Source: Schmidtea polychroa (lineage: Eukaryota). From it: a stretch of 64,000 bases of DNA. Numbering within the stretch: the stretch's first letter is position 1; each line of letters opens with the position of its first letter. A program made the position numbers and the translations under genes. This document shows positions 1 to 64,000 of the stretch, in pieces. The notes beneath the pieces are model-generated. The model worked only from the letters and a program-made list of their open reading frames with translations. It was not told the origin of the DNA and made no database searches. Location: NCBI GenBank assembly GCA_044892525.1, contig CM097885.1, positions 5,458,001 to 5,522,000 of the forward strand, given 5' to 3'.

Positions 1-679
1 ACATTTACCAACATTTTATTTAGATGTATTAGGGTTCTGTTCAAGTGGTTAGTAAACTTTTACTTAGGTGGAAATTGAGCATACATAAGTAAATGTACTG
101 GGTACCGCTGGACCAAGCAACCCCTCTCTCCGACCGGAAATGTTTTAGAATTTTGTAAAAAGTACATTTAAACAATGCCTCATTCAAAGTCAAATTTTTA
201 GTTTCAATTAGGTAATTTTCGACGAACTGAAAAATGAGGTCTCCCTTGGACGACTACAATTCCAACGGTCCGTAAATATTTTCGGGTCGGTTACTTGTCA
301 ACGACCATTTAATTTAAATAAAAAAATATCATAAATTACAAAGCAGTAAAAAAAATTAAAAGTTTTCAGAAACTAGATTTCAAGGTAAAATTTAAGGCAT
401 TTTAAAATCAGGTAACCGCTGGATCAAGGTTATATTATTATATACCTATATAGTGCATCCGTAAACCTTTTGCCTTTTTAACTTGTAATGGAGTAAAATA
501 TTTTTTACGGATGTCTAACATTAAAATAATATAAACATTACAAGCTTTGTGATACCCAGTGCAAATTTCCAATAGTAGAATAATTTCAAGCTTTTGGCTC
601 TCATTATTACTATGCAGGAGACGCCAAGATTTCTCTTCGCGCCAGGTAAGTTATTGATGATTCAACTCTATTGCATACT

Positions 680-853
680 TTCCCTGCTACACTGGAAATC
701 ACATCACTTGCAAATTAGCTAAATCACAAAAAAAAATATCTGCAAACTTGTAAACATGGCATATGAAAAATCATATTTTACAGATCATAGTTTACAGATT
801 TTTCTGTGGCCACGCTAATTTGCAAGTGATGTGATTTCAAGTGTACCACGGAA
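680..853. repeat. MITE-like element, ~40-bp imperfect inverted repeats
   Basis: TTCCCTGCTACACTGGAAATCACATCACTTGCAAATTAGC (680-719) pairs with 814-853; no TSD identified. Confidence 0.55.
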
Positions 854-1830
854 TCTCAACCAATAAATCTCAACCACTTTATTAATAATTTGGATAAATT
901 AATATTTTAAATTGTTTTATCATTATTTAAGATGTTATATGCGGACAATGACAAAACAGTTGTACATCGACTAAAGAAAATTGATCTTTATTGGAAGAAA
1001 TTTATCGGGTGATTTTAATTAGAATTTAAATCGGTTGAATATCGGTAAAATATGATCATTTGAAGAAATATATTTTATTGGATGGATAAATTTAATTTTT
1101 CAATGCAGCTACTCAGTTATATTGTACAGTAATATTTATTTTAAATTTCGAGTTTTAGAATTTTTTTTAATTATTCTTAATTATATTTAATTATAACTGG
1201 TTTTATCATTAATTTTATTGAATGGATAAATTTAATCTTTCAATGGGAACCTAGTCAGTTATAAGGGAATTGCACAGTAATATATATTTAAAATTTTGAG
1301 TGATTTAGAACAAAAATTTAATTATAACTGGTTTTATCAATAGATTTTATTTAGGGTTAATAAGCAAATTAATTTTAGATGATTTTAGTGAAATATTTGT
1401 AATAATAGGAATTAAGGATAGATATATAATTATTTAAAGGGATTTTAAGGAATCTTATTAGTCCGAAGAGAATATATGATCTTTTAAGGATATTTATCGA
1501 TAAAATACTAATCTTTAAAGACAGAGACATTTCAAAGAAATTTGTTGCTTTTTAGATGATTTTATTTGAGAATTCGCTTGGATATAACAAATATTGTCAT
1601 TTAAACGAATTTACTGGTTTATTAGAAGTAAAAATAATAATAATAGAAATAGTTTGAAAATAATAAAAAACATTAATAATATGACACATTAATAATTGAG
1701 TATGTGACAATGCAACATCAATGCATGTTGAATGCAATTTAAACAAAGACATACTATATTCTGATTGGTTGATAAGCACGAGTCGAAGGTATAAAAACCC
1801 TATACCATTTCATTTTAATCATTATTCATG

Positions 1831-2240
1831 ATGACCAAGAAAATTGCAGGGACCGAAAAACCTAAAGAAGAACATGTACAACCGGTTCAAATATTCCACA
1901 ACTACAAAATGTATTTTTTAAAAGAAGTCAATATGAAATTGGTTGCACTGGTCAAACTAATTCCAACTTAATTTCAATTCTTATCCGGCACGCTTTCAAT
2001 GATGGATGATAAAACTATTTATGATGTTTTCAAACGGTTAAATTCAAATCCAGCATGTAATCAACATGCATAGTTCAACACCCGTATGCAAGATTTCATA
2101 ATGTTTTTAATGAATTCAGTTTCAAAGAAAACGAAAATTGATATATAAAAATTGCAATCCAGGGATATAAAGTTGATAATAATGATGTGTATTCTTCTAT
2201 TTGGAAAATTATGTCTGCTAGACTTTCACAACTATTTTAA
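1831..2240 (+). pseudogene. Decayed copy of the Polinton 136-aa accessory gene with its CCAAT/TATA promoter
   Basis: About 1700-2350 aligns by eye with ~23970-24600 (MTKKIAGTEKPKE...); several stops and frameshifts. Confidence 0.85.
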
Positions 2241-4286
2241 TGTTGTATTTAATGTATTTAATAAATGTATTAGTCATATTTGTTTTTTCTCTTTATTAAC
2301 AAAGAAATTGCAACATTAATTCAAAAGACATACAAATTTAACAAAGAAAATATGACCAATCCCATATTTGGCTTTAAATATACTTTTTTATTTAATTTTA
2401 TATTTATTTATTTATTTATATTGATTTTTATATTTAATTTTTTAATTAAAATTTGTTTATTTTTTTAACAAAATACAAAATAAATACAAATTTGGCAACA
2501 TTTATGTAGCAATAATAAAATATTCTATTGGTTCAAAATAAGATTTGTCTTATTTACTATATTTTCTGTTTACCAAATAAAGCTTTTCAATAAAAAAATG
2601 ACATCTCAAAATTTTTTAAAAGTTTTAGATTGACTTTTACTATGTAGAGACACGAAACTAATTTGCATAGTTTTTATTCAAAACGATTATCGAAATATTT
2701 GCTCCACCAATCAATTTTTCCACGAAAGCATAGGCACTTAATCGGGCGATTGTACTTTGATTGTTGATGAACTCACATTTCGACATGTCAACTCGAGTAT
2801 CGTACAATGTGAAAGTATTGGAATCTTTTTTGCTCCATTTATCAACATTTGTAGACTAATTGTAGTTAATTACAGAATATTTATAGGAAAGCATTACAAT
2901 ATGAATGCATGATTAACAAAGACATTGTAATAGAAATGCTTGATTCTGATTGGTTAAGAACATGAAAAACACACATTAGATGGAAAATTTAAAATAAATG
3001 ATTTAGAATTGCGGTTAAAGTATATTTTCCAAGATATATATTAAAGTTGTATTATATTGTGAAAGATTTTCTAAGTTTAATTATATAAAAATACTTTAAA
3101 ATATTGACATTCAAATTTTGTTTAATTAAAATTTCATATAGGATTAGTTGCACAAAAACGTTTTGAAAAATGTTAATTGACAAATCAAAACATTTTTTAA
3201 ATTTAAAATATTAAAAATCAAAATAAATATTTAAATAAACAGAAATAATAATCTGGTCAAAGATTTCTGGCGAACAAAAAATTCCAAATCAAGCAATAAA
3301 TAATATATGATAATAAGGACAGGCCCGGCTTTACCGATGAAGCAGAAGATCCAAAGCATCGGGGCTACACGAACAAACGGCGCTAAAATCCAAAATTTAA
3401 ATGAAATTATTTTTTTTTTCAAATTTAAATTTTTTTTACAAATTTAAATTTTTTATGTGTTCCAGTCATGTTTGGACATTGTTAATATTTTCAATTTTTA
3501 TTGAAGACCAATTTTTGTGAATTAAAAAAATATAAATTTGTTGTTTGAAATATTTAATAAAAAGTTTAAAACGTGTAATTTCTTGAATAACAAAATTTTT
3601 GTAAATGTAAGTATATTATAGTGATTTCTTTATTTTTACTCAGAGTTTATTATTTTTTCAATAAAGTATCTGAAATATCAATTGAGGAATGGTGAAAGTA
3701 AGTATCACTAATAGTACTACTTTTTACTTTCATCATAGGACATGGCTTTACCCTCACCACCACTTTTATATTTAATTTTAAATTCTTTTCAGTATAACTA
3801 AAAAATGGAGAAAAAAAATTATTTGGAGCAGTGTACTGCAAAAGAAAAGCGATAAGGGATACGGAGCAAAAGAAGTTAACAGGTCAAATAAACTAATTCT
3901 AAAACGGATGAAATTTATGCAAACAGTAATGAACCGAAAGAATTACATTCATTCACAGTCCAAAGAGTTATTGATTCCCCTTCCTTAACTTTATCACATC
4001 AACACGAAGGACATAATAATATCACTACCACGTCGACCACAGAATGTGAATCTAATTTACATTTATCACCCCAAAGAACTTCAGGAACAGCAAGTGAAAC
4101 AAAGAGGGAAAATGAAGTATTGATTTCATTTAAATCATATGATCCAGCTACTTGGCCCAAAGTTATAAATGACAAACTTCTGAAAATTATTATTGAGCAA
4201 GGTTCGATGATACCGATAGAAAAAAAACTATATCCTCGAGACGATTGTGGTCGTAGTTTTAGTAATAACTATTACTATCGTAAGAT

Positions 4287-6196
4287 AGTAGTAGGATGTG
4301 TCACCTACAGGACATGTCACCTCCAGGACACTATAAAATAAGTTGTATAAAACAAGTTAAGTAGTATAAAATAAGTATAAATTAAGTTAAAATTTAAGTA
4401 GGTCAAGCTAAATTAAGTAGATCAAGTTAAAATTATGTAGGTCACGACTATATAGTTTAAAAATATGTAGGTCAAGTTAAAATTAAGTAGATCACGACTA
4501 TATAATTTAAAATATGTAGGTCAAGCTAAAAGTAAGTAGATCACGACTATATAGTTTTTAAAATATATATAGGTCAAGTTACTTTAAACATGTGTCACCT
4601 CCAGGACACATATATATATATATATATATATAAGTAGGTCAAGTTAAAATTAAGTAGATCAAGTTAAAATTATGTAGGTCACGACTATATAGGTATTAAA
4701 ATATGTAGGTCAAGTTACTTTAAATATATGTTACCTCCTGGACTCTATATAATCAAGTATGTCAAGTTAAAATTAAATAGGTCACGACTATATAGTTTAA
4801 AAATATGTAGGTCAAGTTAAAATTAAATAGGTCACTACTGTATAGTTTTTAAAATATGTTGGTCAATTAATTTAAACATGTGTCACCTCCAGGACACTAT
4901 ATAAATTAGTAAGTCAAATTAAGTAGGTCACGACTATATAGTTTCAAAAGATATTTGAGAGTAGAGTACAATGATCATACCTTCAAAGGTGTATGGTGAA
5001 TCCTTAACCTTCAAAAGGTGCAAAACCCTCGAATTTTTTCAAACTCTATAATACATGTCATTCAAAAGGTAATTGAGATGTGAGTATGATGGTCATACAA
5101 TCAAAGGTGTATGGTGAGTCCTTCACCTTCAAAGGGTCAAAAACTTTCGAATTTTTTCAAACTTTATAATATATATACATCATTCAAAAGGTATTTGAGA
5201 GTAGAGTGTGATGGTCATACCTTCAAAGATGTATGATGAGTCCTTACCCTCAAGTGTCAAAAAACTTTGATTTTTATTCAAACTGTAAATTGATCATTAC
5301 AACAAATTTTCAATCCCCAAAATAAATTTCCCAACTCAAAAATTTCCCAAATTTTAAAAATTCTCAAAAACAATTTTCCCAACTCAAATTTTTTCAAAAA
5401 TTAAAAAGTCCCAAAAATGAAATTCCCAAAATTTCCCAACTCAAAATTTTTCAAATTTTAAAAAGTTTTCAAAACTATTTTCCCAAATTTTCCAACTAAA
5501 TAGTAAAAGAATGTTTTACAAATTTTTTTTTTCTCGAATACATCAAACCAAAAATTTAACAAGGTTAGTCACACAAATCTAATTCTGAAATCAAACAAAT
5601 GAATTTAATAAAAATTAAAATCATCAACATACCCAAACGCCGCTTACTCGCCCGCCCGCCGCCCGCGCCGAAGGGGCTGGCGCGGTAGTTTGTAAATTTG
5701 GTTTAGTTTGAATATTATTATTTGCAACATAGTTGTATTATTTACAATATTCAAAGTATTAATAACAAAGGTAAAGAAATAAATGTTTATTAAATGTATA
5801 TAGTATGATACTCATTAATATACATTGAACATGCTTTACATTTGCGAACATTTTAAATTTGAATTTTAAGGATTACCTTCGATAGATTATATTGAATAAT
5901 GGTTCATTAAAAAGGTCTCGAAGAGCTCTATCCAATGATTATATATTATAAGATATATTGTTTGTACACAATATAGTAAGTATTATTATTTTTATTATTA
6001 TTTTTATTAACAAACTACATCCTAATAAAATACTTCTACACTTCAAATTATTAAAAAAAAAATAAAAAATAAAAAAAAATAATAATAATAAAAAATAAAA
6101 TAAAACCGATAATTATAAAACGAAAAGAGACTTTACAATAATTTCTATTTTACAAAAATTCAAACATGTCCGATCACCGAATTAAATTAATCTTGT
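4287..6196. repeat. P1 left inverted arm
   Basis: Reverse complement of 53837-55828 apart from repeat-number differences and a short indel. Confidence 0.95.
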
Positions 6197-8253
6197 AGAT
6201 GTTGATTGATGAGATCGGGATCTGCTCCTGATTGAATATCATTATCGTCATCATCAATGACATCAACCCCTAAATAATGACCATATGCAAAACTAGAGTT
6301 TTTCTCTACCCAAGCTCTTTTATCATCATGATTAGTTAAAGCAATCTTTGAGTTTTTAAAGGTAAAAAGCTGATGATTTCGGGTTCCTATTCTAGTCTGA
6401 GGTACAGAAATAACTGTGTTGTTGTTGTAACAATCTAAATAGGATTGATGTTTTATATCTGTACCTGGTAGTTTTACGCCCTTAGCTCTCATAGTAGATT
6501 TATTTCCTAAAAGACTGTAGCACTTTGGTCGCAAGAAAACCCACTCACTATATCCTACACCCTTACTCTCATCCTTAAACTTTCCTATAACTGAGTCGAG
6601 TCTCCTAGAATATAAAGGATGAGAGGGATCATAATTTGAGGTGTCTAACAAGTCATCCGAAATCATTGCTGGCAAAAGAACGTCAAGCTTTAAATTTTTG
6701 ACCTCTAAGAAGAAACTATCGGTATCACCCGCAACTATATTTATATCACAGTTAAACTGACTCCTATATTTTGCTAATTCTATGTACTGTAATTGATACA
6801 TCCTTAGTTTGGATAAATCCAGCACTGATTGTCCGATGTAGCTGGGTCTATCCAAACATATAGACTCCTTATTGAGATGTAAACCAAAAAGATCATCATC
6901 AATTTTGATGGTTTTTCTAAATGATGGTTTTGATGAATATGTAATTAATTTTTTCGCGGAATTACATAGTCGTAAATTTAATCTCTTCTTAAGGTTTTCA
7001 ACGGATTTACCGTACAAGCTATTATTATACAATTTGAATAAATCTCTGTACAGTTCACTGCTTGCTTCAGCTCTTAGTTGTGTATTTTTATTTATATAAT
7101 TTTTAAAAATCGGTGCTTGCTTGAATTTTATAGCCCTATGGATATGTACAACTTTGGCACCAAGAAACAAATAAAGCTTGAGAAGCCTCCAATGAAGAAC
7201 ATGGTTCTTCTTTGGCCAATGCGTGAGCATCAACTTCTCAACTTTCGAACCAGGCGGGCACATTTTCTCAGGAGCAAGAGGAAAGTCATTTAAAAAATCA
7301 TGAAAAATTTCTGGAATATCTATATCCACTTCTATGGTATAACCATAGGGAAGGATTTCAATGTCAGCATTCATGCACTCAAGCAATACATCATTCAATC
7401 CATAATACACCCAAGTGAAATCAGCAAAAGGAAGATTTTGGCTAAGAGCCCAACCATACAGATTATTTATATCAATATATAATAATTCTGTATTATCAGA
7501 AGCAGCAACGTAATGTTTGTTAACAAATGTTAACCCACCACGTATTCCTCCTTCGTAAAAATTGAACATTTCCATGTCCTGTAAAAGTTCTATAGGCTCA
7601 GTTAATGTCATAAGCGCTGATGCCCATGACATACCCGGAATACCATAAAGGTTTAGAGGTTCTAGACCATTGTATGCGATGGCCTTGGCACGGAATTGTT
7701 GGAAATAGTCCGCAAGGAGGAATACATCCAATTTTTGATAAGTTAACATATAGTCAGCCAATTTAGTACAACGTTGTTGAGTCCAAATAAGTTGAGCTTT
7801 AGTATACTCATCTTCAGTAACACCAGACCAAATAGGAGGCAATTCATAAGTGGTTTCAAGTACATCCAAATCAGTCGCATAATCATAAGGAAATATGGCT
7901 TTAGCATCTATCATTAGCCTATCAAAAACCGACGAAGTCAAAGGAAGATCAGTTAGAGTTTTTACAGCCTTAGCCAAAGAACAATTAACAAATTGCATGC
8001 TGTCGATAAAACGAACAGCTAATTTTTTAATGTGAACAATCATCGAGATAAATTTCTCTGTGCTTGTGGGTATTATATTCAAATTCCAAGAAGGAAAGCC
8101 ATTGAGACCATATTTTAAAATATGGTGTAAGTCGTATCCTCGTAAATTATGAAATACAATCGGCAACTGTTTATAAATTCTGCGAGCCATATTACATTTC
8201 CTACAGGCTGCACCGAGATAATTACCAGTAAAATGGTCATGATCTCGAACAGC
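6187..8253 (-). pseudogene. polB: P1 protein-primed DNA polymerase B, C-terminal part
   Basis: RDHDHFTG, FHNLRGYD, YIDINNLYG, KLYNNSLYGK, GDTDS, PKCY motifs; cut by P2 at 8254. Confidence 0.95.
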
Positions 8254-9052
8254 AGTAGATGGATTGGGCACCGCTGGCACAGGGCACCGCTAGCACAGTA
8301 CCCCCCCCCCCCCCGTCGGTAAGATTTTCAAAAATATTCTAAGTCTAAAAGTACATTTTTTTTTCAAGGTCAAATTTAAACAAAGACATATGACTCATCA
8401 AGGTCATTGAAACAAAGACCATGAGTCATCCTATGACTCATCAAATTTTTCAAGGTCATTTAAACAAAGACCATGACTCATCCGATGACTCATCAAGGTC
8501 ATTTTCAAGGTCATATGACTCATACTATGACTCATCAAGGTCAAAAAAATTTTCTCAAGGTCATTTAAACAAAGACCATGACTCATGAAGGTCATTTTCA
8601 AGGTCATATGACTCGTAGTATGACTCATGTGACCTTGAAAAATATTTTTCAAGGTCATGTGACTCATAATATGACTCATCAAGGTCATTTTCAAGGTCAT
8701 ATGACTCATAATATGACTCATCAAGGCCATTTTCAAGGTCATGACTCATAGTATGACTCATCAAGGTCATTTTCAAGGTCATTGTCAAGGTTATCTGAGT
8801 CATCCTATGACTCATCAAGGTCATTTTCAAGGTCACATGACTCATCCAAGGTCATTCCCAAGGTCATATGAGTCATCGCGATGACTCATCAAGGTCATAT
8901 TATTATTTTTTAAAATATTATTATTTTTATTATTATTTTTAAAAATATTATTATTTTATTTTTAATTTTTTCAAAGTTCCCGCAAACGAAAATTAATAAT
9001 CGATAGCTCATTTTAAAGCTCAATCCAAGACCTTTCGAATGAGCCATATATC

Positions 9053-9109
<57 letters not shown>

Positions 9110-9271
9110 GTATTAATCTATATACACCGAGTCTATATACTCTGAGTCTATCCGACAAAATATTTTGTCCCCCTATGGGTAATGCTCACAAGGGTACTGG
9201 TCACGCTCAACAAATCAACAAAACATACATTTATTTAAACAATAAAATAATGTAAAATTAACAAAGGTAAA
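8254..9271. repeat. P2 left TIR with ATGACTCAT/TCAAGGTCA array
   Basis: Reverse complement of ~26196-27378. Confidence 0.93.
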
Positions 9272-9278
9272 TATTTAT

Positions 9279-9907
9279 TTACATGTATATAGTATGATAT
9301 TCATTAATCAGTGTTGAACAAGCTTGACACTTGCGAACAATCTTCTCGTTACACTTAGAACAAACAATTACGTAACCGCACGGTAAATACAAAACCGAAA
9401 CTCGATTTTCTTTACAAATTGAACAGGTTAAATACCTTTTCTTAACATCGCTCAGTTTTTTCGTTAGCTTATTTTCAATCAAATCGGCTTTCGCTATCCA
9501 ATCATAAATCAATCTACTATATCCAGGTTTCAACCTTAAAAACATACAACTCCAAAAGTATTCATTCAGCGAATCATTGTTTACTGCTATTTTTTCTAAG
9601 TACATTAAATAACAAGATAACTTTAAAATGGATTTCTCATAATTAAATAAATCAAACAAATATTCAATAGAGGAATGTTTGAAAATCTTTAAAATATTTA
9701 TGAGTTGCTTATCACTGTAATCATCATGATTATTTATAAAATCTTCAACTGTGTTGTTAAAAAATTTCATTGAAATTTCGGAATCGGTCCGACTTAATTT
9801 TTCCTTATTTCTTCCTTGCTATAAATGACATATATAAAAAAATATTGACAAAATAATAAAGTTACCAAATGTGTTACACATTCATCGGTTTTATTTGTAT
9901 AAATCAT
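9279..9907 (-). CDS. C-terminal RING (IAP/MDM2-type) E3 ligase-like protein, 2 exons
   Basis: CSICKENRVSVLYLPCGYVIVCSKC...CQAC; in-frame upstream exon MIYTNKTDECVTHL joined via GT-AG intron 9819-9865; TATA and CCAAT upstream. Confidence 0.75.
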
Positions 9908-10122
9908 TATTAATAACTAAATTACTTTTGTTTTTTTTTACATTTATAAAAATTGTGATAACCAATCAAAATAGAGCTTTCAAAATGTAACCATCAAATG
10001 TATAACAATAATAAGCATGACTAGTACCCTTTGCAACCTGTTTAAAGTTTTATTATTATTATTATTATTAATATTATTAATATTATTATTAATATTATTA
10101 TTATTATTATTAATATTATTAA

Positions 10123-10192
<70 letters not shown>

Positions 10193-10217
10193 ATTATTAT
10201 TATTATTATTTCATTGA

Positions 10218-10355
10218 TATAGCTGCATGCCCACTGCAGACTATATAAAACATATAGCTGCATGCCCACTGCAGACTATATAAAAACATATAGCTGCATG
10301 CCCACTGCAGACTATATAAAAAACATATAGCTGCATGCCCACTGCAGACTATATA
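10218..10355. repeat. Four copies of a ~39-bp hairpin-forming repeat TAGCTGCATGCCCACTGCAGACTA
   Basis: Direct inspection; related copies at 14965-15365 and ~48545-48570. Confidence 0.9.
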
Positions 10356-10590
10356 TATAAAAACATATAAAAGTCACCATTAAATACTTATAAAACAAAC
10401 TTAAAAATTATAATAAAACAAACTTAAAAATTCGAAAAATCTGATTACAAATTTTTATTGAATATATACAAAATTTAAATCAATATATACAAATTTTTAT
10501 ACAATTTTTATAAATCAAAATAAAAAGTTTTTTTTCAATATATATACAAGTTTTTGTAAATCAAAAGTTTCTGTACAACTTTCAATTGCC

Positions 10591-16879
<6,289 letters not shown>

Positions 16880-17366
16880 TTTGTTTTTTTCAAATTGATT
16901 TTCAAATTGATTTTCAAAATTTCAAAATAATTGTGACAAATTTTAGATTTGTCAATGTTTATAAAGAGAATGAATATTTTCCTGTCCCAGCCAATGAGAA
17001 TATAGACACACACACATATACATTGAATATTTTACTCTCTCAACCAATCACACGCATGCATGTATGTAATGTAAATCAGTCAGAATTACATGTGACTGCC
17101 TTTGTTAGTCATGCCTTTGTTAACTTGCACTGTGCATGCCTCATGCAAAGGCAGTCTTTATGTTACAAATAATAATATTTATTAGAATAATAATAAAATT
17201 AATTAAAAATAATAATATTTTTCACAATAATAATAATATTAATAATATTAATAATATTAATAATATTAATAATAATAATATTAATAATAATAATATTAAT
17301 AATAATAACACAACAACAAAGGAAAGGATACATTTATTAAACATCAAATTTATTAAACATTTTTCT

Positions 17367-17741
17367 TTAAACATCAAATTTTTTGTACAATAACCAAGCT
17401 AAACAATGTTGACCGCATGTTTGGGTCAAAGGATTTTGAAACATAGTTTTATTATACACAATAGGTTTCCCCATTGTTTGTAGAATCGAACACGAATATA
17501 TTACCAGGTTTCACATATATAGCTATCCAATGTTCTCCACCAAGATGAGACGATTGAGTATTGACGATTATTGCTTGATTATTGCTCAAATATGGAATTT
17601 TATCAAGAGGAAAAACTCCAACAAATTCATTTCCCAATATCTGTTTTCCGATTTTATTGACCTGAACAGAACTATTTTAATAAATTAAACAGTATAAAAA
17701 ACAACTTACTCCATGATAACTTTTTGTGTTTCTGTATACAT
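17367..17741 (-). pseudogene. P2 adenain-like maturation cysteine protease, frameshifted by a short deletion
   Basis: FVGVFPLD, IIVNT..GEHWIAI, VFDS, then in another frame QNPLTQTCGQHC; the stretch PMGFYYPALLVSK seen in the P1 copy is missing; one short intron; ATG directly follows the MCP stop. Confidence 0.85.
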
Positions 17742-18962
17742 TTATACCAACACTGTTCTATTTGCAGTAATTTGAACTTCATTTTCAAATACTCCATATA
17801 TTATAACATGTACTGGTTCAGTAATAGCTTTTGCAAACTTTATATCCAGTCGTAAATTTCCATTTTGAGGTAATTGACTTTGATTTAAATCAAAATCAGG
17901 GGCTAAAACAAATGTAAAAAATGGGTATTTGCTTTTAAAATCTTCTAGTGTTATTCCGCAATTCAAATTTTTATCTAAATAACCCAGATTTCTAACAATA
18001 CTCTGCATATATGTCGCGCAGTAATTGTCATTCTCGAAATCTTGAATATATGTTTCTCTATAATCAGTATTTTTCGACAAAGTCAATGATGTAACACCAA
18101 AGTTTTTGAAAATTGAGCTGGACGCAGTATATGATCCATTATATTGTGCTTCACTTTGAAATGTTATCAGAATAAAATTAGGCATTCTTCTGTCACCAAA
18201 TATTTGTTCTTTATAGAATGATGAAGCACCTTTAGCAATAGCAAATTGTACAATTTCCTTTGTTTTTAATGGATAAATTGCATGTTTTGAATTAAGACCC
18301 AATTGATGACCTGCTAATACTGAAGGGTCTACTCGAACTCTTCTCACCAATAATTTTGCATCAACTAATTGACATATTGGTGCAGTAGTTGCACTAGTAA
18401 GAGATAATGCAGAATCAGACCTTTTCAATCTAATATGTACATTAACTCCCGGTAGTAAATATTTCGGTTGATCCATAAAATCAAGTTGTAATGATGAGCA
18501 CATGGTGAAAACCTTTGAGCCTTTTACCCACTTTTTTCTTTCATCATCACTGCCATAACCCATAGGAGTAAGACATGTATTTTTAGTATCGGAATTGTAA
18601 TTTAAAATAGTTTCTATTAATGCCTTGTGAATGAATGTATTATTTCCGCCCTCAATCTTGATATTATTAAATCCCAACACTGCATCTTTAAAAAGAGTAT
18701 GAAACAGGAAATTGTTCGGTATTACATCTGCATTGGCATCCAAAACTTTTCTATCTTTATCTACAACCTTAATCTGAACAGTCAATAAAGTATCGTTCAA
18801 ATCTAAATATTCGGTTTGTGAACCATTAATATAAAACTCGATATCGTTTCTACTATCTGTAATTGAATTCATAGGAAAAACTTCCTCAAATGCCCCAAAT
18901 TCTATTACAGCCTGGGGCGATGGTCTATCAAATATACATAATTCGGATTTACCACAAATCAT
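17742..18962 (-). CDS. Major capsid protein (double jelly-roll, PY/hexon-like)
   Basis: KSELCIFD, IEFYI..YLDLNDT, QPKYLLPGVNVHIRLKRS, GNLRLDIKF motifs typical of Polinton MCP; gene position. Confidence 0.92.
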   Translation of the reverse strand: MICGKSELCIFDRPSPQAVIEFGAFEEVFPMNSITDSRNDIEFYINGSQTEYLDLNDTLLTVQIKVVDKDRKVLDANADVIPNNFLFHTLFKDAVLGFNNIKIEGGNNTFIHKALIETILNYNSDTKNTCLTPMGYGSDDERKKWVKGSKVFTMCSSLQLDFMDQPKYLLPGVNVHIRLKRSDSALSLTSATTAPICQLVDAKLLVRRVRVDPSVLAGHQLGLNSKHAIYPLKTKEIVQFAIAKGASSFYKEQIFGDRRMPNFILITFQSEAQYNGSYTASSSIFKNFGVTSLTLSKNTDYRETYIQDFENDNYCATYMQSIVRNLGYLDKNLNCGITLEDFKSKYPFFTFVLAPDFDLNQSQLPQNGNLRLDIKFAKAITEPVHVIIYGVFENEVQITANRTVLV

Positions 18963-19330
18963 TTTGCAAATATAGTTCCATGTCCTTTCATTCGTTTGTT
19001 TATACGTGATATTCCATGTCTTTTACGTTTTGGAGCATGAGCTGGAGCTGGAGCTGGAGCTGGTTTTTGAAACATACCTACAACCCCGGGTAAAACTTTC
19101 CCTAATTCTGCTAAAGCATTTGTTTTTAGAGATGGTAATATTTTCTGTTCATTCATAATAACATCTTTTGCAGTTTTCATACCAAAACTACCGATACGTT
19201 TAAGAATAGGCAATGCAAATCTACCAATTGTTCTCAACCATCCTGATCCGTACTGTTTACCAATAAAATATGGTAAATCACCACCAGATTGGCTACCACT
19301 ATACATACTAATAATATCAGAATTAGCCAT
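18959..19330 (-). CDS. Small basic virion core/cement protein with QxGG and QxGxG motifs
   Basis: QSGG, QYGSGWLRTIGRFALPILK amphipathic motif; lies between mCP and MCP with overlapping stop/start. Confidence 0.8.
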   Translation of the reverse strand: MANSDIISMYSGSQSGGDLPYFIGKQYGSGWLRTIGRFALPILKRIGSFGMKTAKDVIMNEQKILPSLKTNALAELGKVLPGVVGMFQKPAPAPAPAHAPKRKRHGISRINKRMKGHGTIFAK

Positions 19331-20390
19331 TTATTTTACGAAAATGTAATGTCAAATGAGTTTTTGAACCTTTTGGAAATTCGATTAATTGACCAGAATC
19401 ATCTCTTATATTTATTTCTATATTGTTTATACAAGATGTTGAAACAGGTAAATACATGGGATTTTCTACATTGATTTGTACAACTTCATCTTGATCATGT
19501 TTTTCAATCCATATAGATTTCATTAAAGGAACACTAGAATCACCAACAATAACTGGTTCCACGATATTACTGTAAATGAACATTTGCTGATGATGTTTAA
19601 GGATTTTCGGTTTGTTTGTTCCTTCACAAATTTGTTCATTTTGTGTACATACTGGTTTAGTCAATCCTAATGTTTTTGTCAAATTTGAGTCAAATTTAAC
19701 TTGACTAAGATTAGAATTTATACTAAATCTAAATACTTTATCTTTTTGAAGCTCAAAAACTGTTAAAATATCGCTACAATTGTCACCTAAATAAGTTTGT
19801 AATTGTTCGAGGTCTGTAATATATAAATTATCTTTAAAAGTATATGCATGCTCTGTTATTTCAAAGTATGATAGCTTAAATTTGAATTCAACTAAATTAT
19901 TAGTTTTCGGAAGTGTAGAGAGATTTATTTTGACTGTATCATTAAATACATTACGTAAATCGGTAAATCCAAGACGTTTAGCATCAGCCACTGTAGAAAA
20001 TATAATTTCGAATGGCTTATTCAAGCAATTCATGTATAAATATTGACCATCATCATAAATTATAGGTTTCCTTGATTTCGATGAACTCGTCAAGTTATAA
20101 TTATCTTTATCAATAAGAACACTAATATATTCCGTTACTGCTACTTTCTTATTATATTCAATAACAGATTTGCTATAGATTGGGAATAAATTGTATACAA
20201 ATGTAAAATCCAACAGAGCAACTTCCCAGTCATTATCCAAATAGATAGGGTTTTGGAGTTCGATGATGAATTTGCTTGCTTGATTTTCTGGATGAATTAA
20301 TGGACAACTATTGCTCGGCAAAATAGTATAAAAATTCACTTTACTATGTCTTTTGCTGATATCCATGACGGGTTTTGATAACCATGCCAT
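19323..20390 (-). CDS. Minor capsid protein (penton, PX)
   Basis: FYTILPSNS..PEN..F...L..WEVAL, FIYSNIVE..VGD, YLPV...IEINIRD..G, TLHFR. Confidence 0.9.
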   Translation of the reverse strand: MAWLSKPVMDISKRHSKVNFYTILPSNSCPLIHPENQASKFIIELQNPIYLDNDWEVALLDFTFVYNLFPIYSKSVIEYNKKVAVTEYISVLIDKDNYNLTSSSKSRKPIIYDDGQYLYMNCLNKPFEIIFSTVADAKRLGFTDLRNVFNDTVKINLSTLPKTNNLVEFKFKLSYFEITEHAYTFKDNLYITDLEQLQTYLGDNCSDILTVFELQKDKVFRFSINSNLSQVKFDSNLTKTLGLTKPVCTQNEQICEGTNKPKILKHHQQMFIYSNIVEPVIVGDSSVPLMKSIWIEKHDQDEVVQINVENPMYLPVSTSCINNIEINIRDDSGQLIEFPKGSKTHLTLHFRKING

Positions 20391-20965
20391 TTGACATAGT
20401 ATTGTTTATCCTTACCGACCTTTTTAGTTTTCAATATTTTTTGAATTCTAAATACTTTTGGGGGAGGAATGACTTGTAATTCCTGCTCATAAAATTTCCC
20501 TTGTACAATATTATTATCATTGTCTTTGATGACATACATTACAGGATTCTGTTTAGTATTTATTTTTGAAATTACAAAGACTTCATCACTCCAATTTGTA
20601 TCAAAATTTTTAATAAATGGTGATGCACTAATTTTACTAATTCTAACATGGTCATCGACTTTATATTTAGGTTTTGCAATTTTTACAGGTTTTTTAGAAT
20701 AGATCGTTTTTGATGTAATATCAACCGGTCTCAATCCATTCAGTCCTCGATGTGATGAATGATTATAACTTGTTATTATTTTCGGTAAAGCATTTACCCA
20801 TTTTTTATTACCTTGATGCACGAACAATTTCTTTAATCGATCTCTCAATGTTCGATTAAATCTTTCAACATGGGCAGCTTTGTATTGAGAATGTACCGTG
20901 TAGTGATTTATTTTCAGTTTATGGAGGATTTGCTTAACTTTGCTATTGTAGAATTCTTTACCTAA

Positions 20966-21042
<77 letters not shown>

Positions 21043-21430
21043 CTAAATCTGTGTGCAAGTTATTAGGATGTCCATCTTTAAATAAAATATTAATTGCCTT
21101 GGACATTTCATCTGCAGATTTTGCCTTGACTGGTATTGCTCGTGCAAACCTGCTGTATACATTAATACATGTTAAAATATATTTATTCCCATTGTTAATT
21201 TTCGAATAGGGTATCATCTCCATCAAATGCATTTGCCATAAATCGTCAATACCAAATGTTTTATACGCTCTTGTTGGAAATCTTTTCCGCATTGGTTTGT
21301 TCAAACTGTACGCAAGCTGATCTGATAACCACTTCTGGGTTTCTTTTTTCGAATTCGGAACTCTTTTGTTTAATTTTACCACTCCACCGAAACCGGCTTC
21401 GTCTTCTGGGTTCGTCCAAATCTTCTCCAT
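20336..21430 (-). CDS. RVE (retroviral-type) integrase with C-terminal chromodomain; one intron; first catalytic Asp apparently mutated
   Basis: WQMHL (normally WQxDL), TDLG|KEF across (TTA)n intron 20962-21042, HVERFNRTL, YYVKWHGY..PSWI. Confidence 0.92.
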
Positions 21431-21488
21431 TACAGCAAGAAGATTTAAAATTAAATTTAATGTCGGGCAATGAAGGATTAGCACCCAT
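21261..21488 (-). CDS. Small putative myristoylated protein overlapping the integrase 5' end
   Basis: MGANPS fits MGxxxS; CC pair; ATG lies 3 bp after the upstream stop. Confidence 0.45.
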   Translation of the reverse strand: MGANPSLPDIKFNFKSSCCNGEDLDEPRRRSRFRWSGKIKQKSSEFEKRNPEVVIRSACVQFEQTNAEKISNKSV

Positions 21489-21491
21489 TGT

Positions 21492-22025
21492 TTATGATTG
21501 ATTTCCTACAACTCCACCTAATAATGATATTGCTAAAGGTATCAATGCACCGATAAATCCACCTTGTTGTTTATATATAATTTTCCTCATTTGCTTACGA
21601 TTTTTATTATTTACTAAAGATAACAATGGTTTCCTATGTTTGCTCAATAAATGCTTTTTTGATTTACTGATTTTAATTTTGCCTTTGACTACTTTAAGTA
21701 TAATATTGAGTAAATCATCGACAACAAAATTTGGGAATGATTGCAATATATTCATTCTTTTCATACTCGGAGCCTTTAACAATGCATTAAAAAATGGAAA
21801 ACTGCGATGATTTTTAACTACTTTTTTACCGGTTTTACGGGTTTTAAGGGTTTTACGTTTAGGTTTAGGATTTTTCGAAATAAGATTCATTGCAGAGAAA
21901 TTTTCAGTTACAAGTTTTTTAGATGGTGTATAACTAGTTGTTGGTGGAACCTTTGGAACTTTAATAGTCTTTCTAATACCTTTTCTTAATTTCTTAATAT
22001 TTTTCACCCTTGCTTTTAGAAACAT
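21492..22025 (-). CDS. Basic core protein with adenovirus pX-like C-terminus
   Basis: Lys/Arg-rich; QQGGFIGALIPLAISLLG resembles adenoviral pX GGILPLLIPLIAAAIG. Confidence 0.8.
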   Translation of the reverse strand: MFLKARVKNIKKLRKGIRKTIKVPKVPPTTSYTPSKKLVTENFSAMNLISKNPKPKRKTLKTRKTGKKVVKNHRSFPFFNALLKAPSMKRMNILQSFPNFVVDDLLNIILKVVKGKIKISKSKKHLLSKHRKPLLSLVNNKNRKQMRKIIYKQQGGFIGALIPLAISLLGGVVGNQS

Positions 22026-22043
22026 TATTATTCATAGAGGTTT

Positions 22044-22670
22044 TCAACTTTGTTTATAAACCATGGCACCTTTTGGGTTGAAAATATCTGTTTTTACTCG
22101 TAAATCATCGGGACATTGTTGTGTGAAATCAAGAAATATATATCCATGAGGTATTTTTGTAGCATCTTGAAATGCACTGATAAGAAAATTACGATTGTTA
22201 GGGTATGCTTGACGTGCAAGAAAATCAATCACTGTTACATCTCTAGGATTCTTGAAAATGACTAAATATTGTACATTTAAATTACGTGTTCGATGTGCCC
22301 CACCTTGATGAAATAGATTTTGAGTTATGAAAATAACTGTTACACCGACATGTCTGCTAATCTTTGTAAATAAATTATTAAAATCTTTTTCTTTATTAGC
22401 TTCTTGATACAAATCATCGATAATAATGACATCGCCTTTCTTTAATCGGCTGGACCAGTTTTTATCGAATCCCTTTACTATTTTCATGTTTTTTAATTTA
22501 CAGAAACTTGATTGAGTTAATCCATGTTCTTCATCAGCACCCCTATGCCAATAAATCCTGTTGAATTTTGATTTGAATAAATTGGATTTTAGTAATTTAC
22601 AAACAAATAATGTTTTTCCACTACCACTCGGACCAACGATTTGGTATACAGCATCATTTCTTAATTCCAT
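22044..22670 (-). CDS. A32/FtsK-like genome packaging ATPase
   Basis: Walker A GPSGSGKT, Walker B IIIDD, SRH, ITQNLF. Confidence 0.95.
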   Translation of the reverse strand: MELRNDAVYQIVGPSGSGKTLFVCKLLKSNLFKSKFNRIYWHRGADEEHGLTQSSFCKLKNMKIVKGFDKNWSSRLKKGDVIIIDDLYQEANKEKDFNNLFTKISRHVGVTVIFITQNLFHQGGAHRTRNLNVQYLVIFKNPRDVTVIDFLARQAYPNNRNFLISAFQDATKIPHGYIFLDFTQQCPDDLRVKTDIFNPKGAMVYKQS

Positions 22671-22769
22671 TTCAAATATTTTATAAATGTGTATTTGTTT
22701 ATATTCGATGATTTAATGAACTCGTGCTCAATTTGTATATAAAGACTAATTTTCATAAATGATTTAATA

Positions 22770-23207
22770 ATGTTAGCAAATATAAATTATCGAGGAAATT
22801 TTGATGTATCGAATATGAGGTTCCCACCAGGGAAACCCCAGCAAATTATCGATAGAAATGGGAAATATCCGATAATATTTTTCAAGACTGGTAAATGCAG
22901 AATCATGGGATGTAAGAAACCTTTGGATATTAATAAATTACAATATCGAATAAATAATATTAAAATCCAATCAATTACCGTTACTATGGATATGGGACAT
23001 AGTATCAATCTATATAACATGTCGAAAAAATGTGATTGTATGTTTGAACCGGAATTGTTTCCGGCACTAAGACTATTAAAATATAACCCTATATGTGTCA
23101 ACGTGTTTGCTAGTGGAAAGGTTGTCATGTTGGGGTTGAGAAATTTGGAGTATAGAGAATTTGTTGACAATGTTCGAAATGAGATAATTTCATTGGTCGA
23201 TTTCTAA
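22770..23207 (+). CDS. Divergent TATA-binding-protein-like protein
   Basis: Two TBP half-repeats: IIFFKTGKCRIMG and FEPELFPAL...VNVFASGKVVMLG. Confidence 0.85.
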   Translation: MLANINYRGNFDVSNMRFPPGKPQQIIDRNGKYPIIFFKTGKCRIMGCKKPLDINKLQYRINNIKIQSITVTMDMGHSINLYNMSKKCDCMFEPELFPALRLLKYNPICVNVFASGKVVMLGLRNLEYREFVDNVRNEIISLVDF

Positions 23208-23281
23208 TTGGTTAATTTCTAATTGGTTATTGATTGATTTAAACAAACGGTTTTTTGTTTAGAATTCATTTTTTCAACACT

Positions 23282-23696
23282 ATGTACAAATTACCAAGCT
23301 CTGCAACCCTCATGAAAGATATCGACGATTCCGGTAAATTTAAAATTTTTATTTTCACATTATTTACTATTTATTATTTTAGAGAAATATTTAGAAGTTA
23401 TGATAAAAAGGATAAAATATTATTATCCTCAAATTATTGAAATTATCAAGGATCGCGAACCTGAGATCATTCCAGATCTGATATTCTATGCGACTCAAAT
23501 TCGAATCATGGATGTATTTCACCAGTTTCTGTGGGATATAAAGATTAACAGAACCATCAAACAAATGGAGCCAGAGTACCAGTGCATCATCGGATGCTCA
23601 TGTTGCGCCGATCGATATCGGCGATATGTCGAATGGGAGTTAGTGAAAACTCTGAGAAGGTTTCACTACTCCCGGATTGTAGATTTGGGTTATTAA
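23282..23696 (+). CDS. Hypothetical 2-exon accessory protein with CxxxCxCC motif
   Basis: Intron 23334-23382 joins MYKLPSSATLMKDIDDS in frame to ORF 23400-23696; AATAAA follows the stop. Confidence 0.7.
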
Positions 23697-23770
23697 TAAA
23701 TGTATTTTTTATTGTGTTTTATCTTTTTTATTGTGTTTTATTGTGTTTTATATTTGAAATAATAATAATA

Positions 23771-23809
<39 letters not shown>

Positions 23810-24029
23810 GAAATAATAATAGTAATAATAATAATAATAATAGTAATAGAAATATGAATAGTAATAATAGTAAAAACATTAATAATAATGAAACAAATTA
23901 ATAATAAATCTGTACATATATCAAAACATGTAATAATTTAAACATTAATAATAAATCTGTAAATAGAACATGTGACAATGCAACATCAATGCATTTTGAA
24001 TGCAATTTAAACAAAGACATGCTATAATC

Positions 24030-24066
24030 TGATTGGTTGATAGGCATGAGTCAAAGGTATAAAAAC
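24030..24066 (+). promoter_or_regulatory. Inverted CCAAT box plus TATA promoter
   Basis: CTGATTGGTT...TATAAAAA ~35 bp before the ATG; same design upstream of several accessory genes. Confidence 0.65.
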
Positions 24067-24098
24067 CCTGTAACATTTAAATTTATTCATTATTCACG

Positions 24099-24509
24099 AT
24101 GACCAAGAAAATTTCAAGCACCGAAAAACCGAAAGAAATGGTACAACCAGTTCAAATGTTCCACAACTACAAAATGTATTTTTTGAAAGAAGAAATCAAT
24201 ATGAAATTGGTTGCACCAGTCAAGCTAATTCCAACTAAATTTGAATTCTTATCCGGCACGCTTTCAATGATTGATGTCAAAACTATTGACGATGTTTTTA
24301 AACGGATAGATTCGAATCTATCATGTAATCAACATGCATGGTTCAATAATAGATATGCAAGATTTTATGATTCCTTTGATGAAATCGCTTTCAAAGAAAA
24401 TGAAAATTGGTATATAACAATTGCAATCCAGGGATATAAAGTTGATAATAATGATGTATATTCTCCTATTTGGAAAGTTATGTCTGCTAGACTTTCACAA
24501 ATATTTTAA
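24099..24509 (+). CDS. Hypothetical 136-aa accessory protein (possible OB-fold ssDNA-binding protein)
   Basis: Intact ORF with promoter and polyA signal; copy at 43223-43633; function speculative. Confidence 0.75.
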   Translation: MTKKISSTEKPKEMVQPVQMFHNYKMYFLKEEINMKLVAPVKLIPTKFEFLSGTLSMIDVKTIDDVFKRIDSNLSCNQHAWFNNRYARFYDSFDEIAFKENENWYITIAIQGYKVDNNDVYSPIWKVMSARLSQIF

Positions 24510-24636
24510 TGTTATATTTAATAAATGTATTAGTCAGATTTGTTTTTTCTCTTTATTAATTGCAACATAAATGCAAATGACATGCAAATTTAACAAAGAA
24601 AATCTATAAACAAACTTATAATTTAGTTTTAAAGTG

Positions 24637-25022
24637 ATGAAAATGACTGTAGAAAAAGGTTAACATGATTAATTAATTACCGAATTATTTATTATTTAGA
24701 ATTTTTAATCAACTTTTTGTTGGAAAAGTTAGCAGAAATATCTGGTGTGAAAATGGAGGATATATTATCTATTACAAATGCCTTAAATATCGGCTGGTTA
24801 GTTGAGAGTCAAGATACAGGATTTGGTGATGAGGAAGAAACTCAAGAAATTGATGAGGAAGAAACTCAAGAGGAAATCTATGAACCTATAGAGGAACCTA
24901 TAGAGGAACCTATAGAGGAACCTAAAGATGAATCTAAAGATAATATTACGAATGATTGTATTGATCATGTCGTTGAAAATATAATGAAATGTGGAGATGA
25001 CGACTGCGAATGTGTTAATTAA
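24637..25022 (+). CDS. Small acidic accessory protein, 2 exons
   Basis: Intron 24659-24699 joins MKMTVEK to the ORF in frame; copy in P4. Confidence 0.7.
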
Positions 25023-25105
25023 TAAATCTTAGTTAATTAGTGTTTGTAAATTTATTTAAAATGTTATTTAAAAATTTATTTAAAAATCAAACACAAATAA
25101 CTATA

Positions 25106-25626
25106 TTAATTTTTATTTAAAAATCTGGTTAAAATATACAAAATAGCAACACCTGTTGCAAGTTTTACATAGTTTTTAAATTTTCTTTTCTGATCGTCTA
25201 TTTCTTTTGCATTTCTGGCGAGTTGATTGAGTACTCCCCATCCGCCATTGGCTTCAATCCATGGTTGAAACTTTGACTTGATTATCTAGAAAATAAATAT
25301 TAATAAAATATAAATTATAAAAGTATTACTTCTTGAGACCACTGATAATAGTGCTCTGAGTCCCATAGACTTCTTTGGATTATTATTTTCATATAAGCGA
25401 ACCCTACTAGTATTCGGGTCCACTTCATCTCCTCGTCGCATAAGCAATTAAATATTCTATTAAAATAGAATTTCTTTGTTTCGAGGGAATCGGAATTGAG
25501 GACGTCCTCATAATCAATGTGATTACCCTCTATAATCTTTTCGGTCCGATCGACAAGGAAAATTAGGCTTTCCATAATATTCTTGTTGATGAGTTCTCTT
25601 AACATATTTTCCATTAAATTAGACAT
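25106..25626 (-). CDS. Bcl-2-like protein, 158 aa, 2 exons
   Basis: BH1-like MKWTRILVGFAY; after intron 25286-25329 BH2 WIEANGGW; C-terminal hydrophobic tail LATGVAILYILTRFL. Confidence 0.85.
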
Positions 25627-26195
25627 TTTTACAATATTTTAATATATGATGTTTTATTTATACTAATACTGTATGATTTTGATTGGTTGATAGACTATAA
25701 ATGTAAAAGAAAGGTTTTGATTTGATACACCATGAAAACTCTATTCATATTGCTAATTATTATAACGAGTGTGTGCTCACACAATACAACAATAACGGTG
25801 GAGTCTTTTAATAAATCAATATGTGTTTGTCCGAATACAGCCAAGTTGATGGATATTTTATATATTCTCGATAAACCAAAATGGTCAAAGCATCCAGGAA
25901 AAAGAATATCTCAAAGATTGGAGAATTTAGAAAACAGTTATGAACTAACATTTGAATATATACAAAATATAAAAATTAAATTGATTGATCATATTGAGGT
26001 TTTCAATAACTCTATTACTGAAAATAAAAAGAATATGAAGATTATTGATAAGAAGCATGATTATTTGTTAAAAAAGATTGAATTATTATTAAGAGAAATT
26101 CAAACAATCAAAGGATCAATAGAATATCTGAAAATCAATTCAACGTTACCAATTTCTAACAATATTGCTGCGAATAGTAGTATATCAATATTTAG

Positions 26196-27378
<1,183 letters not shown>

Positions 27379-27847
27379 AACAGCAATGGATAAAACCTTC
27401 TTACAAAGATAGCAGTTCCTACAAGATTTGAATTGTCGTTCCTCAGCAAAAGTCATAGGTCCTAACCGTTTTTTCCCTTCAAGCTCATAATAAGGTAGGA
27501 CAATTGTGACAGCAATTTCCTCTACTTTTTTAAGAAATTGAGGTATACAATCAAGACCATAAAACTCGTAATACGATTTTCTATTGTTAAGATTATTTAT
27601 TAATAAAAGACCTGCTGAAATAGGTAAATGTATTTGATGATGTTTAACATCTTTAGGTAAAACCGATTCAAAATCGGCATAAATAACAAAGGGTGGAGTG
27701 ATTCTCTTTGAATGATTTTGAAACTCTAAATATTTATTTTCGGGTAAAGTGTAAAGGGTTGTACCCGTTTGATTTTTACTGCATAGGGCCACATGTTTAG
27801 TGAAAGCATTGTCTAATCGAAAACCGTTAAGACAATGTGGGCACCAT
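27379..27847 (-). pseudogene. polB: P1 pPolB middle fragment between the two insertions
   Basis: WCPHCLNGF...YADFES...CYLCKKVLSIAV; joins in frame to both neighbouring fragments through the TSDs. Confidence 0.95.
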
Positions 27848-28559
27848 AGTAGTATATAATAAGGACTCCAGGACACTTTCAAGGTCATGGAATATCAAGA
27901 TCAAATATAGGTCAATTGAATCATTTATTATTATTACTATTTTTTTTTTTTTAAATTAACATTTTATTTAATTACTTCTTTTTAATTTTTTCTTTATAAT
28001 TTTATTAATTAATTATTTTATGATGTTATATTTTTAATTACTTACTTTAGTTAATTTTTAATTTATTACATTTAATTAATTAATTTGTTTATTAATATTT
28101 TATTTTAATTACCTTCGCTATTTAATTATTATTATTATTAGTTTTTTTTTAATTTTAATATTATTTAATTACTTCTATTTATTTATTTTATTTTTTTTTC
28201 TCTTTAATTTTATTAATTAATTATTTTATGATGTTTTATTTTTAATTACTTACTTTAGTTAATTTTTAATTTATTACATTTAATTAATTAATTTGTTTTT
28301 TAATATTTTGTTTTAATTACTAACGTTATTTAATTATTATTATTATTATTATTTATTTTATTTATTTATTTATTATTTTTTAATTTTACATTTACATTAT
28401 ATTCTAACAAGAACGTAAATTATAACAATAATATTTCTTACTTGAAACTAATTATCTAAAATAATTGGACAAATGAATTATTAAATGATAAAACATATTT
28501 TAATTAACGAAGACAAATTATTCACAATATATATTTTATTATTCACATAAATTTAATTG

Positions 28560-31422
28560 TTAAAGTGCTTGTTTCGATTTGCATTCATTTCTAGACATAG
28601 CAGTTGCAATATGCATTTGGCGAATCTTATAGTGACCGTAGGCATAACTTTCATTACAATTGTACCAATACCTTTTATCGTCCAAACATTGGAGAGCTCG
28701 TTTGTCTGTCATGAAAGTATACAACTGATGATTGAAACTTCCTATTCTTTTTTGTGGGATGCTCACTGTTCCACCATCAGTATACACTTTTTTATAGGCT
28801 TCATGTGTAATATTAGAATTTGTAAGGCTTATTCCTTTGGCTTTTAGAGTGTTTTTATCGCCTTGGAGTGAGTAGCACTTGGGTCGAAGAAACACCCATT
28901 CTTTATATTGATTTCCTTTATTCTCATCCTTAACTTTCCCGATTACAGAACAGATTTTATCAGAGAACAACGGATCGGTCACTGGATAATTTGAAGTATC
29001 TAGGAGCCCATCTTCAATCATTTTTGGATATAGTTGTAAGCGTAAATCTACATTTTTACACTCCAAAAAGAAGGAATCTGTGTCACCAGCTACGATATTA
29101 ATTTGACAATTGAATTCTTCTCTATAACTCTGTAGTTCTTTATATTGAAATTGGTACATGCGAAGTTTGGATAAATCAAGTACGGTTTGTCCAATATACA
29201 TTGGTCTATCTAAACACACAATTTCCTTATTGAGTATAACAGCAATGAGATTATCCGCAATCTTGATGCTACGACGAAACATAGGATGACTACAATAAGT
29301 TATCAATCTTTTGCTTTTGTTGCATAATCTCAAATTTATACGTTTCTTCAAGTTTTCCACAGTTTTACCGTATAAACTGTTGTTCTTTAACTTATAATAA
29401 TCTCGCTGAAACGAATCTGTACTAGCTGCTCTCATTTTGGTATTGTAATCAATATATCCTTTGAAAATAGCCACTTGTTTGAATTCTACAGCACGATTAA
29501 CTTTTGTGCCTTTTGCGCCGTAACTCAACCACTCTGTCAAAACTCTACCATTAACTACATAGTTTTTCTTAGGCTCATGAGTTAACAACAGCTTTTCAAT
29601 TTTACTACCAGGCGGATAACAAAGCTCAGGAGCTATAGGTAAATCATCTAGTTTATCTTGTATACTATCAGGAATGACTATGTCAACCTCTAGAACATAT
29701 CCACGATCTCCATCAAACTCATCCCCATTTGCACATCTTTCAACAATACCATTCATTTCAGTCTGATCTTCTAACCATCTAAATTCCCCAACAGGAAGTT
29801 TTTGCGACAGCGCCCATCCATATAAATTATTAACATCTAAGTATGACATTTGTGTTGATTCATCAGCTTCAACATGATGTTTGTTGATAAATGTCATTCC
29901 ACCACGAATACCAGCTTCAAATAAACGGTAAAGCTCTGGATCTTGAATAAGTTCTACCGGTTCAGGTAACTGTTTAATAGCTGATGCCCAACTTAATCCG
30001 GATATGGAAACAAACGATAGAGCCTCAAGTCCATCTTCGTCAAATGTTTTTTCTCTGAAAGCTTCAAAAACATCGGCCAACAGAAAAACATCCAGCTTGA
30101 GATATACTAGCATGTAATCTAGCAGTGTGTCACAGTTGTATTGTCGCCAGATTCGATTTGCATGTATATAATCTTCGTCACTAACTCCCTCCCAAATCGG
30201 TGGTAATTCTGTTATTGACTGTAAAACATCCATTGATGTAGCCATATCATAAGGAAAAATGGTTTTACAAGTCATCATCTGCGATTCGAAAACATCTGAG
30301 GTCAGTGGAAGACATGGTAAATCTTTTGATAAATTTGCCAAGCTGCTATTTAAAAATTGTAAAGAATCAATGAATCTAATTCTTCTGCCTTTCGATGTCG
30401 CTGTAAGTGTGAGAAACTTTTCTGTTGATTGAGGAATAACATTTAAATTCCAATCAGGGAATTTTCCAATTGCATATTTTAATATATGATGAATGTCATA
30501 TCCACGAAGATTATGAAATACAACAGGTAAAGACGGATTGATTCTTCTAGCCAAGTTGCAAACTTGACATGCTGCTCCGAGATATTGACCAGTAAAATGA
30601 TCATGATCTCGAACAGGTATATTGATAATCTTTTTACAAAGGTAGCAATGAGTTTGATTCGTAAATTCTTCCTGCTGTTCCCAAGTGAGTTCCATCATTT
30701 CCTTCGATCCATTAATTTTATACCACGGATAAACTATGTCTGTAGCTATATCATCCAATGCTTGTATAAACTGAATGATACAGTTTTTCCCAACAAATGT
30801 TTCATTTCGAATCGGACAACCTTGATGAAGAAGCACAAATTCAGATGCAATCGGCTCATGTTTTTGGAAGTGCTTGTCATCTAGAGGTAATATTGATTCA
30901 AAGTCCGCGTAGACAACAAACTGCTGTTTTATAGTTTTACTCCAGTCTTTAAATTCGATATATTTATTCTCTGGCATTGAGTATAGAGTCGTCCGCTCCA
31001 CATTCTTCCTACAAAGACCTATATGTCTTTCAAAAGCAGGACGTTTTTGAAACCCATGAAGACATGTATGACACCAATGTGATTGGATTCTGAATCCTTC
31101 TACTCTATCTCTGTAATTCAGCAGTCGATCGAGATTAGTTACAGCCAAAAAATGATAATTTAATTCTAAAATTTAGTTAATATTTTTAATGATTAAAAGA
31201 AATATTACCTTCTTCAATCAATAGGAGATATATCTGAGATCCCGTCGAAGTACTTCTATATACCAAGTCAACGAACGGATTCTTGAAAATATCATTAGTT
31301 TTTTGTTTAATTGGATCTTTATTATATTTGAGAACATTGATCGCTAGATTTGGATTCATTGCTTCAAATTGGCAAATGTTAACCAACTTCATTGGAAACC
31401 AATCTGATTTCCATTTTAACTC

Positions 31423-31472
<50 letters not shown>

Positions 31473-32519
31473 TAGAATGATATAAATATATATTACCACT
31501 TAAATTATATTTCATTACTCTTTCTCTGTGATGTTTTATGTCATCATAATGTAATACGGCCAGTATGCTATATAAAAAGCAGAATTGATCATTATTTTGA
31601 ACATTAGCTAAAGCCTGACAGTTTTTCAGGTAATTTGGCGTTTTAATATAACTTGAACCTAAGTAAATATCTTGATTTATATATATAATAATGTAAATAA
31701 ACTTACCAGATACATGTATTATGTCTGATAATTTAGTTAAAATCATAGTAACTTCTAATATTTTATGAATTCTCCACCCACTACTTTGTTGAGTGTATTT
31801 CTCCAACTTTTCTTTTAATTTTTCAATTCCATCATTAATAAATGAAGATGACATTGTAATTGCTTTATTCGACAAACACCATTTTTTAATTTCACCATCC
31901 TCTTTGATAAACTCTGCACAAAGTCCAAATTGGATTTTTACTGTACCCATTCGTTGAATATGATCTTCTATTTCTTTGATGAGACAATCTGGAACAACAA
32001 TGTCAGGAGAATTAATTGCAGATACATCGCTTGTCAATTCAACACGAGAACCATTTAAGTCAGACTCCCGACGTGGACACAATTGTATGTTAGAGTCTCC
32101 ATTTCCGTAAAATATTGACTTTCGTTTTGTGGTGCCAGAGTTTTGTCTAACTATATTTATAATTAATATTAAACAACTTAAATAACATAACTTGTAACAT
32201 ATTCTTTAATCTGCTTAGGATCGTATGATGTATTCATTTTCGATTGTACTATAAAAAATTAATAATTGTTAATAGTAGAAAGAGTATTACTTTTAGTGAT
32301 CATCCTGCTCTTCGTTTCTTCGAATCTTCTAAGATGGTGTCCGTGTTGTCGTACAAACATTAACCACCTACCTGGTGATATAATGAGACATTCCGGACAT
32401 ATGTAACCCGATAAGGTAGAGTCATTTATCTTGAAATATGATGATGTAACTGATTTACAGTTCTCCACATCTTCATGACTTTCGGCAATACAAAATTTAT
32501 ATAAACTGCATCCGTTCAC
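28560..32519 (-). CDS. polB: P3 divergent protein-primed DNA polymerase B with at least 5 introns
   Basis: GT-AG introns 32249-32290, 32151-32191, 31659-31706, 31422-31496, 31166-31208 join ORFs 32259-32519, 31186-32082 and 28560-31148 into one frame matching the other pPolBs (SGSSYIKTP, LLLIEEELNYHFLAV). Confidence 0.88.
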
Positions 32520-33261
32520 TAAAAGAAAATAATCATTAATATTAGATAGAGAATAAAAAATTATTCACTTATATAAGTTAAATTAAAAGTTTAAATGACA
32601 AACATTTGAAAAGTTACTGCTTATATATTACACATGATTAAATTCTGACCAATCAAAATCATGGAAGGGGTAGGAAAAATAAATGCATTACGTTGCAGTA
32701 TTTTAAAACTTCAATATATTTTAAAACACATTTTAATGCTAAAGTTGACTTATTCAACATTTTCATAATAATTTAATAAAAAAATAATGCGATGAACCCA
32801 CAAAGTAATATCATTTTTCATCAAATTGCAAAACAGTAATAACGTTTTCATAAAATTGTAACAAAGTAATAACATATTTCAGATAAATTTTCAACAGTTG
32901 TAAAATATTTAAGCAAATTGTAACAAGATTAGAAATTATTACAACAAAGTAGTAACATATTTCAGAAAATTTCAACAAAGTTGTAAAATATTTATCAAAT
33001 TGTAACTAAAATAATAAAAATATTGCAACAAAGTAATAAAATAATGATGTTAATTGGGACAAATCAATACATTATTTCGAAGACGGACAACAAATTAAAA
33101 AGAATATTGTAATAAATTGTGAAGTCTTTCAGTAAATTACAACAAAGTAATAACATATTTCGGAAATATTTCACCAGATGTAAAATATTTAAGCAAATTG
33201 TTATAAGATTATTAAAATATTGCAACAAAGTAATAAAATAATACAGCATTTTAAACTCTAG

Positions 33262-33880
33262 ATCAATCCATTTTATAGAAAATTAAATTTTATCTCTATA
33301 ATATATGAATAAATATACAAGGAAATTACGTTAACTGTATGAAAAATACAAATTTATCGTAAAAACATGTGTGTATTACACACAACATACGAGACATAAT
33401 TTTTAATCAAGCTATTTTATAGAAAATTAAATTTTATCTATATAATATATGAATAAATATCCAAGGAAATTACGTTAACTGTATGAAAAATACAAATTTA
33501 TCATAAAAACATGTGTGTATTACACACAAAACAAGATACATAATTTCTAATCAATCCATTTTATAGAAAATTAAATTTTATCTATAAAATATATGAATAA
33601 AATCCTAAGAAAATTACGTTAACTGTATGAAAAATTCAAATTTATCGTAAAAAAACATGTGTGTGTATTACACACAACATACGAGACATAATTTTTAATC
33701 AAGCTATTTTATAGAAAATTAAATTTTATCTATATAATATATGAATAAAAATCCAAGAAAATTACGTTAACCGCGCGAAAAATACAAATTTATCGTAAAA
33801 ACATGTGTGTATTACACACAAAGCGACAAACTAAAGTTTTAATTGCGCCATGTTGTAGAGAATTAAATTCTGCCTATACA
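33262..33880. repeat. ~146-bp tandem repeat, about 4.3 copies
   Basis: TTTATAGAAAATTAAATTTTATC...TTACGTTAAC...TGTGTGTATTACACACA recurs near 33272, 33416, 33560, 33708. Confidence 0.9.
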
Positions 33881-33933
33881 TGGTTACACTTAAATCTCGA
33901 TCAGACCTGTTAAAAGTGACAAAAAGAGTAAAA

Positions 33934-34089
33934 ACAGTAGAGTAGGGTAATGTGTGGAGTCGATGAGTCATATGTCTTTGTTTAAAAATACCCCCTCCCC
34001 CGGGGGGTATGACTCATATGTCTTTGTGACGTCATCGATGACGTCATATGTCTTTGTTCCCGACTCCACACATTACCCTACTCTACTGT
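33934..34089. repeat. 156-bp cassette with perfect 29-bp inverted repeats
   Basis: ACAGTAGAGTAGGGTAATGTGTGGAGTCG (33934-33962) and its reverse complement (34061-34089). Confidence 0.95.
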
Positions 34090-34873
34090 AGTAGATGGAT
34101 TGGGCACCGCCAGAACAGGACTCCGCTGGCACAGTACCCCCCCCCACCCCAGCCGGAAAAATTAAAAAAAAATTTTTTCAAGGTCAACTTGAGAACAAAG
34201 ACAATGAGTCATCCGATGACTCATCACTCGTCTAGAACAAAGACAATGACTCATCCGATGACTCATACAACAAAGACAATGACTCATAAAAAATTATTAT
34301 TATTTTTCAAAAATATTATTAACTGTGCCAGTGGAGTCCTACTTTTCGTCAACCCAAAACATAGTCTGAAACTTAAAATATTTAAACGATTTATAGTTCA
34401 TTTTGAAGCCCAGACGGAGACAAATCTTTTGAGCTATCGAAATAATTTTTATTATAATTATTATAAAAGTTATTAATTTTTTAGTCCGACACTGATTGAT
34501 GAAAAAATTATTATTATTTTTCAAAAATATTATTAACTGTGCCAGCGGAGTCCTACTTTTCGTTTGTTTAAATCGTTAATTATATAATAATTTTTTTTTG
34601 TTTTAATTATCAATTCCACAATAATTTCATTTTGTTTAAATCGTTGATTATATTTTTTTTGTTTTAATTATCGATTATGTTTGTTTAAATTATCGATTAT
34701 GTAATAATTTAATTTTGTTTAAATCGTTGATTATATTATTATTTTTTTTTTAATTATCGATTACGTTTGTTTACATTATCGATTATGTAATTATTTAATT
34801 TATCATTATTATTGGGAAAGAACGCCCGCGCGGAAGATTAAAATTATTATTATTATTTTCAAAGTCTTAATTA

Positions 34874-34993
<120 letters not shown>

Positions 34994-35138
34994 TATTGGG
35001 TATTGCTCGCAAGGGTACTGCCCAGAGTTTATCCGACAAAATATTTTCTCCCCCTATTGGTAATGCTCACAAGGGTACTGCTCACGCTCAACAAGTCACA
35101 AGGGTATTATTAAACAAATCAACAAAACATACATTTAT

Positions 35139-35639
35139 TTAAACAATAAAATAATGTAAAATTAACAAAGGTAAACTAAATATTGAGGTACTACTATTCG
35201 CAGCAATATTGTTAGAAATTGGTAACGTTGAATTGATTTTCAGATATTCTATTGATCCTTTGATTGTTTGAATTTCTCTTAATAATAATTCAATCTTTTT
35301 TAACAAATAATCATGCTTCTTATCAATAATTTTCATATTCTTTTTATTTTCAGCAATAGAGTTATTGAAAACCTCAATATGATCAATCAATTTAATTTTT
35401 ATATTTTGTATATATTCAAATGTTAGTTCATAACTGTTTTCTAAATTCTCCAATCTTTGAGATATTCTTTTTCCTGGATGCTTTGACCATTTTGGTTTAT
35501 CGAGAATATATGAAATATCCATCAAATTGGCTGTATTTGGACAAACACATATTGATTTATTAAAAGACTCCACTGTTATTGTTGTATTGTGTGAGCACAC
35601 ACTCGTTATAATAATTAGCAATATGAATATAGCTTTCAT
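35139..35639 (-). CDS. P4 copy of the 166-aa secreted/GPI coiled-coil protein
   Basis: 6 aa differences from 25732-26232. Confidence 0.75.
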   Translation of the reverse strand: MKAIFILLIIITSVCSHNTTITVESFNKSICVCPNTANLMDISYILDKPKWSKHPGKRISQRLENLENSYELTFEYIQNIKIKLIDHIEVFNNSIAENKKNMKIIDKKHDYLLKKIELLLREIQTIKGSIEYLKINSTLPISNNIAANSSTSIFSLPLLILHYFIV

Positions 35640-35744
35640 GGTGTATCAAATCAAAACCTTTCTTTTACATTTATAGTCTATCAACCAATCAAAATCATAC
35701 AGTATTAGTATAAATAAAACATCATATTTTAAATTATTGTAAAA

Positions 35745-36259
35745 ATGTCTCATTTTATGGAAAATCTTTTAAGAGAACTCGTCAACAAGAATATTATGGA
35801 AAGTCTAAGTTTCCTGGTCGATCGGACCGAAAAGATTATAGAAGGTAATCACATTGATTATGAGGACGTGCTCAATTCCGATTCCCTCGAAACGAAGAAA
35901 TTCTATTTTAATAGGATTTTTAACTGTCTATGCGACGAGGAGATGAAGTGGACCCGAATATTAGTAGGGTTCGCTTATATGAAGATCATAAAGGAAAGAA
36001 GTCTATGGGACTCTGAACATTATTATCAGTGGTCTCAAGAAGTAATACTTTTATAATCTATATTTTATTAATATTTATTTTCTAGATAATCAAGTCAAAG
36101 TTTCAGCCATGGATTGAAGCCAATGGCGGATGGGGCGTGCTGAATCGACTCGCCAGAAATGCAAAGGAATTAGATCAACAGAAAATCAAATTTAAAAACT
36201 ATTTAAAACTTGCAACAGGTGTTGCTATTTTGTATGTTTTATGTCGGTTTTTTAAATAA
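35745..36259 (+). CDS. P4 Bcl-2-like protein, 2 exons
   Basis: Intron 36042-36085; KWTRILVGF, WIEANGGW, hydrophobic tail. Confidence 0.85.
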
Positions 36260-37724
36260 AAATTAATATAGTTATTTTGCTTGATTTTTAAATAAAATTT
36301 TAAATAAATTTGTTGAGGTCTGTAAATTAAAAAGAAATTTAGGTTAATAAGTGAAGAGAAAAGACAAATAAAAGCGGGATCATGTACAGAATTGATAGTA
36401 AAGGAAAATGTGATGGAAGCAGTATTAGAAAATGCCAAAAGCAATTACGAAAGGCGAGAATCCGGAAATCCGAGAAAAATCAATAAAGGGAAAAATCATC
36501 GAAATCGAATGGGAAAAACGGGACAGGTATAGATTAGCTAATGGTCAACAAGATGATGGTTAGGGATTTATCAGAAAAGGGTTAGGAAGGGTCGAAAAAC
36601 ATTCAAACGTATGGAAACAGAAAACGTTAATTAATTAATTAATTGGCTAATGGAAAACCCGAGCTAATGGGAAACCCGAGCCAATGGAGAACCCGAGAGA
36701 TAAAGGAAACCCGAGCTGGGTAAACAAGAAGAAAGGCAAACAAAAGGAAGATTTGGGCCCATTAGCTTGACACAAAGATTAATGGGAAAAGAGTAAGGAG
36801 AAGATAGCGCGCGTAGGAAGACCGGTAGGGCCATTAATTATCTGGATTCGTTGCACCATTATGGGTGACAGCCGAAGCAAACACGTAGGAGAAAATGTCA
36901 AACGAAAGATTGGCTCGGCAATAACCATTTGTCATCCTGATTTCGAGGAGTATATAAGCAAAGGGAAAATCAGAGAAAATCGGCATTTTGCCTCAGCTAG
37001 GGTTCGAAGAATTAGACTGTAGGAAAAGTGGTAAACGAATTAGGGAAGTAGGGAAAAGAAGAAATAGAATTAAGAATACGGAAAGGAGAAAAGAGATCAA
37101 ACGAAACCGAAACCGAGGAAAACGAGAGTCAACAGAACTAAAGGATCAAAAGGTGAATATTGTTTGTTTGCAAAGCATCAACGCCGAGCAGAGAATCGTG
37201 TAAAACTTTGATTGTTAATTGTAGAGTGATAATAAATTGTGAACCTGTTGTTTCAATATACGTTGGGTCGTTCATTGTTTTAATTTAAAGAACACCAGGA
37301 GTCAGAGAGAACCGACTTGAAATAATCCAAAACCCAACATATATTCTGGTGAGCCCGACGTGATCGCAAGTCGGCGGAAAATTATTGAAAGTTAGTGAAA
37401 AAATTAATTGTTGAAAAAAAAATAGTACCGACGTGATCGAAAGTCGGCGGAAGGTTACTAAAGTTAGTGAAAAAGTTAATTATTGGAAAAGTACTAAAGA
37501 CGTGATTGGAAGTCGGAGGAAAATTATCTAAAGTAGTGGAAAATATTTTTTTGGAAAATAATACCGTCGTGATAGAAAGTCGGCAGAAAATTATTGCAAA
37601 AATATTTGGGAAAAGAGTACAGACGTGATCTCAGTCGGTGGAGAATAATTGGAAGTAGTTAAAAAAATGTATTGGAGAATAGTATTGACGACATAAATAT
37701 TGAAGGTCATTTTGGAAGATTGAA

Positions 37725-39188
37725 TTGATTAAAGAATTTGATTTAGGAAAAGTAAATTTAAATTATTATTTACCGTTTGAATTTTTGCCCAAAGTGAATC
37801 GATATAACCTCAGAAGTCAGAAACAAACCCAAATGGCTAGTTGCCAAAAATTACCAGTCAACCAATATGGAGGAGACCCTGTTGAGTTCGCTGATTTTAT
37901 GGACGATTACTATATGTATGCGTCAGCATATGGATGGTCAGAAGAGATAATGGTGCAAAGATTTCCGTTATATTTGAAAGGAACAGCCAAAGAAGTCTGG
38001 AAGCAAATAAATAAGAAAATATTTGAAAATGACTGGAATAAATTAAAAGATACGTTGGAAAGTAAATTTAGATGCCCTGATATTAAAAGGATGACGAAGA
38101 AAACATTTTTTCAAAGAATACAAGCATCAGATGAATCCATTAGTGAATATGGGTACACTTTGATTTCATTGGCGAGAAAGGCTTTCTCAATAAACTCTGT
38201 TAATGATGACATTAATGTTCATAATATTATTATCGATATATTTCTGAAGGGTATCAACAATGATTTGAAATCGATGGCTGCTATGTTACAATATGATGAT
38301 GTGTTTGATTTAATAAAGAAACTTTCAAGTGTTGAAAGAATGATGGATGATTTTAACAAGCTCAAAGATTATAAGGTCCAATGTTTCAAACAAAATTTTA
38401 GAAGTAGTGATTTCCCGTATCATCCGAATGTTTGTTATGGACACTCAAATATTTCTAATGATTTGAAGACTTTTGATATTGAAATTAATTCTTCCTCGTG
38501 TAATTATGAATCTAAAGATCACAGGAGTAATTTAATAGTTAACAAATATAATCCTGTTAGTGAATCGAAAGGTAGTGATATCTTTTCGGAAAATGATGAT
38601 CAAAAAAATTTGAATATTAAAGATAAGTGTCAGCTGTATAGTTGCAGTGTAAAAGATCAAGTTACTTACTTAAAGGGTTGTGTGAGAGAAGGCGAATGTA
38701 TATTTGATGATCATACTCAATTACTTTCAGAAATATCAACGGTCGAAACATTCAATGCGAATTCATCGATAGTTCAGACTAATGAAATATCTTATGAAAA
38801 AGTGTTGGTTTTGGAAAACATATCTCATTTGAATCTACCAAATTTCAAAAATAATTTGATGCAAAATACAAACAATAAAGATGAATACAATATGCTCAAA
38901 AAATGTGAACTAAATAATGATTCTATATTTATAAATTTGGGTATAATCTATGTCATTCTGAAATTGATATGGATCATTTATAAAAAAATAATACAACATT
39001 ATGCATTTACTGACTCAAGCATGAGGAATTATGCCTGTCTTCCATCATCTTTATATGTCACCGTAATATATTTAAATTGTGGAAATAAAATTGGATCCAA
39101 CGGGGAAATAAAAAAGAAAAAAAAACATTCAACATCTAACTTGGACAATATTCATCTTACCCACAAACATTCATTCAAACATACATAA
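37725..39188 (+). CDS. Retrotransposon Gag-like protein
   Basis: YGGDPVEF...YGW...YLKGTAKEVW...W..LK..L...F, QASDESISEY; no RT or integrase downstream. Confidence 0.8.
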   Translation: MIKEFDLGKVNLNYYLPFEFLPKVNRYNLRSQKQTQMASCQKLPVNQYGGDPVEFADFMDDYYMYASAYGWSEEIMVQRFPLYLKGTAKEVWKQINKKIFENDWNKLKDTLESKFRCPDIKRMTKKTFFQRIQASDESISEYGYTLISLARKAFSINSVNDDINVHNIIIDIFLKGINNDLKSMAAMLQYDDVFDLIKKLSSVERMMDDFNKLKDYKVQCFKQNFRSSDFPYHPNVCYGHSNISNDLKTFDIEINSSSCNYESKDHRSNLIVNKYNPVSESKGSDIFSENDDQKNLNIKDKCQLYSCSVKDQVTYLKGCVREGECIFDDHTQLLSEISTVETFNANSSIVQTNEISYEKVLVLENISHLNLPNFKNNLMQNTNNKDEYNMLKKCELNNDSIFINLGIIYVILKLIWIIYKKIIQHYAFTDSSMRNYACLPSSLYVTVIYLNCGNKIGSNGEIKKKKKHSTSNLDNIHLTHKHSFKHT

Positions 39189-39489
39189 AATAAAATAACG
39201 CATGTCTCTTCAAAAAAAAAAGGAAAGCCACTTGGGGATTGCTGTTGGGCGGTTCGGGATCTATTGGTCGCTGGTGGGGCCATCTGTGAATTGAGTTTTA
39301 TCTATAAACAAGAAGTATTAAAACACACGTTTTTGTTAGTCTCACTTTGTGTCGAATTTGAAGTGGAGGCAAGAGAATTCCAATTGATTGCGACATTTGA
39401 GGACGGTGGATTCTGAACCATTTGCTTAGGCGGGGTTCGATTTGGGCGGGAGGCAGTGAATGAGAAATAATATAGATAAAATTGATTAT

Positions 39490-40130
39490 TTTCATTACAG
39501 AATTTATCAATACAAAATTAAAATAAAGAGAATAGAAAAGTTGTCCTTTGGCATTTTTAAGATAAAAATATTCAAGTTTAGATAAATAATTTGGTACATG
39601 AACAGCAATACTCTTATCTACATCTTCATAGCAAAGTAGTCCACATTTATAATCTGATAAGATGCGTGCATCATTGACTACCTCGATGTTGGTCGATTCA
39701 GAAACGAAACCCAAATAAACATCATCAAATGGGAAATATTTCACAAACGGAATAGCGTGACTGATTTTGTTAAAGCTTCTCATTAACAATTATTGTTGAA
39801 CCGAAAACGTACAGTGGATAAACATCATTGAAATTTTGATCTTTCGACACATACCATCTGCTCCAATTCGATCTGTGAGGTGTGGCATTGGGATTCCGAT
39901 GCCCGGATATTGCTGATCTGTCAGAGAGGTCCAATGACAAATGATAAGGGTTTTTCAAATTGATAAAAACATCATCATCTATGAAGATAAATCTTTGCTG
40001 GCTTGTTGAGTTCAGACACAAATGAAGCCTCATCCGATGTATTTCCGCCATTAACTTTAATGTATTATTCAAATAAGTATCTTTGAAATTACTTGAGTCG
40101 TGTCGTTGCTATTTTCCAGCTCTAATTTAA
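39490..40130 (-). pseudogene. Beta-1,3-galactosyltransferase (GT31) fragment inside the LTR element
   Basis: FIDDDVFIN, P.R...RWYVS...YPLY..G, FPFDDVYLG; frameshifted. Confidence 0.8.
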
Positions 40131-40720
40131 TAATGAAAATACTGTACATTGAAATTCCCAATTTAATTAATTGTATCTTACTTTTATATTGTTTTTATTC
40201 ATTTGGCTGTTAACTAAAATTTTGACTTAGTCGAATTTTTCTATAATTAGGTCATAGAACTATTATCGACTAAAAAATAATTGAATTGTGTGATCATTTG
40301 ATCTCGATGGAAATGTTCTTTATTTATTCAGACAAGCTTTTAAATAGGTTTAGTCAAACAAATTAGCAACTATGGCAACAATAGAGAATTCTTATTCCAG
40401 TCCAAAAGAGATACAGAAATAAATACGACAGAGCTTTGGTGTTAGTTGTTTTGCTGGGCTGTAATCTCTAAATAAATATTTCTCAATCGATTGGCGAAGA
40501 AAAGTAACAGCATGCGTTAATGAAATGTGTCTGACTCATGGAATTTGATTCGTCAATTTTTAGTTTAAATTTTCTGCCCACAAGAATTTCTAGCACACAA
40601 TTAAATCTGTTTATCTCCATTTCTAGATTATTCATTGCCAATTGTTGCTATTTTTGGAATTCTTGGACATTTAATTAGCCAGTCTGATAAATCTGTTTAT
40701 CTCCATTTCCAAATTATTCG

Positions 40721-41324
40721 TTGCCAATTATTGCTATTTTTGGAATTCTTGGACATGTTATCATGATTTTGGTACATCTATTTGAACATAAAATGTCAAG
40801 ATTTTCCAGTTATTGTGTTACAATCTCTAGTACTCATGTTGTGATTTTAATAATGAATTCTCTGATGGACGATGTATACGGCGTCTTCCTCCAATGCAGT
40901 TTTATTCGATTCAGTTACGAAAATTCGTCATTTATCTTTGCTTTTTTGTATCATAACGATTCTGTTGTTCAATTCACCTCATCTGGAATTTTAGTCAAAC
41001 ACTGCGTAGAAATGTACATTGAAAAACAATACAATTGGTAAAGTTTCAGTTCTCACAAAGTATCATTCGCCTAAGTTGTGGAGAGCGAGAATTCAAAGAG
41101 CCAAATTATTGCCGGGAGACCTACAGAAAAATAATCTTGAAATGAATCGAATTTGCGGACATTTGGCTTTATATACGGTCTTCCTATTGTTCAGGTTTCC
41201 AATGGTTGTTGCGATGTGGATGCGTCATTACAACGGTTGTAATTTTTCTGCCAAAGTTTTATCTAGATTATTTTTATCAGTTAAAGTTGTTTCATATTCT
41301 TTAGATTTCTTATTATATGTTTAA
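40721..41324 (+). pseudogene. Decayed rhodopsin-family GPCR-like fragment inside the LTR element
   Basis: TM1-like IIAIFGILGHVIMILV, TM6-like VFLLFRFP, TM7-like SYSLDFLLY; frameshifted. Confidence 0.55.
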
Positions 41325-42746
41325 CTAATTTTCGTTGGAGATTTATTAAATATCTCGCTGCACCACTTTTACACTGTGAGACCATAAGTAAATCGTCTTG
41401 TTTATTTAGATTCGAAATTAATGAAGCATGACAGCCGTCAAAAGGTTTGAATGTAGAAAAAAAAATTATAATTTCAGTGATATCTACCCTACCCCAATCA
41501 GCATCCACGCCTTCAAACAGATATGTTCGTCAGTGCCCCGTCAAAAAAAAACCGTTTCATAGGCTTCCGATGTCAAAGTCACCACAGAAGATGAAACAAA
41601 AACTGAGTCCAGACAATAATTGTGAAGGGATAATCACATCAAAATGTGGATTTCGAGGACGAAAATTCTTTTTTAAGAGGGGAGATATGTTGAGGTCTGT
41701 AAATTAAAAAGAAATTTAGGTTAATAAGTGAAGAGAAAAGACAAATAAAAGCGGGATCATGCACAGAATTGATAGTAAAGGAAAATGTGATGGAAGCAGT
41801 ATTAGAAAATGCCAAAAGCAATTACGAAAGGCGAGAATCCGGAAATCCGAGAAAAATCAATAAAGGGAAAAATCATCGAAATCGAATGGGAAAAACGGGA
41901 CAGGTATAGATTAGCTAATGGTCAACAAGATGATGGTTAGGGATTTATCAGAAAAGGGTTAGGAAGGGTCGAAAAACATTCAAACGTATGGAAACAGAAA
42001 ACGTTAATTAATTAATTAATTGGCTAATGGAAAACCCGAGCTAATGGGAAACCCGAGCCAATGGAGAACCCGAGAGATAAAGGAAACCCGAGCTGGGTAA
42101 ACAAGAAGAAAGGCAAACAAAAGGAAGATTTGGGCCCATTAGCTTGACACAAAGATTAATGGGAAAAGAGTAAGGAGAAGATAGCGCGCGTAGGAAGACC
42201 GGTAGGGCCATTAATTATCTGGATTCGTTGGACCATTATGGGTGACAGCCAAAGCAAACACGTAGGAGAAAATGTCAAACGAAAGATTGGCTCGGCAATA
42301 ACCATTTGTCATCCTGATTTCGAGGAGTATATAAGCAAAGGGAAAATCAGAGAAAATCGGCATTTTGCCTCAGCTAGGGTTCGAAGAATTAGACTGTAGG
42401 AAAAGTGGTAAACGAATTAGGGAAGTAGGGAAAAGAAGAAATAGAATTAAGAATACGGAAAGGAGAAAAGAGATCAAACCAAACCGAAACCGAGGAAAAC
42501 GAGAGTCAACAGAACTAAAGGATCAAAAGGTGAATATTGTTTGTTTGCAAAGCATCAACGCCGAGCAGAGAATCGTGTAAAACTTTGATTGTTAATTGTA
42601 GAGTGATAATAAATTGTGAACCTGTTGTTTCAATATACGTTGGGTCGTTCATTGTTTTAATTTAAAGAACACCAGGAGTCAGAGAGAACCGACTTGAAAT
42701 AATCCAAAACCCAACAAATTTACAAACACTAATTAACTAAGATTTA

Positions 42747-43096
42747 TTAATTAACACATTCGCAGTCGTCATCTCCACATTTCATTATATTTTCAACGAC
42801 ATGATCAATACAATCATTTGTAATATTATCTTTAGATTCATCTTTAGGTTCCTCTATAGGTCCCTCTATAGGTTCATAGATTTCCTCTTGAGTTTCTTCC
42901 TCATCATCAAATCCTGTATCTTGACTCTCAACTAACCAGCCGATATTTAAGGCATTTGTAATAGATAATATGTCCTCAATTTTCACACCAGATATTTCTG
43001 CTAACTTTTCCAACAAAAAGTTGATTAAAAATTCTAAATAATAAATAATTCGGTAATTAATTAATCATGTTAACCTTTTTCCGCAGTCATTTTCAT
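42747..43096 (-). CDS. P4 copy of the small acidic accessory protein
   Basis: Near-identical to 24637-25022 with fewer acidic repeats; same intron. Confidence 0.7.
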
Positions 43097-43222
43097 CACT
43101 TTAAAACTATATTATAAGTTTGTTTATAGATTTTCTTTGTTAAATTTGCATGTCATTTGCATTTATGTTGCAATTAATAAAGAGAAAAACAAATCTGACT
43201 AATACATTTATTAAATATAACA

Positions 43223-43633
43223 TTAAAATATTTGTGAAAGTCTAGCAGACATAATTTTCCAAATAGGAGAATATACATCATTATTATCAACTTTATATCC
43301 CTGGATTGCAATTGTTATATACCAATTTTCATTTTCTTTGAAACTGATTTCATCAAAAGCATCATAAAATCTTGCATATCTATTGTTGAACCACGCATGT
43401 TGATTACACGACAGATTCGAATCTATCCGTTTAAAAACATCATCAATAGTTTTGACATCAATCATTGAAAGCGTGCCGGATAAGAATTGAAATTTAGTTG
43501 GAATTAGCTTGACTGGTGCAACCAATTTCATATTGATTTCTTCTATCAAAAAATACATTTTGTAGTTGTGGAACATTTGAACTGGTTGTACCATTTCTTT
43601 CGGTTTTTCGGTGCTTGAAATTTTCTTGGTCAT
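43223..43633 (-). CDS. P4 copy of the 136-aa accessory protein
   Basis: 5 aa differences from 24099-24509. Confidence 0.75.
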   Translation of the reverse strand: MTKKISSTEKPKEMVQPVQMFHNYKMYFLIEEINMKLVAPVKLIPTKFQFLSGTLSMIDVKTIDDVFKRIDSNLSCNQHAWFNNRYARFYDAFDEISFKENENWYITIAIQGYKVDNNDVYSPIWKIMSARLSQIF

Positions 43634-43929
43634 CGTGAATAATGAATAAATTGAAATGTTACAGGGTTTTTATACCTTTGACTCATGCCTATCAACCAAT
43701 CAGATTATAGCATGTCTTTGTTTAAATTGCATTCAAAATGCATTGATGTTGCATTGTCACATGTTTTGTTTTATGTTCTATTTACAGATTTATTATTTAT
43801 GTGTTTTAATAGTTATTCCGTTTTATAATTATTGTCTAATAAAAAACTGAATAACTACTAACAAATGTTAATAAAGATATTAAATATTACAACAATATTT
43901 AGATAATTATTAAATAAATTTATTAATAG

Positions 43930-46900
43930 GCCGATTATATCCTCGGTATTGTGTTTCTTCGACTGGGCATACTGAAGTATGTCACAAAAACATGAAAAAA
44001 TACTATGGGCATAAATTCTATGGACTCAAATACTATTTATGTCCACTATGCCAGACTTCCCAACCTATAAAATATATAGATTTTTATAATATACATAGTA
44101 AACATCGAAATCAGTTTCCTTCAAATAAAAAGAAACTTTTTAATGAGTTAAATAATACAGAAAATATCAAAACTGTAAATAAAAATAAAAATATAAATGT
44201 GAATAGCATAGCACAAAATGTAATTAATAATGTAAATAATACAGAACATATCAAAACTGTAAATAAAAATGTGAATAGCACAGCACAAAATGTAAATAAT
44301 ACAGAACATATCAATAATAAAACTGTAAATAAAAATGTGAATGCACAGCACAAAATGTAATTAATACAGAACATATCAATAATAAAACTGTAAATAAAAA
44401 TGTGAATAGCACAGCACAAAATGTAATTAATAATGTAAATAATCTAATTAAAAATATAAAACGGCCTGCTGTTAGTCCTGGGTCTTGTGTTCCATCTAAA
44501 ATTGTTAAAGTTATTGATGGTGGTGATGAAATAGATAATATCTTAAATAATATACTAAATAATCAAATAGGCGGTTCAGTCGATATAGACGACGAGCCAG
44601 AAATAGAAATAGATTTTAAGGGGGCTAGAAAAAATCTAAGGTTTGACGTGGAGAAAGACGCCTTAGTACAGATAGCAATAACACCAAAAATTATTCAAAA
44701 ACTAGTATCAGAAATGAACGGTATGGGGCCCGTTAAAATTCAGTTCAAGGTTCTCATACAATTTGAGAAAGATGGCGAATTAAAGGATAATTTCTTTTCC
44801 AATAACGCCGAAGTTTTTTCAGAAAACTTTTTAATCAATGGCATCACTAAATTAAATAATAAGATAGAAAAATTCACATATTTAGGTAGCGGATGGCGGG
44901 TTGTTAAAATAAAAGAAATTGACTTCATAATAAATAAGTATAAGATTATGAATAGGTTAGCTGGACATAGTTATATCCCCACCCCGACAGCTTTAAAGTC
45001 TAAAAAAGCTATTGTCAATATCCAGAACACAGATGATGATATGTGTTTTATATATAGCAAGGGTGGGCACGCATGGGTTCAATAAGAGCCATTTTCCGAA
45101 AATTTATTTTTTACAGAGCCACCATAGTAAAGTACATATTTTTGATGCTTCTCTCTCGTTGTTATAACAAAGCGCCGCCTACTACAAAATAATTTTAAAA
45201 AGCAGTAAAATGTGAAAAACAATGTTTCGTTAATTTTTGACATTTATGAAAATACAATTGCAACAAAAAATTTTTTCTCAAAACATTTAGTGAAAAATTT
45301 CAAAATAAAAAATCGAATTCGATTATCAAGCGTGATGTTATACGCAGAAATAAGCATCGAGTTAGTGCTTACCAAAATTATTTGGATGAAATTAATTTTG
45401 ACCCCATTAGTGATTGCCCAATGAGATTAAGTAACATACCTAAATTCGAACGAAAAAACCGTGAACTGAACTTAGCTATTAACGTTTTAATATATAGAAA
45501 TAAACCAGCGAAACCTATCAACAATGAAGATTATATCCCTCATCATCCCCAGTTAGATATTATTCACCGATCAAAGGTTATAGGTGGTAATACCATATAT
45601 TTATTATTATTAGAAGACGGTGATAATTATCATTACACCGCAGTTTTTGATCTTCAAAAACTTATGAATGCACACCCAAATAGCTCCTGTCACCTTTGGA
45701 TTCGCGTCAAATGGTGCCCACATTGCCTTAATGGCTTCAGACATAGGAACGCTTATGATATCCATGTAGACCTATGCCGTAAGAATCAAATAGGTTCTAC
45801 TTTATATACATTACCGAAAGAGAAAAATTTAATATTCTCAAACTATGCAAAAACAGTAACCCCGCCATTCGTGATATATGCCGATTTTGAGGCGATTTTA
45901 CCTGAGGATATCACCCACCATCAAAAACACTTGCCAATAACAGCAGGCATGTTACTAATTAACAATTATAACAAAACTAGATTTTATTATGAGTTTGTTG
46001 GTGAGGATTGCGTGTTGTCTTTCTTGCATAAGGTGGAGGAAATTGCTGTCACAATTGTCCTGCCATATTACGAAATTAACGGTAATAAGCCTATGCAAAC
46101 CTTGTCTTTCGCTGAAGATCGTGCCTTTTATAATTCCAGGACCTGCTATCTTTGTAAAAAATTCATTCGTAGTAGAGTTAGGGACCATTGTCACTTCACA
46201 GGTCAGTATCTTGGTGCTGCCTGTAAGAAATGTAATGTGTCTCGCAGAATTCAGAGACAGTTACCTGTTGTATTTCACAATTTGAGGGGGTATGACCTCC
46301 ATCATATTTTGAAGTATGGTTTGAATAATTTTCCTTCTTGGGAATTGAATATTATTCCAACCACTACGGAAAAATTTATCTCCCTCATCGCGTACATTAA
46401 CAAATTGCCTGTTCGTTTTATTGACAGCATGCAGTTTGTTAATTCATCACTTGCAAAAGCTGTTAAGACTCTTTCCGATCTGCCTTTAACTTCTTCTGTT
46501 TTTGATGGCGCAATTGTTCGAGCCAAAGGTATCTTCCCTTATGACTTTGCTACATCTCTTGAGGTCCTGGAATCAACTCTTGAATTGCCTCCTATTTGGG
46601 ATTCTGTGTCTAATGATGAATATGAATTAGCCCAAGTTATTTGGACTCAACAAAATTGCAACAATATGTTAGACTATATGTTAACATACCTTAAACTTGA
46701 TGTGTTTCTCCTCGCAGATTATTTTACACAATTCCGTGAAAAGGCCATTGCATACAATGGTCTTGAGCCTCTAAATTTTTATGGTATTCCCGGTATGTCA
46801 TGGGCCTCAGCGCTTATGACATTAAAGGAACCCATTGAACTTTTACAGGACATGGAAATGTTTAATTTCTATGAAGGAGGGATACGGGGTGGGTTAACAT

Positions 46901-48312
46901 TTGTTAACAAACATTATGTTGCTAGTTCTGAAGACACAGAACTCTTGTATATTGACATAAATAACTTGTATGGATGGGCCTTAAGCCAAAATCTGCCTTA
47001 TGCTGACTTTGAATGGGTGTATGATGATCTTGATTCTGTCTTGAATGAATGTATGAATGCTGATATTGATAACCTTCCATATGGCTATACTATGGAGGTT
47101 GATATCGATATCCCTGGTTGCTTGCATGATTTTTTGAATGATTTTCCGATTGCTCCGGAAAAAATGTGCCCGCCAGATTCAAAAGTTGAGAAGCTGATGC
47201 TCACGCATTGGCCGAAGAAGAACCATGTTCTTCATTGGCGACTTCTCAAGTTGTATATTGAATTGGGGGCTTTAATTAAAAATGTACATAGGGCAATTAA
47301 ATTTAAGCATGCACCAATTTTTAAAGATTACATATCGATTAATACTAATTTGCGCTCAAATTCTACATGCGAGCTGCACAGAGATTTATATAAATTATTT
47401 AATAATAGTCTGTATGGGAAATCCGTGGAAAACCTTAAAAAACGGATGAATTTGAGGCTATGCAATTCAGCTGAAAAGATGATTGTATATGCCTCAAAAC
47501 CTACATTCAGAAAATCTATCAGAATTGATGATGATCTGATTGCAGCTCATCTAAATAAGGATTCTATATGTTTAGACAGGCCTAGCTACGTTGGCCAATC
47601 TGTGCTAGACCTGTCTAAACTGAGGATGTACCAGTTACAGTATATAGAATTGGCAAAATATCGTTTAGAGTTCAACTGTGATATAAATATCGTTGCCGGC
47701 GACACCGACTCCTTTTTCTTAGAGATAAAGCACTGTAAGCTTGACACTCTTTTGCCGGCAATGATAAGAGACAACCTTCTAGATACTAGTAATTATGATC
47801 CTGCTCATCCTTTATATTCAAAGAGTTTGGATTCTGTGATAGGGAAATTTAAGGATGAAAGTAAAGGGCTTGGTTATAAGGAGTGGGTGTTCTTGCGCCC
47901 TAAGTGTTATAGTTTGTTAGGAGATAAGGCGACACTTAGGGCTAAGGGAGTTCAGCTTGGTAATACTGAGATAGGGCACCAGTCTTATTTAGACTGCTAC
48001 AACAACAGCGTAGTATATACGGTGCCACAAACGAGAATAGGTACTAGAAACCATCAGCTCTTTACTTTCAAGAATAGGAAGATAGCCTTGTCGAACAACG
48101 ATGACAAGAGACTATGGGTGGGGCCTAATACCAGTCTGGCATATGGACATTATTTAGGATTTGAGGAAACTGATGCTGTCCAGGTATTTAATCATGAAGA
48201 GATTGGACCGCTTTTTGGTGGAGAAAGCCCATCTTTCGATGATCAGGACAGCCCAAGAATCATAAACAATGAAGATGTTACTGACATTGATGATGTCATT
48301 TTATCTGACTAA
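43930..48312 (+). pseudogene. polB: P4 pPolB, disrupted by a frameshift in the Asn-rich repeats and a ~270-bp insertion
   Basis: ORFs 43992-44360, 44402-45085 and 45382-48312 are collinear with P2 pPolB; conserved splice acceptor at 43928-43929. Confidence 0.9.
45058..45327 (+). mobile_element. Truncated insertion, possibly a hAT 5' end
   Basis: Interrupts MCFIYS|...KRDVIRRNKHR; starts CAAGGGTGGGCA, which resembles hAT TIRs; no second TIR. Confidence 0.5.
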
Positions 48313-48683
48313 TGTGATATATTAATATATCTTTTTAAAAAATATGTTTGTATTCTTTTATAATGTATATATTTTATTGAAAACTCGTTATAGTTTTCAC
48401 TATTCTTTCTATGTTTAAACATTATATTTTCATATAAAATTATCGAAAATGTTTCAGCATAGAAAGGATATTATTGGTAAAAATTTTTATTTTTGAAAAC
48501 TTGTAATGTTTTTATATTTGGTATACGAGAAGATAATTTCTAACAGTAGTTTGCAGTGAGCATGCAACTACATCTCTTTTATAATAATATTAATGATAAT
48601 AATAATAATAATGTGTGTGTGTGTTGCGCAGTACCCTTGTGACTTGTTGAGCGTGAGCAGTACCCTTGTGAGCATTACCAATA

Positions 48684-48725
<42 letters not shown>

Positions 48726-50914
48726 TAATTAAGACTTTGAAAATAATAATAATAATTTTAATCTTCCGCGCGGGCGTTCTTTCCCAATAATAATGATAAA
48801 TTAAATAATTACATAATCGATAATGTAAACAAACGTAATCGATAATTAAAAAAAAATAATAATATAATCAACGATTTAAACAAAATTAAATTATTGTGTA
48901 ATTGATAATTAAAACAAAAAAAAATATAATCAACGATTTAAACAAAATGAAATTATTGTGGAATTGATAATTAAAACAAAAAAAAATTATTATATAATTA
49001 ACGATTTAAACAAACGAAAAGTAGGACTCCGCTGGCACAGTTAATAATATTTTTGAAAAATAATAATAATTTTTTCATCAATCAGTGTCGGACTAAAAAA
49101 TTAATAACTTTTATAATAATTATGATAAAAATTATTTCGATAGCTCAAAAGATTTGTCTCCGTCTGGGCTTCAAAATGAACTATAAATTGTTTAAATATT
49201 TTAAGTTTCAGACTATGTTTTGGGTTGACGAAAAGTAGGACTCCACTGGCACAGTTAATAATATTTTTGAAAAATAATAATAATTTTTTATGAGTCATTG
49301 TCTTTGTTGTATGAGTCATCGGATGAGTCATTGTCTTTGTTCTAGACGAGTGATGAGTTGACCTTGAAAAAAAATTTTTTAATTTTTCCGGCCGGGGGGG
49401 GGGGGGGGTACTGTGCCAGCGGAGTCCTGTTCTGGCGGTGCCCAATCCATCTACTCACCATTTGCATCTTATTTGAATACTACAGTCATTATTACGATGG
49501 CAGTTCATTAAACGTGTAATGTTGGTCACTGCGGTGTAATGATAATTATCCTTATTTTCCAAGAGTAATAAATAAATTGGAGTACCGCCAGTAACCGTTG
49601 ATCTGTGAATTATACTTAAGTGGGGGTGTTTAAAAACATAGTCATTAGGAACCTGATCATCATCAACTATCACAGTAGGGGTATAAGCCAGAACATTTAT
49701 GGCAAGATTTAAGTCTAAATTTTTCTTTTCGAATTTAGGTATATTACACAATTTCATCGGACAATCCGTGACTTCATTGTAATTAAGAATATTTAAAAGA
49801 TTTTCATATTTTGAAACTCTTTCAGGGTGGCTACCTATTTCATCTTTTTTCAAGAGCGCGAGAATACTATAAAGGAAACACTTATGACCCTTATTTTTAA
49901 CATTTATAATTGCTCCTTTAGATTTCAAATCTGCGGGTGTACGAATGTAACTATGACCAGATAGGCGACAAATAGGAGCAAATTTAGTCAGAATGAAATC
50001 GATCTCTAAGATATTAATTACTCTCCAGCCACTACCTAAATAGGTAAACTTTTCAATTTTTTCGTTTAACTTATTAACTCCCTCAATTAAAATGTTATGG
50101 GAAAAGATCTCGGCGTTATTTGAAAAGTAGTTGTCACGGATTTCCCCATCTTTTTCAAATCTTATAAGAATAGCGAATTGAATTTTGACGCTACCCATGT
50201 TATTTATTTCAGATGTTAACTTTTCAGTGATTTTATCCGTTATTATAATTTTAATTAATTGTGAATCGGCAATATTAAATCGAATAGTTCGAATGGCGCC
50301 ATTTAAATTTGATTCTATTATCGGCTCAATCGCTAAAGATGATCCACCTATTTGATTTATAGTATTTATAGTATTATCATTATTTATATTTTCATTTATA
50401 GCATTTATAGTATCAATATTATCATTTATAATATCATGATTTATAGTATATGTAATATTATTACATTCGTCATCACTGAGTAGAATGGCTTCATTTTTAA
50501 TAATTTCGTCGTCACTGATCTCAATAACTTCAGTTTTTATAATTTTATTTTTAATTTTAGACACCCTATGTTCAGCAGGTCTTTTATTAGATTTCTTTTT
50601 TGTGTTATTATTTAAAATATTTACAATTTCAATGTTATTCTTATTTATTATTTTAAACAGTTCTTTTTTATTTGTTTTGAAAGAATTTAAGTGCTGAGAA
50701 TGTTGACTATAAAATTCCTTATACCTTACACTCTGGGAAGTTTTGCATATGGGGCAAATAAAAAAGTTGATGCTATTAAAAGGTTGGCGATAATATTTCT
50801 TCATATTTTTGTGGCATTTATTGTCATGACCCATAGACGAATTACAATATTTAGGATAAAATTTGCCTAATAAAAGTTAAATAATTATTTATTGAATGAA
50901 AATGTATTATTTAT

Positions 50915-50971
<57 letters not shown>

Positions 50972-51049
50972 GTAATTTAATCTTTCATTTAAAATTTGTC
51001 TATAATATTATCAACTATAAAATAATTAGTTAATGCTAAATAATGCTAA

Positions 51050-51138
<89 letters not shown>

Positions 51139-51297
51139 TACTACTACTAATACAATTACTATTATAATTATTACTATTACAATTACTATTTTAATGATTA
51201 CTGAAATAATTTACATAAAGCTATATTTACATTATATTTACATAAAATCTATATTATTAAGTTATTAATTAATTAAAAACTATATATTAATAAAATG

Positions 51298-52471
51298 GGC
51301 ATAATCCTATTATAAACTGTTTTATTTAAAACAAACTGTTTTAATATTTATTGCAAATTATAATACAAATTATAAATTATAATACACAAGTAATAACCTA
51401 AATATAATTTACCACCATTTCCGGATGACCAGCAGAATCTCATTGAAGACCTTAAACTTATCACACTTCCGACGAAACAAAAACTCACTTAAATAACCCG
51501 CTAAATATAATTTTTTCGATCCGTATTGGTTTCGTAATTTTCTTTTAGCATGAGCCCATGTTGATTCGATATTTTGCGTATGAACGCTTGTATCTGTTGG
51601 TGAAACAAAGTTGTCCGCATGTATGACAACGTCGTGCGTAAAAAGCCCGCTTTCAATTATACGACGATAAGCCGCCCATCCATCGCTTATTACTCTTGTT
51701 CCTGGCAGAATACGCGTATTTATTATTCTTAATAGAGTATCAGCATTCCTATTAGGCACTATTACCAAAAAACACTTCTTAGTACCCCTTTCATAAGCGC
51801 CGAAAACCCACTTACTGTTTGTTAGACGGCCTCTATTATATTTCCTTTTCGAAAAACATGACTCGTCAATCTCAACCTCGATTGGATTTCCGTCCGCATC
51901 AATACCCCCCAATACATCGTTAAATCCCTCCAAACCCATCGCACACAATTCACGAAGATCTTTACATTTTTCGACCAATGTATTTTTATTTAAAGTCAAA
52001 TCATTAGAAATTTCATCTTGTTGTTGATTTTTTGACCAAAAAAATATAGTCATCAACAAATCTTTTAGCGGTAACTTGCTATCGAAAAATATTGAGTCGA
52101 ATCGCACAGAAGTTGATTTTCGGCATGGGAGTGTGCAGCTCCACACATAACCATCAACTAGCCTTTTCGCTTTTACTAACTTCATGTGTGCATTGCACAT
52201 TTCACAATCCATGGTATTTTTAATAAGTCCTAAGCTAGCCACAAATTCTAATACTTCAAGTTTGGATTTTTTCAAGTCATCATAAAGACTGTCGGATTTA
52301 AATCTGGTTGCAATTAGCTCTTCATCGTTGTATATTAATTCCGTAAGTTTTGTTATATTTTGGATTCGCGGCATTTCTATTTTAAATAAATAATTTGGTT
52401 AAATATTTAAACAGTGTATTTTAATTAAAACAGTTTGTTTTTAATTAAACAGTGTGTAATAGGATTATTCC
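51298..52471 (-). mobile_element. Merlin (IS1016/IS1595-like) DNA transposon
   Basis: TIRs GG(C/A)ATAATCCTATTA...; 8-bp TSD ATAAAATG at 51290-51297 and 52472-52479. Confidence 0.93.
51409..52374 (-). CDS. ISXO2-like DDE transposase
   Basis: VEIDES..KRKYNRGR, WVFG, ISDGWAAY, HTQNIESTW, YLSEF. Confidence 0.95.
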   Translation of the reverse strand: MPRIQNITKLTELIYNDEELIATRFKSDSLYDDLKKSKLEVLEFVASLGLIKNTMDCEMCNAHMKLVKAKRLVDGYVWSCTLPCRKSTSVRFDSIFFDSKLPLKDLLMTIFFWSKNQQQDEISNDLTLNKNTLVEKCKDLRELCAMGLEGFNDVLGGIDADGNPIEVEIDESCFSKRKYNRGRLTNSKWVFGAYERGTKKCFLVIVPNRNADTLLRIINTRILPGTRVISDGWAAYRRIIESGLFTHDVVIHADNFVSPTDTSVHTQNIESTWAHAKRKLRNQYGSKKLYLAGYLSEFLFRRKCDKFKVFNEILLVIRKWW

Positions 52472-53117
52472 ATAAAATGAAACATACATTTTGATTCGTT
52501 ATTCGAAACTGAGTCCCCAATAGGGATGGGAGCATTCAAATTATACACAACGGAGGTATCCATTACTGCGGCATTTATTATTGGAAAATTCTTGTTATGA
52601 GAAACAGAAGATTCTAAAATGTTAATGGTAATACAATTTTAATTAAACTAATAAATTACCATTTTGGAATATGTTTGAAATATCTAATATGTCGTCATTT
52701 TCGGTAATTGCGGCCCAATCACCAAAATAATTGTCTAAATAATAAAGATAATAATAATAATAAAAGTATTTATAATAATTATAAATATACCATTTCCATC
52801 ATTTCCAGAACCTAATCGCCTATTGAAGACTGACGAGTTAACGGTACGAGTTTCTAATTGAAAATTTAATTATTTAATATAAATAAATAAATAAAAATCC
52901 TTACCATTTCTCGAAAGAACCACATTGATTTTAGTATTAATTGATGACATTTTAAAATTGTAATAAAATAATTATGATGAAATTTGTATTACAATTGTTT
53001 ATAACGTGATAATATCATGCCTTTGTTAATCATGCACGGAGCATGCACCGTGCTTGACGGACTTTGTTATTATTGTAATAATATAAAACATAATAATAAT
53101 TATAAAAATAATAAAAC

Positions 53118-53210
<93 letters not shown>

Positions 53211-53260
53211 CATAATAATAATTATAAAATAATAAAAACATATTTTTATAAAAACATTTA

Positions 53261-53664
53261 TTATTTAATAGACATAAGCCATCCTAAACAATGTTGTCCG
53301 CACGTACGAGTTAAAGGGTGTGGATACATTGTTTTATTATATACAATAGGTTTGCCCATTGTTTGTAGTTTCGAAACCAATAAAGCAGGATAATAGAAAC
53401 CCATAGGATCGAATACATGTATCTTATCTGGTTTTACATAGATTGCAATCCAATGCTCTCCGCCAAGATGAGATGAATGGGTATTGACGATTATGGCTTG
53501 ATTATTTTTCAAAAATGGTATTTTATCGAGAGGAAAAAACTCCTAAAAATTCATTTCCTAATATTTGTTTTCCAATTCGATTAACCTGAACAGAACTATT
53601 TTAATAAATTAAACAGTATAAAAACAACTTACTCCATGACAACTTTCTGTATTTCTGTATACAT
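53261..53664 (-). pseudogene. P1 adenain-like protease, +1 frameshift in a homopolymer
   Basis: GEHWIAI, VFDP, TCGQHC; extra base in the A6 run at ~53534-53539 versus the P2 copy (could be a sequencing error). Confidence 0.8.
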
Positions 53665-53821
53665 TTATACTAGCACGGTCCTGTTTGCAGTAATTTGAAC
53701 TTCATTTTCAAATACTCCATATATTATAACATGCACAGGTTCTGTAATGGCTCTCGCAAACTTTATATCCAATCGTAAATTCCCGTTTTGTGGTAATTGA
53801 CTCTGATTTAAATCAAAATCA
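53665..53821 (-). pseudogene. P1 MCP 3' fragment (last ~50 codons)
   Basis: DFDLNQSQLPQNGNLRLDIKF...TANRTVLV, matches 17742-17898; fused directly to the right arm. Confidence 0.92.
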
Positions 53822-53836
53822 TCATCAATGACATCA

Positions 53837-55402
53837 ACAAGATTAATTTAATTCGGTGATCGGACATGTTTGAATTTTTGTAAAATAGAAATTATTGTAA
53901 AGTCTCTTTTCGTTTTATAATTATCGGTTTTATTTTTATTTTTTATTATTATTATTTTTTTTTTTATTTTTTTTTTTTTTTAATAATTTGATGTGTAAAA
54001 GTATTTTATTAGGATGTAGTTTGTTAATAAAAATAATAATAAAAATAGTAATACTTACTATATTGTGTACAAACAATATATCTTATAATATATAACCATT
54101 GGATAGAGCTCTTCGAGACCTTTTTAATGAACCATTATTCAATATAATCTATCGAAGGTAATCCTTAAAATTCAAATTTAAAATGTTCGCAAATGTAAAG
54201 TATGTTCAATGTATATTAATGAGTATCATACTATATACATTTAATAAACATTTATTTCTTTAACTTTGTTAGTAATACTTTGAATATTGTAAATAATAAA
54301 ACTATGTTGCAAATAATAATATTCAAACTAAACCAAATTTACAAACTACCGCGATAGCCCCTTCGGGGCGGGCGGCGGGCGAGTAGGCGGCGTTTGGGTA
54401 TGTTGATGATTTTAATTTTTATTAAATTCATTTGTTTGATTTCAGAATTAGATTTGTGTGACTAACCTTGTTAAATTTTTGGTTTGATTTATTCGAGAAA
54501 AAAAAAAAAAAATTTGTAAAACATTCTTTTACTATTGAGTTGGGAAATTTTGGGAATTTCATTTTTGGGACTTTTTAATTTTTGAAAAAATTTGAGTTGG
54601 GAAAATTGTTTTTGGGAATTTTTAAAATTTGGGAAATTTTTGAGTTGGGAAATTTATTTTGGGGATTGAAAATTTGTTGTAATGATCAATTTACAGTTTG
54701 AATAAAAATCAAAGTTTTTGACACTTGAGGGTAAGGACTCATCATACATCTTTGAAGGTATGACCATCACACTCTACTCTCAAATACCTTTTGAATGATG
54801 TATATATATTATAAAGTTTGAAAAAATTCGAAAGTTTTTGACCCTTTGAAGGTGAAGGACTCACCATACACCTTTGATTGTATGACCATCATACTCACAT
54901 CTCAATTACCTTTTGAATGACATGTATTATAGAGTTTGAAAAAATTCGAGGGTTTTGCACCTTTTGAAGGTTAAGGATTCACCATACACCTTTGAAGGTA
55001 TGATCATTGTACTCTACTCTCAAATATCTTTTGAATGATGTATATATTATAGGGATACATGTTTAAAATAACTTGACCTACATATTTTTTATAAACTATA
55101 TAGTCGTGACCTACTTAATTTGACTTACTAATTTATATAGTGTCCTGGAGGTGACACATGTTTAAATTAATTGACCAACATATTTTAAAAACTATACAGT
55201 AGTGACCTACTTAATTTTAACTTGACCTACATATTTTTAAACTATATAGTCGTGACCTATTTAATTTTAACTTGACATACTTGATTATATAGAGTCCAGG
55301 AGGTAACATATATTTAAAGTAACTTGACCTACATATTTTAATACCTATATAGTCGTGACCTACATAATTTTAACTTGATCTACTTAATTTTAACTTGACC
55401 TA

Positions 55403-55475
<73 letters not shown>

Positions 55476-55828
55476 CCTGGAGGTGACACATGTTTAAAGT
55501 AACTTGACCTATATATATTTTAAAAACTATATAGTCGTGATCTACTTACTTTTAACTTGACCTACATATTTTAAATTATATAGTCGTGATCTACTTAATT
55601 TTAACTTGACCTACATATTTTTAAACTATATAGTCGTGACCTACATAATTTTAACTTGATCTACTTAATTTTAACTTGACCTACTTAAATTTTAACTTAA
55701 TTTATACTTATTTTATACTACTTAACTTGTTTTATACAACTTAATTTTATAGTGTCCTGGAGGTGACATGTCCTGGAGGTGACATGTCCTGGAGGTGACA
55801 TGTCCTGGAGGTGACACATCCTACTACT
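53837..55828. repeat. P1 right inverted arm
   Basis: Reverse complement of 4287-6196. Confidence 0.95.
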
Positions 55829-56215
55829 TAAGATAGCAAATAAAGATACTGTTTCACGAACATGGCTTATATATTCATGTTCTATAAATTGTGTTTTTTG
55901 TTCATGTTGCAAATTATTTGTAGGTGGAACAAGTTCTTTGATCACAGATGGTTACTCAAATTGGCAAAATTTATCAAAAACTCTGAGTAGTCATGAAGTA
56001 ACTAAATCCCATTTAACATCATTTATAAAGTGGGTTGATGTAAAAAACGACTAGAAAAGTTTAGCACAATAGATAGTGCACTTGAAAAAGTATGTGAAAG
56101 AGAAAAACGACATTGGCGCGGTGTGTTAGAACGAATTGTTGAAATAATGAAATATCTCGCTAAACAAAATTTAGCTCTTCGAGGCTCGTCAGAATCTGAT
56201 CATTCCATTCAGATA

Positions 56216-57197
56216 TAGGGTTTCTGGATACTGTTTAACAGTAACAGTAAAACAGTTGTTTTTTCGTCAAAAAATCGAAAACAGCAAACAGCTGTTTTTT
56301 CATAACTGTTTTTAACTGTTTTTCAGTAAAACTTAAAGTTCACTGTTAAAAAAATGACGGGTTTTCCCGTCATTAAGAACCAGAAAACACGTCATTCAGC
56401 GTTCTTTTCTCAATTTTTTCTGAATTGACCTGTCTCGCGTCATTTAATCATCTTAACCCGTCATTTACGCATCATTTATCTCGCGTCATATGCTAGGCAA
56501 ATCAATGGACAGCCTTTGCTTAACATGCCACACAACGCGACCGCTTTCCATTCAAGGTCAACAGTCAATGCATTGTCTAGACGTCTAGACATAGCACCAC
56601 TTATATATAAATGAACAGCACTGGTTTGTGTTTATTTTCACATTATAAAATAAGCATTGCAACTTTTACTGAAATAAATATTTTTACTGATTTAATTATC
56701 TCAACTCATTAATTATCAATTACCTCATGAAGAAATATCTGTAAATTTATCAATGCAGGAGGAACTAAATGCTTTGCTTCAAAAAAGTGAAACTACAGTC
56801 ACGCCAGCTAATGATGCTGTCAGGTGGCTAAAGTCGGAATTTACACTTTTCAAGAACACTGGACAGCGAACTGAAAACCTACAAAAACTCTTTAATGCCA
56901 TTTTGACCATCAAACCCACTTCCACGGACGTAGAACGCGTTTTTTCGGTCACCTCAAGTTTTTGCACAAAAATTCGATCTCGTCTATCAGATAAATCACT
57001 GCAAGCATTGGTCTTTTTGAAATATTATTATAATAAATCAAATAAATAATTAAAAGGCTTTAATTTCATATTAAAAAATTTTTTTCCTTACATTATTTAC
57101 AGTAAAAACAATTAAAAACAGTAAAACAGCTGTTTTTTAAAAATCAGAAACAGTTAAACAGCTGTTTTTTGAAAACCACTGTTTTTCAGAAACCCTA
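56216..57197 (+). mobile_element. Internally deleted hAT element nested in the outer hAT
   Basis: TIRs TAGGGTTTCTG / CAGAAACCCTA; subterminal AAACAG repeats; retains the dimerisation domain PTSTDVERVFS...RSRL (56753-57049). Confidence 0.85.
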
Positions 57198-58703
57198 CGT
57201 CAGATATTATTTTCCAAAATAACAATGGTAATTTCTTAAAATTAGTTGAACTATTCTCTAAATTTGATATGGTTATGGAAAACCATCTCGCAAAAATTCA
57301 TAATACTCAAAAGGACACAGTGCATTATTTATTAAAAAATATTCAAAACGAAATAATATCCTTAATTTCAAAAAAAATAGTCTACGCTATTGTCGAGATG
57401 GTGACAAATGCCAAATATTTTTCCATAATATTAGATTGCACTCCTGATATCAGTCACACTGAACAAATGGCTATTATTATCAGATTTGTCCATAAAAACA
57501 AAAGCAATCAAATTACTGTAGAAGAACATTTTTGGGGTTTCGTAGAAATAGCTGATTCTACTGGCGAAGGTTTGTTTAAAAGCATATTTGATAAGTTAGA
57601 AGATTTAAATATAAATTAAAAAAACTTACGTGGACAGGGCTATGATAATGACTCTAACATGCGTGGTAAACACAACGGTGTTCAAAAACGCATTTTGGAT
57701 AAGAACCCTCGAGTATTTTTTGTACAATGCGCAGCTCACACATTTAATCCAGTAGTATGTGATGCTGCTAAAGTTAATACAGAAACTATAATTTTTTTAG
57801 GCATTATACAAGAACTTTATAAGTTTTTTATAATTTATATATATTAGATTTCTGTTTATTTTTTTTGATGAATTAATGTTTAATTATACAGTAAATCTTT
57901 TTGATAATAAAATTATAATACTTTATTGTGAAATTTGAGTTTTATTTCTGACATAATTTCCTATAAAAAGCGCTTAACAGAAAGTTGCATAGGGTCGCCA
58001 ACACCGCTAGAGCCGGGCCTGATTAGTGGGGTTCTAGGTGGCCTAAAGGGGTAATAAGGAATACCAAATAATGACAATATATAAGTATAATGACAAATTG
58101 TAATGAGCACTTTTTTGAAATGTATTTATTATAAATATTATTAGAAATATTATTTTATTATTAAAATAAATATTATTAGAAAAATTATTAGAAATCTTAT
58201 GATAAATATTATAATAAATTATAAATATAAATATTTTAAAAACCATTTTATCCTTATAAATTAATATTTTTTAAAATTTTCTAATAAATATTTTTTTTGA
58301 AATTTAAAGTATTAAAATTAATTTTAAAAATTGTTATGTAATTGCTGATGGAAAATTGAAACAAAAAAATAAAATTACTATAAATATAAAATTTCAATAT
58401 AATTTTATACCAAGTGAGATTTGGAATTATAATTTATTGAAATGCTGGCCCGAATAATTCTTAATCACAATTATAAATAATATTATAAAAATATAAATAT
58501 TATTATTAAATTATATATTTTTAAAATAAATTGAAAAATCTTCAAATATTTACATATAAAAAGTCGAGATTAAATTATTAATAAATATTAATTAATTTAA
58601 ATTTTAATTTTATAAATTATTTTAAATATGAGAAAATTTGTAAATATTTGTTTGAATATATTTAATTGTTATTTCATATTTAACATTTGACATCCTCTCA
58701 ACA

Positions 58704-60323
58704 ATGCCTCCGAAATTTCTTACAAAATCCGAAAGGAAAACATTGGAAGAAGAACAAGATCAACAATTGATCAGTTGCATCAAATTGTCCCATAATTTTG
58801 TCAACAAAACCGAAGATCAAAGCGCACCAATGAAATCATTTGCACTTGAAAATTTGAACATGACGATCCTTGAAAAGGTTTTGCTCAAAGATTCAACTAT
58901 CACAATTGAACATGGGAAAAGATATGGTCTTATTGGTAGCAATGGATCCGGTAAATCTATCCTATTCAAAGCCATTCAAATGGGCTTATTCGACTTTCCA
59001 AAGGATTACACAATCGGAATTGTCGAAGAAGAATGTCTTGCTGATGGAACTAAAGTTGTCGAATGCTTTGTTGGTAAAGATGAAGTTGAAGATTTCATGG
59101 TGAGATTTGCTGACGTGAAAAGCAGAGCTGTCAACAAGAAGAACAAAGATGTTGAAGTACCGAAACTCGTGAAAATATTAGATGGAATGGGATTTACTGC
59201 TGAAAAGATGAATGACCACGTTGGTAATTTATCTGGTGGTTGGAGAATGAAGATTAGTTTGGCAACTGTTCTGATGGCTGAACCAGATCTTTTACTTTTA
59301 GATGAACCAACTAACATGTTGGACGATAGAACAATCAAATGGTTGTCGGGATTTTTGAAAGAATGGAAGACAAATTTATTTTTCATTTCTCATGACGGAG
59401 GCTTTTTATCTAACGTTGCAACGGATTTGTTATCGATTGAAAATAAAACTGTCGTACATTATGCTTGCAAATACTACGAATGGTTGAGGAATCAAGAACT
59501 CGACAGAGATAAAGTTAGAAATCAAATCCAAGAACAAAAGGCACAGAAAGCTGAATTGATGGAATACATAAAAAAGTTCGAAAAGACAAAAAAGAAAGAA
59601 GTCGCTGCTAAAAGACAACAAATAAAAAAGATGCCCGTCATTGATGAAAGCATTCTAGAACCGAGAGAAATCTGGAGATTTCCCGCTTGCTTGAAAATCA
59701 AGTGCGCTACAATTGAAACGAATGAAATGGGATTCAGTTTTGGTCCCGCTAAAGAAATATTTAGAAACATCACATTACGCGTTCAACCCGATTCTAAAAT
59801 CTGCATCCTCGGAGACAACGGTTGCGGTAAAACTACTCTATTGAAGATCTTCATGAAAATCCTCAAACCCACCAATGGAAACATGTTCTTAAATGATCGA
59901 ACAAATGTCGGCTACTTCAGCCAGCATTACGTCGACCATTTGGAACTGGATAAATCAGCAATTGAAATTATGCAGATCCGAGTTCCCAACTGCAAACTCG
60001 AAACTTATCAAAGTCATTTGTTGAAATTCGGAATCACAAGTGAAGATTGGAACATTCCCGTCAGATGTTTATCATCGGGACAAAAGTCAAGAGTAGCTTT
60101 CTCCACTATTTACATGCAGAAGCCTAACTTTTTGATTTTCGATGAACCGACAAGTCATTTGGATAAAGATGGAACTGAAGCTTTAGAAGATGCTTTGAGG
60201 AAATTCAAAGGAGGAGTTATTGTTGTTACTCACGATGGAAGGATGATGTCAAATGTTTGCAAGGATTTGTGGTACATCCAGAACAGAACTGTCAGCGTTG
60301 TTGAGGACGGCTGTATGATATAA
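58704..60323 (+). CDS. ABC-F family ATPase (ABCF3/GCN20-like), intronless
   Basis: Two NBDs: GSNGSGKS, LSGGWRM, LLDEPTN; GDNGCGKT, LSSGQK, FDEPT; no TM segments. Confidence 0.9.
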   Translation: MPPKFLTKSERKTLEEEQDQQLISCIKLSHNFVNKTEDQSAPMKSFALENLNMTILEKVLLKDSTITIEHGKRYGLIGSNGSGKSILFKAIQMGLFDFPKDYTIGIVEEECLADGTKVVECFVGKDEVEDFMVRFADVKSRAVNKKNKDVEVPKLVKILDGMGFTAEKMNDHVGNLSGGWRMKISLATVLMAEPDLLLLDEPTNMLDDRTIKWLSGFLKEWKTNLFFISHDGGFLSNVATDLLSIENKTVVHYACKYYEWLRNQELDRDKVRNQIQEQKAQKAELMEYIKKFEKTKKKEVAAKRQQIKKMPVIDESILEPREIWRFPACLKIKCATIETNEMGFSFGPAKEIFRNITLRVQPDSKICILGDNGCGKTTLLKIFMKILKPTNGNMFLNDRTNVGYFSQHYVDHLELDKSAIEIMQIRVPNCKLETYQSHLLKFGITSEDWNIPVRCLSSGQKSRVAFSTIYMQKPNFLIFDEPTSHLDKDGTEALEDALRKFKGGVIVVTHDGRMMSNVCKDLWYIQNRTVSVVEDGCMI

Positions 60324-63300
60324 ATATATATTTCGAAAAATTATTTTATTATTTCCCCTGTTTACCTTGTAAACAATTATATATTATATCTTTTTATATT
60401 ATTTTTGATTTTGGTCAAGTATGAAATGTCAAGTATGAAGTTCTACAAAAGATCCGGGAGTCCCTTTGGTGTTCCATATTAAGAATAATCGAAAACACAT
60501 CTGACTTAAATGGCACTTAAAAATCAATAAAATTTATTTTAAAAAAGACGCCAAAAATTTTGACCTTGAAAAAAAATGAAGGGGGTAGCTCGATAACTCA
60601 TATGGCGGGAATTTAAAATTTTAAATCATATTGAGTTTCGAACGTGATTTTAACCGTCTTTTTCAAAAGTTACGAAAATGGTTTCTTTAAGAAAAATGTA
60701 CTTCACTCAAAGTTCTAACAATAAAGTAAAATTTACAGAGTTTTGCATGATAAGGTTCTGGTACATTTAAGGTACAAAATATTTGTTTTTTTGTATTCTT
60801 GACCATTTTCCAATAAATATTTGAACAAGTCCTGGTCAGTAAAGTTGTAGGGCTTGTAATTCTCCATATTTTACAAAAAGAAAATTTTTAAATATCTCAA
60901 ATAATCTTTTCCTAGTCAAGTTTCTCTCTTTGAAAAATTTAAAATTTTCGCCAGAAAAATCTTGAAGAAATACAAAAATTTTGTGATCAGCAAAGATGTA
61001 GGTGACGTCACCTTCTATATTTTAGTAGAAATAATATTTTGAAAATCTCAAACTCCCGCGCTACAGTGAGATAAAACAAAAAAGTAAAAATTCACTTTTA
61101 AATCAATATGTGCACTTTTTAATCAATAATTGCACATTTAAATCAATACTTGAATTTCTAATTTGAAAATTTTGCACTTAAAAATCAATAAATGCACTTT
61201 AAAATCAATAATCGCGAATTGACCTTGAAAAAAATGTGCGGGTAAAGTAAGGGGCTCTGTTGCTAACTAGTGTGCGGTAATTAATATGGTGGCGTAAGGG
61301 GCTAAGATCTACCTACTTATGGGGGTGTCGAAATAGGAAATATTTACAAAAATTAAAATGAAATAAAAATGAGTAATTTAATGTAAAACTCGAGTTAGTG
61401 AAGAAAACTAGAGATAAAATAGATTCAGACTGTATTAAATAATTAGGCAAAACTACTATAGAAATAAATGAATTGCCCGAAAGCCTGAAAACTTCGAATT
61501 GAAAACAAATTAAGTTGGTGTAGGGAAGCATGGAGAGAAAGACGCCAAAAATGAAATATTGAATTTGGTTGGTAAAGAATGTTATGTGGAAGTTGAAAGA
61601 TTCCTAAAGATTTAATTAGAAATTTTGTTCAATTTAAAAAATATTTTTGAGTGTAAAATTTTTTTTTTTTTTTGAGTGTAAAATTTATTGAATAAAATTT
61701 TTGAGTGTAAAATTTATTGAATAAAATTTATGGAATTATCTAGTGATTTGCAAACAGATATTAATGTTATAACGGTGAGAATCCTAATAAATTTAATTAC
61801 AGGGCTAGCATAAAAAGAATAGGCAAGTCAACAGATCTGTCAGGCGGTCGAAGAAACATTTAACAAATTCAGATGGCAATTAGATACATTTTAAAACTTA
61901 GTGATAACCAAATTAATTTGAGTCTTTGTGTAATAGAAATGAGAGATCGTCATTGGAAAACTTATCCCAATGCCTAGACTGAAATTGTTATTGAAAATTG
62001 TGTAGAAATAAAAATGTCAATGAAATTGGAATTTTGGTATTAAATTGTGTAAACAAACAAGAATGTAACTGAGGTGATTTCGAATACATATTATTAGGTT
62101 AGGTTTAAGTAAGGACATCGAGGAGTCCGATATTGATACCGACTTATATAAATACCAAACATTTATAGGAATTCAATTACATATTCAACCTTTCCAAAGT
62201 AGCCACCCACATCAATGGCTACAAAGAAATAAATAGGAATGGATTGAAATGACAATGAAGGATAAATATCGGATGCAATTAGACTTCGAGGTTGTTGTAG
62301 TGGAATTGAACAGGTAATTATAGAATACCTACACCTGGGCTCATAGTTATGAATAAAAGACAACAAAAGTCACATAATCTTAAGTTCGTAAGTATGTATA
62401 TGACTAACACAGAATGTTTCTGATCTGACAAAGATCTATTAGTTTCTCAAATAACAACTCAACTCGTTTTTCATATAAACATTATTTGAAAATTATAAAT
62501 ACAGTATATGAATTAGAAATTTAGACAATATAAAATATGTATCCCAAAAAGTTGTCGCGATAAAAGCTAAAGCACAGATATCATTTATACATATCGTCCT
62601 CAGATATTTATAAGACGGCGAATGCAGGATCCTAATTTATCAACAGCAGGCTCAATGGTGAAAGGAAAAAGATTAGGTATGCCCGAAGTTTAACGCGATC
62701 GATTACTATCCAGAAATGATAGTAACGTTTACCAAAATGACAACCTCTAATATTCTAATTATTCGACACACGCAATGTAGTTTCTCCAGAAAACTGTTTC
62801 AATTATTACCCAATTTAGCTTTGATCCCAAGCCCTACTCAAAACTGTTACAATTGATTTAATGGATTACTCGATAATCAATTTATGTTTTGGTAAAACGG
62901 CTTTTTGCAATTTAAAATAAATATATAAATGGGTAAAGTAACGCGTAAAACGCTAATTACCTCCTGATTATGAAACCATTCTTCTAGCAGCAAATTTCGA
63001 ACAAGTAAAAGTAATTCTAATTTTCACGAAAATTTCCTCGTTTAAATATGTTTTCTAGATTGTTGGCTGCCTGCTGTCGTCTATGAAAATCGATATTGCC
63101 AATCTGTTAATATTTATTCTGTGCAAAATTACTTTCTCGTTCTTCGCTAATATACGCTTGACCTTCTGTCTCAAATTATGATTTCTTTTGTACTAAATGC
63201 TAAATTGACTGACTCACCTAAATTTTAAATAATTGTTTTTTATTTATATTATTTAAACTGATTTTATTTATATTAATATTATTTCTATTTAAATTACTAT

Positions 63301-63495
63301 TTATATATTCTATTTATTTATAATTGTTTTCTTATTCTTATTACTTCTATTTATATTTTTATCTATTTAGATTGGCTATTTTAAATGACCAATATCCTTC
63401 CAATGACACTACCTAAGCAAGCCCCAAGCGAGCTCAGACCCAACCCTAAAAATAATAACAATTAAAAGGCCGTAATTATTTATCTAAACATTTAT

Positions 63496-63802
63496 TTATA
63501 TCATACAGCCGTCCTCGACAACGCTGACAGTTCTGTTCTGGATGTACCACAAATCCTTGCAAACATTTGACATCATCCTTCCATCGTGAGTAACAACAAT
63601 AACTCCTCCTTTGAATTTCCTCAAAGCATCTTCTAAAGCTTCAGTTCCATCTTTATCCAAATGACTTGTCGGTTCATCGAAAATCAAAAAGTTAGGCTTC
63701 TGCATGTAAATAGTGGAGAAAGCTACTCTTGACTTTTGTCCCGATGATAAACATCTGACCGGAATGTTCCAATCTTCACTTGTGATTCCGAATTTCAACA
63801 AA
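63496..63802 (-). pseudogene. Inverted partial duplicate of the ABCF 3' end
   Basis: Translation matches the last 101 codons of 58704-60323; joined to an inverted copy of ~62005-62202. Confidence 0.9.
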
Positions 63803-64000
63803 CTACTTTGGAAAGGTTGAATATGTAATTGAATTCCTATAAATGTTTGGTATTTATATAAGTCGGTATCAATATCGGACTCCTCGATGTCCTTACTTAA
63901 ACCTAACCTAATAATATGTATTCGAAATAACCTCAGTTACATTCTTGTTTGTTTACACAATTTAATACCAAAATTCCAATTTCATTGACATTTTTATTTC

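Follow-up and report, generated by a model that had tools for sequence, protein, structure and literature searches.

The locus at positions 25106 to 25626 of a 64,000-nucleotide stretch of Schmidtea polychroa DNA (the window) raises the question of whether Polintons, large self-synthesizing transposons, carry a spliced Bcl-2 homolog and, if so, what such a protein could do for its carrier.

Two copies of a two-exon gene

A first-pass annotation of the window had proposed that a second exon, missed by the open reading frame (ORF) track, supplies a BH2 motif (WIEANGGW) and a hydrophobic tail, and that the gene is intact in Polinton P2 as well as in a deleted relative, P4. Both features of exon 2 are present in both copies of the Bcl-2-like gene, A (25106-25626, minus strand) and B (35745-36259, plus strand), each of which is open through a 99-codon exon 1, a 44-nt intron and exon 2 (Table 1); tblastn across the 64-kb window returned only these two. 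The ORF track shows half of the gene because the unspliced frame of copy A runs into a stop after 103 codons. Exon 1 can be joined in frame with WIEANGGW from a single donor to any of three acceptors (introns of 44, 53 and 59 nt), yielding products of 158, 155 or 153 residues, and the 44-nt intron is the form matched by a contig from sequencing run X1. The copies end in different residues (RFLNKN in A, RFFK in B) because their lengths differ by 1 nt close to the 3' end.

Table 1. Positions of the Bcl-2-like gene copies, their motifs and their surroundings in the window
Feature	Position	Strand	Description
Polinton P2	8254-27378		19,125 bp, AGTAG..CTACT ends, perfect 6-bp AACAGC target duplication
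Copy A exon 2	25106-25285	minus	59 codons and stop; WIEANGGW and hydrophobic tail
Hydrophobic C-terminal tail	25118-25168	minus	Putative membrane anchor, basic flanks
BH2 core WIEANGGW	25238-25261	minus	Aligned with WIQENGGW of Bcl-xL
Copy A intron	25286-25329	minus	44 nt, GTAATA...TTCTAG, GT-AG, phase 0, AT-rich
Copy A exon 1	25330-25626	minus	99 codons, ATG at 25626, BH1 region
BH1 core KWTR	25414-25425	minus	Aligned with NWGR of Bcl2-A1
Head-to-head spacer	25627-25731		105 bp, Bcl-2 gene to 166-codon ORF
Deleted Polinton P4	34090-49455		AGTAG..CTACT ends, no matching target duplication
Copy B exon 1	35745-36041	plus	
Copy B intron	36042-36085	plus	44 nt, 1 difference from copy A intron
Copy B exon 2	36086-36259	plus	57 codons and stop
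LTR element	36311-42716	plus	51 nt past copy B stop, between Bcl-2 gene and P4 acidic ORF

Over 151 codons the copies differ by 23 synonymous and 16 nonsynonymous changes, so the "several synonymous differences" noted earlier were real but understated. The dN/dS comparison that the first-pass annotation had suggested, a single pairwise one that excludes the last exon 2 codons near the 1-nt length difference, gives a dS of 0.33, a dN of 0.045 and a ratio of 0.14 (Fisher p 6e-9), as expected of purifying selection. Taken separately, exon 1 has a ratio of 0.09 (p 3e-8) and the first 52 codons of exon 2 one of 0.27 (p 0.04); third positions carry 8 of the 14 exon 2 differences, and both other frames of this exon contain stops. 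Judged by these substitution patterns, both exons are under purifying selection. Copy A coding variants, among 40 of 143 listed, comprise 10 synonymous and 16 nonsynonymous changes and no stops (26 of 28 classed), a biased pick that leaves out 2 stop-codon variants and is given no weight.

Between the copies, the Bcl-2 gene has diverged at synonymous sites 4-8 times as much as the ORFs on either side (dS 0.33 vs 0.04 and 0.08; p 1e-5 and 0.002), and the intron and the upstream spacer are nearly unchanged: 1 of 44 intron nucleotides differs between the copies (p 3e-4 against the gene dS), as do 2 positions in the 105-nt spacer. The high dS of the gene may reflect recombination between older gene variants or, alternatively, constraint on the short intron and the promoter.

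Four of the 14 sequencing runs listed, none of them on record as RNA, were compared with the locus, X1 being guessed to be RNA and X6 probably DNA. An X1 contig on exon 1 carries a loose end of 25 letters before 25325, of which 20 agree with exon 2 at 25256-25280, a score that none of 2000 shuffles reached; this segment, along with its equivalent in copy B, is the best place for the loose end in the window. The five intervening letters agree with the first bases of exon 2, so that the contig connects 25330 with 25285, which is the predicted junction. It encodes KSKFTPWI (vs KSKFQPWI) and represents a diverged copy of the gene; two further X1 contigs end precisely at the acceptor, 25285. Among 15 of the 21 joints listed, none spans 25285-25330, a point against splicing; X6 was checked in these 15 and in part of the loose ends (20 of 482), and the contigs of runs X3 and X5 leave the junction uncovered. 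The gene is likely spliced, as the first-pass annotation had it, with a contig found at the predicted junction, but that contig is a single one, from a diverged copy and from a run that is only guessed to be RNA, and its source may have been a DNA copy lacking the intron.

A probable, divergent member of the Bcl-2 family

The Pfam family PF00452 is the top or sole match of the copy A exons: exon 1 aligns with profile positions 10-66 (E 0.063, 14.3 bits) and exon 2 with positions 86-100 (E 0.34, 11.9 bits), so that the matched parts are adjacent and in order. Copy B exon 2 aligns with the same positions 86-100 (E 0.26), and copy B exon 1, searched alone against Pfam, gave nothing at E<=1. For all seven database relatives PF00452 is again the top match (E 0.0008-0.02). 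With the exons scored apart, no sequence reaches the family cut-off of 31.4 bits, the best being exon 1 of a relative at 20.4 bits; the proposed assignment to the Bcl-2 family therefore holds in that PF00452 is the best family for each exon, but at scores that all lie under the cut-off.

Searches of the PDB point the same way. Exon 2 matches 46 sequences at E<=10 (best E 0.074), every one of them Bcl-xL or BCL-2, and 8 of the 9 matched by exon 1 belong to the Bcl-2 family (7 by name; best Bcl2-A1, E 0.11), among them 3qbr, which we take to be a schistosome Bcl-2. The best matches are pro-survival proteins, A1/Bfl-1 for exon 1 and Bcl-xL for exon 2. In profile searches with exon 1 the Bcl-2 family match gets no better than E 0.026; falcipain competes at E 0.12, and Bak fragments are among the weak matches (E 0.69-1.5). 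In the ESM Atlas the top clusters (0.91-0.93) carry PF00452 and the best 10 of 10 belong to the same family or clan, a score that is weak because recognition (1982) lies below the 2300 mark of that resource; exon 2 had no usable match there. No single score is decisive; the strong evidence is that two independent exons match, in the right order, the same family out of 24,736.

Structure prediction covered half-domains. AlphaFold models exon 1 alone as all-helical (pLDDT 66, pTM 0.51), and a relative, P0002, modeled as a half-domain with a 9-row alignment and likewise all-helical, reached a pLDDT of 58 and a pTM of 0.37. Foldseek searches with the low-confidence half-domain models of exon 1 gave no match at E<=0.001 in the pdb or viral sets, and Bcl-2 was absent among the best 50 rows against VIA; in the pdb search, schistosome BCL-2 stood at rank 7 (E 2.9). 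Half-domain models of this kind weigh neither for nor against a Bcl-2 fold.

Homolog searches returned three short ENA clusters; the relatives, called as 103-112-residue ORFs, are 64-88% identical and have the same layout and motifs. Neither these searches nor a search of longer proteins with exon 2 (0 of 24 longer candidates matched at E<=10) found a donor host gene. A pattern search of IMG/VR gave 4 matches, none confirmed, and the one candidate of 255 that passed in JGI metagenomes (L001) was rejected as a bacterial gene in which SEHYYQW occurs by chance.

Within exon 1, the BH1 region reads KWTRILVGFA against NWGRIVTIFA of Bcl2-A1. The atypical KWTR flagged by the first-pass annotation proved to be a stable trait: all 9 sequences, the most distant at 64% identity, have [K/Q]WTR as BH1, with the Trp and Arg invariant and the NWGR glycine replaced by Thr in every one. 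This glycine is common, not strictly defining, among Bcl-2 family proteins, and BH motifs can be missing altogether from viral members (PMC7022251). BH2 follows BH1 (PWIEANGGW vs PWIQENGGW of Bcl-xL). Residues 1-28, where BH4 and BH3 would fall, are predicted to be helical and were unmatched in Pfam, PDB and profile searches. At the C terminus, both copies have a 17-residue hydrophobic stretch with basic flanks (mean Kyte-Doolittle hydropathy 1.6-1.8 over 15-17 residues; 1.62 over 17) that we infer to be a membrane anchor.

The carrier elements and their neighbors

P2 has the terminal inverted repeats, the AGT..ACT-type ends, the 6-bp target duplication and the size of a Polinton; Polintons/Mavericks span 13-25 kb and have characteristic end motifs (PMC8097293). 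It contains a PolB-like ORF, an integrase with a chromodomain (Pfam rve, E 1e-4), an A32-like ATPase (Pox_A32, E 4e-7), putative capsid ORFs, a mini TBP, a RING ORF and an accessory block that includes Bcl-2. The 406- and 355-codon ORFs, which have no Pfam or PDB match and only a weak, unnamed PHROG match, are candidate capsid genes by their position and size. P4 retains PolB (phrog_1907 DNA polymerase, E 1e-20; the P2 protein is 74% identical to it) and the accessory block (166-codon ORF, Bcl-2, acidic ORF and 136-codon ORF), and had no match to the integrase, ATPase, putative capsid, TBP or RING ORFs of P2. The accessory blocks of P2 and P4 are 92-95% alike, against only ~77% for their PolB DNA, so the block likely moved between lineages.

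The 105-bp spacer holds a TATA-like box, with TATAAATA ~30 nt upstream of the Bcl-2 start, as well as a box of 13 nt that includes CCAAT, and by its sequence is likely a promoter common to the Bcl-2 gene and the 166-codon ORF. The 13-nt box occurs at 24031, upstream of the 136-codon ORF, and at 25681, upstream of the 166-codon ORF and, read on the opposite strand, of Bcl-2. The 166-codon ORF (25732-26232, plus; 35139-35639, minus) lies beside Bcl-2 in both elements and encodes hydrophobic ends and a coiled-coil-like middle; Pfam and PHROG searches assigned it to no named family. Next to copy B, the LTR element, with 1032-bp LTRs that are 99.5% alike and an AATT target duplication, is by these sequence features a young insertion.

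Several other features of the window deserve mention. The P2 TBP-like protein (22770-23207, plus; 145 residues, PF00352 E 1e-15) is encoded head to head with the ATPase. The P2 RING ORF (9279-9770, minus; 163 residues) has a C-terminal zf-C3HC4_3 match (E 7e-9) and no BIR domain in the Pfam search; its RING is of the type found in IAP proteins, and it could possibly be a second cell-death regulator. The P2 integrase gene has a GT..AG intron at about 20960-21040 (minus) that is nearly all ATT microsatellite and would yield poly-Ile if read through in frame. An outer element with long inverted ends (4299-55784) encloses P2, a PolB region (27391-32076) and P4; since the PolB stretch at 8307-6268 resumes at 27846-27391 across P2, P2 inserted into another PolB gene. 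Run X6 placed 19,354 contig pieces, with many variants, on 1.75 kb (24550-26300), which suggests that the copies form a very large and varied family; contig depths give neither copy number nor expression. Outside the elements, a 539-codon single ORF (58704-60323, plus) adjoins an inverted-repeat pair (60009-63810); it has two ABC-type ATPase motifs by eye and is presumably ABC-F-like.

Candidate roles and known systems

We posit that the locus is a conserved two-exon Polinton accessory gene, likely spliced, whose product is likely a divergent, tail-anchored Bcl-2-family protein of 158 residues that curbs host cell death, a reading that we regard as fairly probable. Host RNA polymerase II would transcribe the gene from the TATA/CCAAT spacer common to the neighboring gene, and the host spliceosome would remove the 44-nt intron; the tail would insert into the mitochondrial outer membrane or the ER, and the groove, with the BH1 Arg kept and the Gly replaced by Thr, would bind some host pro-death partners. 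The benefit would be a cell that survives while the element copies and integrates its linear DNA, with or without particle exit. An anti-apoptotic function is plausible, with the reservation that the BH1 glycine important for Bax binding in Bcl-xL is replaced.

The altered BH1 invites a different reading, in which the spliced Bcl-2 fold serves mainly a job other than blocking Bax and Bak, such as BH3-only binding, autophagy control or immune signaling, as do some poxvirus Bcl-2-fold proteins. The fixation of Thr across all nine sequences speaks for it, as do the missing BH3 and BH4 matches in residues 1-28 and the known viral Bcl-2 folds with non-groove roles (PMC7022251). Both the Gly and the Arg in NWGR are important to partner binding, and in ORFV125, which has SPGR instead, the affinity for Puma is about 250-fold weaker (PMC9027176), an analogy only, because ORFV125 retains the glycine. 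Bcl-xL with a BH1 Gly-to-Ala change loses Beclin 1 binding (PMC2807451) and, as G138A, is impaired in Bax binding and keeps BAD binding (bioRxiv 10.64898/2026.06.23.733989), which makes a shifted partner range a serious rival. The retained BH1 Trp and Arg, BH2 and membrane tail are, however, a set typical of apoptosis regulators, and overall we consider a mainly different job unlikely. A pro-death factor, Bax/Bak-like or dominant-negative, that acts late to release particles or kill cells appears improbable. Pro-death and anti-death members cannot be told apart by sequence alone, the weak profile matches include Bak fragments, and adintoviruses carry other membrane-active cargo (PMC8502044), but the best matches of both exons are pro-survival, P4 retains the gene without ATPase and putative capsid genes, and the viral Bcl-2 entries in an excerpted table of PMC7022251 are all pro-survival.

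Two further alternatives concern the gene rather than the fold. Were the intron unused, exon 1 alone would encode a 103-residue protein and the exon 2 match would be a remnant or chance; the lengths at which the database relatives are called, the weaker selection on exon 2 and the single junction contig would all fit. Yet those relatives are gene-caller ORFs on short contigs that diverge from one another immediately past the donor site, the BH2 frame is the only open one of exon 2 in either copy, and the X1 junction falls on the predicted bases, so we give this reading very little credence. Least probable, and largely refuted, is a recently captured host gene riding as a neutral passenger: the host-type intron and promoter would suit it, but the dN/dS between element copies, the layout and motifs kept in relatives at 64-88% identity, and a fixed accessory block common to elements whose PolB proteins are only ~74% identical all count against it.

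A bolder extension of the cell-death reading, which we hold to be doubtful, is cell-level drive: a Thr-retuned, spliced Bcl-2 would spare the stem or germ cells that copy the element and let them outlast neighboring cells, the gene module would be swapped among old lineages, and capsid-less derivatives would keep it. In planarians, Polintons are targeted by piRNAs and lose part of their silencing in differentiation (PMC8532177). If cell-level drive were true, the gene would be a manageable starting point for functional tests of Polinton accessory genes; in any case, the locus offers a small protein for testing Polinton manipulation of host cell death and illustrates that ORF-only annotation misses half of such genes. 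The gene had also been read as consistent with a real infection cycle, an argument that does not discriminate: because P4 keeps it without integrase, ATPase and putative capsid, and because a BCL2-like motif is also present in the Burro LTR retrotransposons of planarians (PMC6431247), its presence says little on the matter, and an extracellular infection cycle of Polintons is not settled by it.

Compared with Bcl-2 family proteins at large, the predicted product shares the order of a BH1-like motif and BH2, a C-terminal hydrophobic tail and a similar size; it differs in scoring below the Pfam cut-off, in having [K/Q]WTR for NWGR and in its unmatched BH3 and BH4, and the stretch between its matched parts is ~5 residues shorter than in the PF00452 profile. 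Adenovirus E1B-19K, which blocks Bax and Bak (PMC11209288), is likewise a small Bcl-2-like protein from a DNA virus lineage with protein-primed PolB, and an E1B-19K/Bcl-2 cluster appears among the ESM Atlas rows at 0.86, a value that, being below 0.9, is a lead only; the Pfam E1B-19K family matched neither the exons of either copy nor the database relatives. Unlike E1B-19K and other viral mimics, the gene described here has a predicted spliceosomal intron within its coding region and resides in a germline-integrated element. Burro is, like P2, a transposable element with a Bcl-2-like module, but its module is a domain of a 4,873-residue retroelement polyprotein (PMC6431247), in contrast to the stand-alone, probably spliced gene of the Polintons.

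The closest precedent was missed by the first-pass annotation, which rightly invoked viral Bcl-2 mimics as context and overlooked that Bcl2 homologs, together with IAP homologs, have already been observed in adintoviruses (Starrett et al. 2021; PMC8502044, section 3.2). There, too, a Bcl-2-like accessory gene sits in an element with PolB, a retrovirus-like integrase and a packaging ATPase; the difference is that the accessible main text devotes one sentence to it, assigns no function and nowhere contains the string "splic". Supplementary Fig. S2 bears three "Bcl2" labels, and no planarian name was found in the accessible part of the supplement. Elsewhere, the main text of PMC11071296 lacks "bcl" and makes a general remark on anti-apoptotic homologs, and in the accessible portions of PMC8097293 and PMC9341512 "anti-apoptotic" occurs only within a reference; a search of the open-access literature found no functional study or spliced case of a Polinton, adintovirus or Maverick Bcl-2. 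Bcl-2 cargo in Polintons and adintoviruses is thus already known, in the literature searched through a sentence and map labels, and to this the present locus contributes the structure of a gene, signs of selection on each exon, an initial hint that the gene is spliced and an unusual BH1 that is fixed.
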